From Perkinsela sp. CCAP 1560/9 (lineage: Eukaryota; Protista; Euglenozoa: Kinetoplastea), in the NCBI GenBank assembly GCA_965644495.1, contig CBFFSA010000002.1, forward strand, positions 1,116,001 to 1,180,000: 64,000 bases of DNA, given 5' to 3'. Positions 1 through 64,000 of this stretch are shown piece by piece. How positions within the stretch are numbered: the first letter of the stretch is position 1; each line of letters starts with the position of its first letter. A model generated the notes under the pieces. It was not told the DNA's origin. It saw only the letters and a program-made list of their open reading frames with translations, and ran no database searches. The translations under genes and the position numbers were made by a program.

Positions 1-1340
1 CCCCCGATCATCTCGTGGATTTGATCCAACGAGGTCTTATCAAGATATCGTGGGGGGAGGAACAACACACGAAGGTGGACATTCTCCGGGGAACACCCCA
101 TGAGATGAGACACTCGCCGCGCAATCCCCTCCCGCTCTCGGAGCTGGGGAATTTGCACTTGGCGCTCATAGGGGTTCGGGGAAGCGATAAGAACCAGTGT
201 GGCAAGAAACTGAAGATCTCGAGAGGCTTCGGGAAGATATTTTGGAGGTGGAGGTAATGGTGAAGTGGAAGAGACGGAGAAATCAGGGCTACCGTTTGGT
301 AAAGAAGCGCTCCCAGCTTCTGTATCTTTTTGTACAATGTGGAGAAAACGTGTAAGGGAGGGACTGTAACGCGTCGAGGGGCTGGGAGTTGCATACAACA
401 CTTCACGCGCGTTTTGGAACAATATCCCGTCCGTTGGGGAATCGATGTCCACCGAGAAAAGCGTGAAAGGCCGACTTTCCGAGGTATTAGTAACTTCTGA
501 ACCATTTCCACTCTCATTTCCTGCCCCATCCGCCACTCCTTTCCTCAGCGTGGTGTTATATTTCGACCGGAGGTTCAACCGGAGATACCGAGCCAGAGCT
601 CGGGCATATCCCCCGCCAGTTTCCCCCGACTTAGGTTCATACCCCAGAAAAGCATAATAAATATCCATTTCCGGAAGATTCGTCAACAAAAACTCTGCGG
701 CTGACCGAAATGGATTACTTCGGTCCCATATCACCTCTCCACTCGACTCCTCACGGCGAATCACATTCCGGAACGCCTCATTAAACGAATTCATGCGAAT
801 CAAACCATACAAACAACACAGTCGGTCAAGTAAAAACGCATCATCTGCTCCGGATGCTTCTAAACGGGTCCATGCTGCTTTAACTTGTCTTGCCATATCC
901 ACCTCCCCATTCCACCGCAGTTCTGTGAGTTTTTCCTGAATTTCTTCTCTCCCCATTTGTGAAAATTCTTCTCGACCTTTTGCCGGGAATAATCCTAAGC
1001 TCTGATTCAGCAGCTTCACATCATCCAATGATCTCTCTCTGCGAGCGGTGTGCGCGGCCCACGACTCACGTAGCATGTCCAGCTGCTCTAGCCACGGTTC
1101 CCTCTCCTCCTGCTCGCTCATCAGGCTAGGGGAGAGTCGAAACATCCAGCGGGATTGGCGCCAACGCCCGAGGTGGTCCTCGAGGTGTTCTAATAATGGT
1201 ACAATGGCCTCCGTGAAGGCACGGAAATTCGAACAGTGGGCTTTTGGGGTTTGGTAGCGTTGAACCGCCTCGGTATGGGTGAGGGGGAGAACAGCAAAGG
1301 ATGCAAAGAGACGACGTGGGGTAAGGAAGAGAGATTTCAT
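1..1340 (-). CDS. Hypothetical protein with a possible mitochondrial presequence; 3' end runs off the window
   Basis: Manual translation from ATG at 1340 (MKSLFLTPRRLFASFAVLPL...LTELRWNGEVDMARQV...) stays open to the window edge, so it is missing from the ORF track. The N-terminus is Arg/hydrophobic, and the strand matches all other host genes. Confidence 0.75.
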   Translation of the reverse strand, partial: MKSLFLTPRRLFASFAVLPLTHTEAVQRYQTPKAHCSNFRAFTEAIVPLLEHLEDHLGRWRQSRWMFRLSPSLMSEQEEREPWLEQLDMLRESWAAHTARRERSLDDVKLLNQSLGLFPAKGREEFSQMGREEIQEKLTELRWNGEVDMARQVKAAWTRLEASGADDAFLLDRLCCLYGLIRMNSFNEAFRNVIRREESSGEVIWDRSNPFRSAAEFLLTNLPEMDIYYAFLGYEPKSGETGGGYARALARYLRLNLRSKYNTTLRKGVADGAGNESGNGSEVTNTSESRPFTLFSVDIDSPTDGILFQNAREVLYATPSPSTRYSPSLTRFLHIVQKDTEAGSASLPNGSPDFSVSSTSPLPPPPKYLPEASRDLQFLATLVLIASPNPYERQVQIPQLREREGIARRVSHLMGCSPENVHLRVLFLPPRYLDKTSLDQIHEMIG

Positions 1341-1420
1341 GTAAAGGAGACGAAAAAATTCAGAGTTTACGGAAAGTTTAAAACTTTCAAAAAAGTAGTT
1401 AAAAGTATTTTATTAACCTA

Positions 1421-2290
1421 TTTAGGCTCTTCGTTAAACGCGGTGGTTGTTTTCAACTTAGAAGTCACTCATGCTGCGAGCTTCGCGTTGAAAACTACCA
1501 CCGCGTTTAACGAAGAGCCTAAAAAAGAAATTCGGCCTGGAAAGCTAAAGAAAACACAAAGATTACAGCCAAAATTAGCCGATTTTCGGGCAAAAATGGG
1601 GTGATTTTTGCGTATTTTTGCTCTCAGAGGGCTAAATCCGACATTTGCGTGCGGGAAAGCACTCGTAGGCGTGAACGAAAGCCTACTGAACGTATTGGGT
1701 AGAGAATGCGACTCCAACCATACCATTCTTTCGACATAAAAAGATCCCTTTGGGTCCGAAAATTACTTTTTCGCACTTTTTTGGTCAAAAATGGGCCATT
1801 TTGGGATGCGTGCCACGGCTAGAAGAAGGGGTATCTGCCGAAAACGACGGTGTAGAAGGCTAGTATAGGTCCCAAACTCTCAAAATACAATAGGGGAAAC
1901 GATTTTGGAAAAATATTTTTTTTACCATTTTTTTCGCCAAGTTGAATTTTTTTTCAATTTTTTTTTCCGAAAAAATCCGAACTTGGCGGACCCGTCCTGC
2001 GGATACGCGGGGGGGGGGGTCACCCCCGGGTAGGGGGGTGGAAAATGCGCGCCAAGACTCCGGCTACCCATTCTGCGGTTTTTTTTCGAAAAATAATTTT
2101 TTCGAAAAAAATTGCTCGACCATGACCCCCCCCCCTGGACCCCCCATTTTTTTCAATTTTGGACCACCGAGCCCCCTTTTATATTTTTTTCCTATATTAT
2201 ATTACTGTTTTCCTCTTTATATTTTCACTGTTTTTGTTCACTTTTTTTTCAATAATCGAGAGTAGAGCGGTAGTTATACAACCACCGCAA
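1421..2290 (+). mobile_element. Dispersed non-coding repeat, copy A (about 100-bp palindromic head, T-rich body, 3' hairpin tail)
   Basis: Head TTTAGGCTCTTCGTTAAACGCGGTGGT...ACCACCGCGTTTAACGAAGAGCCTAAA (1421-1523) and tail GAGCGGTAGTTATACAACCACCGCAAT. Homologous copies occur near 4.2, 11.3, 14.7, 45.7, 47.2 and 47.6 kb. Confidence 0.85.
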
Positions 2291-2698
2291 TTTTTAATAT
2301 ACATACCTTTTGCGGGTCCATGGGTCCCGCATCCAAAATTCAGGATGAACTTAGTGGAGTGACTGCTTCAGATTTTGATGCAAAACATCGGATTTTTTCC
2401 AAATGGGGACCTTAGCTTTTGAACGCAATGGAAATCGCTCGATCAAAGCGTGGCATAATAACTCCTAAGGTGGTGTTACTCGTTGGTGTTCAGGCAAGCT
2501 CGGCAATATGGAGTTTCTTTTCGAGAATATAAAAACAGTAGAGGCCTTCGTAGAGGACGAGTGCAAGAAAGGGCCCCGAGCTTCGAAAGCGAAGCGGCCC
2601 CGTTTTTCAGTTTTTCATTTTCTAGTGTAATACAGTATAAACCACATACCCATTTAACATACCCCCCGGTATGTTATCAAGGTATAGGTATGTTAAAC

Positions 2699-2845
2699 AT
2701 ACAGTTTCTGTACCTTGTTGGTACTTAACCTTAGTTCATCCTTTCTTTCCCCCGCAATGGGCATACTCTTGCTGTATTTTCATGCCCGTTGCCGGTCGGC
2801 GCTAAGGCTGGAACTGTCCCCCTTTATCGCTGAAGAAGGGGACGC
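2699..2845 (+). ncRNA. Spliced leader (SL) RNA gene, 5'-truncated (exon nt 18-39 plus intron)
   Basis: ATACAGTTTCTGTACCTTGTTG|GTAC matches the conserved kinetoplastid SL core (xACAGTTTCTGTAC...TTG|GT). It is followed by stem GCAATGGGCAT/ATGCCCGTTGC and terminal stem GTCCCC/GGGGAC. A homologous copy lies at 17966-18119. Confidence 0.85.
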
Positions 2846-3004
2846 GCCTTCATCCCTTCGCCCCTCCCCGACTCACTCCCCTGGAGTGAATTCTTCTCCC
2901 TCTCGGATTCTTTCCTCCCGACCCGTACCTCTCCGAGAGGGCTAGGCGTCACGGTGGCCTCACTTGAGGACCACTAGACGCGTCCCTCGCTGCCCGCGTT
3001 TACG

Positions 3005-3172
3005 GCTCTCCGCACGTGACGGTCGCCCAGCTCTCCGCACCTCGGCTCTGTCGCAGCTCTCTGCACCCGGATTGCCCCCGAAACTGTAATATGGGGATTA
3101 CGCATCCGGCTCTCTGCACCTGCACATGACAACCGAGCTCTCTGCACCTGGGACGTCAGCTCTCTGCACCCA
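3005..3172 (+). repeat. Imperfect tandem repeat (GCTCTCYGCACC units) in the SL intergenic spacer
   Basis: About 6 copies of GCTCTCTGCACC/GCTCTCCGCAC at roughly 25-55 bp spacing. Confidence 0.7.
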
Positions 3173-3324
3173 TTCTCCTCCAGCGAGGGCAAATCCTCAC
3201 GTGATCCACCCGTCGTATGCGGGTAAGGACAATGTGAGACAAATCTCTGCAATCTAAGTGCTTGAATAAACAAATATAGGTATGTTAAGTAGACTGGTAA
3301 TGAAATAGGAAAGAGAAGAAAATC

Positions 3325-3335
3325 ACTTTCACTGT
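3325..3335 (+). ncRNA. 5' end (nt 1-11) of the next SL exon, broken after nt 11
   Basis: ACTTTCACTGT overlaps CTTTCACTGT seen in the SL copy at 21606-21615 (minus strand). It implies a repeat unit of about 643 bp. Confidence 0.6.
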
Positions 3336-3631
3336 TAGAACCTGTATCTAAAGATATACCGCGCGTAGTACTAAATGCTAAGATGTTATCAAAATACGTT
3401 TAAAAACGCATACAGGAAACATCTTGTTAAAAACGTAAGTGATATTACGGTTGGATTTTGGTACAGTTGCACAATAAAAGCCGTGGGACGAGGGGGGGGG
3501 GTATGTTAAGTGTCGTGGGCCAGAATAACATACCCACCGGTATGTTATCCAAGGTATAGGTATGTTAAACGGGTATGTGGTTTACTAAAGAAAAAAATAT
3601 AAAGGGGGGATCCGGTGGTTTACTATAGAAG

Positions 3632-3730
3632 TACTGTCACCCCCCCCCCCCCCTTTATACTTCCGCCGGTTTCGGTACTTTTGGAAGTATAAAGGGAGGA
3701 ACCTGACTTTCGGAAGTATAAAGGGGGGGC
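3632..3730. repeat. MITE-like end (TACTGTCACCCCC... with inverted CTTTATACTTCCG/CGGAAGTATAAAG)
   Basis: Inverted repeats are visible, and the start resembles the TACTGTCCCCCC TIR family at 43294. Confidence 0.4.
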
Positions 3731-4181
3731 TGATTTTTTGAAAAATCCGCGAAACAATTGTTTTTAAAAAAGGAAAAAGAAAAGAAATGCACCACTTCAC
3801 GGCGCTGGTTTTCTATTATTCTAGCTAAAAATCAATCATCTAATCTCCAAACATGCAGGGCACAATGTTTGCTTCCGTGTTCTTCTTGCACATAGTCAAC
3901 ATACGCTGTATGCTACGCTGTAGTGAATACGTGTCGGGACGATCTACCATTAGAAGCTTTATGGGAAAGTTTTTGAAACGATGTATATTCGCTTTTGCTG
4001 CAGCAGGCGCATGTCCACGCTGGCTTTCATCCCGCCCAGTTCGCCAAGGAGGAGTTCGTTAATTTTTCTTGCATCTCGACATGTTTGTCCTTGTGCAAAC
4101 CCCATCGCGCTTGCGACCACGATAGATTTCCTTTTTTCTGGAAAAATCCGACACCATTTTTCCGGGTGGAGCGCATGGTTC

Positions 4182-4371
4182 GTAATCTTTGTGTTTTCTT
4201 TAGCTTTCCAGGCCGAATTTCTTTTTTAGGCTCTTCGTTAAACGCGGTGTTAGTTTTCAACGCGAAGCGCGCAGCATGAGTGACTTCTAAGTTGAAAACA
4301 ACCACCGCGTTTAACGAAGAGCCTAAAAAAGAAAAGTGCGGTGGTTGTATAACTACCGCTCTACCCTCGAT
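4182..4371 (-). mobile_element. Dispersed repeat copy B (tail hairpin directly followed by palindromic head)
   Basis: 4182-4330 is the reverse complement of 1421-1566. 4337-4371 is the reverse complement of the tail motif ATCGAGGGTAGAGCGGTAGTTATACAACCACCGCA. Confidence 0.85.
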
Positions 4372-4431
4372 ATATCCCCCCCCCAACTAAGGGCGTTGGG
4401 GGGGAGCTTATATCCCCCCCCCAACGCCCAA

Positions 4432-4725
4432 CTAACGTACCCCGCGGCGGTACCATTCCTGTACCGCCGCCTGAACGATCTGGGAGTTGCCCTTCTGAAT
4501 GGCCACCCCAGTAGCCATCAGAAGGTGCGACAGACATCCGTTTCTGTCGGACGCGTAGGCCCTGGCCACCTTGTTAAGAAAGCTCAAGGTGTCTGGGACA
4601 GGTACCCCGTAGGCGGTGAAGGCCAGGGGGTAAAAGTCCATCTCCCCGACGGCCGCCATCTCTTCATGAGAGCGCCGTTTATGGGCCTCCGCCACCCTTA
4701 GCGTGTGGGATGGCGCCGCTGCCTC
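4432..4725 (-). pseudogene. CRE-clade non-LTR retrotransposon C-terminal RLE fragment
   Basis: AEAHKRRSH...FYPLAFTAYG...FLNKVA...GVAIQKGN matches the CRE-type endonuclease tail pattern (AExxKxxKY, FxPLAFExxG, SVAIQRGN). Confidence 0.6.
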
Positions 4726-4810
4726 TTTCCGGCTATACGAGATGATCTCGTTCATACATGTATGTCAAGGTCGGCACGAGTAATACTCACTAAATGAGGA
4801 GACTCTTTGA

Positions 4811-5045
4811 TTGGGCGGGGCCCGCGTGTGCCACGTACTCGACCGGATAGTTCCGCATCGACACACACTGTTCACTGACGCAACCTCAAAAGGATTGGGG
4901 GGCGTGTTGTACATTGATTATGGTAGAATAGCAATTGCTGGAGATACATGGGACGAAGAATTTGCGTATGGGGTGAATCAAGCCGAGACCAGAGCGGTTA
5001 GACTCGCATTCGAGCACTTTGAAAGGAATTTTAATCCGGATACAT
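4811..5045 (+). pseudogene. DIRS/TATE-like RNase H fragment
   Basis: LFTDATSKGLGGV...W...VNQAETRAVRLAF resembles tyrosine-recombinase retroelement RNase H (FTDASxxGWGA...INxLExxAV). Confidence 0.6.
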
Positions 5046-5053
5046 GTACATGT

Positions 5054-5141
5054 GAGGGGCTGCGGGTGAGGACCAAGACGAGATCACGGGAGATCACATG
5101 AGAACACGTGAGATCATGCGAGATCATACCCACAGTCCCTC
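5054..5141. mobile_element. Sola-like MITE (GAG...CTC termini, 4-bp TSD ATGT) with internal 10-bp GAGATCAC repeats
   Basis: The ends GAGGGGCTGCGGGT and ACCCACAGTCCCTC are inverted. ATGT occurs at 5050-5053 and 5142-5145. A related copy is at 12327. Confidence 0.6.
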
Positions 5142-5206
5142 ATGTGTAACTCTATTTGTTGACAACATATCCAGATGGGTACATAGTGAAAATAAAGTTC
5201 AATCAT

Positions 5207-5454
5207 TTCTCTTTCGGAATTATTTTCGTACCATCTACGCTAAGGGCTTGCAGTTTATCAGGTAAAGTGAAATCGTTGACATTACCGTAAAGCTCCGAGT
5301 TATTGTCAAGGCAAAACCATGACAATCGTGGTGGAAGGTTATCAAATCGCACCAATCCGGAAAACTGATTATTAGAACAGTCGAGAGCATCAAGTTCGAA
5401 AGGTAAGTGTTGTAAATTAAGTGGTCCTGTAAACTTGTTGTATGATAGTTTAAT
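5207..5454 (-). pseudogene. 3' half of an LRR gene split by a retrotransposon
   Basis: Manual translation IKLSYNKFTGPLNLQHLPFELDALDCSNNQFSG...LSVDGTKIIPKEK* continues the LPRSMIN repeat that ends near 7293. Confidence 0.8.
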
Positions 5455-5459
5455 TTATC

Positions 5460-7273
5460 ATACCTTTATAAGGCAGAGAATATGCGGATAGGCCTGGGGG
5501 GCGCATATGACGCTGCCCAGACCTATCTTTTACAGACGTTATACCCGTCCTTCTGTCCAAACGGCAGACTCGCGGTTCTGCCAGATAATGAAACTGCCTC
5601 GAAGGGCGGTCTGCATTAGACTTTCTCGACATTTTTCCGCAAGCTTTGTGTCCTCGTCAAAGAGGAGATTGAGGTTTCGACAAGATGTGAGTAACGAGCC
5701 GCGGGCTCCCACTTCGAATACAACAAGGGTCGTCCTAGGGTGATTAATGCGTCGTTCATGGAAGAGAGCATTATATTTACGGGATTTGCCCTCGTGCGCC
5801 TGAGACTGGTTCTCTTCCCAGGGCACAGTGAGCTCAATGATGAACTCACTTCCATCCTTAAGTGTAATCAAACCGTCGGGGCGAAGAAGGTCCTCACGGG
5901 TGCCGAGCCATGCCGGGGCATTCCTAAATCCGGGGATATCTAGGTGTACGCTCTTGGTATACGGCGAACGCAGCAAGTGTTTTCCGAGCTCTTCAAGTAA
6001 CATGTCATGACGGAGGGTATATCTCCCTTGCTGAAGGGACTCTTTGCACCCCGAGAGCACGTGCCTTGTTGTTTGAGGTTCGAGTTTACATATGGGACAT
6101 GTTACACTCGCACGCCGGAGACCCCAAAGCCGAAGATTGGTTCTGGATGGTAGGGGTGAAAGCGTTAGTACTGAAGCTGCGAAGCGAGAAAGTTTTTCAC
6201 TGTTGAGGTTGTTCAGGGCCGCTGAGAACTCTTTCGCGAGATCAGCCTCGGAGGGGAGGCTCCACTATTTTGCTGCTGTCGGTGCCCGTCTCTGAAGCTG
6301 ATTTATGACGTAAGATTCATGGTGATCACGGGCTATCTGTTGCGCCTTCCGCGCGTCATGAAGGTGTTGAATGGCGTCAGCGCTTGGACGAATATAACCA
6401 GAGGATCGTTTTTCTTCTTCTTGCTTGATTCGGGCTCGTAGTGCCGCCTGTATCGATGGGTCCCGCCACTTGTGCATCTGTGTTAAGGCTAGGATAGAGC
6501 ATTCGGACCACAGCTTGGATAAACTTTTAAGGTTCCACCCTCGTTCAGTATAAAGAATTTCGGTGCAAGTCGTGGATGCTGCATTGATCCATTTCTTAAG
6601 GTGACGTGTAATTCTTTTCTGCAATCGCAATACAAAGTTGAAAGTGACACACGGGTGAACGGTGAGGGCGTAGCGCAGACGGGATACGATCGCTCTGTTG
6701 TAGATCCAAAGTTTTTCGGGGAGACTGTGTGCACTCTCGTCGACATTCCGAAGCCATGTTCTTAGTCTGACATCCAGCTTTTTGAAAAGTTCTTTCGCTT
6801 GCTGTGCTCCTGGTGCTATGGTCATTCCAAGAAAAGTGCTTCCACGGTCACATATATGTGGTATCGCTTTGCCTTCGATACTGAGTCTCGGCTTCCTGGT
6901 CATGTACCCCGGGTGCTCACTGCCTTCACGCATGGACATGCACTGTGTACGGCTCTTGTCTACGTTGATTGAGAGTCCTATTCGTCTCAGTGCAGTTTCG
7001 AGTGTGTTGGTCGCGTGCTGCATGTCGGTATCGCTGCTAGTCAGTATCGTCAGGTCGTCAACGTAGGCTTTCAGGAAATGCCTTGGAGTATCTGGGTAGT
7101 CAAGGCCATACCGGGGGCACGATTGCTTGAGGTATCGTAGTACAGTTTCCATCACTAAGTTGAAAATTATGGGCGACAGGGTATCACCTTGTAGTACGCC
7201 TCTGTGTATCGGTATAGCACGTGACAAACCTTCGACACACTTAATACGCATTTCCGCATGTGAATACATGCTT
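5460..7273 (-). mobile_element. 5'-truncated HERO-like RLE retrotransposon, family 1 (RT C-half, CCHC zinc knuckle, RLE), with one in-frame TAG at 6265-6267
   Basis: 6701-7273 is near-identical to 18126-18697. Motifs: GVLQGDTLSP, YVDD, CPIC...HVLSGC, GRYTLRHD, RPDG, IIELTVPWEEN. The 5539-6060 ORF is in the same frame as 6265-7686. Confidence 0.92.
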
Positions 7274-7291
7274 CTATGTATGTTCTCATCT

Positions 7292-7874
7292 ATGTTAATC
7301 ATAGATCGCGGTAGACTGGTGAGGTCGATTTCACCGGATAAATTGGTGTCCGACATTAATAAGAGGAAAATATGATTCCCCAGGCAGGTTAAATCTATAT
7401 TCCCCTGAAAAAAGTTGTTACACAGGATAAGTTCCTCCATGTTTTGTGGTAAATGGTGGAATTCCAAAGAGCCTGAAAATTGGTTACAGTTTATGGCAAA
7501 CTCATCAAGTTCAGCCGGCAACATATCGAACAGTACTTTTCCCGTAAGATCGTTGCAAGATGCTTTAAATTTGTGTAACGTGCGTAATGTGTAACGCCAT
7601 TGCAGTGATCCTTTCAGTCGATTACTCCCAAATATGCCGAATGTTTCCCAAATAATGTTCGTTACTTGTTGTCCATCACAATCCACACCTTTCCACTCAC
7701 ATGCTGGCGTTGATGTATTCCACGATGGGTCTGGGTTCTCAATATCAGCGGCAAATCGTGCGAGCTCATATTCTTGTGGTTATTCGTTCCTCGCACCCTA
7801 CTGGGAAGTCTACGTGTTGCATCGACATTTGACACATCAGCTGTGCAACACAGATAATACACTAAGGATATCAT
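7292..7874 (-). pseudogene. 5' half of an LRR gene (frameshifted and retrotransposon-interrupted)
   Basis: RVRGTN/PQEYELARF...SWNTSTPACEWKGVDC followed by LPxxLxxLxLxxNxF repeats. There is a frameshift near 7780. Confidence 0.8.
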
Positions 7875-8063
7875 ATTCGTACTCATCGGTGTTACTGAGA
7901 ACCGTTTACACAGAAAGTAAAAAAAATGTGCAACAATTCAATTTGGTAAAACATGGTAAAACCACGTCGAAAAATTGACCAAAACAATTTCCCCAAAAAG
8001 AAGAGGTCCGACGCCTACGAAGAGTTTCTGTGTACACGTTTTAGCCCCTTCTACAACCCGATT

Positions 8064-10937
8064 TCATTCCTTACCCCCTCCCCCCCTTTCCCCTCCCCTC
8101 TCCTCCCCCTCCCTCCCCCCCACCATCTCCCACACCACCAGCACCGCCAACGCGATCCCCGGCCCGACCACCACCCCTTTCAACCCAAACGTCGTCACCC
8201 CTAGTACCATCGCGAGACCCACCAACGGGGAGGACAACCCTGGCACCCGCAACAGGGTGTCCTCCCCCCCCCGCGCCCCCACCCCCACCACCCACACCAG
8301 CGCGACCATCCCGGCCACGCTCACGGGGGTAGTACCACTACTACCACTACTACCCCTACGACTACCACTACTACTGTTGTAGTCGTAGGGGTAGGGGTAG
8401 TGGTAGTAGTGGTAGTAGGCCCGGAGCGCTGCGGGGAGCACCGCGACGGAGTACTTGGGGATGTAGGGGAAGAGCCCTGTGGCGGCTCCGAGGGTTGCGG
8501 CGAGGGCGGGGTAGGGGAAGGCGAGGAGGGCGAGGGTGAGGTAGGTGACGGCGCCGTGGAAGAGGGTGAGGTGGAGGAGGGAGAGGGTGAGGGACTGGAG
8601 GCGGGAGGTGAGGGCGGCGTCGAAGGTGGTGGCGAAGGTGGTGGAGGGGGAGGGAGGGGGGAGGGGGGGGTCGTGGAGGGGGTGGGGACGGGGACGGGGG
8701 GGTGGGGGGGGTTTGTTGTTGGGGTTGGGGGTTGGATGGGTAGTCGGGTTGTGGGTTGGATGGGTATTCGGGTTGTTACTTGGATGGGTATTCGGGTTGT
8801 TGTTTGGATGGGTATTCGGGTTGTTGTTTAGGTTGTTATTGGTGTTGTGATTGGAGCTGTTCTTGAGGGTGGATGGGGAGGAGAAACTGGATTGTGGGTT
8901 TTGGGGGGTCGTACGGTTTTTGGGGGGAGGGAGGGTTGGAGCTGGAGGAGGTCGTAATAGGCTTTGGGTTTTGGGGGGAGTGGTTTTGGAGGGTAGTGGA
9001 GTGGGGGGTTGTGGATGGAGGGGAATACTGGAGGCACGGATTGCGTGCCGTGGGAGGTATCCGGGGGCGGTGCCACCTCGGCCCAGTGAAATGGGGACGG
9101 TGTGTTTCGTTTTTGCGCCCGCGGGTTTCTTGGTATGCTCCGCTGAAAAACCCGGGCGACGTGGTGAGGGGGAGCGTGAGATAGCGATGTCGGGGTGTGC
9201 CTCCGTTTGTTCTTCACACGGATAGCTCTCCGGAACCACCCCACCCCGTCGGTACCCCTCACCCGATGCAGCCACCGACCGACTGCCTCCTCCCCCCCCC
9301 TGTAGCATACGATGTCCCTTTAGCACGAGGTAGTACACTAGAGTGTGGGGCTGACGGTGTAAAAAAGTCCATAGCAAAAAGAACAACACCACCTCGTAGG
9401 CCATCGAGAATGATCCGAGGATCAGACCCGCACACAGTGCCGCACTGGAGGCTAACCCCGTAAAAAGAGAAGCCCCCCCGGACTGGGCCACACTCAGCAT
9501 AGAGTCCACCGGGAGGCGCGCCGGTAGGGCATGTGTGAGGTTGTGGTAGAGTTGGGAGAGCGCCGCGAGACGCTCCTGGCTGATCCACGACCCCGAAGAA
9601 GAGAATTGTGGGGATGAAAAGCCGAAGTTCCCGTCCCAGTAGGGCGCCAGGTGTGACACAAGGGTGTGGTACACTGTCGTGAGGTAGGAGTGGGTCTCTG
9701 TGGTGTTGTACGCGGATGCAACCGGGAGCACAGCAGTTTCGTTTCCTTGCTGCAGCAGAGACGGAAGGGCTGAGAGTGTAGCACTCAGGTTGCTGTGAGA
9801 CGAAGCCGGCTGGGTGCCATTGTGCCAAAACGTTTGAAGCGCCTCCTCCAATTGACGTGCGTGGCGTACCAGGTCGTATTGCTGAATCCACTTCTCGAGC
9901 TGGTCCTTGGCGTGTGGAAGGAGTGCAGAGCCGTAAAAGCTGACGTGGGGTTCGACCAATTGATTCAGCGTGGAGGCATGGGCACGAAAGCTCTCAAGCA
10001 GACTTAAAATTTCGCGCGTCGCACCGTCGAGAACGCACACGCAAGTCGCACCCAGCAGAATGATACAAAGCAACGCTCGTAGACGCCGCGCAAGAGACGA
10101 CAGCGTCAATGCAAAGTCGCGATATTGCTCCGGACTCGCGGTGAGAACAGTATGTCCGAACGTTTTCTTGCGTTGAACGTAGAAGAGAAATTGCGGCAGA
10201 AAGGATCTCAGGCGCACCAAAGGGGAACGATGTGAAGAAGGGATGTAGCACCAAATCCACAATGGGCCCGATAATGACAAAAGAAAGAGTAAAGCCAAAA
10301 AAGAACGCCCGAAAATGGAGCCTAGGACAACGCAGTATGAGAGTACCCCGAGAGTATCCAGCGTGTGCCGACCAATCAGGTGTTCCAGTGCTCCAGTAAT
10401 TGTGGAACCCAGAAAAGCATGAAGCAGAGCACGGATTCCAAGCACCTTTGCACTTCCAGACAGCACTAATTCTAACGTTATCCTCCAGCTCCGTATAACT
10501 GTGCTGAAGGGAAAGACAGAGGAGTTGTCCAAAACACGCCGTGCTTGAAGTTGCGAATGTAGACTGCGCACTTCCCCTTGCTTGTGGGAGGGGTGAAAAA
10601 CGACGCTTAAGGCGACGGCCCACAAGATAGTGTCCCAATAGGGACCCAACAAGGTCCAGAGAAAAACCAAGGCGAGAAGAATAGTAGAGGTGAGAAGAAG
10701 GGCCAAAACTACAGTCCACAAGAGTGTGGTGGGATTCAGTACATGAGAAGTCGGACGAGAACCGTTTGTTTGAAATGAAGAAGGTATAGCGTACGTCAAA
10801 GGAGAGGACCAATCAGGAGGAGGAAAGGGAGCTGACAGAAGGGATGGGGTGGCGCTGGTACGATAATGGGGAGAATGTGTGCGTGAGGGCCTTAAAGGCG
10901 GATCGAAATCATAGAGAGAATCAGAAGGATCTTCCAT
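8064..10937 (-). CDS. TMEM245-like / AI-2E-family multi-pass membrane protein
   Basis: 957-aa ORF with many TM segments, N-terminal PYWDTILWAVALSVVFHP and C-terminal PLVGLAMVLGVTTFGLKGVVVGP. It contains an NNNPNTHP low-complexity insert. Confidence 0.7.
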   Translation of the reverse strand: MEDPSDSLYDFDPPLRPSRTHSPHYRTSATPSLLSAPFPPPDWSSPLTYAIPSSFQTNGSRPTSHVLNPTTLLWTVVLALLLTSTILLALVFLWTLLGPYWDTILWAVALSVVFHPSHKQGEVRSLHSQLQARRVLDNSSVFPFSTVIRSWRITLELVLSGSAKVLGIRALLHAFLGSTITGALEHLIGRHTLDTLGVLSYCVVLGSIFGRSFLALLFLLSLSGPLWIWCYIPSSHRSPLVRLRSFLPQFLFYVQRKKTFGHTVLTASPEQYRDFALTLSSLARRLRALLCIILLGATCVCVLDGATREILSLLESFRAHASTLNQLVEPHVSFYGSALLPHAKDQLEKWIQQYDLVRHARQLEEALQTFWHNGTQPASSHSNLSATLSALPSLLQQGNETAVLPVASAYNTTETHSYLTTVYHTLVSHLAPYWDGNFGFSSPQFSSSGSWISQERLAALSQLYHNLTHALPARLPVDSMLSVAQSGGASLFTGLASSAALCAGLILGSFSMAYEVVLFFLLWTFLHRQPHTLVYYLVLKGHRMLQGGGGGSRSVAASGEGYRRGGVVPESYPCEEQTEAHPDIAISRSPSPRRPGFSAEHTKKPAGAKTKHTVPISLGRGGTAPGYLPRHAIRASSIPLHPQPPTPLPSKTTPPKTQSLLRPPPAPTLPPPKNRTTPQNPQSSFSSPSTLKNSSNHNTNNNLNNNPNTHPNNNPNTHPSNNPNTHPTHNPTTHPTPNPNNKPPPPPRPRPHPLHDPPLPPPSPSTTFATTFDAALTSRLQSLTLSLLHLTLFHGAVTYLTLALLAFPYPALAATLGAATGLFPYIPKYSVAVLPAALRAYYHYYHYPYPYDYNSSSGSRRGSSGSSGTTPVSVAGMVALVWVVGVGARGGEDTLLRVPGLSSPLVGLAMVLGVTTFGLKGVVVGPGIALAVLVVWEMVGGREGEERGGERGGGGKE

Positions 10938-11264
10938 GCCAGATTTTAAAGTAGAAGTACAGAAAAGAAATAAAAAAAGTACACGTTTGTAGATAATGCG
11001 GAAATAGAGACTTACTAATTATCAGCCGTACAAGCCCCGGAAGCATCGTGCCCCCTGTACTACTCTCCTTTTCATAAGGAACCCTTAAAGAACCGTCGAC
11101 ACATCGATTCGGGGGAAAAGCATCAGGGGTGAGGTTGGGGGTCTGCCGGAGTACGCTTAAAAGGAGGGGGTGCGGTACTGTCCCCGCAAACACACGTATC
11201 GCGGGAACGATAAAGTAAGGGAAGGTAAACTAGGGGAAAAATCGTAGTTGATCGTTTATTTCAG

Positions 11265-11303
11265 TAATCGAGGGTAGAGCGGCAGTTGTGCGACCATCGC
11301 AAT
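11265..11303 (+). repeat. Solo tail hairpin of the dispersed repeat family
   Basis: TAATCGAGGGTAGAGCGGCAGTTGTGCGACCATCGCAAT is a diverged copy of the tail motif. Confidence 0.7.
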
Positions 11304-11636
11304 AAATCACTAAACTCCAGCTTTAAAAAACGATACACTTTCATCAAAACAGTACAAACCCTCATCAAAATGTTGCAAGCTAAAGTACGCATAAAATTTT
11401 AGCACACTTCACGTTTTCCAATTTTTTCCAATTTAGTTCAAAAGGACATATCGGAAAAAATCTTTACATTTCTGTTACAGAAAACATTGATACATCTACA
11501 GAATTTCTGTACATGAAGCCGAAACTTACATTGAAAACATTCTTTAAACATTTTAACGATAGTTAAAAGATTGTTAAAATCGTAAGGGAAATAAAACTTT
11601 GTACATCTAGATTGTCTTTTATTTCTCTTCTGACAA

Positions 11637-12221
11637 TTACTTCACTACTATTTTTGTGTCAAACCAGTCTCGAAGACGCAAAGTATTAGGCAATTTTTGC
11701 ATATCGATGACGCCACCCAAATCCCTGTTTCTCGATAAAAACATGCTCCGCAGATTGTCGGGAATATAATCAAAGCACAGGTCTCCTGAAAAAAAGTTGT
11801 CTGGAACCCAAAATTCGCGCAGTGTATGCGGAAGACTTCGAAGTTCAATAGAGCCTTCAAAAGCATTGTTTGTCAAACGAAGGACTTCTAATTGGGGAGG
11901 AATATAGCTCCAATTTACGCTACCCGACAACATGTTTCGGCAAAGCGAAAGATAAGTCAGGGATTGGGGGATGTATTCCCATTGAAGAGTACCCGAAAGA
12001 TGCATATTTTCCCATGAAATACCACGAATCGTGCCTTGCGCATCGCATTCCACACCTACCCACTTATTAGCCGAGTTTTCTGCTTTCCAGGAGCTGTGAT
12101 GATATTTTACGCAAGCGATAAATCGAATAAGTTCATATTCTTGTGGCATTGAAGTACCTCTAACTTTTTTTGCTTGGGAGGCCTTCGGCGCGTCGCGGTA
12201 CTGTAAAGGTATGAGAAACAT
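11637..12221 (-). CDS. Leucine-rich repeat protein
   Basis: KVRGTSMPQEYELIRF, a WVGVEC cap and LPxxLxxLxLxxN repeats. Confidence 0.85.
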   Translation of the reverse strand: MFLIPLQYRDAPKASQAKKVRGTSMPQEYELIRFIACVKYHHSSWKAENSANKWVGVECDAQGTIRGISWENMHLSGTLQWEYIPQSLTYLSLCRNMLSGSVNWSYIPPQLEVLRLTNNAFEGSIELRSLPHTLREFWVPDNFFSGDLCFDYIPDNLRSMFLSRNRDLGGVIDMQKLPNTLRLRDWFDTKIVVK

Positions 12222-12326
12222 GATCGAGATTAAATAAGAAAACTGTGAACTCCGATGTGCAATTTAAATATTGTCCAATGTGTTATTTAAATTCTATCCC
12301 GTACTAAACCCATCGCAAAAAAATCT

Positions 12327-12488
12327 GAGGGGCTACGGGTGAGGCCCAAAGTGAGATCACGGGGGATCTCTTGGGAGCGAATTTGGCTCGGGAGGATGGT
12401 TGGTCGACGTCAAAACGAGATCACGTGAGCTCACGCGAGGTCACGTGAGATTACACGAGACCACGCGAGACCGTACCCGCATCCACCC
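12327..12488. mobile_element. Sola-like MITE, second copy (4-bp TSD ATCT)
   Basis: Starts GAGGGGCTACGGGTGAGG and contains GAGATCACG tandem repeats. ATCT occurs at 12323-12326 and 12489-12492. Confidence 0.6.
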
Positions 12489-12769
12489 ATCTAAATAAAG
12501 TTTTGGTGTATTTGCACCAGGAATATTTGTACTAGAAAGCAAAAGAAAAATTGTGTGTACGAAAAACACTACGTTTACCCCTTTAATCCCCCCCCCCCCT
12601 TTGCGTAACCTCTCATACGCCCGCTTGTTTGTTTCTTAAAAAGTCCTGAATGATATACAACGGCCCTTTGTTGATAAGATGTTGCTAAAAGTGTAACCTA
12701 GGACCCTTGTCCGAAGTCAAGACCAAAAGTTTCGCACGTGTTCTGGAAAAACGAAAATTGCGAAAATAA

Positions 12770-13444
12770 TTATTGAAAAAGAAATGAAAGAGTGAGTAGT
12801 CCAATTATCGTAGCGAATCCAAGATAATGTCGCGGTTCACTAGCTTCTTCCATATGATCATGCACGACAAAAGGCCAAGCAGACTCCGACGCATCTTCAG
12901 GAAATATGAAAACTTTATTTCCTCGCAAATCAACCCGGATAAAGGCGGAAAGAAAAGAAACATCAACAACACCAACGAAATAGTTCTGGTTTAGGAGAAG
13001 TCTCGACAAATTTCCTGGCAAGGTAGTCAGATCAAGTGTTCCTTTAAGAAAATTGTCCGAGACCGAAAGGTAGTTGAGGTTGGAGGGTAGCGAAGTAAGA
13101 TCAAGTTCGGATGTAAACTCATTATGTCGAAGTTCTATTTCCAGGAGTTGGTTCCCCACCTCTATTAAAGACACCTCTCCTTGAAGCTTGTTGTTAGAAA
13201 CATCTATGCGGTACACCTCAACAGGGAGAAAACGCCACGTGAGATTACCTCTCAAGTGCATCATCCCCCAGTCGAGTCGAACGAGCGGTACATCCCAAGG
13301 TGCAGGCCGCACTTTATCCCACTTTGACAATGGAGTCAATGCATTCCAGGATTGTTCGGTGTGGTGTACATTTTGCAAGAAGGAAACCAAACGAACTTCT
13401 GGGGGATGAAAACAGGATCGCGCCTTAGCAAGTCGAGACATCAA
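12770..13444 (-). CDS. Leucine-rich repeat protein with a C-terminal hydrophobic anchor
   Basis: LRR repeats ending in YLGFATIIGLLTLSFLFQ. Confidence 0.8.
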   Translation of the reverse strand: MMSRLAKARSCFHPPEVRLVSFLQNVHHTEQSWNALTPLSKWDKVRPAPWDVPLVRLDWGMMHLRGNLTWRFLPVEVYRIDVSNNKLQGEVSLIEVGNQLLEIELRHNEFTSELDLTSLPSNLNYLSVSDNFLKGTLDLTTLPGNLSRLLLNQNYFVGVVDVSFLSAFIRVDLRGNKVFIFPEDASESAWPFVVHDHMEEASEPRHYLGFATIIGLLTLSFLFQ

Positions 13445-14682
13445 AAATGAGATAAAATCAAATAATAAAAACTCCTGACCCGGAAATAATCATAATGAAT
13501 TACTGTACCCCCCTGGTTACCTGTCACTACGTGAGGGGTGGAAAATTCAAATGGCCTTATTCGCCAATATCACAAGACGAGTGAGTCGTTTGAGATGCTG
13601 AGCCTCAAAGAGGTGAACAAGACATCCAGGAAGTTGAGCAACGTCCTAGAAAGGTTTTGCGGTGCGAATATCCTAAGAATTTTGATAGCCTACTCACCAA
13701 GGCTTGACGTGTGAAGTTTTGTATTGCAAAAAGGGGAGTTGTTGTAAGTAAGAGGGGTGACTCCGGGTGGATATGCCTAGGATCTTTCGTCAAAATTTTC
13801 CTCCTTAGTTCCTTAATATTTTTTGCTTCAATGGGAAGATACAGAAATCATGTTACTGGAATTGTTATTCTGCTGGACTTAAACGAGGGTTTCGGCATGT
13901 AATACAAGTTAATAATACATTGTGCTTGGAAAAGCGTCTAACAATCAATAATACTCGACATTTTACTAACTAAATTCTTCTTTTTGCCGTATTTCTTTGC
14001 CTTCCATGGACTTACCTCCGCCTGATGAATCGGATGATCCATACATGGATCCAACATCAGACCTGTATGAACGCCTGCGTAAGTGGGTTGTGCACGGCAT
14101 TAAACGTGTGCTGAAGCGCCCATGTACGATTTCTCTTAAGGTCTCGCTAGAGAAGTTTAATTCCCACCCTCCAAAAGAAATTAGGGATCGTTTGGAAGAG
14201 GGAGTAATGACGCTCTGTGTGTCATGGGTGACAAAACGAAAGTCGCTATTGGAAAATCTATCAATGGTGTTCCCGCCTATCAGTGGTGTTTCCCGGGTAT
14301 TGTGCGAAGTTCCTTTGGACTACACGGTTCTTATAGAAGCGTGAGTCCTGATTGCGAAGAATCGTGAAAAAGGGCTTTCGTTTTTCAATGTTTCGAATCG
14401 TGCAGAGCTTCAAGGTGTGAAGGAAAGTGAATTCCCAGAATATTGGCGATGCACCCAACGCACGATGGACAAGAATCGGAAAATGTCCTAGAAAGGGGAA
14501 AAAAGGTGCGGAAACTTATGAAAAAATGACCAGGAGTGAAATGAAATCCAAAATGAAGCAACAGAGTGAGTCACATAGACAAAAAAACAAAACGAAAAAA
14601 TGTACTAGTTTACTGCGTACTGGTTTAATCGCCGCAAGGCACGTACATTCAAGGAAAACAAATAGACACAATTAGCTACTCA

Positions 14683-15223
14683 TTTTTTAGGCTCTTCGTT
14701 AAACGCGGTGGTTGTTTTCAACATAGAAGTCACTAATGCTGCGCGCTTCGCGTTGAAAACTACCACTGCGAACCTAAAAAAGAAAAATTGGTAAAAGATC
14801 ATGAATAATCTATTTTTTTGGGTGAAAAAGCTGGATTTTTCGGCGAAAATTGCAAAATTTCAACCCGAATTTGGACCGTTTTAGATGCCTTACCAGTAGG
14901 GGTAGAAGGCGAATCTGTCGAAAAAAACGTCGCAGAATGGTAGCTGAGGTCCCAAACTCTTAAAATACGTTTTAGGAGTAGATTTTGGAAAAATAATATT
15001 TTTACTTTTTTTTGGTCACCCCAAAACTTTCGGAAATTTTGACCTTGTCGGACCCCTCCTGCGCGTACCAGGGGGGGGGGAATTATCGCCGCGGCCTACT
15101 CTACCACTTCCCTGCGCTCGATTTTGAAAAGCAAAAAATTCGAAAAAAAATTTCTTGACGTATGCCCCCCCCTGGACCCCCCATTTTATTCATTTTTTTT
15201 TTTCAATTTTGGACCACTGGAGC
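14683..15223 (+). mobile_element. Dispersed repeat copy C (3'-truncated at a retrotransposon junction)
   Basis: Partial palindromic head plus body homologous to 47627-48225. It ends at TTTTGGACCACTGGAGC. Confidence 0.8.
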
Positions 15224-16790
15224 AACAGCACTTTCGAGATTGGGGCTGACACTGAACATTGGGAAATGCAGAGTTCAGCACATGTCCGTGGCAACAGGCA
15301 GTGGATATATGACCAGACGCCCGCAGATTATGGCCAAAGGCACGCCTATTCCTCACATATGCGATAAAGGAAGTATGTTTTTGGGCATGACACTGGCACC
15401 CGGCGCACAACAAGGCAAAATTACCTTTCAAACTGTTAAGGCGAAACTATCAGGTTGGTTGAGCAGAATCTCTGAGAGCGCTCACGACCCATCCGCTAAG
15501 CTTTGGATATACAATCACGTCATCATTGCTCGCTTGCGCTATGTACTAACAATCAACCCCGGACTTTCTTTTACTCATATGCTTCGACAGCAGAAACTAG
15601 CGACCCGGCACATCCGAAAGTGGCTAAATCTCGCTAAAGCCTCAACGAGTGAGCTCCTTTACTCTGAACGTGGTTGGGCCCTCATGAGCCTGTCCAAATT
15701 GTGGCTACACTGCACAGCCCAAAACCTAAATCAAATGAATGCTTCTCGGGATCCGGCGGTGCAGCACGCATTGCGAATTAAAATTGAGAACGAGAAAAGG
15801 CAGCGTTCACGCGGGCATGTGCGCCCGGCAGCCGACCTGTGCCACCTAATAGGAGACTCTAACGAAATGCGCCGTAAAATCAATACCGAGCATGAGGCGC
15901 ATCTTACACAAGCGGTATAACGGAGAGCACCTATCGCTGCCAGATGGTTCAACGATGCATCGGAGGAAAGCGTGGCGAAAGACTTCAGGTTCGAAAAACA
16001 TCAGGTCGACGCACCTGACGCGATTTGTCTCCTCTGTCCTCACACAGGCCCCGCTACCTACCAGGGCCGCAATTCACCGCTGGGGCATATCAACCCACAC
16101 AGACATCAAATGCCCGCTATGCAAGACAGAGGTACAAACCCCAAGGCACATTCTCGCGGGATGCTGAGTTGCTCTAGATCAAGGGCGTTACACTTTCAGA
16201 CACGACTTCATCTTACGGGCCCTAGCTTACCATGTAAGCGAGTCCCCCCATACAGCTCTCTCTCATTTCGACCTACCTGGCATGCGACGCCCTCCAACGT
16301 GGCTAGCCGACAATGACGGTATGCTGCGTCCGGACGGGTGGGTAAAGCTAAGGGACGGGAAAGAGTTCATTATTGAACTAACTTGCCCATGGGAGGAGAA
16401 TATGCAGGCCGCGCACGAGCGGAAAATGCTGAAATACCACCACCTGTGGCATACGCGAAAAGAAAATCATCCCGAAACATACCTATTCGCCCTAGAGATT
16501 GGGGCTCGCGGAAGTCTCCAAGACTCGGCGAGTAAATTAGATATGCTCTTCTGCGAGGAAACAAAGCTTGCCAAGGAGTGTCGCCAACACTTGGTGACGA
16601 GAGCATTTAGGGGGAGTTTCACTATATACCAAAATCGGGACCGCGCAAACTGGAACCCCATGGATGTTTGTATTTCGGATGAGTAAACAGGAATAGCCAA
16701 ACACGTCGTATGCTTGTACGGGATCATATGTTATGTGATCCCAAGCTATTTGACTTAATCTCTACAGTATAACTGTATGAATCCTCCTCC
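15224..16790 (+). mobile_element. 5'-truncated, decayed HERO-like RLE retrotransposon, family 2
   Basis: Protein is colinear with family 1 (KLWIYN, YSERGW, CPLC...HILAGC, GRYTFRHD, RPDGW, IIELTCPWEEN) but has stops and a frameshift. Its 3' UTR matches 42400-42570. Confidence 0.88.
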
Positions 16791-17058
16791 TTAGAGAGGG
16801 ATCGCTTTTGCGGCATAATAGTGAGCTGAAAAACAAAAAAAAACACGGAAAAAACTGCAAAAATTGAAAAATCTGCAACTTTTAGGTGGGTAAAAAACCT
16901 TTAAAAAAATATCTTTTTCAAATTTGTTTTCTTTTAACGTGATAATAGCGCCAAAACATAGATCTCTGCGAGAGCTCTCGAATGCGCTATTATTTTCCAA
17001 AATTGCGCAAACATTGCTAATTTTAGACCCCCCCCCCAGCATCTGATTTGCACCCCTG
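16791..17058 (-). mobile_element. Probable Tc1/mariner-type terminus (TA-CAGGGGTG...) truncating the IS30-like ORF
   Basis: The minus strand reads TACAGGGGTGCAAATCAGATG from 17060. No partner TIR was found. Confidence 0.35.
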
Positions 17059-17060
17059 TA

Positions 17061-17394
17061 TGGTAGAAGTCGAGGCGGTACGACAGCTACGGATCGTATT
17101 TGCAATCTGTTCCGGGCTGTGCTTCTTTTGAAGTCGAGAGCTGACTTCCTCTTCCAAAAGGCCTTGTATCTTGTGAGGCTTGACCTTTTTACACGAGAGG
17201 CGTCTTTTCGAAATGCGCTGTGCCCTCTTCCCCTCATAGCGCTGACCCCTTCTTGCATTACGCGCCAACTCGCGACAAACAGTGCTGTGACTTTTGCCAA
17301 TTATGCGAGCTATGATTCGCCGACTCTCGCCAGATGTAAAGAGTGATTGAATACGATTACGATCGTAATGACTGAGTCTTGAATAATGGCGCAT
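17061..17394 (-). mobile_element. IS30-family transposase N-terminal HTH fragment
   Basis: YSRLSHYDRNRIQSL...GESRRIIARIIGKSHSTVCRELARN...Y...AQ...L...HSPEQIA follows the IS30 HTH pattern (RELxRN, WSPEQI). IR-like motifs GGTGCAYTGGAAATGA occur at 17449 and 17488. Confidence 0.75.
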
Positions 17395-17669
17395 TTGTAG
17401 TATAGATCCGAAGGATAATATAAAATAATACTTCTTTAAATAATTGATGGTGCATTGGAAATGAGAATACAGTTTTTAAGAAAAAGTGGTGCACTGGAAA
17501 TGACAAGAAAATTATTTTTTAGGAAAAAAAGTGGTGCGTTGGTTTTGATGTTCATGCGCTCGTTGGCGCAGAGATACAGCCCTTGATGCGACAGCCGATA
17601 TCATCGGCACAATCCGTATTGACGGATGTCGCACCAAGGGGGTTTAGCTCGGACTCTGTCGGTAGAGGG

Positions 17670-17798
17670 GGTCCAGGCAACTCGCCCTCTCTTTACGCAG
17701 CCGGAGGGGCGCACTGCAACCAACTCGGTCCCAGTCGGAAGAGGTGGTCCAGGCAACTCACCATCTCTTTACGCAGCCGGAGGGGCGCACTGCAACCG
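17670..17798 (-). repeat. Two-copy tandem repeat (about 76-bp period) in the SL spacer
   Basis: GGTCCAGGCAACTC...TCTTTACGCAGCCGGAGGGGCGCACTGCAACC is present twice. Confidence 0.8.
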
Positions 17799-17965
17799 AC
17801 CGCTGCCTCGCGATAAGACGAGGCAGAGCCACGCCCAGTGGTCCTCAAGGGAGGCCACCATGGCGCATGGCTCCCCGGGAAGAAAAGGGCGCGAAGGGAA
17901 GAAAGCCGGGGAGGGAAGAAAACCCACTCAAGGAGTGAGCCGGGGAGGGGTGATGGGGTGGAAGC

Positions 17966-18119
17966 GCGTCCCCTACTTCGCCGAGAAAGAGGGACAGTTT
18001 CGGCCTTAGTGCCGGCCGGCAACGGGCATATAAAACAGTAAGATTATGCCCGTTGCCGGGGAAAGAAAAGATGAACTAAAGGGAAAATGTACAACAAGGT
18101 ACAGAAACTGTATCTTTAT
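17966..18119 (-). ncRNA. SL RNA gene remnant (exon nt 12-39 plus intron) at the 3' junction of the retrotransposon
   Basis: The minus strand reads ATAAAGATACAGTTTCTGTACCTTGTTG TAC. It has a perfect 15-bp stem CCGGCAACGGGCATA/TATGCCCGTTGCCGG. Homology to 2699-2975 extends to about 17837. Confidence 0.85.
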
Positions 18120-18124
18120 CCAAT

Positions 18125-21100
18125 CTAGATCCAAAGTTTTTCGGGGAGACTGTGTGCACTCTCGTCGACATTCCGAAGCCATGTTCTTAGTCTGACATCC
18201 AGATTTTTGAAAAGTTCTTTCGCTTGCTGTGCTCCTGGTGCTATGGTCATTCCAAGAAAAGTGCTTCCACGGTCACATATATGTGGTATCGCTTTGCCTT
18301 CGATATTGAGTCTCGGCTTCCTGGTCATGTAACCCGGGTGCTCACTGCCTTCACGCATGGACATGCACTGTGTACGGCTCTTGTCTACGTTGATTGAGAG
18401 TCCTATTCGTCTCAGTGCAGTTTCGAGTGTGTTGGTCGCGTGCTGCATGTCGGTATCGCTGCTAGTCAGTATCGTCAGGTCGTCAACGTGGGCTTTCAGG
18501 AAATGCCTTGGAGTATCTGGGTAGTCAAGGCCATACCGGGGGCACGATTGCTTGAGGTATCGTAGTACAGTTTCCATCACTAAGTTGAAAATTATGGGCG
18601 ACAGGGTATCACCTTGTAGTACGCCTCTGTGTATCGGTATAGCACGTGACAAACCTTCGACACACTTAATACGCATTTCCGCATGTGAATACATGCTTTC
18701 AACGTAGGACACGATTTGTGGCGAGACGTTTGCCCATCGCAGTGCCTCGAAGATGATGTTATGGGGGACCGAGCCGAATGCATTGCTGAGATCAAACTGC
18801 GTGAGACAATATTGCCTTTTGTTTCGGCGGTAGTATTGTAGTATTTCGGAGAGAGCTTGCGTGTGTTCCAGTGTGCCACTCATCTTCGGAAGAAAGCCTT
18901 TTTGAACGCTTGTATCTAGGAGGCCGGAGGACACGGTATGCGTCAAAATTTGGTGTCCGATCATGCTATTGAAAAGTTTGCCTAGAGCGCTAGTCAGGGA
19001 GATAGGCCTCCAGTTTTTCGGGATGTGTTTTTGGCCTCTTTTGTGAATGAGTTTAACTACGGCGGAGGACCAGCATGGCGGGCAGACGCCGTAGCGCAGA
19101 AGATCATTAAACGTGTTCGCTATACGGGGGTACAGGTATTTGCATTGTTTTAGAAGTGCGTTTGTAATCGTATCACGCCCTGGCGCGCTTGCGCTTCTTT
19201 TGCTGCTGAGCGCGTCTGCGACATCTTGCGCGGTCAGTGGAGACCATTCCATTTCGTTGATGGGTAGAGGACCAAGTACGTTGTTCGGCGGCAGGCGATG
19301 CTCTTCGGCGGGAGGTGCTGTGCTTTCTGTGAAATATTTTTCTATCGTAGGTAAATCGCATTCAGGATATTCGGCGGTGGCGGAGGTCGAGGGGCGGTCC
19401 AAGGCCTCGGATGCTGCTGTCCACGGGTTCCGCGTGAATCTGCTATGGGCCCATTGTCTTTCTAGCTGTTTCCTATGTGCTTTGGCCTCTTCTGTGTATG
19501 TTTTCTCTAGCTTCTCACTTTCCTTAATGCAGCGACGGAGCTCTTGGCGTTCCGTTCCGTGTGTGTAGCGTAGTGATTTCTTTTGGTTGCGTATGTGTTT
19601 CGTCATTTCGTGGGCTGCATTTTCAGACGAAAGTGTCCGGTGCTTGAATCGGGCGTGTCCGCGTTTCGATCGCGTGAGGAAACCTTTAGTGGGGTTAATC
19701 TCTTGTGCAATTTCGTATGCCGCCACTGCCAGAGAGGCACCCAGGAGTTCTGCGTTTTTCACTGCGATTTCCGGGGTGTCTACTATTGGATATTGCAGCC
19801 TTCGGCATGCATCGTATGCCTTGTTTTCAACCGCCTTCCATTGATCGTCGTTAAGCTTTAGGCACATTTTTCCTCCTGTTATGGTTTTGTGTTGTTCAAG
19901 CAGATGGAGGCGCTCCCTTTCGCTGGTTTCATCCCATGATGGAACTCGAAGTTCCGTAGTGTGCGAAGGAGGAGGAAGAGGAGAAGGTCGGATGAGGGGC
20001 TCATTGTACCTAAGCGGTCCATATATCTTACAGCATTTATGTAGACAGCGTAGCTTGGCCGAGTATCGGTGACGACATGGTTCCATGTGTACGGTGTTCT
20101 GTGGGTAATGCGCTGCACTGCTAGGCGTCGCGTCAGGGAGTGGCGCAGGGTTGTGCATAGTGCTATCTTTGTTGTCAGTGCACGTCGCATCCGTGATTTG
20201 CACAGTATGTTGGTTCCCGTTTGTTGGTCCGTTGATGCTAGTATTGGGAAGGCGGTAGAGGTTTATAACGTTACGCATGGCCCAACCAGCCAATTTAGCA
20301 GCTTTCCGTAGGAAATCACTATCGTTGTCGTTGAGGTTTGGTGTTACGGAGTTCTGGTTGACGTCGGCCCCCTCTGTTTGGGTTCCCTCGGCAGGTGGGA
20401 CCATTTGGACACCAGGTGGAGGTTGTGTTGCCGGGTTTAACCCGCGTTCTAAAGTTGTGTGAGCGCCCTCCCGTGATATTGCGTTGCATAGCTTCGTTTG
20501 TAGATTTTCATTTGTGGAAGTCGCGGAAATTGGAAAGTCCAGATGCGAAGATTTAATGCCTCGTTTACAACATAGATGTCCGCACGTAGCTTTGTTCTTG
20601 CAGGAATGACGACATGGATGCGGGGCGGAAGGTTCATCATGTACGGTAGGTTTGCGGTGACCGTTCGACGCATGTGTGTTGCATTTTGTATGTGTCGCAG
20701 GTTCCGAAGAGGTGCTTTCCGGCGTATATTTACTTGGATCTCCTGGGTTGGTGTTATTTGCGGTTCCTTCTGGGACGATCTCAGGTGGCAGTGCTCCTTC
20801 TGATGAGCAATATGTAGCGTCCTCACTCGGCAGCGGTCCATAGATTTTACAGCACTTGTGAGCACAGGAGAGTTTGCTCAAGCAGCGGTGCTTGCATGGT
20901 CCCTTGTGTTGATCAGTTTTACCCTTCTGGGGCTTTGGCGTTCGTGGGGGAGCGATTTTATGAGGAGATTCTTCTATCCTGCGCGGCTTCTCGTATTCCG
21001 CGGTTTCAGTGCTTGGTGTTTCCTGGTTTCTTATGAGCTCGATTTTTATGTGCTTCAGTCCCGATATTTCTCTTCCCTGTATGGCCTTCAGGGCTGCCTT

Positions 21101-21550
21101 ATTTAGCGTGCTTGGGGTGGAATACTTGTCTCGCAGGCTGAGGGCAGGGTCGGTGTGCATCGAGACCCAGTTTGGGTGCAGGGAGATGGTGTAGGGGTGT
21201 TCATTCCTCGTAACCTTTATATAGTCGCACGCGTTATGCTCCACGAGCTCCTCAAAGGTGGTGTGTTCAGCTACGAGATCGTGTGCTGATGCACACTTAC
21301 TCAGCAGTTTCGTGATAGCTACTTCCGCACCTTGTCGGGATGGAATTCTTTGTCTGACTATGGACCATTGGCTCGCGGTCTTAATGTCCGGGAAATACGT
21401 CCAATGCAGATCAGTGAGGCGTCGTATCTTAACGGGCCGTGATCTGCTGTGGACGAAGTGCAGGGTTTGCGTCTGTACGCCGCCGGAAGCTCGAGGGAGG
21501 TCAGGCAGCGCATCGTCAACATTCCGCGGAGAAGTGGGATTGTCGGACAT
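18125..21550 (-). mobile_element. HERO-like RLE non-LTR retrotransposon, family 1: 5'-complete, 3'-truncated ORF (1141 aa from ATG) with three Cys/His motifs and RT
   Basis: RT motifs SAPGRD, WRPISL, DTSVQKGF...EH, DLSNAFGSVPH, GVLQGDTLSP and HVDD (YVDD in the sister copy). The ORF stops after EKLWI, where the sister copy continues. Confidence 0.92.
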
Positions 21551-21577
21551 GTTGGAGATACAGTTTAGAAAAAAAAA

Positions 21578-21636
21578 CAACAAGGTACAGAAACTGTATC
21601 TTTATACAGTGAAAGAAACTGTATCTTTATACAGTG
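21578..21636 (-). other. SL exon copies fused to the retrotransposon 5' end (nt 6-27 followed by nt 2-39, sharing one C)
   Basis: The minus strand reads CACTGTATAAAGATACAGTTTC-TTTCACTGTATAAAGATACAGTTTCTGTACCTTGTTG, then a T tract and CTAAACTGTATCTCCAAC-ATG. No GTA intron follows the exon. Confidence 0.9.
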
Positions 21637-22245
21637 CTCCAGCCGCAAAGGAAGCTTGGAAAAGTTCAACTCCCCCGAGAAACGATTCCTCTGCAGATAG
21701 AGGTGGACCAAACCCTGCGGCAGAGAATCCAACGTGATCATCCCGAAGAGGCGGTTCTCGGACAAATTCAACATTCTCAGTGCAGGGGGAAGTTGACTCA
21801 AGTCGGTGGGACCGGTGAATTGGTTTCCCGGGATGTTAAGACGCACCAGCGCCGGGGGAAGGCTCGCGAGCTTGACCTCTTCTTGAAAAAGATTATCACA
21901 CAGCACCACCTCCTCCAGGGAGACGGGAAGCGTGTCCCAGGGAATGCCCCCTGTGAGAAATGTTTTTGTGAGGTAGAGCATTTGCGTGGTTGCGGGAAGC
22001 GCCCTGAACTCCAAGTATCCTCTGTAAAAGTCGCGCAGGACAACCGCGCGCAGCCTTCCCTGGGGGTCACATCGAAACCCCTCCCAGGTACACTCCGAGA
22101 CGGGCTCACGCCCACACCATGTGAAACGTAAGAGCACCCAGCTCGAGTGGGGGTTCTCAACGCGATGTACGAGACGCTCCATTTGCTCGTCCTGAGGAAG
22201 CAGCGCTGCACTGACCTTTCCGCGACGAACGTGGACATCGTCCAC
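21637..22245 (-). pseudogene. LRR gene truncated by the SL/retrotransposon insertion
   Basis: RRGKVSAALLPQDEQMERL, a CTWEGFRC cap and 5-6 LRRs ending LPLRLE at the SL junction. Confidence 0.8.
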
Positions 22246-23042
22246 AGTAGGAGAGGAGAGGGAAGGGAAGGGTAGAAAGGAGGAACAAGGGCATGTAAAA
22301 TATACGGGGAATGAATTGAATAAAAGAAAAAAGAAAGAAAATAAGTAAATAATGGAGGCAGTACTTATCGAGTTTAGGGATGCAGGGAAAGGTATCTCAG
22401 AAAGTTTGTTGTGTCAAAGAAGAGTAATAGAACCGATAAAAGAAAATGGACTAATAATTTATCATTCGTAATCTAATGGAAGTAGCATAAAAAATCAAAG
22501 AGATAAACCACATCAGAAAGAAAAATTTGAATTTTGTATGTATCCTTTTAAATATCCACTTCTAAATGAAAGTCCATAGGGAAGCAAGAGTACAACAACA
22601 AAAACAAAGAAAGTATTTTACTTTTTTCACTTTTCTTCCGCGTAGTTTCATGCTTTTCGTTGGTATAGCGGTGCCTAATCAATATTTACTACATGATCTT
22701 CAACTCAACACTTTATAAATTATTTATAATTCAGAATACTCTTTGTAAAATTTTATGACGTCAAAGTTCCTTGCGTCAAACAGATAAATAAATAAAAATG
22801 TTTGTCACGTCACGAACATTCGTTTTCTTTAGCTCAGGTATGTGCAAGGTACGTTTTTTCAATTACAACATCGCCAATCTTTATGCAACATATCGTTTAG
22901 CAAGACCACTGTATAAAGAACAATGCCTATAGGTACATTCAATTCATAAACACACTTTTTTAATCATTTTTCAGGAATTCATTTTAGCAAGGTTTCTGCC
23001 TCAAGCAGGATAGAAGAACAGTCTGTAGGCTCTGAAATAATA

Positions 23043-24104
23043 TTACTTAAATCCGCAATTCGCAATGATGGCCTTGATTTCATGTTTCACAACCGGCTTT
23101 AGACGCCAAAGACGCTTGAAATCAGTTTCATTTAAAAATCCTGTAGCAAGTCGTAATGAATGTCCGAGGTACTGGAGGGCCACTAGCTCGTTGATGGAAA
23201 ACATCGCACTAATGGGTTCCGCAAGTAAGCCAATGTAAGACGAATGTGGATATGCTTCATGGAGAGACTTAACACACGCTTGAGCAGAAGAAACTTCGTT
23301 TTCCAGCGTAGGACCCAAAGCAGTGACTTTGCCATCCAAGAATGTCAGAGCCACGGAGACGTTTTGTAGTTCGCAATTTCGAGCCCAGCGAAACAGGAAG
23401 GACAGATAACCGTTCGCTCCAGTCCAAAATGGATCGGCATGCGGCAAAGAACCGTATCTGACCAATGTTGCTCCAATTCTATTATACACCACGTTCAGAA
23501 GCGGAGAAAGGGGTTGTAAGTGTAAATATTTCGGATGGGAGTCAAGACCGTATTGTTTCTTCATCAAGGATGTCACAACAATTTGTTGACGAGCGAGAAA
23601 TTCATTGTCAGTTCGCACACACAGATCACTGGCAATCGTTAAAATGGAGCTCGCAACCATGTTGATCAAGTCGCTGGAAAAAGTTAGAGTCTTGCTTTTC
23701 TGTACTTTCGTAAACACCGCAGTGCAGCACATACTTTTGTGGAAAGAACACATTGCATTCAAAGGTAACTCACCGCAAATCACGCACAGCATGTTACAAA
23801 CACAGTAAGAAATATCCACCTTCTTCCCAGCGGCTACCATGAGGCGTCCAATCGACCAAATCGTGTGTTTGCCTACTGGAATGAGAAACTTCCATGGCGG
23901 TTGCTTCACACCCATTTCAGAAACAAGTTCTGAGGTCGGAGGAATGACTCCAAGTGGGATTTGTTGCAAATCTTCTTGAAGATCCATTACATGGGTTTTG
24001 TTGGATAGCGCTTCCTTGTGATTGGTTGCTCCAATGCCTTGTGATTGGTTGCTTTCGTGCTTCAGGGAGCATTCCTTTGAAAAGACTTGAGGGTCAAGAG
24101 CCAT
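23043..24104 (-). CDS. Hypothetical protein (about 353 aa) with a Cys/His cluster
   Basis: Long ORF on the coding strand with first plausible ATG MALDPQ. It contains CVCNMLCVIC...CSFH...CC. No family was recognised. Confidence 0.6.
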   Translation of the reverse strand: MALDPQVFSKECSLKHESNQSQGIGATNHKEALSNKTHVMDLQEDLQQIPLGVIPPTSELVSEMGVKQPPWKFLIPVGKHTIWSIGRLMVAAGKKVDISYCVCNMLCVICGELPLNAMCSFHKSMCCTAVFTKVQKSKTLTFSSDLINMVASSILTIASDLCVRTDNEFLARQQIVVTSLMKKQYGLDSHPKYLHLQPLSPLLNVVYNRIGATLVRYGSLPHADPFWTGANGYLSFLFRWARNCELQNVSVALTFLDGKVTALGPTLENEVSSAQACVKSLHEAYPHSSYIGLLAEPISAMFSINELVALQYLGHSLRLATGFLNETDFKRLWRLKPVVKHEIKAIIANCGFK

Positions 24105-24321
24105 GTACCTGTGCTGTGAAAAAAAGAAATAGATCTGCAGTACAAAGATGAGTGACACAAGCAAGGACGAGGCAAGGATGAGATAAATATGAGTGATAGA
24201 ATACAGCAAGGTATACAAGTTGTAGTTTTTCAACCTCGTTACCTTCAAGTTGTAGTTTTTCAACCTCGCTAAAATTTAGTCAATAAGCGACAAGCAAATT
24301 ACAAAACCGAGTCTTTCTGCA

Positions 24322-25053
24322 CTATACCATAACTCCTAGCCTTAAAAGCTCTTTGTACTTAGGGGAAAGGGCAAGTCTCTCGTCTCTATACATACGAATA
24401 TCACCATTGCGTACAGTAATATTCGTTTCCTCGAAATCATAGTACCGAATGACCTTTGGAAGTTGTAAGATATCGATCTCACCACAAAGACCAGGATTAT
24501 GACAAAGCGTGATGGTTTCCAGAGTGCAAGGTAAATTTCCAAACGTCACTCCGCCACTGAACTTATTGACCGCAAGATACAACACTCGCATTTCGCAAGG
24601 TAAATTTCCAAATTGAGGTGTTCCAGAAAATCTGTTATGATTAATAACAAGGTCACGCATTGGAGGTGGTAGATTGTCGAACTCCACTTCTCCGATTAAA
24701 TTATTCTGATTTAATACAAGAGAAACTACAGTACTGGGCAAGAATTCCTACTGCAAAAATCCTGAAAGACGAACAATATTTTTATAGGAGGATAAATAAT
24801 CTCCGGAAAAATCAACGCGCATAATTTCGCCATGTTCACCACATGCCACGCCTTGCCATGTGCAAACTGACACACTCTTGACACGCCCAAATATACTCTT
24901 CTTAGTTGCTCTCCACGACTTGGGCCTTTGCGTCAAATGTGCCTTTGCGATAAAGCGTTCCAACATGTCCATTTGTGGTAATAACATGGATGAAACCTTC
25001 CCACGACGAAAGTCAGAATCGACATCCGCTGTGTTCGAAACAATCATCTCCAC
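24322..25053 (-). pseudogene. LRR gene with an internal nonsense codon (TAG at 24748-24750)
   Basis: The two track ORFs are in frame: SGFLQ*EFLP, where paralogues have LQWEYIP or LNWEYLP. Confidence 0.8.
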
Positions 25054-25415
25054 CCTTCCCTAGAAAAAATCAGTGAATCTAAAGAGAAAAATAATGAGCA
25101 ACACATTACTATTATACAGTAGTAGAGCGATACAGCATTATATTGCGTTTAGTACAAGAAAAACATAAAAAGAGATATTCCAACTTACAAGAGCTTTGAA
25201 AACTTCGTGAAACCTTGCTGACTTCACCTTGGAGATTTCATTGGCCTTCAAGGTGAGAGATTTTTCCTCAATTCATGTGAAGGTGCTGCTGATTCAACGA
25301 TAGTGATGTCCGATTATGCCGGGTCTGTATAAAGAGATAATAGATTGTCGAAAGAAGCAGTTATACGATATAAAGCACCACATTAACCAATTCGGCGGTC
25401 CTTGCCGTTTCAACA

Positions 25416-26051
25416 TTAATCGGAATAAAGGTATTTTATGACTATGGCTTCGGTAGACCACAGTTCCCTCATACGTTTCCTATTCCAAGTCACTATCTTT
25501 GTTCCTCCCACGTTGTACGTCGTTCGCTTTGGAATCACGCCTTCTTCCAACGTTCCCCCCAATTCAGCATTATTCTGCAGCCAAAGTATACGCAGTGAGT
25601 CAGGCATCTTACTAAAGTCCAACACCCCGTGAAACAAGTTATTCGAAAGTCCTAAGACATCCAGATTCTGAGGAAGACTTGTTAAATCAGGGGTTCCAGT
25701 GAGCTCATTATCATTCACAAAGAGAGACTCAAGCTGGGACGGAAGGTTACCGATTTCCAATTCTCCGGTGAGTTTACTGTAAGTAACACTGAAATGCGTA
25801 AGAGACCTGGGTAAGTACTCCCAGTTCAGTGACCCACGTAACCCCAGAAACTCCCAGCGAATCGTTTCAAGCAGACCATCATCATTGCAACGCAGCCCTT
25901 TACGCTGACAAAGTGGCATAGTTGAGTCCCAGGAGTAATGCGGATTCTTCACGTTTTGAATAAGGTTTGCAAGTTCGTACTCTTGGGGAACATTACCCCG
26001 GACTTTTCCAGCCCGAGAAGCGGCACTGAAGTTGCTCGCTTCTGATGACAT
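25416..26051 (-). CDS. Leucine-rich repeat protein
   Basis: MSSEAS...RAGKVRGNVPQEYELANLI followed by LRRs. The upstream part of the track ORF overlaps the SCC2 3' end and is spurious. Confidence 0.85.
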   Translation of the reverse strand: MSSEASNFSAASRAGKVRGNVPQEYELANLIQNVKNPHYSWDSTMPLCQRKGLRCNDDGLLETIRWEFLGLRGSLNWEYLPRSLTHFSVTYSKLTGELEIGNLPSQLESLFVNDNELTGTPDLTSLPQNLDVLGLSNNLFHGVLDFSKMPDSLRILWLQNNAELGGTLEEGVIPKRTTYNVGGTKIVTWNRKRMRELWSTEAIVIKYLYSD

Positions 26052-26298
26052 ACAAAACTGAAGTTTAGTTGAATATGCAAGAAGACGTAAAAATAAGAAA
26101 CTATACGACATTCTTTTTTCATTCAATGCAGAACAAGCAACTTCAATATTATTGCTGCCAAGTCTAAAGCACCGACTACATTTGACGAAGGCGTTAAAGA
26201 AGCCAATGAACTTTCGGTATACTCCTCCTTCCCGTAATACATGTACATGTGGTTGGCTTGACATACCAAACTCTTGGATCATCCAGCCTCCGGAGGAA

Positions 26299-29200
26299 TT
26301 AGCAATCCTCGGAAGAATCAGAATCCAAAAAAGAAATTGATTCACTAGCACTTGAAGTATCAGTGCTTTCGATTTCCTTTTTTTGATTGTTCCCAATTCT
26401 TCTGTTTTGGACACTCCGTTTCCTGTTTGGTATACTTCTGTGATTACGTTGATTCCTTTGCTCCGGACTCATCCCTTCATGTTCTGAATTCGCTTCGGGA
26501 GAGACGTACGATGTCGAGAAAGCGATCGTAATGTCTTTTTCTAGTGCTGATTGGAGAAGAGGAACGAATGCCTGACGTATATCGTCCAAACAAATACTTG
26601 TTTGCTCGCGAAGCAAACCATCACTGGTCAGTCCAGATTCAATACGTTTCTCTAGCCGATTCCCCACCCTAAAAGTGTTAGTAATAGACGTTCGAATCAC
26701 TTCTTGAATGGCTTTCATTTCTTGTAAGAATACAGAAACCGGAGACCTTGGCGGAATTCCCGGATCTCGGACACACAACGCTACTCGAGGCGTGCCTTGA
26801 CCGTTGGCATACTTACTCAATTTGTGCGCCGTAAACCTGTACTCCTTACGAAGAAATCTTTTCATGGACAACAGAAGTAATGCGGTAACGGAATGACGCA
26901 CCTGTTCCATCGCAAGTTGCAACTCATCCCCGTCAGGTTCGGAATCCGAAACGCTCCCGCGAGAACGTTTCCCTCTTAGCGCGGGTTTCCTCCCTGTCTT
27001 CCTCTTCTTCGGTACCTGAAGCTGCACTTGAAGATCCTCCGGATCCAGCAGCGTAACCTCCGAGGTGCAGCACTCCAACACAAACATCACCTCCTCCTCC
27101 ACGCGGTACGGAAGAAACGCAAGGGTTTGTGTCACCACACTCTGGGCGCGTGCAAATTCCAAAACCTCTTCCATCCCCATTTCCTTCCTCTCTTTACCCG
27201 AAAACAGAACCCCGAGCATTTTTTCACCCCCAAGGCCATGAACCACCGACCGCAGAAACCCCTCCCGTCGTCTCTGTCCTTTCCGCAACGCCCCATACAG
27301 CGCCGCGTGTCGACTCCTGGGCGCCACCCTCTCCCCGCTGCTGCCCTCCTCATACATGCAATACCCCGTAACCTCTGCCCTTTCGCTGCCGTCGACCCCC
27401 CCCTGTCCCTCCTGGCTGTGCCTCCAGTACCCATATGAGGCCAGCACGACCCCCGGGGCCTGGGAGACCACACTCGCGGCATCGTTCTCCCAGAGCCCCT
27501 GCCAGGCCCTCACGGCCTCAGCGCTTTCGCTGCCGGCGAGCAGCAGTGGGGGAAGGAACCAGTGCGGGGCGACGACGGACTGGCGCAGCACGGTGAGGAG
27601 GAGACGAAGGGCTAAGGCCCGAAGAGGGGAGGGGGAGAGGGGGGAGACGCAGAGGGCCACGATCTCGGGATGGAACCGCTGGATGAGCCAGAGGGTCATG
27701 CCGCTGGAGCGGTCGGGTTGGGAGGAGCGGCGGGGGAGGGGGGATTCGGGGGGGTTGGGGCTCAGGGGGGGTAGGAAGGGGGTTGTGGCGGTTCGAGAGG
27801 TTTGGGTTTTAGGGTTGTGCGTTTCTTTTGGGGTTTGTGGGGAAGAGGGTATTTTTTGTGGGTTGTTCGTTTGGTTTATTTTTTGGTTTTGGTTTTGTTG
27901 TTGTTTTTCACGATCGCGTCGAATTTCGTTTCGTACCGCGGCTTCGATACATTTTTCTTCCTCGATTAAAAAGTCATGGATAAACCATAGGGCTTGACGT
28001 TGGAGTGCGGTGCGTTCCTCAGGGGAGAGGGTTTCGTGGGTGGATTCCAGCGAGAGGGATTGCCGTAAGACGGTTTCACATAAGGGGAGGTAGTCCACGG
28101 GTCGTGCAATGCACAACGACCCGAAGGCGCGTAATAACACCGGCAGGAGTTTTCCTTTAGCGTTATTTTCGTTTGCCTCGACGTGTGACATCAGCGTACG
28201 AAACAGGGTGTAGAGATTGTGGTAAATCCCCGCTCCTCGACAAAGAGACGCGTTGTCCGAATCTCTTGAGAGGAGACTCGGCTTAAGAGACGAAAAACAG
28301 GGAGGAAACCGGCGCAGAAATTGAGAGAGAATGAATAAAAACCGAAGGACAAACGCAACGTTGTGATCCGTGCCATCAGGTAGAGAATTTGACCCCGTGC
28401 TTTTATGGTTTGTGCTCTGTACGCTCGCCTGCGTCCATTTTTGAGACACCGTACTTAGCCGAACGTAGTATTGATTGTATATCCCATACACCGCCTGTAG
28501 AGCAGGCAAGTACCCTTTTTCAAGCCTCTCTGCCATTGTAGAGGAATCGACCGAGGCGTAGAGCGTCTCCGAGGGCAGTAACCCACAGAGTGTGTCAATA
28601 CACTGGATTAACACACGTTGGGGAAAATCACCAACGTGTCGGGAGAGTACTCGAGAGAGTGGGTTGTAGACTAGAGTAGAGAGACTCTCCCAACGGTTAA
28701 GAGAGGCGTGATTTTGCAGAGATGATTTTGTGGAGTCTAAACGACGCACTTTAAGAGAAGTAATCACCGCTTTTACAGCCCCACAGGTGTGAATAAACAC
28801 CACCACCTCGTCGGTGCTTGGACGAGAAGCTTGTGGGGAAGTTGCACTGTTTTTTTCTGTACAGGAAAGGTAGCTGCAGAGCGAGGAGAAGTGAGCCGGT
28901 TTAAGGGCGTGCGGAACCAGAGTAAGCAGGAGATGGAGAGAGGCCATGAGACTTCCTTTGGGGCAGGTGCTCGGGAGGAGGTTTGGGTGGGAAGTCATTG
29001 TAGGGGTAGGGTTGTGGAGATCGCGAAGAAGCGCTAGGAGTCGAGTCACAAGTTGCTGTACATGGTGCTCTCGAGATTGTCGGACTGTTGCACTTTTGGC
29101 TTGAGTACGTGTATTCTGTTTGTTAGTTGATGTGTCTTTGTCTTCGGAAGTGTAGTTTGAAACCAGAGAGGTCTCAGACTCCTCACCAAGAATGCATGCG

Positions 29201-32200
29201 AGAGCTTGAAAAAGAAAACTCGATTCGGTTGCGACCTGTTCAAAGGGAGGATCAGGCGAATCTGCACAGACCAGGTGTATGAACAAGGACAGTGCTTGGT
29301 CCCATGTCGTCTTTAACGCTTCGTCTGCGCCGCGGGAACGGACATGTAAATGTGTTGATCTGTCCTCATGCTTACTACCCGATCTTTCAGACAAATCGTT
29401 GTCCTTTCCACCAAGCGCCTTAGGGTCGGTTTCGGAAAACAGAACACTCCAAATTGTCTCCGCGACACTCCGATGTATTTTCACTTTATCGGCCTCCATC
29501 CAGGAAGTCTTTTTCAACAACTCACAGAGCACATGAAATCGAATGCGGTACATCCCTGCCACCTGCTTCCGTTTTCCCTCTTCCAATAAATTCTGAAGCA
29601 CCCCGAGCGCTCGTTTCGCCACCAGCTCACTCGAGTCCCCGACGGCCTCAAGCACACTCTTCAAAAGCGAGCCATACATTTTCTCCGTGTGCTGTGCAAA
29701 AAAGCGAACACAGAGCGGAAGCAATTGAAGCACGGCTTCTCGAACAATCGCACTGTCATCCCGCAGTGCCCGGAGCAATGAAGGCCAAAGCGTACGAAAC
29801 GCTGAGGAGTCAACCGTGAAATAACTTTTCAGTAACCCGACCACTTTTTTACGAAGTGAAGCCCCGCACCTGGGATGGAGAAATGCACTCAGGAGCGCAT
29901 AGACCAAACGCTGAGTAAAAGAATGGGAGAAAACATTTTGCGTTTGGGCTTTAGTAGTAAAAATTAAATAAAGCACCATCCCTCGTAGCGAATCGAGACG
30001 ACTAGGGGGAGGTAGAAAAGACGAAGAGCTTCGAGAGAAGCTCTTTTTGATTTCGATCGAGATATGAGGCAGACAAAGCCAGAACTCCGGAGGTAACGCT
30101 ATACAGGAGGCCGATCCCCCGCGGTCGAGTGAGTTGCGGAGTTCACGATGCAATACACTGTGGTAAAACTCAGCCGCTGCGGTGTGTTGCGCAAAGTCCA
30201 ATATTTCATTTTTTGTTTCGCTTTCGGAGGCGCGTTTGCGTTCGTTCGTTTCCCACTCGTGTGTGAGGGTGGAGAGAGCCGCGAGGATGGCTGTGGCATT
30301 TTCGGGATTCTCAATTAATTCGGATTGTAGAGATCGGAAGAGTAGACATCTCGCGCGATGAGTCTCTTCGGGGTAGTCCTTGGTAGAGTTTGGGTCCAGG
30401 AGAGGGGTAGTCGGGCCATTTTTCATAACTTTTCCATGTTTCTTTTTTCTTACCGATTTTGTGGACGTTTCAACCAGATCTAGAAGTTTAGTAGGAGTAC
30501 GAAACCAGTCGTCGTAGAGCCGATCAAGAACTTGAGTTAGTGCACTGGACGTGCTTTGTGAGATTTCGATTCCATTCCCCGAGGGATCGACCGTTTTGTG
30601 AAAAGGAACATGAGGGGGTAGAATAGCCTTTTCTTCAAAATATTTGGAATGTATCGTTGACCAACGCAAAATTTGCGTCAGTGTGTGAAGCCCCCAATAT
30701 AAAATTTTGTCACGCTGGGCAGAAGTTAAGTTTTCGAAAGGAACAAAATTCGCTGCACGTTCTTGATGATCCTCTTGCAAGAGTGGACGTACGCAGTGAG
30801 CCAAAATGTAATTGGTTAGATGCATGACGAAGGGAGCAGCGTGAGGATATTGGGGAAGAGTGGCACAAAACAAGGCGTCCTCTAAAAGGTGATCAAACCA
30901 TTTTTGGAGTACTGCGGGATCTTCTTGAACAATACGCTCGGATCGAGCTGGACGTGAAGGTTTAGCCTTACGTGTTTTTCTCTCCTTAAACTCAGGATTT
31001 GCGGCATTGTCGATGGGTTTCACCGCCTCAAGTATACCAAAGGAAGAGAGAACGTGAGTACAAAGCGATTGCGATATTCTTGCCATTGTTTCGTGCAGCC
31101 CTGTGGAGTCAGAGGGCTGTGAGAGGAGAAGCAGTTGAACCAGTGAGCTAAAAATGGTAATATTTTTGCCCTCGATTGGAAGATGCAAGTAATTGTCGAG
31201 ATCAACAGCACGAGTCATACTATTTAAAACCTGATAGCGAAGAAAATCGCAAAGATCAGATGTTGTGCCCTCTTGCAATCGCGCAGATACTTCACAGGCC
31301 ATAGTCGTGCTATTGTAAATCATTACGCGTGGTATACATAAGCTATGTAGCAAAGCTACCGCTGGACTCACATGCGACGTGATGCTGTTGATCGGTATAC
31401 ATAACGTTTGAAGGGCAAAATTAGCCAACTGCTCTCTCCTTTCAATTTCTTGGAGCAACGGACAGCGTGTCCAACGTAAGACACGAATAAAGTTACGAAA
31501 AATGGTAGAGAGGACGTCCGACAAGCAACCAAGAAAGTTTTTGAGGGAACCATCATTCTTCTCAGGAGGACAGTTCCGCTCTTTCGCCTTTCTGCGATTT
31601 GTGGTTTGAACAGGAAACACGTCGCAAGCCACTTCACGTGCAAGTTTTGTGAAGCCTCGTACAACGCTGCTAAGAAGGTTCATCACAGAATCCAATAGCT
31701 CCAAAGACATGGATAAGGCATGAAAGTCATGGAGAGAGACATATTGGTCGCTGGATAGCTCCTTTAAATCTTTTTGAGGGTTTTCAAAAGTAGGCGCTTT
31801 GCGATCAAACGTTTCCATGGGTACTGTCCATAGTGCACTTAGGACGCCGATACGAAAAGCATTGAGCAGATGTGCTATCCATTCTTCGAACCCATTTTTT
31901 GAGGATGAGTGTAACGTTACTAAATTTGTGCATTGTGTGAATGCATTTATCGATTTGATGGCGTTTTTTGAGAAATTTAAGACATTGACCTGATTTTCTC
32001 TCGATGAGGGACATGCAAAGAGAGATAATACTTCATGCGATCTTTCGAAAGTGAGACCATTTACTCGATCTCTAGTTTTTTCTGAGACATAAAGGAAACA
32101 CTCAAGTGTGGTGCGAAGAGGATACTTGTCCTTGTACAGGTCGGTGAAGACAGCCAGCCACGTCCTCCAAGATCCCAAGTCATTGCATAAAAAATCGACA

Positions 32201-33624
32201 GCAGGCACAGTCTCGCACAATTCCTTCACTGGATCAAATATTTTCTCAGGTTTCCGCGCCGGACGCTGTCTCTTCGCACTCAGTTCAGACTTTATTTTTT
32301 CCTTTGTCTTTTGCTCTCTAATTTGCAAACTCAAGTCAGACACACAAGAATCCGTAGCCGCAAGCATAGTTTCCGAAACCGCGTCAGTTTTCGAAACCAT
32401 GCCACGCGCGGTGTCCTCTTTCTGGGCACATTTTGCCCTCGTACGTGAACCTACTCCCTCCCCACGTAAAACATTTTTCTGAACCAACGATACTCTAGAT
32501 TCGGTCACCAGATCCAATTTTTCGTCCTTTAAAGTCAAATCACATTTTCGAATCCCCTGGGATTGTTTTTCTCTTTCTGCAGTCGAAATTGTTTGCGCAA
32601 TCTCTTCCTCTTTAAGCTCTGGTGGACTTTGCGTCGCCTCCATACTTGAGTCCACTCTTCCCATATTTAAAAACGCCCCACCTTCTTTTTTCTTCGATAA
32701 CGACACCGAAGAAGAGCTTGCAACGTCCTCGGGCAGTGACATGTCAACCTTCCCGGCCAGTACCGAAATGTTTCCTAACTGCGAGACCGTTTCTCGGCTC
32801 CTCATTTGAAGAGGAACCGGCTGGGCGGATGCCAGACGCTCACGGGTTTTCGCAGAGCCGACAACGGACGAAGCCTTTTCCTTTTCTTTATTCTCATTTA
32901 TGATTCCCGGGTTTGCGAGCTGCACGACTTGCCGGGCCATCCGACTGATCAGCGAGTCCTCATTCAGCCACGCAGCGCCTTCAGGGTTCAGTGACTCCTC
33001 TCGAAACGGGGCCTCGGAGTTCAGCTGCAGATGCGTAATACAGGACTGCTTGTAGGATTGGAGAATACGATCCGAGAGGTCGGGCTCGGAGGGAAGCGAC
33101 CCGTCACACTCTCGTGGTAGCCAGTTGGTAACTCGTGGGGTATCGGTCTCAGGAAACACATCGGGCTCTGTACTTGTATTAACATTCAAGTTTGCGTGTT
33201 TGGCGTCTGTTCCAGAGTACGGCAGATTATCTTTTGCAAAGGAAGATTCATTTTTTTCGTGTTGCAGAGATGACTCAACTTTGACTCTTGTTGTTTCCTC
33301 GTTCTCAAATGGTTGTTCTTCCTGTAATCCAAAAAAAGTATCGTACAACCCCGGGGCGAGTATTTCACGTAAGTTTGGGGGGTGAAGGACACGGCCTTTA
33401 GTCGCCTCTGGGCTTTCACTGTCTTCGTAACTTTGTACACGTGGGGAACTCGAAAAGAGAAAACGATCCGGAAATTCAAAGCAAGGAAGCGGGAGAGCCT
33501 CGAGTAGGGAGGGTGAGATATCAATAAGGTTGTGAAAGCAAAAAGGGGGAGGCAGCCGCAGAGAGGAGTCGGGGGTCGGGGAAGAAGATTCGACAGGGGA
33601 AGATGTAGGGTCTGGGGTTTCCAT
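26299..33624 (-). CDS. SCC2: Cohesin loader subunit SCC2 / Nipped-B-like
   Basis: HEAT motif LRKKVV...VDSS...DDSAIVREAVLQLL. The C-terminal LAFLPY...EEVMFVL and LLLSMKRFLRKEYRF...KLSKY match the Nipped-B C-terminal pattern. Confidence 0.8.
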   Translation of the reverse strand: METPDPTSSPVESSSPTPDSSLRLPPPFCFHNLIDISPSLLEALPLPCFEFPDRFLFSSSPRVQSYEDSESPEATKGRVLHPPNLREILAPGLYDTFFGLQEEQPFENEETTRVKVESSLQHEKNESSFAKDNLPYSGTDAKHANLNVNTSTEPDVFPETDTPRVTNWLPRECDGSLPSEPDLSDRILQSYKQSCITHLQLNSEAPFREESLNPEGAAWLNEDSLISRMARQVVQLANPGIINENKEKEKASSVVGSAKTRERLASAQPVPLQMRSRETVSQLGNISVLAGKVDMSLPEDVASSSSVSLSKKKEGGAFLNMGRVDSSMEATQSPPELKEEEIAQTISTAEREKQSQGIRKCDLTLKDEKLDLVTESRVSLVQKNVLRGEGVGSRTRAKCAQKEDTARGMVSKTDAVSETMLAATDSCVSDLSLQIREQKTKEKIKSELSAKRQRPARKPEKIFDPVKELCETVPAVDFLCNDLGSWRTWLAVFTDLYKDKYPLRTTLECFLYVSEKTRDRVNGLTFERSHEVLSLFACPSSRENQVNVLNFSKNAIKSINAFTQCTNLVTLHSSSKNGFEEWIAHLLNAFRIGVLSALWTVPMETFDRKAPTFENPQKDLKELSSDQYVSLHDFHALSMSLELLDSVMNLLSSVVRGFTKLAREVACDVFPVQTTNRRKAKERNCPPEKNDGSLKNFLGCLSDVLSTIFRNFIRVLRWTRCPLLQEIERREQLANFALQTLCIPINSITSHVSPAVALLHSLCIPRVMIYNSTTMACEVSARLQEGTTSDLCDFLRYQVLNSMTRAVDLDNYLHLPIEGKNITIFSSLVQLLLLSQPSDSTGLHETMARISQSLCTHVLSSFGILEAVKPIDNAANPEFKERKTRKAKPSRPARSERIVQEDPAVLQKWFDHLLEDALFCATLPQYPHAAPFVMHLTNYILAHCVRPLLQEDHQERAANFVPFENLTSAQRDKILYWGLHTLTQILRWSTIHSKYFEEKAILPPHVPFHKTVDPSGNGIEISQSTSSALTQVLDRLYDDWFRTPTKLLDLVETSTKSVRKKKHGKVMKNGPTTPLLDPNSTKDYPEETHRARCLLFRSLQSELIENPENATAILAALSTLTHEWETNERKRASESETKNEILDFAQHTAAAEFYHSVLHRELRNSLDRGGSASCIALPPEFWLCLPHISIEIKKSFSRSSSSFLPPPSRLDSLRGMVLYLIFTTKAQTQNVFSHSFTQRLVYALLSAFLHPRCGASLRKKVVGLLKSYFTVDSSAFRTLWPSLLRALRDDSAIVREAVLQLLPLCVRFFAQHTEKMYGSLLKSVLEAVGDSSELVAKRALGVLQNLLEEGKRKQVAGMYRIRFHVLCELLKKTSWMEADKVKIHRSVAETIWSVLFSETDPKALGGKDNDLSERSGSKHEDRSTHLHVRSRGADEALKTTWDQALSLFIHLVCADSPDPPFEQVATESSFLFQALACILGEESETSLVSNYTSEDKDTSTNKQNTRTQAKSATVRQSREHHVQQLVTRLLALLRDLHNPTPTMTSHPNLLPSTCPKGSLMASLHLLLTLVPHALKPAHFSSLCSYLSCTEKNSATSPQASRPSTDEVVVFIHTCGAVKAVITSLKVRRLDSTKSSLQNHASLNRWESLSTLVYNPLSRVLSRHVGDFPQRVLIQCIDTLCGLLPSETLYASVDSSTMAERLEKGYLPALQAVYGIYNQYYVRLSTVSQKWTQASVQSTNHKSTGSNSLPDGTDHNVAFVLRFLFILSQFLRRFPPCFSSLKPSLLSRDSDNASLCRGAGIYHNLYTLFRTLMSHVEANENNAKGKLLPVLLRAFGSLCIARPVDYLPLCETVLRQSLSLESTHETLSPEERTALQRQALWFIHDFLIEEEKCIEAAVRNEIRRDREKQQQNQNQKINQTNNPQKIPSSPQTPKETHNPKTQTSRTATTPFLPPLSPNPPESPLPRRSSQPDRSSGMTLWLIQRFHPEIVALCVSPLSPSPLRALALRLLLTVLRQSVVAPHWFLPPLLLAGSESAEAVRAWQGLWENDAASVVSQAPGVVLASYGYWRHSQEGQGGVDGSERAEVTGYCMYEEGSSGERVAPRSRHAALYGALRKGQRRREGFLRSVVHGLGGEKMLGVLFSGKERKEMGMEEVLEFARAQSVVTQTLAFLPYRVEEEVMFVLECCTSEVTLLDPEDLQVQLQVPKKRKTGRKPALRGKRSRGSVSDSEPDGDELQLAMEQVRHSVTALLLLSMKRFLRKEYRFTAHKLSKYANGQGTPRVALCVRDPGIPPRSPVSVFLQEMKAIQEVIRTSITNTFRVGNRLEKRIESGLTSDGLLREQTSICLDDIRQAFVPLLQSALEKDITIAFSTSYVSPEANSEHEGMSPEQRNQRNHRSIPNRKRSVQNRRIGNNQKKEIESTDTSSASESISFLDSDSSEDC

Positions 33625-33815
33625 GGCTAGGTTGGGGGCAAAAATTGATACAATGTACTAGAGATGATCACAAGAACAACGTAAAATGAAGGAAAAAAGT
33701 TTTCCTGTTGCCTTGATTGTTTTCCAAGGTAAAAGATATTGTATACTGGATTTAAATCCATTCTTTGGTTTGAATGGATAATTCAATTATTCAAACTACA
33801 ATTATTTTTAGGACC

Positions 33816-34571
33816 CTATTCCGCTTCGAACGCATCCATACGATATGTTGAGATGGGCAAATCCGACGGAGAGATCGCCGTCCCGGTGCGTATCATCGCC
33901 TTCACGCGGTTAATCAACAGTCTGCGATTACTCCAGAACTGGTCCTGGGTCCGCTTGTAGTGCACGTAACGATTCTCCGCCTCCGCATCCAGAATCTTCT
34001 TCGACATCCCCGCAAAACTTCGATGGATATTAATCCACTTCGAGCGGTGATCTCGCAACAGCTTACTCTCCTCGTAGTCTACATAGTAGTAAGGCTCATC
34101 ATAATTGGAGCGCATCCCCGAGGGGGTGCCATGTCTCCATTTCATATGGGCCAACAAACACTGGTACCGTATGGAGTGAAGCGTCCAGTAGTTCGTCCAC
34201 CACCGGTCCACAATGCCGTGGCTCTCGGCTTTAATCCGCTGCGGGGGTCGTCGAATCTCACTCACATGAAAATGAGCCGGGATGGTGTCCAGAATCTCCG
34301 CGAGCGCCTCGCGGCTGTAGCGCAGGTGGAGCAGCGTTCGCTTTCCTTTGGTCCAGCGGGAGAACACGGAGGGCCAGCAGGAGAGGAAATTGGTCTCGCG
34401 GTAGACCGGGCGGAAGGGGTTGCGTTTCCAGTCGCGTGGGTTGATCCAGTGTCGCTGGTTAAGGTTCCAGTGCCCGGGAAACATGTAGGGGATAAATTTA
34501 AGGGGGGAGGAGCGCGGGGGGTCCTGCATCCGGGGGGTGGAGGCGAGATGGAGAGGGGAGCGAAGCAGCAT
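33816..34571 (-). CDS. Probable kinetoplastid-specific mitoribosomal protein
   Basis: MLLRS-type presequence. RPPQRI...NYWTLHS.RYQC...NYDEP...FWSNR..L.NRVK is recalled from a trypanosomatid mitoribosome subunit, but the exact subunit is uncertain. Confidence 0.6.
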   Translation of the reverse strand: MLLRSPLHLASTPRMQDPPRSSPLKFIPYMFPGHWNLNQRHWINPRDWKRNPFRPVYRETNFLSCWPSVFSRWTKGKRTLLHLRYSREALAEILDTIPAHFHVSEIRRPPQRIKAESHGIVDRWWTNYWTLHSIRYQCLLAHMKWRHGTPSGMRSNYDEPYYYVDYEESKLLRDHRSKWINIHRSFAGMSKKILDAEAENRYVHYKRTQDQFWSNRRLLINRVKAMIRTGTAISPSDLPISTYRMDAFEAE

Positions 34572-35045
34572 GGGGGCGTGGGGAGAGGTGGGAGGAGAAA
34601 GGGGAGTAAAGAGAAAGAGAGTTTGGAAAATGAAGAAAATTAAAAAAATATAGGCAGTAGGCGAGGAAATAGGAGTAACACGAGAAATGCTTTAAGCAAG
34701 AAGAAATAATTTGTTTTATTTTGCGTAATCTTTTTGAAAGATAAAAAATAAAGAGATAAAAAAGGGGAATAGGGGAAGAGAAAAATTATTTCCTCCCATT
34801 TTTTTGGGGTATCTTCGGGGGTTTCACGCGTTTTAAGCAGAACTGAAGACATTGTTTCATGTCTGTAAAGAGAAAAAGATAAATGATCTTTGATGGCGTA
34901 TTCGTACGAGAAACACAACAAACAATTTGGCACACAAAATTTAGAATATAGAGACTATGCACCGTTTTTCACATCCTGGTGTACTCTGCCCGTTCGCACT
35001 CATTGTAACTTCGACAGAATAGCACTTTTTTCAAGGATTTTGACC

Positions 35046-38000
35046 TTATTCGGTAGATTCATTCTGAGCACGAGACCAATTCTCCAAAATAGACACCAAT
35101 GAGGGATCAGCTGTTCTGCCTTGCTGCGAAAACGTCGGCGACCACCCACTCTCCTCTAGCTCCCCCAGGGAGAGAGAAGGCTCGAAGTGCTCAAACGCAC
35201 CTGACTCCGGTTGGACCGAACCCTTTCCCAGCTCTCTTATTCCTTTCCCATTTTGGTTGTTTTGGTCTTGTTGAAGCGTTGCCATTTTAAGCGCAGAAAG
35301 CACCTTGGAGGCATCACGTGCGGCATCCACATATTCAGACGGATTCAATTCCTCCCCAGCATTTAATAGCTCATCCTGCTCACTATTTTCTTCCGTAGGA
35401 AAGGAAATGGAAAAGGGATCTAGAGTGGTTGGAGACGCACCCGATCCCACATAAGAGCCAGGAGAAGAGGAGTATCCTAACATAAAGTTTTCCTCAAATG
35501 TATTTCCAGAGGGAGGCTGACGCTGAAAGTGCTCAAACGCCCCTGGGAGAGAACCTCCTCGTATCTGAGAGCTATCCCTTAAGGGTCTTCCCATCCCTTG
35601 GGTAAAATGAGAAGAATTCGAACCCAAGGCCTCTGTAGAATAGGGTACAAAATTTACCCCTTGCTCTGCTTCACCTAGTGGGTGAGAATCCCAACCTGGA
35701 TGTACACTTTGTTTTTCCAAAAAAGGCATCCCTGTTCCCGTTACCTCGGGAATGAAACCCCCTTTCATTTTAGGTAACGACCCCACCCGTCCTGCACGGT
35801 TTTCTTTTTTCCCTACAGAGGAGGCAACAGGGGCATAGGACGACCCCAGGGGATTGTATACATTTCCCAACCCGACCTCAGGGGTCATGGGAAAGGACAG
35901 GAAGGTCTCTTTCGAGAGATGGACCCCCGAGAGCCTTTGTCTTATCTTATTTTTCCCCTTTGCATGGTTCAACTGTGGTTCAGGGAGAGCCGGCCTCCCT
36001 GAAGAAGAGAACCCGCTCTCTCCCCATGCCGCGGGATAATCCTTCACTCCTTGAGGACTTGTCGGGTTCGACCCCCCCGGTGTCGAGGGGATTAAGGGTG
36101 TTTGAAGAGTTAAACCTTCATAAAAATGCGGAGAGCTTTCATGAAACATTGGAGAAGCTTCATGCATTTCCCTCCGATGACCCAAAGGGAGGGTAGCCCC
36201 ATGGGGGTGGGGGAGAGGAAAAGGAAAAGCCACTGACGACATCGTTGTCGTCGTTGCCGTTGTCGTCGTAGGGGGAGGTCCCATGGGATGGGGTAGCGCC
36301 ATGGGATTCATTAGCGTTTCCCATTTTCGTTCCTTCCTTCCACTTTCCCCTTTCTCCCAACCCCCCCTCGTGGGTAAAACGTGGGTATAGGCGTTGGGTG
36401 GCACCGGGGGTGGTTGGAGAGGGGGAAGGGGTCCATGCCCTGGAGGGCCGTGAGGCCCCATGGGGCCCGGGAAGGCTGGGGTCATGGGAAAGGGGGAAGG
36501 GAGGGTACTGCTGCTACTACTCTCATGAGGAGGGTAGAGGGGGGGAGGGGGGAAGGTACCGGTTTGTGGTGGTGGTGGTGGTGGCAGTGGCAACTCCATG
36601 GGTTGCTGCTGCTGTTGTTGTTGTTGGGGTAAGGAAGGCGTTGTATTTGCATTTGGTATACGATACATATTTGTTGTTGTTGAGGCAGGAATCCCTTGAG
36701 GATAAACCCGTTCAGAAGGAATCCCTTGAGAAGGAACCCGTTCAGAAGGAATCCCTTGAGGATAAACCCGTTCAGAAGGAATCCCTTGAGAAGGAACCCG
36801 TTCAGAAGGAACCGCTTGAGGAGGAACCCGTTCGGAAGGAACCCCTTGAGGAGGAGCCCGTTCAGAAGGAACCCTTTGAGGAGAAGCTCTTTGAGAAAGA
36901 ACCCCTTGAGGGGAAGGAATCCCTTGGTAAGGGAGATGGCTCCTTGCTCCATAGGGGGTAGGGGGTGGAAAGGGAAGGAAGGGTAGGGTGGAGGAGGAGG
37001 GGTGAGGTAACGAAGGATCAGGGAAGGGCAAAGCTTGGGAGGGATAGGGGAGGGAAGGGGGTAGTGGGGGTCGTTGTGGAGAGGAACGTGTGGAGGGATG
37101 AGGGGAAATGTGGGGTGGAGCGTAGGGCGGGGGTTCGTGGGTAGAAGAACAGCTGGGGAAGGGTAAACTTTGGGAAGGATGTATTGTCAGGGGAGGAGCT
37201 ACCGGAGGGAAGGGGGGAGGAAGAGCCCCGGGAGGAGTTTTGTGAAGAGCAGAAGGACTCAAGGTTGTGTGCGGAGTGACATGAGGAGAGTGGAATGTGG
37301 AGGTAGGGAGGACGTCTCGGAGCGGTGGGTCGTCTTTGGCAATGTTGTCAGGGAGGCCGGAACTGTGCAGTAGTGATTCTGCCTCGAGAGACAAACCGTT
37401 TTTTTCGTCACCCCCTGGAGAGGTCAAAGGCTTTTTCGACGTTTCTGAGTGACGCAATTCGCGAGTTTCCCCAGTTTTTATCCCTCTTTTGGACTTGTTT
37501 GACGAACGAGACAACGATGGTGGGGTGGATGGGACAGGAGAGCGAGGAGATTTGGAACGACTGTAAGATAATGTAGATGAATCATCCTGCTTTTCGATTG
37601 TTGTATCGTGTAGTGCTTTTCCGGTTGATGCGTTCAGTAGTTGGGGTTCCGCACGCTTAGATTCCTTGGTTTTCGTTTCCCCTGTAGCACTTTCTTTTTG
37701 AGCTCTCACATGTGAGATAGAATTTTCCAAGTCGCGTAATGTAACGGAATAATCATCCAAAATGGCCTGCTTACGAGCTACTTTTGAGCGCATTAGTTTT
37801 AGCTTTTGACGGGTTTGACGCTCTTGAGAGACGATATCTGTAATTTTTCTCTCTGTGGTACTTTTCTCTGAGAGAAGTTGCGACAAGTCTTCGGTAAGCT
37901 TTGCGGTTTCAGCACGGACGGCGCTTGTAGCTTCTTGAATTTCCTTGATTTCACATGACAAAGATTTGTCCCCATAATCATTAAATGACACTAAAATTTG

Positions 38001-41000
38001 TTTGGTCGCAGGCTCAGGACTTGATTGCTGAAAAGTGGATGCTTTGGATGCCCTCTTAGATTTCACGGTATTTTCTTTTGTAATGCCCAAAGATTTCTTC
38101 TCCGCATCATACAATTTTTGACGCGCCTCTTCCTCATCCTTCGAAAAAGATTTACGTTCCTTTTCCTGGTCTCGGTACAATTTGCTACGCAACGCTTTAA
38201 AATGCCTTGTAGTTTTCTTTTTCCATTCTTTCTCCTTTCCTGCAAGTTCCTCTTCGACTAGCTCAAGCAAAGAGGCATTGGCCTGTGCCGTTTGGAGAAG
38301 TTCGCTTGTGGAGGACTCGTTGGTAAAAGAGGGCGTCGCTTCTCCCGTGAATCGAATGGACACCGAGTTGGACGTAAATTTCGATTTCGAAAAATCCACA
38401 GAACGCCGGGTTATATTTGTTGTTGTCTTCGTAACCAGATCATTTTCCGGACCTGATTTGGCATCTAGTGTGGGACTTCCCAAAACGGATTTTGACACAA
38501 CATCCTTGATAAACACATCCTCATGACTCGTGTAGTCAAGTGCTTCTTTTGGAGCCAAAGTCGTGCGTCCCACATTAATGGCGGATTGCTGAGATGCAGT
38601 CGTTAGCTTAGGCGCGAGATCGGGATGAACCGTTGAATTTAAGGAGGGAGAAGGCACAGGGTCGTCTAAAATCATTAGAGCGATGTCCACAAGAATAGAA
38701 TCCGTTTCCGAATCCCAAAAACCCCCGACAGGATCAAATAACTTTTCCAAACTCACCACATTGTTAAATCCCCAGTCATTCTCCGCGGAATTGGACTGGA
38801 ACCTCTGACATCCCTCGTTGCGAATACTCTCTCCTTCATTCACGTGCAGCAACGTAAGGATAAACTTACAGTGGACGTTTCCTGTCTGACAGAGATACAG
38901 CGCGAGGTGATCCTTGTGCTGCATCGCGAGCAGGCTCCATGGGACCCCACCGTACTGAAAATCCGGGCTGTAGTGCCGGTAGGGGTTCTTCCGCAACGAG
39001 CTCACGCGGGAGAGGCGAAAGCACACTCGTCCGGTGTGAAACACACTGGCAGCGTGCTCGAGAAAAAAACCGACCCCTCGTTTTCGTCGGCGTGAGGCTA
39101 GACGCTCCTTCTTGTGCCGGACACGTTCTCCAGGGACCACAGACCACACCACAAACTCGACTTGTTTATCCACTGAGAGGTTGCTGGGGTCCTCGCCGTT
39201 CTGCGGAGCGAATGCCCTGGTCGAGCTTTGAGACGACGTGTCCGTTGTTGCGTATTTATTTTTGCAATAGGCGGCAATTTCTGTAACCACCTTTTTAAGA
39301 AGACGGGGGCGCAGGGAACCGAGACCGGCGCGGAGTCCCGAGACGACTGTACGCTCGTACAAGTCTTGTGTATTTGCGTTGGTGTGAATATCTTGAGAGA
39401 GCAGCAAGGCGAGGGCAATTCCTTTGCGAATCTCCGGATACTCCTCCATGGTGGGGATAAAATCGCTTTCGAGACGACTCGCGAGACAGGATTTCGTGCC
39501 TTTCGGTCGTAACAACGGCTCCAGCAGGCGTTGCTTCTCCATCGCATGTATTACTTTTTCGACCCCGAGGCGAAATATGAGCTGTGCGACTGTGGCACTG
39601 GGGGATTTCTTTTGTTGTTGCTGCTGTGCCTTTGTCGGGTGAGGTCGAAGTACTTCAAGCACTTTCCTCAGCGTTTCACTGGAAAGCGCTTCCATCACAG
39701 ATCGCCAGTCTGGCTCAATAACGTCCGGGAGAGGTGCTGCTTTGTTCAGCTGTGCGGCAGCTTCACCTTTTGTGTCGGTTTTTTCACTGGTGCCCGTTGT
39801 TTGCGTCTCAATACTCCCACTGGAGTGTCCAGATTTATGGTCTTCCGATTGAAGTCGCTCTTCCTCCTCCGTAAGAGTGCCATTGGACCCAGTCTCTTCA
39901 TCCTCCTCCGGAGTATGCTTCCCACGTAAACTGCGACGCGCACGACCCTCCGCCAAAGGGTCCTGTGTGTGGTCCGCTAAACAAGGAGGTGGGAATGGAC
40001 CCCTTGCTGCTCGCACCATTCCATGTTCGTCCCGCACTTTCTTTGTCGCAAACATGCGGTAATCTTCCTGCTTTTTACGCCCATACTCTTCGTTTGCTTT
40101 CTGCAGCGCGGCATCGGCGGAGGAAGAGGTTGGATCATTTATCTTGGTATCTTTTATCCTTGATATCTGTGCCTTTTTGTCAATAACTGAGCCCTCCTTG
40201 GCATTAGTAGAGCTCCTGTTTTCTGCGTCATCCTGGTCGTCGTCTGTATCGAGATCTCTAGCGTCGAACCGCGTTGCGGTTTTTAGAACTCGGGAAGGGG
40301 CTAGTGACAAGAAATCTTTCGGAAGCGCATCCACAAAATCCTCAAAACATGGCCGACGGAATCTTTGGGAGATTTGAGCCAGACTCTTTTCCAGTGGCGT
40401 AGGCACACATTTTGCTGTGTTGTCCCTGGTATAATCCACCCGGGAAGCACTCACGGCATGACTCCCGATGGGTAACATCTCCGATGGCAAAAAGTCCTCT
40501 GCCTTTCCCTTCGAGAGCGTTCGGAAAGGTTTTCCCACCCCTTCACCTGGATCCCCCGCTAAATGCTCCACGCCACACACCACTCGATCCCGCGTCATCG
40601 CCTCCAGCAACTTTAACGTTTCCTCCATGTTGCCCTCTGCGAGATAATGCTGCAGTAAGTCACGTTCCGTGGGCCGCATCGCATTTAAATACCCCGCGTG
40701 TTCTTCACCATTCAACACGGCGCGACCTCCATCTTCCACTACCCCCGCCTTTATCCCCCCGTTTCCTTCCTCTTCCCCATGCAACAAAACCGACGAAACT
40801 CCCGGACCCGAGGACACTCTCCCCCGGGCACTCTCCCACTGCACTTTCCGTTCCACTACCTTCGGGTCCCGTAACGCCGCACGATCTGCGGAAGCCCCAC
40901 GGATCGGCGTTGGTTCCTTCCTCCCCTCTTTCCTCTGCTGCCCCTCCTGCTGCACTCCCTGCTCCCTCTCCCTTGCTCCTGCCACCATTGCGGCTACCCC

Positions 41001-42248
41001 CGCTAACTCGCGGAACCTACGACCCAACAACAGCGTGTTGAGTTTGTCCCGAGCTCGTGGGGGTGGGTGACTACCACTACGACCACTACTGCCTTTACAC
41101 TGTTGTAACGCAGCCGTGAGATCCCGTCGTAGGGTATGGGAGAGGGAGAGGAGAGAGGAGGGGGAGTCAGGAGAAGAATCATTAGGATTATGATTACTAT
41201 GATTCATCATCCTCATTGAGTTGTGAGCGCTATGATGATTTATGTGATGCTCATCTTTAAGAGAGCAAGGATGGGGGGTGTCATTATGGTTGTGACGGGT
41301 GTGATGAGAATGACCCTCATCATTATTTATCATCATCCTCGGGTTGTGAGGGCTGTGATGGGGACCATCATGGTTGTGAGAGCTAGGATGGGAGGAATTG
41401 TGATCATTAGGGGAGCTGTGATGAGGAGTATCCTCATCAGGAGAGCTGTGATGAGAAGGGCCCTCATTGTGAGGGTTGTGATGAGAATGATTATCATCAT
41501 CATCATGATGGTGGTGAGTGTTATGATGAAGAGGTAGGGAAGGATGAGGAAGGGGTAGGGTAGGGTCGTGTGGGGGTAGGTATGGTAGGGGATGGGAGAA
41601 TGTACGAGTCGTGTCCTCTGAGGGGAGGGAAGTTTCGGGATGTTGTTGAGGGGATGTGTCATAAGAACGAGAGAGAGGTGAAAAGAGAGGAGGAAGGCGT
41701 CGAGAGGGCCCGATTTGTGAGAGTGTTCCGTGATCCAACGCATCGAGTGCGGCGAGGAGAGCATATAAAGTGTCACAAGGGGAGGACGGGTGCGGCGGGG
41801 ATGGCAGTGCGGTGGGGGGTGGGGCGTTGAGGTGGGGTGTAGGGGAATCGGGCGTGAGAGGAGGTCTTGTGGCAGACGTCAGCGTGTCGGTGATCTGTGC
41901 CGCATCCTCCCATGCACGAGGCTCGGTAGGATCCTGTGCACGTCTCTTTTTCTTGGTCTCTTGTCGTGATAGAAGCGACAAGGGGATCGAAGGGATGGAT
42001 TGCGCGGCGCTCTCACTAGAGATTTCCATGGGTCTGCGCACGGCCGTGGTGGTTACGCCGACTGACCCAAATGGGATGCCGCGAGATAGGGAGAGATCTT
42101 TGCCAATACCAGTTTTAATTTCGGATTGCGGGTTGATCGGAAGCGTAGGGATCTTGGGCGGAGGAGCATCAAGTTTGCAGTGAAGCGTTTCGTCGAAGGC
42201 CACATTTGCAGGAGTGGAATGATCTGGGCGAGACGCAGAAGAGCCCAT
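35046..42248 (-). CDS. Large MATH/TRAF-domain coiled-coil protein with low-complexity regions
   Basis: YSPDFQYGGVPWSLL...HLALYL...ENDWGFNNVV is a MATH domain. Likely start is MGSSAS (myristoylation-like). It also has His-rich, coiled-coil and Pro-rich segments. Confidence 0.75.
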   Translation of the reverse strand: MGSSASRPDHSTPANVAFDETLHCKLDAPPPKIPTLPINPQSEIKTGIGKDLSLSRGIPFGSVGVTTTAVRRPMEISSESAAQSIPSIPLSLLSRQETKKKRRAQDPTEPRAWEDAAQITDTLTSATRPPLTPDSPTPHLNAPPPTALPSPPHPSSPCDTLYALLAALDALDHGTLSQIGPSRRLPPLFSPLSRSYDTSPQQHPETSLPSEDTTRTFSHPLPYLPPHDPTLPLPHPSLPLHHNTHHHHDDDDNHSHHNPHNEGPSHHSSPDEDTPHHSSPNDHNSSHPSSHNHDGPHHSPHNPRMMINNDEGHSHHTRHNHNDTPHPCSLKDEHHINHHSAHNSMRMMNHSNHNPNDSSPDSPSSLLSLSHTLRRDLTAALQQCKGSSGRSGSHPPPRARDKLNTLLLGRRFRELAGVAAMVAGAREREQGVQQEGQQRKEGRKEPTPIRGASADRAALRDPKVVERKVQWESARGRVSSGPGVSSVLLHGEEEGNGGIKAGVVEDGGRAVLNGEEHAGYLNAMRPTERDLLQHYLAEGNMEETLKLLEAMTRDRVVCGVEHLAGDPGEGVGKPFRTLSKGKAEDFLPSEMLPIGSHAVSASRVDYTRDNTAKCVPTPLEKSLAQISQRFRRPCFEDFVDALPKDFLSLAPSRVLKTATRFDARDLDTDDDQDDAENRSSTNAKEGSVIDKKAQISRIKDTKINDPTSSSADAALQKANEEYGRKKQEDYRMFATKKVRDEHGMVRAARGPFPPPCLADHTQDPLAEGRARRSLRGKHTPEEDEETGSNGTLTEEEERLQSEDHKSGHSSGSIETQTTGTSEKTDTKGEAAAQLNKAAPLPDVIEPDWRSVMEALSSETLRKVLEVLRPHPTKAQQQQQKKSPSATVAQLIFRLGVEKVIHAMEKQRLLEPLLRPKGTKSCLASRLESDFIPTMEEYPEIRKGIALALLLSQDIHTNANTQDLYERTVVSGLRAGLGSLRPRLLKKVVTEIAAYCKNKYATTDTSSQSSTRAFAPQNGEDPSNLSVDKQVEFVVWSVVPGERVRHKKERLASRRRKRGVGFFLEHAASVFHTGRVCFRLSRVSSLRKNPYRHYSPDFQYGGVPWSLLAMQHKDHLALYLCQTGNVHCKFILTLLHVNEGESIRNEGCQRFQSNSAENDWGFNNVVSLEKLFDPVGGFWDSETDSILVDIALMILDDPVPSPSLNSTVHPDLAPKLTTASQQSAINVGRTTLAPKEALDYTSHEDVFIKDVVSKSVLGSPTLDAKSGPENDLVTKTTTNITRRSVDFSKSKFTSNSVSIRFTGEATPSFTNESSTSELLQTAQANASLLELVEEELAGKEKEWKKKTTRHFKALRSKLYRDQEKERKSFSKDEEEARQKLYDAEKKSLGITKENTVKSKRASKASTFQQSSPEPATKQILVSFNDYGDKSLSCEIKEIQEATSAVRAETAKLTEDLSQLLSEKSTTERKITDIVSQERQTRQKLKLMRSKVARKQAILDDYSVTLRDLENSISHVRAQKESATGETKTKESKRAEPQLLNASTGKALHDTTIEKQDDSSTLSYSRSKSPRSPVPSTPPSLSRSSNKSKRGIKTGETRELRHSETSKKPLTSPGGDEKNGLSLEAESLLHSSGLPDNIAKDDPPLRDVLPTSTFHSPHVTPHTTLSPSALHKTPPGALPPPFPPVAPPLTIHPSQSLPFPSCSSTHEPPPYAPPHISPHPSTRSSPQRPPLPPSLPYPSQALPFPDPSLPHPSSSTLPFLPFPPPTPYGARSHLPYQGIPSPQGVLSQRASPQRVPSERAPPQGVPSERVPPQAVPSERVPSQGIPSERVYPQGIPSERVPSQGIPSERVYPQGIPASTTTNMYRIPNANTTPSLPQQQQQQQQPMELPLPPPPPPQTGTFPPPPLYPPHESSSSSTLPSPFPMTPAFPGPMGPHGPPGHGPLPPLQPPPVPPNAYTHVLPTRGGWEKGESGRKERKWETLMNPMALPHPMGPPPTTTTATTTTMSSVAFPFPLPHPHGATLPLGHRREMHEASPMFHESSPHFYEGLTLQTPLIPSTPGGSNPTSPQGVKDYPAAWGESGFSSSGRPALPEPQLNHAKGKNKIRQRLSGVHLSKETFLSFPMTPEVGLGNVYNPLGSSYAPVASSVGKKENRAGRVGSLPKMKGGFIPEVTGTGMPFLEKQSVHPGWDSHPLGEAEQGVNFVPYSTEALGSNSSHFTQGMGRPLRDSSQIRGGSLPGAFEHFQRQPPSGNTFEENFMLGYSSSPGSYVGSGASPTTLDPFSISFPTEENSEQDELLNAGEELNPSEYVDAARDASKVLSALKMATLQQDQNNQNGKGIRELGKGSVQPESGAFEHFEPSLSLGELEESGWSPTFSQQGRTADPSLVSILENWSRAQNESTE
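36685..36925 (-). repeat. Coding 30-bp tandem repeat (PQGIPSERVx)
   Basis: About 7-8 units of AGGAATCCCTTGAG...AACCCGTTCAGA. Confidence 0.9.
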
Positions 42249-42399
42249 AAAAGTGATGAACTTGTAGTGGTGATAAGCAACTCTACAAGAAAGATAATTT
42301 GCACGATAGATCAGATAATATACTAAAGATACATTTTTTTTGATACTTCTTTTTGGGATGAACGACATGAAAAGCAAAAAAAACTTTTTTAGTCTTCTT

Positions 42400-42570
42400 G
42401 AAGAAGGATTCATACAGTTAAACTGTAGACATTAAGTCAAATAGCCTGAGATCACACAAAATACATGTATGATCCCGTACGCGCATACGACATGTTTGGC
42501 TATTCATGTTTACCCATCCGAAACACAATATCCATAGTGTTTCAGGTTGTGCGGTCCAGATCTTGGTATG
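42400..42570 (-). mobile_element. 3' end of a family 2 retrotransposon
   Basis: The reverse complement aligns with 16626-16790 (GAATAGCCAAACA...GCTATTTGACTTAAT...AACTGTATGAATCC). Confidence 0.85.
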
Positions 42571-43295
42571 CAGTGGGGGGTCACGAAAACGGTGCGGGGT
42601 ATAAAATTTGTACCGTGCGAGCTCTTGACGTAATTCCTTTGGCATTCAAAAGATCTCGAATTTTTAAGACTACTAGCACCATTGTTGCCCCCTCTGAAGC
42701 TGGTATGACGTCATGAGAAAAATTTATTGCAAATTTTACCGGAAAATTCTGCAAAAATCAGATTTTTATCATTTTGTATCATTTTAGCGCATCAAACTAT
42801 GAATAAAAACAAAATGGTTTCTATAACTGGTTAAAACGGAAACCAGCGGCTACAGTGATCATGGATAACGCTCCGGGCCATAATCATGCTCGACGTATCG
42901 GAGAGATATGAGTATTAGCATTCCGGATTGGCCTGCCAAGTCGCCGGATTTAAATTTAATTCAAATTTTTGGAGCATGATGGACCACACATAAAATTTAC
43001 TCTCCGCCCCACAAACCGTAAGGAACTGCAAGCTGCAATTCCAAAAGCGCTTGATTATCTATTATCTGATATAAAAGCATCGTATAATAATACTTTGACA
43101 AGCTTCCCGTCCCGAATCAGACTTATTTGAGAAAAATGGGGGATCAATAAATAAATAGTGAGCAAATCCAAATATGCAAAAAAAGACTGTTTTTTACCGA
43201 CTCACCATTATCACCCAACCTTATGTATGCCTAAACATGTATGCCTAAGTAATTATAACGCACCTAGTCTTAAAATTTCGAGATCTGTTGAATTA

Positions 43296-44584
43296 CTGTC
43301 CCCCCCTATTTAGTGTGGAGTGAAATTCGGCAAAATCCAACACTAAATAGGGGGGGTAAGAAGTCTCCTCCCCTCAAAAAAAAAAAAAACGCGCCGCTTC
43401 GCGCCGTATTGTTTTCAAAATCACGATTGTAAAGGAGTGCCCGGTTTACTATACCCCCCGGTATGGTACGAGATCATACATATGGTAGCAGGTCACAGGT
43501 ATGGTAAGTTGTTGGGATAAATTTGTAAAAAAGTGATTACCAGCATAAGTTAGTAGTGGATGTTAATAATATCACCAACAAAAAGTCATAGAAATGAAAA
43601 AACGCGATAAATAGTACAGAAAACAGATAAATAATGCTCTGTAGGGTTATGATCTACGTGGACCACCTCGAACAAGAAGTCGATATCATATGTTGTCTGC
43701 CTGAAGAACCAGCGGAGGGTATGCTATCGGCCATGGGTCACGATACCATACCCCCCCGGTGTGGTACCAGGTCACAGGCATGCTAAATAGCAATAGTAGA
43801 TAAAATCTTGCATGCCGCAAAAAGAGGAAATCAGAATTGAAATTCGGACGGCGAAATTCGGCAAGAGATTTGAGATGCACTGAAATCTCTTTTCCAGCCG
43901 CTTCAACGCGGTATTTTACAAAAGAGCGCCTGTAAATCAATCGTTCATGAGCTGATTTTAGAATATGAAGCGGGAAACACGATTCTTCCCATCGATTTCA
44001 AGAACGCATACAACGCACCACACCGTACAGCGATCGAACAGGCCTATTTCAGTACCCTGTTTTCAAACACTTCTTGTGAATGTTCTATCTAGAATACGGT
44101 CAGCCATCAGGGCCCCTTTTCCTTGCCAATAACTGATAAACGGGACCCCCGTTTAGTATTATTTCACTGGGTTGGGGATACAGCTTTATAAACTCTGTGG
44201 GGCATTAGTATACTAAGTATAAAGGCCTGTGGGTGGACATCTTGCAAAGGGGTATACAGCTATAAAGGCTAGGTCTGACAAGCAAAGTACATATAAAGGA
44301 GAACCAAACAAGCGAAGAATGAATACAACCCGCTCACCAAAAATGGGACCAACGTTTATAGAGCTACGAGTCCTGCTTTTTTGTTGATTGCAAATATCAC
44401 CATGAATGATTAAAGTAAATCAGTAGAAATAGGTGAACAATCACAAATGACAAGCAAAGATAAGAAAAAAAGTGTTTGGAAAAAACGAATTAAGCGCCGC
44501 TTCGCGGCGCCTATACGCACAGAACCCAAAATTCAACACTAAATAGGGGGGGTTGAGCACTCAATAGTAAATAGGGGGGGACAG
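43296..44584. mobile_element. Nested TA-flanked TIR element (CTGTC-Cn-TATTTA ends) inside the right TIR of the Tc1 element
   Basis: TA-CTGTCCCCCCTATTTAG ... TAAATAGGGGGGGACAG-TA. The Tc1 TIR is split on either side of it. Confidence 0.75.
43870..44120 (+). pseudogene. CRE-clade reverse transcriptase fragment
   Basis: Manual translation FQPLQRGI...ACKSIVH...ILPIDFKNAYNAPHRTAIEQA matches the CRE RT pattern (PxQxGV, GCExIVH, DFKNAFN..R). Confidence 0.6.
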
Positions 44585-44645
44585 TACGTCAAAAGCTCGC
44601 ACGGCACAAATTTTATACCCCACACCGTTTTCGTGACCCCCTCTG

Positions 44646-44843
44646 TATAGTAAAACTCCTCCTAAAGGCCCTCGTCACCATGTGTTGGCGACACTCTTTC
44701 GCAAGCTCTGTGTCCTCGCAGAAGAGCATGTCCAATTTACTCGCCGAGTCTTGGAGACTTCCTCGTGCCCCAATATCTGGGGCAAATAGATATGCTTCGA
44801 GATAATTATGCTTTTGCGTATGCCACAGGTGGTTGTATTTCAG
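44646..44843 (-). mobile_element. Family 2 retrotransposon RLE fragment (5' part of the copy ending near 42400)
   Basis: The reverse complement aligns with 16429-16626. Confidence 0.85.
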
Positions 44844-44960
44844 TTGAGACTCCGAAAAAAGTTTGGAATTAGGATAATAAAAAAATTGGAATTGGGATAA
44901 TAAATTATACTATTTCAAAATTAATATTTGGAATAAAATACGCATGCTTTCATGCTCATA

Positions 44961-45671
44961 CTAAAAATTAGCATGATAGGGATTTACATCGTTATAAATC
45001 TCAACGCATTTAGGCCTACTACTGTAGAATAGAGTATTTCTACTCAAGCTCAAGACATTAAGGCTCCGTGGAAGCATAGAAAAGTTGACTCTACCAGAAA
45101 AGAAATTGTATGCTAGCCAAGCGTACTCAATATTTGGAGGAAGTTGCGTAAGATCAATGATCCCATCAAACCGATTGTGTTCTATGTTGAGACCGTACAG
45201 TTTTGGGGGCAGCCGAGTAAAATCCAGTGCTCCAAAGAAATCCCCTCTAAGATCAGACTCAACAGAAAACTCTTTTAACTCATGCGGGAGTACAGAAAAA
45301 TCAATCATGTCCTGGAGTCGATTGTCTCGCAATTTTCCTCGACGGATACCTTTGCCAATATATAGTTTGACGGTTGAGAGCGGAAGATGGGACCAATCAA
45401 CCCGACCCCTTAGTTCGAAGCCACCCCAAAGTATTTCAAATCCTGCGTCTGTAGTCTGCACTCCGACCCATTCCTTAATAGATTTGTTTGCCTTCCACGT
45501 AGGATGAGGGTTTTGAACGAAGCGGACGAAACGTGAAAGTTCAACCTCAGGAGGAAGATATTGCCCTCGTACCTTCCCCGCTCTGGAAGTAGAAGTGTCG
45601 GCTGCACCTAACATCGTACGGAAGCCAATTATATTCGAGTCACCAGAAAAAGCCATTACGGATAACGTCAT
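44961..45671 (-). CDS. Leucine-rich repeat protein
   Basis: SRAGKVRGQYLPPEVELSRF, EWVGV and LRRs. The track ORF extends upstream into repeat sequence. Confidence 0.8.
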   Translation of the reverse strand: MTLSVMAFSGDSNIIGFRTMLGAADTSTSRAGKVRGQYLPPEVELSRFVRFVQNPHPTWKANKSIKEWVGVQTTDAGFEILWGGFELRGRVDWSHLPLSTVKLYIGKGIRRGKLRDNRLQDMIDFSVLPHELKEFSVESDLRGDFFGALDFTRLPPKLYGLNIEHNRFDGIIDLTQLPPNIEYAWLAYNFFSGRVNFSMLPRSLNVLSLSRNTLFYSSRPKCVEIYNDVNPYHANF

Positions 45672-45719
45672 TAGGGACTGAAAAGTATAATATAAAATAT
45701 AATATAATTTCTTTAATAT

Positions 45720-46049
45720 TTTTTTTATGAAAAAATCCGAACTTGGCGGACCCGTCCTGCGGATATGCGGGGGGGTCACCCCCGGGTAGGGGAGTGAAAA
45801 ATGCGCGCCAAGACCCCGGCTACCGCTTCTGCGGTTTTTTTTCGAAAAATATTTTTTTCAAAAAACATTTCGTGCGGTATGCCCCCCCTAGACCCCCCCC
45901 ATGGACCCCCCAATTTTTTCAATTCTTTTTTTCAATTTTGGACCACCGGAGCCCCCTTTTATATTTTTTTCTTCTATCATATTACTGTGTTTCTCTTATT
46001 TTTTCGTCAAAAATCGAGGGTAGAGCGGTATTTATACAACCACCGCAAT
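45720..46049 (+). mobile_element. Dispersed repeat copy E (5'-truncated, tail intact)
   Basis: Matches 1965-2290. Confidence 0.85.
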
Positions 46050-46554
46050 ACCATTGTTAGTAATAGGTGATTGTTAATAATAGATGAACCCCCTCTTTAT
46101 GTACATGTACTTTTATATCGTTTTTTAAAAGTTATCATCAAAAGTCCCCAACATGTATCTTATTGATATAAGCCCTCTTTTGTATGTAACGCGTACATTA
46201 CTATAAGCAGTCCAAACGAGATATCTCGTATGGGGCACACTTGCTCTCCCCAGGAGAGGCAAACAAATCACCTCCGCCTAGGCATCGGAGTGCGTGAACT
46301 CCGAGCGGTACTTGCTACCGGTAAACGAGCAGAGGGACTTTCCTCGGAGTGCGTGTGAAACTTAAAAATAAGCTTCAGAGACATCAACACCTGAAGAAAG
46401 TTGTTTCGTCTCGTTGCCTCACTCCGTGCACGTACAAGATAACTTTGACGGGTAACTTTAAGTCGAGCGCACGGAAACAAATTCCGAGCTCAACTGATGT
46501 AATCATGTAGATAAGAATGTGACAAGAATATGACACACGTATTAAATAATATTT

Positions 46555-46709
46555 AATCACCCTCTATTTACTATTTAGTACCTTGTCCCCCTATTTAGTG
46601 TTTTTTCTGCTTCGTAGACATTGACGAAACTGCGCCATTTTTTTTCCCTCCCCTACTTAGTGTTGGTTTTTCCCCAATTCTACCAAACACTAAATAGGGG
46701 GGGACGGTA
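46555..46709. repeat. MITE remnant of the CCCCCTATTTAGTG family
   Basis: CCCCCTATTTAGTGTT ... AACACTAAATAGGGGGGGACGGTA. Confidence 0.55.
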
Positions 46710-47351
46710 TATAGAATTTTTTCTCTCGACCGAATATTGCGTTGCTGGCTAAAGCCATCTATTACGATGTAAACAATTTAAGATACTGGCGAGGTAGGAG
46801 AGAAATAAAGCAAGAAACTCATTGCTTTTTACCGTTAGTTTTTATCATTAGTTTTTTTAGGAATAAATTTCAGTCGTTTTTTGATTTTCACACCTGTCAT
46901 TCAAATTCGAATGACAACTATTAAGTTCGGACTTTTGGAAGGGGTCAGTATTTAGGTTCAAAATTACTGAGAAAAAGTTCAAAAATCATTTTTTTGATAT
47001 TATTTTGTGTGCTAAAATGGGCTAAAAAGCGGGAACGTACAGATATCAAAATTTTAAACGAAAAAGTGGCAGCCTGCCATATAAAGTGATAACCTGTCAT
47101 GTTCTCTCGTGTAAAAAATAAGGGAGGGGTCGCTTATTTGTGAGCGGGTTTTTTACTTATTCCTTTTATTTTTTCAATAATCGAGGGTAGAGCGGTAGTT
47201 ATTGCGGGGGTTGTTTCCGACCTCTGCCTCTCCCTTCTTTATGGTGTCCGGGGTAGGATGGCTCCAGAAGGGTGAGAAAAGGGGTCCAGCCCCCCTATTC
47301 TCGATTTGGGCACAAATCTCGGCGCTTAAAAACATAGGTCGCGGGACTCGA

Positions 47352-47424
47352 ACCCGGGTAGTCCAGCTGGTATGGTATGCCGTTCATAATCTGGTGGTCA
47401 CAGGTTTAACTCCCGGCGGTCACA
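47352..47424 (+). pseudogene. Degenerate tRNA-Met(CAT)-like sequence / SINE head
   Basis: A-box-like TAGTCCAGCTGGT, anticodon loop TTCATAA and B-box-like GGTTTAACTCC. The acceptor stem does not pair. Confidence 0.45.
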
Positions 47425-47626
47425 TTTTCAGCCATGCGCGACGTCGTTAGTGGGAAGCAATTTGCAAAGCTGGAGGGAGGGATTGGGGGAATGGCGCGGG
47501 CCCGCGTGAGCGGTCCTGAGCCTTACGCGGTGTCGTTAGTAGGAAGCAATTTGCGAAGCCCCGTTTATCAACAACCACCGCATTTTAGCTACCACACCGA
47601 CACTACCGCAATAAAGGTGTGTATTA

Positions 47627-48343
47627 TTTTTTAGGCTCTTCGTTAGACGCGGTGGTTGTTTTCAAATTAGAAGTCACTCATGCTGCGCGCTTCGCGAAGA
47701 AAACTACCTCCGCGTTTAACGAAGAGCCTAAAAAAGAAAAATCGCCAAAAGATCATGAATAATCTATTTTTTTGGGTAAAAAAGCTCGATTTTTCGGCGA
47801 AAATTGCGAAACTTTAACTCGATTTTGGACTATTTTTGCTGCCTTACAAGTAGGGGCAGGAGTCGAATCTGACGAAAAAACGCCGTGGAATGGTAGCTGT
47901 GGTCCCAAACTCTTAAAATACGTTTTAGGAGTCGATTTTGGAAAAATAATATTTTTACTTTTTTTTGAGTCAAATTTTTTTTGTGTCACCCCAAAAAATT
48001 CGGAATTTTTGACCTTGTCGAACCCCTCCCGCGCGTACCAGGGGGGGTACCCCCAGGTGTGGGGGGGTGGAAAATTATCGCCGCGGCCTACTCTACCCCT
48101 TCCCTGCGCTCGATTTTGAAAAGCAAAAAATTATTGAAAAATTTCTTGACGTATGCCCCCCCTGGACCCCTCCCTAGACCCCCCATTTTTTTCATTTATT
48201 TTTTTCAGTTTTGGACCACCGGAGCCCCCTTTTATATTTTTTTCTTCTATTATATTACTGTGTTCCTCTTTATATTTTCCCTGTTTTCGTTCACTTTTTT
48301 TTCAATAATCGAGGGTAGAGCGGTAGTTATACAACCACCGCAA
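47627..48343 (+). mobile_element. Dispersed repeat copy D (head-to-tail complete, about 715 bp)
   Basis: Palindromic head 47627-47735, body, and tail GAGCGGTAGTTATACAACCACCGCAAT. Confidence 0.85.
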
Positions 48344-48480
48344 TATAGTTTATACCTGTTGTAGTGTAAACTTTGTACCGTGACGATGTAATCATTCAGT
48401 TCCATATCAGATGCAACAATATTATTCTATTTGTCCCATCGGACGCACTGTCGCACGTGGCGTAAAATAGAACGGAACTT

Positions 48481-49683
48481 CTAGACAGCGTCGTCAGATG
48501 GCTTAGGGTCAGCAAAATGTGATAAACGCGCGATCCAGCGTTGATATTCCTCGTTTTCATAAAAATAACTAGCTTGTGCAATGTATTCACCCAGACTCTC
48601 CGTAATGCCAAGCTCTCCAAAGTAGTCTGTAAACTGCTTCAAAAACTCAGAGTTCAGACTGTTGTCGGCGAATCGGGGGCCAGGGTAGAACTCCTCCACA
48701 GTTTCTTTCAGACGTACAAAACTTTGCAACAGGTTCTCTCGAGGGGGGTGACTTAACACGTGCTTCGTGATCGCGCGCAACCTTTCCTCAAACGATGGCA
48801 TCCGAGTTTGAGTCTGTTTCTTTCTTCCCGAGGCACTGGAGGAAGCACTTTCACACGTCGGATGCAGAATATTTTCAAAAACATGCTCCGGGGCTATTTC
48901 AGGCGCCATTCCTCCCCGAAATTGCGTGCGTGGAACGATCGCAACTTTGTTAATCACCACTTTACAGTTCGCATAGGCCAGCGAGCACCACAGCTCACGG
49001 TGTTTATCCTCTCGAAACACACGCAACGTGAAGGGAAGGTACTCACACGTGTTGAGGTGAGGTGCCGACAGCGAGGGGTCCTTCATTTCAAAATGAGCTA
49101 AAATTGTGAGTTGGACCGTAACATCCCCTGCGGTCTCATCGGAGACTCCCGTCTTTGATGAGTTCGTACCCTTCTTCTCCTTATCCATAGGTTTAATCCC
49201 AAACGGGTGAAGCACACGCTCCCCGATCTTCGTCTCCGAGCGTCGAAGGTGACGAACCGGCATTTCGTTGCTATCGACGAATGGGGATACCGGATTCAGG
49301 TCTCGTGGACGTACGGCCGCACCCAGGGGCTGGGCCCGGGGTACTTGCCGACTCGATCGCAGCAGGAGAGCGTTACGCGTGGGGGCGTGAGTGACGACCC
49401 ACCCCGCGGGGACCAGCGGGGGGACACCCGCTGCCTCCTCCGCCTCCTCCCCGCGTAACTCCTGTCGGAGCTCCTCACGCAGTCCCTGGGCGAGTACGCG
49501 GTGGGCGAGGGTGCGGCGGGAGAGGGAGTAGACGGGGGCAGGATAGGGCGGGAAGGTATGACGTCCGGAGAAGTCGTGGGAGGGGAGTAGAAGGAAAGCA
49601 TTGCCCACAACCCGTGGGGTAGTAAAGGGGGACATGGAGGGAGATGTGCTTGGGAGTACTGCGCGACCTTGATACAGTCTCAT
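48481..49683 (-). CDS. MAM33/p32/p22-family mitochondrial acidic protein
   Basis: C-terminal YPGPRF...L...F..YF.ELGI.E.LGEYI......ENEEYQRWI..L..F. Confidence 0.75.
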   Translation of the reverse strand: MRLYQGRAVLPSTSPSMSPFTTPRVVGNAFLLLPSHDFSGRHTFPPYPAPVYSLSRRTLAHRVLAQGLREELRQELRGEEAEEAAGVPPLVPAGWVVTHAPTRNALLLRSSRQVPRAQPLGAAVRPRDLNPVSPFVDSNEMPVRHLRRSETKIGERVLHPFGIKPMDKEKKGTNSSKTGVSDETAGDVTVQLTILAHFEMKDPSLSAPHLNTCEYLPFTLRVFREDKHRELWCSLAYANCKVVINKVAIVPRTQFRGGMAPEIAPEHVFENILHPTCESASSSASGRKKQTQTRMPSFEERLRAITKHVLSHPPRENLLQSFVRLKETVEEFYPGPRFADNSLNSEFLKQFTDYFGELGITESLGEYIAQASYFYENEEYQRWIARLSHFADPKPSDDAV

Positions 49684-49974
49684 GGGGGTGCAGGTCTGAA
49701 GTGAGGTGTACAAGTAAATACGTAGGATACAAGCCTGAAAAATAAGTAAGTAAAGTACTACGCCCCCTCTCATGAATTTTTATGAATGTGAATTGTAGAA
49801 AAAAGCAACCCATGGCCCTTGCCGAAGTGGGGACTGAGCTTTTTAAAGGCATTCAGGGAAAAAGTGCTTCAATATTTAAAAGGGCATGGATCAGAAGAAA
49901 AATGTAAAATTCAGCAAAAATATACATCTCTGAAAGAAAAATGCGAGGGGGCATTCATAAAAATTAAAGGGGGG

Positions 49975-50495
49975 AGTAGTTGATTTGACATGTCAAACTC
50001 TTGGATCATCAAGTCTCCGGAGCAATTAGCAATACCCCGAAGAATCAGAATACAAAGAAATTGATTCACTAGCACTTGAAATGCCAGTGCTTTCTCTTTC
50101 CTCTTTTTGGTTGTTCCCTTGTCTTTGTTTTTAACACTCTGTTTCCTGTCTGGTATGCTTCTGTGATTTCGCAAATCTGTTTGTTCCGGACTCATCCTTT
50201 CATATTCCGAATTGTTTTCCTAATGTCTTTTTTAGTGCTACTTCGAGAAGAGCAACAAACGCCTGACGTATATCTTCCAAACAAATGGAACTTGTTTGCT
50301 CGAGAAGCAAACGATCTCTGGTCAGTCCCGATTCAATACGTTTCTCGAGCCGATTCTTCGCTTTAAAAGTGTCAGTAATAGACGTTCGAATCACCCTTTG
50401 AGTAAGTTTTATTTCTTGTATGAATACAGAAACCGGAGACCTTGGCGGAAAATCCGGCTCTCGGACAGCGCTACTCGAGGCGTGCCTTGACCGTT
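49975..50495 (-). pseudogene. Diverged duplicate of the SCC2 3' end and 3' UTR
   Basis: Aligns with about 26252-26805 (for example GCTACTCGAGGCGTGCCTTGACCGTT and AAATTGATTCACTAGCACTTGAA), with indels. Confidence 0.85.
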
Positions 50496-50505
50496 TAGAA
50501 AGTGA

Positions 50506-52140
50506 TTACCAGCATTCTTCTTTTTCAACCTCCTCTGCCAAGATGGAAGTGGACGCTTCCTGGGCATGTACTATTCCCGCATCTCGAAGTACGACATTCC
50601 AATCTATTGCACCCTCTTTCAGACGCGCAACAGCAATGCACAACTGATCACGAATTTTACAAACCTGCTCCCCTAACCCTTTATCCTCTACAAAATCATC
50701 CACCCCCACGTGGCTACCACAAAACGGACACGCAAGCCGTGCACCCTCCATACACCTGTGCTCCAAACAACCCGTACAACACATTTCCCGGACACAACAA
50801 CCCGTCGCTAACGGTTCCCGCAACAAACCACCACAAAGTCGACAACCCAACGGCTCCGGGACCTTCTCGTCACCCACGCTGTCTTCGTGAGGGTTCGCCT
50901 CGCCTTGCTTATATTTTGCATTGATCACCTCCCCGACCAACGCCCCCGTCTCCACCCTTCGCCGCGCCAGGCGACCTGTGGTGGTACGAAACAATCTCTC
51001 CCCCCCCACCGCAGCCTCCCCCTCCGGAACCACCTCCAGTGCTGAGGAGGAGATCCCGATGGGAGGCAGTAAACGACGAGCCACAACAGGAGAAACGACA
51101 GCAGCAGCAGAAGGGGAAGAACCAACAGGAGAAGAAGCAGGAAAGGGCATCCCCCTCCCCCTCCCCCTCCAAGCTGGAGACAACCCCCCATGTTGTGCTC
51201 CCCCCCCTTCTGCTGTTGCTGCTGCTGCTGTCCTCCCCGTCGTAGGCCCCCCCCGTTGCTGTGATCCCTGATCCTGGGAAGGGGTCGTTGTGCCTTTTGT
51301 TGGATTCAGCATGGTCCGCATGGGACAATGCTGAATCCAGTGACCTGGACGACCGCATTGGTCACAGAGGTACCCCTTAGGGGGAGGGAGGGGAAGAGGG
51401 GCAGAGGATAGGGAAGAAGATAAGGAAGAAGAAGAAGAAGAAGAAGAAGAGCCCATCAATGGACCCACCGCTCCACGAGATCCCCGGGAGGCTACTGTGG
51501 AAGGCAGGGGGGGTCGTTTTCGTGGGCCTTGGAGTGTCAAAGGATCTCTGCTTTTGTTTAATGATAAAAGAGAGCCCTTTTCTTCTCGATGGGTAGAAGA
51601 GGAAGAGAAAGAAGAAGAGATCGAGGGAAAAGAGGTCTCGTTGGCAATGTGTTGCCGTAACGCGGAGAGTCTCTCCTGTTCTGTGGAGTGGGGGAGGGAG
51701 AGGGTTTGGTGGAAGATATCACCGTGGGAGGGGGCGGGGCGGGGGTCTGTGGTTGTGGGCTCTGCGGAGGTGACATAGGAAAGTGTGGAGGGGTCGGGGA
51801 CGGAGGACCCGGTGGGATGAGGGGGTAGACCAATAGGGTGGGATCCGGGGGGTGGGTGACCCATGGGGTGGGAGAAGAAAGAGGAAGAGGAGGGGACTGC
51901 GGAGGTCCAATTTCGTGGGGGACGACGGCCGTGGCGTGGGGTACGGGTAGCTGTGACGGCGGTACCGGGGAGGAGGCGTTGTCTCTCTCGCACGGGGGTG
52001 TCGCCGAGGACCAGGTCGACGAAGTCGGTGGTACCGACGGCGGAGGCAATGAGGTATTGTGCTTTTTCCGCACTCACGGAGGTGCCTTCAAATTCGACCC
52101 TCCCGGCCTTCGATTGAAATTGGTAGAAGAGATAGGGCAT
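50506..52140 (-). CDS. RBBP6/Mpe1-like protein (DWNN ubiquitin-like domain, zinc knuckle, RING)
   Basis: N-terminal YQFQSK...VEFEGTSVS, PPPKGYLCDQCGRPGHWIQHCP, and VPEPLGCRLC...CC...CC..C...CPFC. Confidence 0.8.
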   Translation of the reverse strand: MPYLFYQFQSKAGRVEFEGTSVSAEKAQYLIASAVGTTDFVDLVLGDTPVRERQRLLPGTAVTATRTPRHGRRPPRNWTSAVPSSSSFFSHPMGHPPPGSHPIGLPPHPTGSSVPDPSTLSYVTSAEPTTTDPRPAPSHGDIFHQTLSLPHSTEQERLSALRQHIANETSFPSISSSFSSSSTHREEKGSLLSLNKSRDPLTLQGPRKRPPLPSTVASRGSRGAVGPLMGSSSSSSSSSLSSSLSSAPLPLPPPKGYLCDQCGRPGHWIQHCPMRTMLNPTKGTTTPSQDQGSQQRGGPTTGRTAAAATAEGGGAQHGGLSPAWRGRGRGMPFPASSPVGSSPSAAAVVSPVVARRLLPPIGISSSALEVVPEGEAAVGGERLFRTTTGRLARRRVETGALVGEVINAKYKQGEANPHEDSVGDEKVPEPLGCRLCGGLLREPLATGCCVREMCCTGCLEHRCMEGARLACPFCGSHVGVDDFVEDKGLGEQVCKIRDQLCIAVARLKEGAIDWNVVLRDAGIVHAQEASTSILAEEVEKEECW

Positions 52141-52399
52141 GTAAATTGGGGTGAAGAAAAACGAAGTGTGGAAAAATAGATTTTCTTCAAGAGTGAAAGT
52201 AAAAGTGGGAGATGACGTCTTGACTGATTTGATGATAATAGACGTAAGAGGAGAGCCAGTAATATTTGAAATACAAATTTCAATACATGATCCTTTACAC
52301 AAATCTACATTACTTCTTGATGGCGTTAGAGAAACGCAATCTATGACTATTTTTACAATAATCAAAAAGGAATCCAATTTTTATAAGGGGCTCCGTGCC

Positions 52400-55300
52400 C
52401 TACGCATTTACCTTACGCATAACCTCACTGAAGCCCTGTGCGTTTCGAATTTCAAAAATGACGTTCGCGTTCGCAAACATCCCATCCTTAAGCGAAACCA
52501 GAAGAAACTGAGCGTCACGGAAATGGCGTTGAAGCATCTTGCCAATATTCTGCGTGTGACTCGGGTCCAGTGCCGCATCTACTTCATCCAGAATATACAC
52601 AGGAGCGGGACGAAACCGGAGAATCGCTAAAATTAAACACAGCGCCAGCAGACTTCGCTGACCCCCAGAGAGCTCTGTGAGGGTTTCCTTCTCCTTTCCC
52701 TGAAACGCGACCCGAACCTCCAATCCCGTGAGACGACCTTGTATTCCCCCTTCTTTGGGCTCTGTCGCATCTCCATCTCCTGCAGTAGAGTCACCTGGCT
52801 CCGAGTTTGACCCCTTGTCTGTCCGAGCCCTCGTCGAAACCTTTGCCCCCTCACTTGCTTCCCGTTGCTGCACCAGGCGACACGAGGCCCCGGGGAGACA
52901 CGCCGCAAACAACTTACTAAACCCCGAGCTGACCTTGTCCACCATCACATCTAAACTCCTCCATTTTTTAGCCTCGACCGCACGGATCGTGCGTAGTATA
53001 ATGCGCTTATCTGCGACCAGCGCATCCCGGCGCCGGACTAAGTCGTTGTACTCTTTTCGAGACTGCTCTAACACAGCGGTGACTTTTTTGTTTACTCGGC
53101 GACTCATGTGTTCCAGTTTGTGCTCCTCCTCCGCGAGCGTCTCAAGGGTCTTTGCGGTGCGATTTTCGTCGATAAAGTAGAACGGGGTCGTGGTGTCACC
53201 GAAATGGACTTTCTCAGACTCTATCCAGGGATGGTGAGTGCGTAGCTCTGTGTTTTGTGATTTAGCGGACTCCACGGTCTTTGCCATGGTCTTCATTTCG
53301 TGCTCCAACGTCGTCATGGCACGACGGGCGGTGTGCTCCTCTTCCTGGGTTTGCTGTAGGGTTTGAGTGATTTCTTGGTGTTTCGTTTCCACGAGCCGCA
53401 GTCGCTCCTCCTCGGCCTGTAGCTGACTCTCGGTCTGAGCAATCTGGGTGCGGAGTGTGTCGTGTTCCCTTTGTTTGGTCGTGGTTTCATCCTCCAACGC
53501 GGTGGCCTCCTGGGACAGCTCATTTCGCTGACGGCTCACCTCCTCCTGCCGCGCGTCCTGTGCGGCTTTCTGGGCTTGCAACGTCTCATACCCGGTTTGT
53601 CCCTTCTCCAGCTCTCGCTGCACCTCCTTACGCCGGTCCTGGGCGGCCGCAAGCTTCTCCGCATACTCTCGCTCCGCGCGTTTGGTGTCAATCCCACGCT
53701 GTAACTTCTCCTTCACCCCCACCAACGCGGATTTCACCTCCCCCAGCTTCTCCGTGTTCTCCTGCACCCCCCTCCCCGCCTCCTCCTGCTGTTTGCGTAT
53801 CTCCACCCCTCTCGAGCTCTCCCCTTTCGCGGACCCCGCCAACCCGCTCACCTGTGCCTCCAGCGCCCTATGCTGCCCCACCGCCTCCTCCCACCGCATT
53901 CGACTCCCCTCTGCCTTTCCCATCCTCTGCTCCACCCCTTTTCGGGTCTCCGCAATGCGCCGCAGCTCATTTTCCACATTCGCATATTTCTGCAGCTCTG
54001 GGATAGCCGCGGCGAATTCCCCCATCACATCCCGCAGCCCCGCGGCGCTCCCCCCACTGAGAATCCCACTGGGCTCCGCCACATCCCCATGGAGGGTCAC
54101 CGCGCGTGCCTTTGCGGGTCCAAACGCAATCGCACGCGCCACCTCCATCGAGGAACACGCAAAGAACCGACCAAACACAAAGGAGGCGACGCGAGAGAGT
54201 TCAGAGGCGAACGCACTTTGGGAGGTAAAGCTTTGAGAATTTGAGCCCAGAACGCTTTCCGGACTTTGCTGCAGCAAATCACTCGCGAGTTTCGCCCACC
54301 CCTTGGCCTCCACGGCGGCGTCATAGGCGAGTTGCTGCCGGGTGACATCGATGGAAGGGGTTTGGAGTTTGTCGAGGACGAGATAGGTGGTACGCTCCGG
54401 GGTGGCTTTTGTGGAGATTAGCAGTTGTGCGATCTCGCCGGTGCGGACGACCACTTTACGGAGATGGTCTTTGGCCCCGGCGGAGAGGGCGAGACTGTGC
54501 TGTTTGGGGTTACGGGGGCGGAAAAGGGTACCGACACGACCGTAGATGTGGTGGCGCACCCCGGCAGCGTTGTCCGTGTCTGGGGGGAGGTCGTAGGGGA
54601 AGGCAAACCCCCGGATTCCGTGGGCGAGTTTCTCGCGCGCGGTGCGGAGTTGTTGGAGCTCGTTGTCGAGTGTGGTGAGGGCGGAGGGATCCGCACCACC
54701 GCTTTGTTTTTTGTAGGCGAATTCGGCATCGGCGACGGCTTGTTTGGAGGTTTCCAGCTGTCGGGTGAGAGAGAGGTGCTCGTCATGGCTTGCATTTTGG
54801 CGGGTTTCAAAGGTTTTGAGTTCTTCCGCGAGACGTTGCTGTGTGTGTCGGAGTCGAGAGAGAGTGGAATTAAGTTGTAGAATTTCTTTCTCAAGAAAAT
54901 CACTTTCTTCCAAAAGAGTCATGCCCCGTTCCCCGACCTGAATGCCACTGCGTGCCATTTGAAGTGAGGCCCGCAGGTCTTCGCATCTTTTTTCAAGTTC
55001 TGCTTTCTCAGCACGCAGCTTTTCGAACGATGATAAGACTCGATCGTTTTCCTGAGCAGAAAGAGCAGCAGACGCCTCCAATTTTCCCAGTTCCGTCTCC
55101 AGTTTTCGCACCGCGTCGTGAAGCTTGTTCCGTTGTTTATTTAGAAGAGATATTTCACCCTTCACTTTATGTTGCTGGTGAGAGGCCTGTCGCAACGTTT
55201 CTTTATACTCAGACCAGACAGTATTAGATTGGCGTTGAATCTCGCTCTCTTGAAGTTCATGCTGCAGTTTTGCAAGTCGGGCAGGGACGGTAGAAAGAAG

Positions 55301-56101
55301 CGATCTTTGATCTTCTACCTCATTCCGACACTGTATTAACCTGGCTGCACTGTTCTCAATTGTGTGGACATTTTTCCAATACATGTACCCCGCTTTGAAC
55401 TTGCGTTTTACCTCCAGACTGGCGCTAATTTGCAGGTAAGAATCATACAAACTCTGCTCATTTCCCATGTTCTCCAGCAACGTGGCAATGTCCCCCTCAA
55501 GAGTTTGATTGATTTCTTGAAGTTTTCTTTCTTTGCTCTGAATTAGATGTTCCGCAACACGCCGCCGGGCATCGAACATTCTTGTTCCTGCGGCTTCTTC
55601 TATCCAACTTAGCACTTCACTTGGTTTCATGTTGAGCAGTTTATGCACTGTCCCCTGCATGACTAAGAAATGAGGATTATCTACGTTCATTGAAACGCTG
55701 TGAAAAAATGCCTTGATCGTGCTTTGCTGCGCAACACGGCCATTGAGAAAAAACTTTTGCTTTCCTCCCGTCATGACTTGTCGAGCGACAGATATTTGAG
55801 GGAATTCGGTGGGTGGGTAAGCTGGAGGTGCTGTCTCTTGATCATCATTGGTAAATTCCAGCGTCACACTCGCGCGCTGTATTCCCGCGTTACCGTTTTT
55901 GTAAATCAAATCACGTGTGTCTTCTGCACGCACCTTTTTAAGATTCGTAATTCCCATGACAAAACATATCGCATCAAACACATTACTCTTTCCGCTGCCG
56001 TTCAAGCCGGTGATCGCGTTAAAATGAGGATCTAGATTGCTTAGTTCCTGGCGGTGCGCATAACTTTTGAAACCGTCAAGTACGATCGTTTTGAGTTTCA
56101 T
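52400..56101 (-). CDS. SMC2: Condensin subunit SMC2
   Basis: LDGFKSYA, FNAITGLNGSGKSN, hinge AVTLHGD, LTELSGGQRSL and PAPVYILDEVDAALDPSHTQNIG. Confidence 0.95.
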   Translation of the reverse strand: MKLKTIVLDGFKSYAHRQELSNLDPHFNAITGLNGSGKSNVFDAICFVMGITNLKKVRAEDTRDLIYKNGNAGIQRASVTLEFTNDDQETAPPAYPPTEFPQISVARQVMTGGKQKFFLNGRVAQQSTIKAFFHSVSMNVDNPHFLVMQGTVHKLLNMKPSEVLSWIEEAAGTRMFDARRRVAEHLIQSKERKLQEINQTLEGDIATLLENMGNEQSLYDSYLQISASLEVKRKFKAGYMYWKNVHTIENSAARLIQCRNEVEDQRSLLSTVPARLAKLQHELQESEIQRQSNTVWSEYKETLRQASHQQHKVKGEISLLNKQRNKLHDAVRKLETELGKLEASAALSAQENDRVLSSFEKLRAEKAELEKRCEDLRASLQMARSGIQVGERGMTLLEESDFLEKEILQLNSTLSRLRHTQQRLAEELKTFETRQNASHDEHLSLTRQLETSKQAVADAEFAYKKQSGGADPSALTTLDNELQQLRTAREKLAHGIRGFAFPYDLPPDTDNAAGVRHHIYGRVGTLFRPRNPKQHSLALSAGAKDHLRKVVVRTGEIAQLLISTKATPERTTYLVLDKLQTPSIDVTRQQLAYDAAVEAKGWAKLASDLLQQSPESVLGSNSQSFTSQSAFASELSRVASFVFGRFFACSSMEVARAIAFGPAKARAVTLHGDVAEPSGILSGGSAAGLRDVMGEFAAAIPELQKYANVENELRRIAETRKGVEQRMGKAEGSRMRWEEAVGQHRALEAQVSGLAGSAKGESSRGVEIRKQQEEAGRGVQENTEKLGEVKSALVGVKEKLQRGIDTKRAEREYAEKLAAAQDRRKEVQRELEKGQTGYETLQAQKAAQDARQEEVSRQRNELSQEATALEDETTTKQREHDTLRTQIAQTESQLQAEEERLRLVETKHQEITQTLQQTQEEEHTARRAMTTLEHEMKTMAKTVESAKSQNTELRTHHPWIESEKVHFGDTTTPFYFIDENRTAKTLETLAEEEHKLEHMSRRVNKKVTAVLEQSRKEYNDLVRRRDALVADKRIILRTIRAVEAKKWRSLDVMVDKVSSGFSKLFAACLPGASCRLVQQREASEGAKVSTRARTDKGSNSEPGDSTAGDGDATEPKEGGIQGRLTGLEVRVAFQGKEKETLTELSGGQRSLLALCLILAILRFRPAPVYILDEVDAALDPSHTQNIGKMLQRHFRDAQFLLVSLKDGMFANANVIFEIRNAQGFSEVMRKVNA

Positions 56102-56249
56102 AAACTAAACAAAAGGACAAAAATATTGAAAAGCGGAAAAGCATTCGGAAGGTGTTTTCAAATTAGTATTTCGAAATAGAGAATTCGAAATAGTACATGG
56201 CATCTTAATGCCGGATATGGATAAAAATAGCTATAAAAATTTATAATAG

Positions 56250-56921
56250 CTAATTTCCTTCATAATTTGGATGGAAACCACTAATTTGAAACCGGTTTGT
56301 CCCCTGGAGCTCAATGACCCGTAAACCATTGGATAATTCGCAGAGATTAATTGTCCCTTCTAATTTATTATAAGAGATCCGAATGTCCTGTAGTGTTGGC
56401 GGAAGGTTTCGCAATGAGACTGTACCACTGAAGAAATTTGTGTGTAACCAAAGCATTCTTAATCCCACCGGTAGGTTTTCGAGGTGTAATTCCCCAGACA
56501 ACATGTTTCGATGCAGAAACAACACAGTCAGTCTCATGGGCAATGAGGTAAAATCGACGTTCCGAATAAATGTGTTTCCTTCCAAGGATATAACTTGCAA
56601 GCAGTCCGCAAGAACATTTACTTCGACACTACCTCCAAGGAAATTCTCACTCATGTTTAGATGTCGAACACTCTCAGGAAGAAAAGACCAGGTAACGTTT
56701 CCGTGTAGTTGGAGATGATTCCATTCCAAATCAATTTGCTCTTCACGGCAGCTTACTCGATGCCAATTTCTTATTGGGTTAATTGTCTTCCAACTCGGGT
56801 GAGGATTTTCTATGTGTTGAATAAAAAAGAATAATTTTTCCTCCGGACTCTTACACACTGAACGCACTCTTCCAGGCCGAGACACCTTTGGATTCGTATC
56901 CACACTCTGGATGAAAAACAT
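56250..56921 (-). CDS. Leucine-rich repeat protein
   Basis: SRPGRVRS...PEEKL, NPHPSW and LRRs. Confidence 0.85.
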   Translation of the reverse strand: MFFIQSVDTNPKVSRPGRVRSVCKSPEEKLFFFIQHIENPHPSWKTINPIRNWHRVSCREEQIDLEWNHLQLHGNVTWSFLPESVRHLNMSENFLGGSVEVNVLADCLQVISLEGNTFIRNVDFTSLPMRLTVLFLHRNMLSGELHLENLPVGLRMLWLHTNFFSGTVSLRNLPPTLQDIRISYNKLEGTINLCELSNGLRVIELQGTNRFQISGFHPNYEGN

Positions 56922-57361
56922 TTTGGTTCCTAAAGAGAAAGTTTATATGTCACGATAGAGAGATACTATGCACAAAATTTCTATTATTCGTTTTTTAAAA
57001 TATTGTCAGTCCGTGGACGAAAGCGCCAACGTTCGTTCCCCACGAAAGGGTAGCAGATGAACATGAAATGTGACAAGTGTATGTTCAATACATAAGCATT
57101 GTAACCGTTAAAAAACAAAAAAAAAATTTCTTGCGAGAGAATGATTTATGCCCATTATAGTTGCAAAAGCTGCACTGCGCGGAAATATGTACCAGTTATC
57201 GTCCTAGTGAGTATTTAAACTATTGTTCTCAATCCGCAATTCAGACGTAGAACCTTTTTCTACTCATAGAAACAGAAAAATGATTTTGCGTGCACAGCTA
57301 CTTCTGCCGCCCATTCGTTGAGAAAACACAAGCCTCATGCAATCCCAACGTTTCTATCCAC

Positions 57362-58111
57362 TCACACCGTAAGTGCCGCAATAGCCTGCTGCGCTGCAGT
57401 AACATCTGGACTTTCGTCTAACAGCAAACGGCGTACAAAAGGGAGCTGATCGGTTAACGTAGTTTGCAGTCGGCGACGCAGTGTGTTATTACACACAACA
57501 TGACCATTTTCAGCCCGTACCTGCACCCCTCCCCATTCTTCCTCTAAGAGCCTCCCAGCTCCTAGAACAAGCCCGTTTTCGGAGGATGAACCCACCCCAT
57601 CTGATGAGGAAAGCATATCGCGATTTACAACCTCAATTGCTTGCTGCACTACACTACGATCAGCTTCTCTGCATACCACCTCCCCGGCTTTCACTTCTAA
57701 CTTTTGAAGTGACTCATGGATTAGGTGGACCAAAAGCTGGAGATGTTCATTGGACGAGGATGAGGTGAGAGCGTCAACACGTTGGCGTACCTTTTCCTGA
57801 ATCCGACGTAGTAAGTGGTCTCGAGACCATAACTCCGCCAGGGCGGCATCTCTGCGCTTTTGTGAGTGTGCTACTTGTTGTTCAATAGTAAAATGCCGGG
57901 TCTTCTTTTCAAACTCTGCGCGAATCCGGGTCTTTGCTTTTTCAACAAGTTCTTGCTTTTCCATTTCATATTCTTCCTCAGCCTGGTGAGCGATTTCGGC
58001 CTCTTTCTCGCGCGCCTCAGCGTCAATAAAGGCAACCATGTTACGAATCGATTTATCCTCGTCTTGATGTTTTATGTCCTCTTTTGAAGAGGAAGAACGC
58101 AGCAAAGGCAT
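57362..58111 (-). CDS. V-type ATPase subunit E
   Basis: IRNMVAFIDAEAREKEAEI..AEEEYEMEK and GGV...NGHVVCNNTL..RL. Confidence 0.9.
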   Translation of the reverse strand: MPLLRSSSSKEDIKHQDEDKSIRNMVAFIDAEAREKEAEIAHQAEEEYEMEKQELVEKAKTRIRAEFEKKTRHFTIEQQVAHSQKRRDAALAELWSRDHLLRRIQEKVRQRVDALTSSSSNEHLQLLVHLIHESLQKLEVKAGEVVCREADRSVVQQAIEVVNRDMLSSSDGVGSSSENGLVLGAGRLLEEEWGGVQVRAENGHVVCNNTLRRRLQTTLTDQLPFVRRLLLDESPDVTAAQQAIAALTV

Positions 58112-58602
58112 ATCGTACAAAAGATAAAAGAATTCTGATATTATACTCGTATTCATTATTATTACTAGATTGTGTTAGAGTTGAGCAACTGGTATTGTAA
58201 CAAAGTCTTCAAATCTGATTCAATTAGCTGGAAATCATCCAATTCGTAAACAAGTTTGCTTAATGATAGCCCATAGCACTATGACATTGTTGCAAAAACC
58301 GAAATAGAATTGTTAAACGAGTAAAAAGTCTCTAATCCGAACACTTTACATAAAAGAGAATAATTAAATGAATGCGCGTTTATTCTTTTGTTGCCAAATT
58401 ATTGAACACACAATAGAATTGAAAAACTACAATAGCAAACGAAACATTATCAAAGAAATCTTAGTTTTTTCGCATATCGCGTGAATCAAAGCAATAACCA
58501 TTGAAAACACATCAAAAGATTCTTAAACCCAATGTCAAAAACATTTTTACGCCCGCTTTTTTCTATCCCTTACCCCTACTTCCTCACCGCACTCCCCTTC
58601 GC

Positions 58603-60285
58603 CTACTCACTCCCCTCTTTCCCACTCTTTTCCTGGATCTCCGACGACCCTGCTGTCCCCTCCACTCCTCTCCCCCCCTGTCCCCCACGGGAACCTCCCC
58701 ACGTCCCACCACGGCCCATCCCCCCACCTCGGCGAGGGACTCCTCCGAACCCTCGGAACCCCCCACCCCCGCCCCGAAACCCCCCACTCGCTCCAGGAGC
58801 GAACTTGTCCACGGCCTTTTCAATATCCACCCGCTTCCCCCGGAGGACCAGCCCGGTGGCCTGAATCTCGCTAATACGACTAATCGGGTCGTCGAAATTC
58901 ACAAACGCAAAAGTGCGGTTCATGGTGGCGGTGTTGTTCCGCAGCGCGGTGACCACCACATGGGGACGGAGCAGCTCCCGTAGCTCCTCGTCGGTACACT
59001 GCACCGGGAGGTTTTTAAGAATCGCACAAAAGTGCTGCTCCCCACCCCGAGGGCCCACAGAGGGGCGAGCTGAGCCACTCCCCACGCCCTGCTCATTGGA
59101 GGACCCTACAGCCCCACTGGGTGCCGTAGCCGCCCCAGGGGTTCCTTGCATCCCCTTCTTACCCCCCTCCTTGGTCTTTTCTTTACTACTCATCTCCTCT
59201 GGGGGAGCGCTCGTTTTACGACTCACCCCCACGGGAGGCTGTTGTTGTTGTTGTTGTGGTTCCTGCCGCTGCTGCTGTACTCGAGCAGCACCCCCGGCAG
59301 CCCCACTCCCCCCCGTCCCCCCTCCCCCCACCCCTCTCCCCTCGGGCTGTCCTTTTCGCACCGCCGCGGCGTACGAGGAGACCGCAGCGGAGGACACGGC
59401 AGAGCCCGTGGAGGTCTCCCCCTCTCGCGGACTCGCACGAAAATCACGAGACGACTCGGGGGCTCGTGTGGAGGAGACCGAGGCCGAGGCCGAGCCCCTC
59501 ACGCCCTCCACCCCCCCCTCCCCCCCTCCCTCCATCTCACTCCACCGCACACCAGCGGAGGGTGCAGAAGCCGTCTCCTCCTTTGTGGAGATCACGGATG
59601 GGAGAGGGGACAGCCCGGGCGCTCCCTCCCCTTTCGGGGACTCCCCTTTGCGGGGCTCCGAGGCGGGGCTCTCGGGGCGCGAGGCCGGGGAGAGCCCCGA
59701 AAGGGGAGTCCCCCCCCCCACCCCCCCCGTCGGGGGAAACTCCCGCATGGGCTCCGGGCTGTCCTCCCGTCCCCCCCGAGCGGGCAGCCCGGTCACCGCG
59801 TGGCTTGTGGGAACCATGACGACATGGGAGCTGTCGTGTTTGCTGTAGAGCCGTAGGCAGTCGTTGGCGATAAGGAAGTTGTTCCTCGAGGTCGTGGGCT
59901 GCAGCAGGAAGGTCTGGACGAACCGGCAGGTGGAGCTGGGGAGCAGGAAGTAGCCCCCGACCTGGATGAGGACGGTGTGGGAGAGGGAGGGCATGACGTC
60001 GAGATGGGCCACCATGAGCTTCGCCCGGAGCTGCTGCTCCGCAATGGAACGGAGCTGCTGGGCGATTTGGCCGACCCCGCTGGCATCGGGGCCTTGCTCC
60101 GCACCGGCAAGTTTGTTGAGGACTTCTCCGTGGGAGAACACCGCGTGGGGGGCGTATAGACTAAGGAGGGAGTTCGGGTCGGAAAGGTAGCGTTGGTAGT
60201 AGACTTTGACGAAAGAGGGACCGATGGATTTGTCAATGGCGGCAACGGGAGCCACGGCGGCCGCAGGGGGCGGGTTCGTAGACAT
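58603..60285 (-). CDS. NTF2-RRM-RGG RNA-binding protein (G3BP/Rasputin-like)
   Basis: NTF2 (IGPSFVKVYY...FVQTFLL...FLIANDCLR), RRM (LKNLP...FAFVNF) and an RGG tail. Confidence 0.85.
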   Translation of the reverse strand: MSTNPPPAAAVAPVAAIDKSIGPSFVKVYYQRYLSDPNSLLSLYAPHAVFSHGEVLNKLAGAEQGPDASGVGQIAQQLRSIAEQQLRAKLMVAHLDVMPSLSHTVLIQVGGYFLLPSSTCRFVQTFLLQPTTSRNNFLIANDCLRLYSKHDSSHVVMVPTSHAVTGLPARGGREDSPEPMREFPPTGGVGGGTPLSGLSPASRPESPASEPRKGESPKGEGAPGLSPLPSVISTKEETASAPSAGVRWSEMEGGGEGGVEGVRGSASASVSSTRAPESSRDFRASPREGETSTGSAVSSAAVSSYAAAVRKGQPEGRGVGGGGTGGSGAAGGAARVQQQRQEPQQQQQQPPVGVSRKTSAPPEEMSSKEKTKEGGKKGMQGTPGAATAPSGAVGSSNEQGVGSGSARPSVGPRGGEQHFCAILKNLPVQCTDEELRELLRPHVVVTALRNNTATMNRTFAFVNFDDPISRISEIQATGLVLRGKRVDIEKAVDKFAPGASGGFRGGGGGFRGFGGVPRRGGGMGRGGTWGGSRGGQGGRGVEGTAGSSEIQEKSGKEGSE

Positions 60286-60638
60286 CGTATGAAGATCAGG
60301 AAGAGTGGAAGGAATAAAGCGGAAATATAGATTTCGTGTGAATGCAATCAAAAAATAAGAAATACTGATGTTGCCGTTTTGCACGAGAAAGGAGTACAAA
60401 AAAAGTAGAAAACAAGTGGCATAATGCAAACGTGATATTCTGTTATGTAGGAATTCCTACATAACAGAAGATTTTGTTGTAGACACAGCACGAATGATAT
60501 TCTGAGAGCTTTGAGTCTCAGTTTTGTTAAGTAACTTGACACGTACAACCTACTCACATTGATACGAAAAAATTGCGTACGTACGATTGTGGACAGTGAT
60601 CGCTGTGGTGAAAGCGCGAAGTGCAATCCCTGAGGCTA

Positions 60639-61421
60639 TTATTCCTTTACTAATACTCGTGTCCCCATAACGCTAAGAACTTGCAAATTGTGTGGAAAAC
60701 TGGACTTTTGCAGGACGCCATAAAGTTCGGAGTTCCCTTCCAGCCATAGCGATTCTAAACCCAGAGAATACCCATCCAATGGAACTAATGCATCAAAGCT
60801 GTTGTTGCTTAAATTCAAATGCACTAACGACGCGGGTATATGTCGTAGATCGATAAGCCCCGTGAATCGGTTATTTCCTAAGCGGAGATACTCTATACGC
60901 TCTGGTAAGCTATCAAGTACGATGCTTCCCGAAAACTTATTATCGCCCAGAGCTAGAAATACCATCTTCGGGGGAAGACAACTTAAATCTGCGTTTCCTT
61001 CAAGTCTATTGCATGCAACTGAAACTTTTTCTATCGATTGCGGTAAGTGTTGTAAAATAAACTCCCCGGTGAAGGAGTTCCCTACAAGATTCATATGCAT
61101 CAATTGTGACGGTAGTACATGGAGGCACACCGATCCCGTAAGTTTGTTCCGTGGAATGACAAGCCCAGTTACTGTTCTTGGTAACGAGTCCCACCGCAAT
61201 GCTCCTGAAAGCATTCTTTTTTTCCAATCAATGTCCGTCACATGCCTTCCATCTTCACAAATAACACCGTCCCACTCACATGCAGCGATAGATGTGTTCC
61301 ATGATGGATGTGGATTCTTGATGTCTGAAATTAATCGTGCAAGTTCGTATTCTTGTGGCAGGCTTGCTCCTCTAACTTTTGCAGCTCGTTGATATTGTAG
61401 GTTTGCATCTGTAATATTCAT
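60639..61421 (-). CDS. Leucine-rich repeat protein
   Basis: RAAKVRGASLPQEYELARL, ACEWDGVIC and about 7 LRRs. Confidence 0.88.
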   Translation of the reverse strand: MNITDANLQYQRAAKVRGASLPQEYELARLISDIKNPHPSWNTSIAACEWDGVICEDGRHVTDIDWKKRMLSGALRWDSLPRTVTGLVIPRNKLTGSVCLHVLPSQLMHMNLVGNSFTGEFILQHLPQSIEKVSVACNRLEGNADLSCLPPKMVFLALGDNKFSGSIVLDSLPERIEYLRLGNNRFTGLIDLRHIPASLVHLNLSNNSFDALVPLDGYSLGLESLWLEGNSELYGVLQKSSFPHNLQVLSVMGTRVLVKE

Positions 61422-61650
61422 TATGGAAGAAACAATGAAAAAATAACACTGTCCATTACATTGTAATGGCCGTCTAACGATACACTACCAAATATGATAT
61501 TGTGTGAAAAAATAGTATTTGTTATTAACTCTAGAAACCAGTTAGCTTCTTTTTACGATACGTCATTGAGCGTATTTCTTTGAACTTACCAAATCTAGAG
61601 TTACTCAGCCTTGCTGCAATAGGAACTCTTACACATTGCAGAAGTATAGT

Positions 61651-62253
61651 TTAGCTTGGCTCACACTTTATTCTAGTCTGTGAAACGCAAAATTTACCTC
61701 GTTTCAACAGCTGTGGAGGAAGGAGCTCCTTGCGAAACACACCGCACAGCTCTGCATTTCGTGATAAGCTGAAAAATTTCAATGTCACGGGAAGCGCATT
61801 TAGCGCCACCTCACCAGACAGGTCATTGCTGCATAGGTTGAGCCATTCTATTGTATGTGGTAAATCAGTAAGGTTCAGGGTCCCGGAAAATTCATTGTAG
61901 CTGCCGTTCAATCGCTCGAGTTTGCGCGAGAGGTGCTCAATTGTTACTTGACCATTAAATATGTTGTCATAGAGATGTAGCTGCACTACCGACGTGGGAA
62001 GATAAATCCAACTCAGCTCACCACGCAGCATATTTGCAATCAAATTAATGGATATTGCCTCCTGGGCTTCGTTGCATTTAATACCATCCCATAGGCAAGC
62101 CGTTATACTCGTATTCCATGAAGGAAAAGGATTTTCAATCCCTTGTAAAAAACGTGCAAGTGCGTATTCCAGTGGCAAGTCAGCCCTTGTCTTCCCTAAA
62201 CGGGTACTACAATCAGCAGAGCGAAAAGCAGCAGAGTGAAAATTAACTATCAT
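61651..62253 (-). CDS. Leucine-rich repeat protein
   Basis: RLGKTRADLPLEYALARF, ACLWDGIKC and LRRs. Start codon is uncertain. Confidence 0.82.
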   Translation of the reverse strand: MIVNFHSAAFRSADCSTRLGKTRADLPLEYALARFLQGIENPFPSWNTSITACLWDGIKCNEAQEAISINLIANMLRGELSWIYLPTSVVQLHLYDNIFNGQVTIEHLSRKLERLNGSYNEFSGTLNLTDLPHTIEWLNLCSNDLSGEVALNALPVTLKFFSLSRNAELCGVFRKELLPPQLLKRGKFCVSQTRIKCEPS

Positions 62254-62528
62254 GATTGTTAAGTTACAATGATTATTATAAGATGTGATAGATAGTGTTA
62301 CAAATGCTACTTTACATTGCTCGAGGAAGTAATCAACATTAACGGAAGGGCAAGTAGAAATTATTCGCTTTATCATTATCAGAGGTAAAAAAATAGAGAT
62401 AGAAATTATGCGACACAATAGAAACATTCCTTCCCGAGAAACTTGAACAATATTTCCAATTAATAAGCGAATCGAATAGAAAACAAAAAAGTTATTATGT
62501 CACCATGCACGATAAAAGGCAAAAAACG

Positions 62529-63203
62529 TTATTTCCTACTGTGCTTTCGCTTTTTGTTTGTAAATTTATTTTTTCTTTTGGACGTTTTAGTTTTATCCTT
62601 TCGTTGCCTGCCTTTTTTCTTTGCATCATCAAAATATCGATCCATATTGAACTCACTCTCGTCTCCCCCCATTGCTTTCCATTTTTTTGCATCCTTTTTC
62701 GCCGCATGAAGGGAAACAGTCAAATTTCGTTTGCCTTGCTGGGCCTGTTTAGCTTGAGTGTCTTTGGTTTGCTTGTGGAACTTCTTTTGCTTTCTTCGCT
62801 CACGACGTTGGGCTCGCAGTAAAATCTCCTGTTTGTTTTTCTGAATACGGTCTTTGATTCTCGACATGTGTGCATCACCTTTCACCATTTCGGCGTAGAA
62901 ATCCTTCGGGCGCTGCCATTTGATTCCCAAAGCATCGAGTTTGCGAATGCCCTCTTGAACACTTGCAGCAGCATGAGCTTGAAAAGCACGTTCACGAACC
63001 GGATCATCGTCTCTTGCGGTCAATGGTAAAGATAATGATTGAGAAGCAAATACTGTCATTCGTTCCAACCAAGCGGAAGGCTCCTTCGTTGCAATGCAGT
63101 GGGGTGTATGTGACGGGGATACATCCTTTGAGGGGGTGGACTCTGCGGCATCCACAGTTGTGTCTTTCGATTTCACAGACTCGTACCTGGATATCAAAGG
63201 CAT
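62529..63203 (-). CDS. EBP2: rRNA-processing protein EBP2
   Basis: DDD..RE.AF...RPKDFYAEMVK.D.HM.RIK and a basic C-terminus. Confidence 0.88.
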   Translation of the reverse strand: MPLISRYESVKSKDTTVDAAESTPSKDVSPSHTPHCIATKEPSAWLERMTVFASQSLSLPLTARDDDPVRERAFQAHAAASVQEGIRKLDALGIKWQRPKDFYAEMVKGDAHMSRIKDRIQKNKQEILLRAQRRERRKQKKFHKQTKDTQAKQAQQGKRNLTVSLHAAKKDAKKWKAMGGDESEFNMDRYFDDAKKKGRQRKDKTKTSKRKNKFTNKKRKHSRK

Positions 63204-63724
63204 TGAGAAAGATGTACAAAATTTTTCGTAGTATAGAAAATGATGGCTGCAACAAATGTCCCGCAATATCCATGTCAATACTTTGCATAATATCGAGACT
63301 ACAGGGAACAAATATTTCAACAACCCAGAAGACCACTTTTACAATAACAATTAAAGGATTTCTTTCACCGGTATTAGTGATCTAAATCTACTGTAGTGTC
63401 TTCGTTTGGCGATAAATGGGAGCAATTCAAGCTCATGTCAGGTGTGAATTTTTTTATAGTCTACGTCGAATTGGCGTGCCGTGAGAACAACAATATCGTT
63501 TTTGTAATTGGCCCGTTTACGGAAAGCAACATTCAATGTTGTTTTCCTCCGAAAAAGTGACAGTTTTTAGGAGTACTCGCTTATTTCATTTCGGTAACGC
63601 ATGGTACTACTACAACAGTTTCATGGCTGCACAACAAAGTACGTCATGCAAGATCATCGATCGATATATTTCCGCTTCGATAGGGCAACCTTTCGAGCCA
63701 ATAAAAACACTGACTCATAAGGAT

Positions 63725-64000
63725 TACAAGATCCCGCATTCTTTCCTTCCCCATCTCACAAAAACTGTGCCTAGAACGGGCACCCCAGAAACGGACATCC
63801 TGACCCGATTCTCCGATCCCATCGCGGCTACCTCACTCCCCCGCACCCTCCTAGCACATCTCCTGCGTACTCGCGCCGTCCCCGAAATGGGCCGAGGACC
63901 GCGGAGGGCTCTCCCCCGGGGTGTTCCAGAACCGCTGCACCCCCGTCGCCTCCTTCATCTTCCGAAGCGTGAACGTGTCCCCGCCCCCTGCCTGGTACGC
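63725..64000 (-). CDS. Possible 3' end of a gene entering from beyond the window
   Basis: GC-rich segment with an open minus-strand frame ending TAA near 63723. No motif was recognised. Confidence 0.3.

What the first reader, a model, noticed from the sequence alone, without database searches (positions are those of the whole stretch)
17966..21636. HERO-like (non-CRE) retrotransposon tied to the spliced leader at both ends: SL-capped 5' end and 3' junction at SL nt 11/12
Seen: the element is bracketed by a 29-bp direct repeat (18091-18119 and 21577-21605), which is SL nt 12-39 plus T. The 3' side enters a genomic SL gene with intron and spacer exactly at nt 12, after 6 extra nt (GATTGG). A second SL copy is broken after nt 11 (3335). 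The 5' side has the SL exon ending precisely at the splice donor, with no intron, 27 nt before the ATG. Known: the trypanosomatid SL-specific elements SLACS, CZAR and CRE1 are CRE clade and insert at SL nt 11/12. This RT/RLE (DTSVQKGF, DLSNAFGSVPH, GRYTLRHD, IELTVPWEEN) instead resembles the HERO clade, which I do not know to target SL genes. Inference: an independent lineage has converged on the SL site. Its RNA is trans-spliced, and the acquired SL gives homology for 5' joining, producing an apparent TSD equal to nt 12-39.
Basis: partly seen in the sequence, partly recalled or inferred. Interest (0 to 1): 0.92.

Follow-up and report, generated by a model that had tools for sequence, protein, structure and literature searches.

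The report
Broken retrotransposon fused to small retroposon
The stretch is a dead, 3'-truncated copy of a jumping gene that starts with a DNA copy of the cell's spliced leader and normally lands in leucine-rich-repeat genes; its broken end is joined to a second, small leader-headed retroposon, not to a spliced-leader gene, so there is no sign that it targets the leader gene.

Summary
The sequence facts hold: a 29-nt direct repeat (18091-18119 / 21577-21605), six extra bases at 18120-18125, and an intron-less spliced-leader (SL) piece 27 nt before the ATG.

The reading of the 3' side does not hold. The real SL RNA gene (297-bp array on another contig) has a different 5' end and a different intron. 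The supposed "SL gene with intron and spacer" at 17543-18120 is a discrete 577-bp non-coding retroposon, here called X. X has at least 40 near-identical copies, and its own head usually starts at SL nt 10-12.

The element, here called F1, is 4.7 kb when complete and has one 1528-aa ORF with RT, CCHC and PD-(D/E)XK domains. The window copy is cut at 18126 and lacks the endonuclease. None of the eight complete 3' ends in the genome lies next to SL sequence. Most lie at one codon position of leucine-rich-repeat (LRR) genes.

All six full-length 5' ends carry SL heads, but of differing length, so the SL belongs to the inserted unit.

F1 belongs to the R2 group. Its nearest kin are same-genome families, a prokinetoplastid transcript, and then teleost and metagenome elements. 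"HERO" could not be tested because no labelled references were available.

The scan has already met SL-headed, LRR-homing retrotransposons on other DNA of this genome.

The parts
21641..22245 (-). 3' part of a leucine-rich-repeat (LRR) gene, the host gene in which F1 sits. Its coding sequence ends ...LPLRLE(H) directly at the SL-like head.
   Evidence: Pfam finds LRR_1, LRR_8 and LRR_4 on ORF 21565-22245. The sequence was read.
21606..21636 (-). Extra partial SL-like copy (CACTGT + SL nt 11-27 + TTT), followed by CACTGT. It is one unit of a 25-nt tandem duplication at the head of F1.
   Evidence: Read. The word CACTGTATAAAGATACAGTTTC occurs twice here and, with 0-1 mismatch, only twice more in the genome.
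21578..21605 (-).
   Evidence: The true SL comes from the tandem gene array.
21551..21577 (-). F1 5' UTR: a run of 9 T followed by CTAAACTGTATCTCCAAC.
   Evidence: The same UTR follows the SL head in all six full-length copies.
18125..21550 (-). F1 ORF, truncated to 1141 aa of the full 1528 aa. The stop codon TAG (18127-18125) is created by the junction. The CCHC and PD-(D/E)XK endonuclease domains are missing.
   Evidence: The intact natural ORF is L048:390-4973.
18329..19048 (-). Reverse transcriptase domain.
   Evidence: Pfam RVT_1 at aa 835-1074, E = 7e-31.
18121..18125 (-). Five filler bases (GATTG) between the broken F1 end (last F1 base 18126) and the head of X (G at 18120 = SL nt 10).
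   Evidence: The junction word is unique in the genome.
17543..18120 (-). Retroposon X: 577-578 bp, non-coding. It consists of an SL head (nt 10-38), a 17-nt GT...AG segment, a hairpin module, two 76-nt repeats, and the 3' end ...GAACATCAAAA.
   Evidence: At least 40 copies at 86-100% identity with the same ends; 389 candidates.
16790..17548 (-). IS30-like DNA transposon derivative. Its first ~13 terminal bases are missing, and it is joined to the 3' end of X through a TCAA microhomology.
5449..7273 (-). Second F1 copy. It is 5'-truncated and inserted in an LRR gene. It carries the 3' 1.26 kb that copy 1 lacks (CCHC, RLE, 3' UTR) and has an in-frame stop at 6265-6267.
5449..5538 (-). F1 3' UTR with a strong hairpin and no poly-A tail. 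The element ends ...GATAAATTAAA.
   Evidence: Fold: -32.5 kcal/mol, z = -5.2. The end is defined by eight copies.
2694..2975 (+). Diverged X-like copy (78% identical to 18118-17837).

Best explanation
F1 is a non-LTR retrotransposon of the R2 group, that is, one with a restriction-like endonuclease (RLE). It belongs to a kinetoplastid-type protist.

Anatomy of a complete copy (4.7 kb):
- A 5'-truncated DNA copy of the spliced leader (SL).
- A T-run and a short UTR.
- One 1528-aa ORF: three Cys/His motifs, RT, CCHC, PD-(D/E)XK nuclease.
- A 90-nt 3' UTR with a stable hairpin and no poly-A tail.

How it works:
- Shown: new copies lie mostly at one codon position of LRR genes (just before xLxxNxFxG), in the direction of the gene. 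The SL piece is part of the inserted unit.
- Inferred: copies are made by target-primed reverse transcription of an RNA that bears the leader.

The window copy is a dead relic. It keeps the normal 5' junction with an LRR gene but is cut at 18126, losing 387 aa that include the endonuclease.

The broken end is joined, through five extra bases, to the normal 5' end of X. X is a different, 577-bp non-coding retroposon whose own SL head usually starts at SL nt 10-12. The 3' end of X is in turn joined, by a 4-nt microhomology, to an IS30-like transposon that lacks its first ~13 bases.

Both junctions of X are therefore irregular. The likeliest history is that X was inserted or captured at a break downstream of an intact F1 copy. 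That event deleted the F1 3' part, the rest of the LRR repeat and the tip of the IS30-like element. This step is inferred, with about even odds against the alternatives.

The 29-nt 'direct repeat' is two independent SL heads. It is not a target-site duplication, and no SL gene is involved.
For: True SL gene and its intron. Only the 297-bp array is a bona fide SL gene; the other intron-bearing copies are A-tailed retropseudogenes, and none is interrupted at nt 11/12.

X is a discrete repeat:
- Fixed ends, at least 40 copies.
- Its heads start at SL nt 8-17, with a mode at 10-12.
- Its flanks are LRR codons or (TG)n.

The F1 family:
- 11 3' ends and 6 5' ends in the genome.
- Eight complete 3' ends end ...AAATTAAA. 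Five or six are followed by xLxxNxFxG codons, and none by SL sequence.
- Six SL heads of different length.
- Intact 1528-aa ORFs in L048 and L049.
- Removing the element plus its head restores an LRR ORF.

Truncation of copy 1.

Domains and kinship:
- RVT_1 and zf-RVT.
- Alignment with R2 proteins from RT through RLE, E = 4e-32.
- Invariant CCHC, PD, E-x-T and K columns.
- 3' hairpin, z = -5.2.

Junctions:
- The IS30-like terminus is truncated, with TCAA overlap.
- The junction word is unique in the genome.
- It is present in a second assembly.
- A second composite of the same build exists: the 5' 320 nt of another SL-headed element joined to the SL head of a full-length F1 on contig 9.
Against: - There is no RNA evidence that F1 is transcribed or trans-spliced. 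The only possible RNA run holds just an SL-bearing contig.
- No SL-less master copy with an AG acceptor before the T-run was found, so how the head is renewed is open.
- No empty-site allele is available, so the order of events at 18120 and 17543-17548 cannot be shown.
- Two of eight complete 3' ends are not at recognisable LRR codons.
- SL gene arrays are probably collapsed in the assembly, so insertions inside unassembled SL genes cannot be excluded.
- Short-read contigs break at the repeats and neither confirm nor refute the 18120 junction.
- The second assembly is 100% identical over 10.2 kb and may rest on the same reads.
Confidence: 0.82

Rival explanations
1. One reading: an SL-site-specific element. 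F1 nicks SL genes at nt 11/12 like SLACS, CZAR and CRE. Its 3' end therefore abuts SL nt 12-39 plus intron and spacer, and its trans-spliced 5' SL supplies homology for 5' joining, giving an apparent duplication of nt 12-39.
For: The 29-nt repeat is exact. The 3' flank begins at about the position where CRE-clade elements cut the SL gene. Many SL heads in this genome start near nt 10-12.
Against: - The flank is retroposon X, not an SL gene. The true intron is different.
- F1 is truncated at this junction, which its own target-primed reverse transcription cannot produce.
- None of eight complete F1 3' ends is next to SL sequence.
- No intron-bearing SL copy is interrupted.
- X starts at nt 10-12 at dozens of sites where no F1 is present.
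Confidence: 0.03
2. Single-event chimera by template jumping. Reverse transcription began on X RNA. At the 5' end of X (SL nt 10) the enzyme added a few bases and jumped onto a broken F1 RNA, copied it to its SL head, and the composite was joined to the LRR gene.
For: - X is full length from its usual 5' end, and five untemplated-looking bases lie at the joint.
- The F1 5' junction lies at a normal LRR codon site.
- A second composite of the same build exists on contig 9.
- End-to-end X-X' dimers exist.
- End-to-end template jumping with added bases is an established in vitro property of the R2 reverse transcriptase (my knowledge of Bibillo and Eickbush's work; not checked here).
Against: - The acceptor would be entered at an internal position of F1 RNA, not at a 3' end.
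- The 3' junction of X is not at an LRR site. It lies inside a truncated IS30-like terminus with microhomology, which fits break repair better.
- No empty site is available.
Confidence: 0.25
3. Assembly chimera. The join at 18120 is a misassembly through the repeated SL word.
For: The SL word occurs more than 500 times in the genome. Short-read contigs stop at 18126 and run on into the canonical F1 sequence.
Against: - F1 has no SL homology at 18126, and five unique filler bases lie at the joint, so a repeat-mediated misjoin would not land there.
- The junction-made 1141-aa ORF is also present on a 16.6-kb contig of a second assembly.
- Short-read contigs collapse the roughly 10 F1 copies, so their path says little.
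Confidence: 0.05

Closest known systems
CRE clade (SLACS, CZAR, CRE1, CRE2) of trypanosomatids
   Same: A kinetoplastid-type host. A single ORF with RT followed by a CCHC motif and a restriction-like endonuclease. An association with spliced-leader sequence.
   Different: CRE elements insert at one fixed position of SL RNA genes, end in poly-A and make target-site duplications (PMC12278014). F1 has no poly-A tail, is never found in an SL gene, lands in LRR codons, and carries the SL as its own 5' head rather than as its flank.
HERO clade of RLE non-LTR retrotransposons
   Same: RT plus C-terminal RLE. HERO is described as mostly non-specific, with some microsatellite-specific families (PMC4640811). 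A sister family of F1 sits in (TG)n. The nearest named relatives of F1 are teleost elements that are not R2 proper.
   Different: Membership rests on RT phylogeny against Repbase references, which I could not run. The R4/Rex6 clade is not excluded. F1 forms a separate, well-supported kinetoplastid cluster. It also has a 770-aa N-terminal part with three Cys/His motifs.
R2 elements (Bombyx R2Bm, zebra finch R2Tg)
   Same: Alignable from RT through CCHC and RLE (E = 4e-32 for F1, 1e-107 with a profile). Structured 3' UTR without poly-A. Site-specific insertion into a repeated target.
   Different: The target is a protein-coding repeat, not 28S rDNA. No Myb or C2H2 N-terminus was detected. The 5' end is an SL copy rather than a ribozyme-processed co-transcript end.
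Spliced-leader relics of dinoflagellate retrogenes
   Same: A DNA-encoded, intron-less, often 5'-truncated SL at the head of a retro-copied unit (PMC5585692, PMC6050394).
   Different: Here the tagged units are the retrotransposons themselves and their non-coding partners, in a kinetoplastid-type genome. The neat full-SL plus relict-SL stacks are not seen in F1.
RHS genes as hot spots for ingi/RIME in Trypanosoma brucei
   Same: A multigene family repeatedly hit by non-LTR retrotransposons at a fixed position in the coding sequence.
   Different: A different gene family (LRR), a different retrotransposon group (RLE rather than APE type), and SL heads. This comparison is from my own knowledge and was not tested here.

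Membership tests
CRE clade (SLACS/CZAR/CRE1/CRE2) | Insertion at one fixed position (nt 11/12) of SL RNA genes | tested here: not met
   None of eight complete 3' ends lies next to SL sequence. The eight intron-bearing SL copies are uninterrupted at nt 11/12. The flank at 18120 is retroposon X.
CRE clade (SLACS/CZAR/CRE1/CRE2) | Poly-A tail at the 3' end (PMC12278014) | tested here: not met
   All complete copies end ...GGTATGATAAATTAAA, followed by unrelated flank.
CRE clade (SLACS/CZAR/CRE1/CRE2) | RT groups with SLACS/CZAR/CRE in a phylogeny | not testable with these tools
   No labelled CRE sequence could be obtained. None appeared among 51 + 113 hits. The word prefilter may have missed them.
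CRE clade (SLACS/CZAR/CRE1/CRE2) | RT followed by an RLE motif in one ORF | tested here: met
HERO clade | RT groups with HERO references (Repbase) | not testable with these tools
   Only unlabelled relatives were available. F1 is closer to teleost elements (about 200 bits) than to R2 (114 bits). Those teleost elements are far from vertebrate R2 (93 bits). Tree.
HERO clade | No target specificity, or microsatellite targets (PMC4640811) | tested here: inconclusive
   F1 prefers an LRR codon site. A sister family and some X copies sit in (TG)n.
R2 group (RLE-bearing non-LTR retrotransposons) | RT, then CCHC, then a PD-(D/E)XK nuclease, C-terminal in a single ORF | tested here: met
   Invariant C1343, C1346, H1355, C1360, P1416-D1417, E1431-x-T1433 and K1447 in a 16-sequence alignment. 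R2 structures align over aa 772-1478.
R2 group (RLE-bearing non-LTR retrotransposons) | Structured 3' UTR used instead of poly-A | tested here: met
   Hairpin, -32.5 kcal/mol, z = -5.2. Its function is inferred.
R2 clade proper | Insertion in 28S rDNA; N-terminal zinc finger and Myb | tested here: not met
   The flanks are LRR genes. Pfam finds no Myb or C2H2.
SL-tagged retro-copies (dinoflagellate type) | Intron-less SL at the 5' end, inside the inserted unit | tested here: met
   Six of six full-length F1 copies. Excision in silico restores the LRR frame.
SL-tagged retro-copies (dinoflagellate type) | RNA intermediate shown to be trans-spliced | not testable with these tools
   No RNA run covers F1.

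The most novel reading that the evidence does not exclude
Two composites have the same build: F1(5' part)-X in this window, and Y(5' part)-F1 on contig 9. Together with the end-to-end X-X' dimers, they may be natural products of template jumping by an R2-like reverse transcriptase. The jump would go from the leader-marked 5' end of one RNA onto another element's RNA.

If so, SL heads mark true RNA 5' ends, and this genome keeps a readable record of in vivo template switching. It would also mean these elements depend on host trans-splicing to define their 5' ends.
Probability: 0.25. Interest if true: 0.7.

Novelty: new variant of a known kind. Interest (0 to 1): 0.5.

Why it matters
The striking claim, a second retrotransposon lineage converging on the SL nt 11/12 site, is not borne out.

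What remains is still unusual:
- An R2-group retrotransposon lineage in a kinetoplastid-type protist whose copies begin with the cell's own spliced leader.
- A target that is a fixed codon position of a protein-coding repeat.

In trypanosomatids only the INGI, CRE, VIPER and TATE clades are on record (PMC12278014). SL relics are documented mainly for dinoflagellate retrogenes. I found no report of SL-headed retrotransposons in kinetoplastids.

This window adds three cautions for anyone annotating this genome:
- SL-like sequence followed by GTAC... is a retroposon head, not an SL gene.
- Heads start at nt 10-12 for reasons unrelated to CRE-type targeting.
- Irregular composites between elements occur.

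Tried and rejected
- Rfam at gathering thresholds found nothing in the window, so there is no SL RNA and no HDV-like ribozyme call.
- Clade naming failed:
  - The sequence search, the profile search and cluster look-ups gave no labelled CRE, HERO, R4 or NeSL member.
  - The ESM Atlas features were uninformative.
  - PDB chains cannot be fed to the alignment tools.
- Reads: the four holder runs are short-read contigs of one study that break at the repeats. They neither bridge nor refute 18120. The possible RNA run has no F1.
- A literal search of the literature for the SL sequence found nothing. The acoel genome preprint was irrelevant.
- I considered X to be an SL RNA-derived SINE. I rejected this because nothing after GTA resembles the true intron.
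- I considered X to have been inserted into F1 at an LRR-like pseudo-site. The F1 sequence at the break (..WIY|NRA..) is out of register with the LRR site, and the F1 remainder is absent downstream.
Intact natural copies (L048, L049) served instead.
Full report
**What is in the sequence**

The element's sense strand is the minus strand of the window. From 5' to 3' it reads as follows.
- An LRR gene ends at ..LPLRLE(H) (21641-22245).
- A partial SL-like copy follows, and then SL nt 11-38 (21605-21578).
- Next come nine T and an 18-nt UTR, then the ATG at 21550.
- The ORF of 1141 aa runs to 18125, with RVT_1 at aa 835-1074.
- After six bases (GATTGG) the word ATAAAGATACAG...CCTTGTTGT recurs (18119-18091).

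Chance expectation for the repeat is zero.

**The true spliced leader**

The 22-nt SL core occurs 527 times in this 21-Mb, 110-contig genome, on both strands. Only eight copies carry a kinetoplastid-type intron (GTATGAGAAGC).
- One locus is a 297-bp tandem array reading (T)AACTTTAACGATAAAGATACAGTTTCTGTACCTTGTTG|GTATGAG...
- The others start at SL nt 3-5 and end in an A-run, so they are retro-copied SL RNAs.
- None is interrupted at nt 11/12.

The word spanning 3335/3336 is present intact at 13 places, so it is an internal part of another repeat.

At the head of F1 the sequence is a 25-nt tandem duplication of CACTGT + SL nt 11-27. The word is nearly unique to this place.

**The 3' flank is a retroposon, not an SL gene**

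The sequence after the second SL word (GTACATTTTCCC.., with one G missing here) has nothing in common with the true intron beyond GTA. It belongs to a discrete 577-578-bp unit that I call X (18120->17543).
- A genome search scored 40 of 389 candidates. Most are 92-100% identical.
- They begin at query base 6-10 and end at base 582-584.
- Across 27 sampled X-type heads the SL part starts at nt 8-17, mostly 10-12.
- X ends ..GAACATCAAAA.
- It lies mostly between ..LPxxLxxL and xLxxNxFxG codons of LRR genes, once inside (TG)n, and twice directly in front of another X-like unit.

So 'entry at SL nt 12' is simply the usual 5' end of X, seen at dozens of sites without any F1.

**F1 is truncated here**

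A second copy in the window (7273->5449) is 99.3% identical to 18698-18126 and then continues for 1.26 kb. Genome searches found 11 3' ends and 6 5' ends.

Intact copies (L048 and L049) are 4.7 kb with a 1528-aa ORF. Their features:
- Three CxHxCx5CxHxCC motifs in the N-terminal part.
- RT.
- A zf-RVT-like CCHC.
- PD..ExT..K residues that are invariant across a 16-sequence alignment.
- A 90-nt 3' UTR that folds into a strong hairpin (z = -5.2).
- No poly-A tail.

The window copy stops at aa 1141. Its stop codon is made by the junction itself, and it has no endonuclease. An element's own target-primed reverse transcription starts at its 3' end and cannot give a 3' truncation.

**Where F1 really lands**

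The eight complete 3' ends all finish ..GGTATGATAAATTAAA. Their flanks are as follows.
- Codons such as LSYNKFTG, LTDNRFNG, LGYNMFTG, CVNSKIFG and VIKTGLSG, in five or six cases.
- Unrelated sequence in two cases.
- SL sequence in none.

Removing one intact copy together with its SL head restores a continuous LRR reading frame. This agrees with earlier notes of this scan on other DNA of the genome (s1-689782, s1-682848), which I re-tested only on this family.

**The 5' SL head**

All six full-length 5' ends carry an intron-less SL piece directly before the T-run. The piece starts at nt 5, 7, 11, 11 (with ACTGT), 17 and about 21, and there are small slips at the SL/T-run border. The upstream flanks differ right up to the head.

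Whether it is renewed by trans-splicing each round is open.
- No copy has an AG acceptor before the T-run.
- The first AG downstream lies inside the ORF.
- No RNA data cover F1.

**The junctions of X in this window**

On the 5' side, F1 ends at 18126 and five bases (GATTG) precede the head of X.

On the 3' side, X runs into an IS30-like DNA transposon. Its genuine terminus (GGCGGATTGTCAACACC.. in five other copies) lacks about 13 bases here, and a TCAA overlap lies at the join.

Both joins are irregular. I therefore favour the insertion or capture of an X cDNA at a break or nick downstream of a once-complete F1. This would have removed the F1 3' part, the rest of the LRR repeat and the transposon tip.

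A single-event chimera by template jumping remains possible.
- A composite of the same build exists on contig 9. There the first 320 nt of another SL-headed element are joined to the SL head of a full-length F1 whose 3' flank is a normal LRR site.
- X-X' dimers also exist.

An assembly error is unlikely. F1 has no SL homology at the break, the junction word is unique, and a second assembly carries the same 1141-aa ORF. That assembly may not be independent, however, and the short-read contigs are uninformative.

**Kinship**

- F1 aligns with solved R2 proteins from RT through RLE (114 bits).
- Its closest relatives are other families of the same organism (45-60% identity). One of them sits in (TG)n with an SL head starting TAAAG.
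- Next comes a transcript of the prokinetoplastid isolate PhF-6 (51% identity).
- Then come metagenome and teleost proteins (24-31% over the whole RT-RLE).
- A teleost relative scores only 93 bits against vertebrate R2, so this wider group is not R2 proper.
- In a tree, F1 falls in an eight-member kinetoplastid cluster (SH-aLRT 100). Its sister is a metagenome cluster, followed by the teleost cluster. One row labelled amphioxus fell with the APE outgroup.

No labelled CRE, HERO, R4 or NeSL sequence could be obtained. 'HERO-like' therefore stays a plausible but untested label, and 'non-CRE' rests on the missing poly-A tail, the missing SL-gene targeting and the vertebrate kin.

**Literature**

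- CRE elements are defined by a fixed SL-gene site, a poly-A tail and TSDs. Trypanosomatids are credited with four TE clades only (PMC12278014).
- HERO is described as mostly non-specific, with some microsatellite-specific families (PMC4640811).
- SL relics on retro-copies are well known in dinoflagellates (PMC5585692, PMC6050394).
- I found no report of SL-headed retrotransposons in kinetoplastids.

**Verdict**

The SL-targeting interpretation is rejected. The idea of a leader-bearing RNA intermediate is supported.

The object is a dead composite of two SL-headed retroelements in an LRR gene. The wider phenomenon is interesting but has already been found by this scan elsewhere in the genome.

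Noticed in passing
window 18074-18091 versus L045 (contig 9), minus strand, bases 1167-1480: In X the SL is followed by a 17-nt segment with GT..polypyrimidine..AG ends (GTACATTTTCCCTTTAG) and then a hairpin module starting TTCATC. In another, protein-coding SL-headed element the SL is joined directly to TTCATC. This looks like two alternative trans-splice acceptors. It would leave X with a usable acceptor behind its head.
   Followed up: partly
G000:C5:475401-476259 and G000:C12:162177-162963: X is followed without a gap by the SL head (from about nt 16) of a diverged X-like unit, giving head-to-tail dimers.
   Followed up: partly
L064, L094-L097 (G000 C2:801598, C20:10940, C25:23931, C49:34382, C86:12043): These are retro-copied SL RNAs. 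The SL starts at nt 3-5, the true intron follows, and the unit ends in an A-run at the RNA's 3' end.
   Followed up: partly
L066 (ENA contig ctg3877l), bases 2900-7700: A sister family (P0005, 45% identical to F1) is inserted in a (TG)n microsatellite and has an SL head starting TAAAG. Its last 21 bases recur inside X (X bases 448-468).
   Followed up: partly
window 15162-16790 (+): A further 5'-truncated RLE retrotransposon of a related family, in the opposite orientation. Its 3' end abuts the other end of the IS30-like element.
   Followed up: no
window 16790-17548: An IS30-like DNA transposon derivative with an HTH-bearing ORF fragment (17394->17023). The family has hundreds of candidate copies in the genome (386 in the first look).
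   Followed up: partly
window 2638-3584: An X-like unit lies inside a longer repeat bounded by GGTATGTTA-type inverted motifs. The same arrangement occurs at G000:C1:1323352 (L008).
   Followed up: no
G000:C1:2477646-2492945 and L009-L018: Other families end in poly-A and are followed at once by an SL head starting at nt 3. They form head-to-tail arrays with a period of about 5093 bp.
   Followed up: no
window 20027-20896 (F1 aa about 219-508): Three copies of a CxHxCx5CxHxCC Cys/His motif in the N-terminal part of F1. There is no Pfam match.
   Followed up: no
G000:C13:22183-24651: Contig 13 repeats the window's left part. The F1 copy 2 3' end and its LRR flank are 100% identical, which suggests a segmental duplication or a second haplotype contig.
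   Followed up: no
L059, L060 and window 21606-21636: Three SL heads have ACTGT instead of TTAACG in front of ATAAAG. This may be a minor SL variant or a recurrent copying slip.
   Followed up: no
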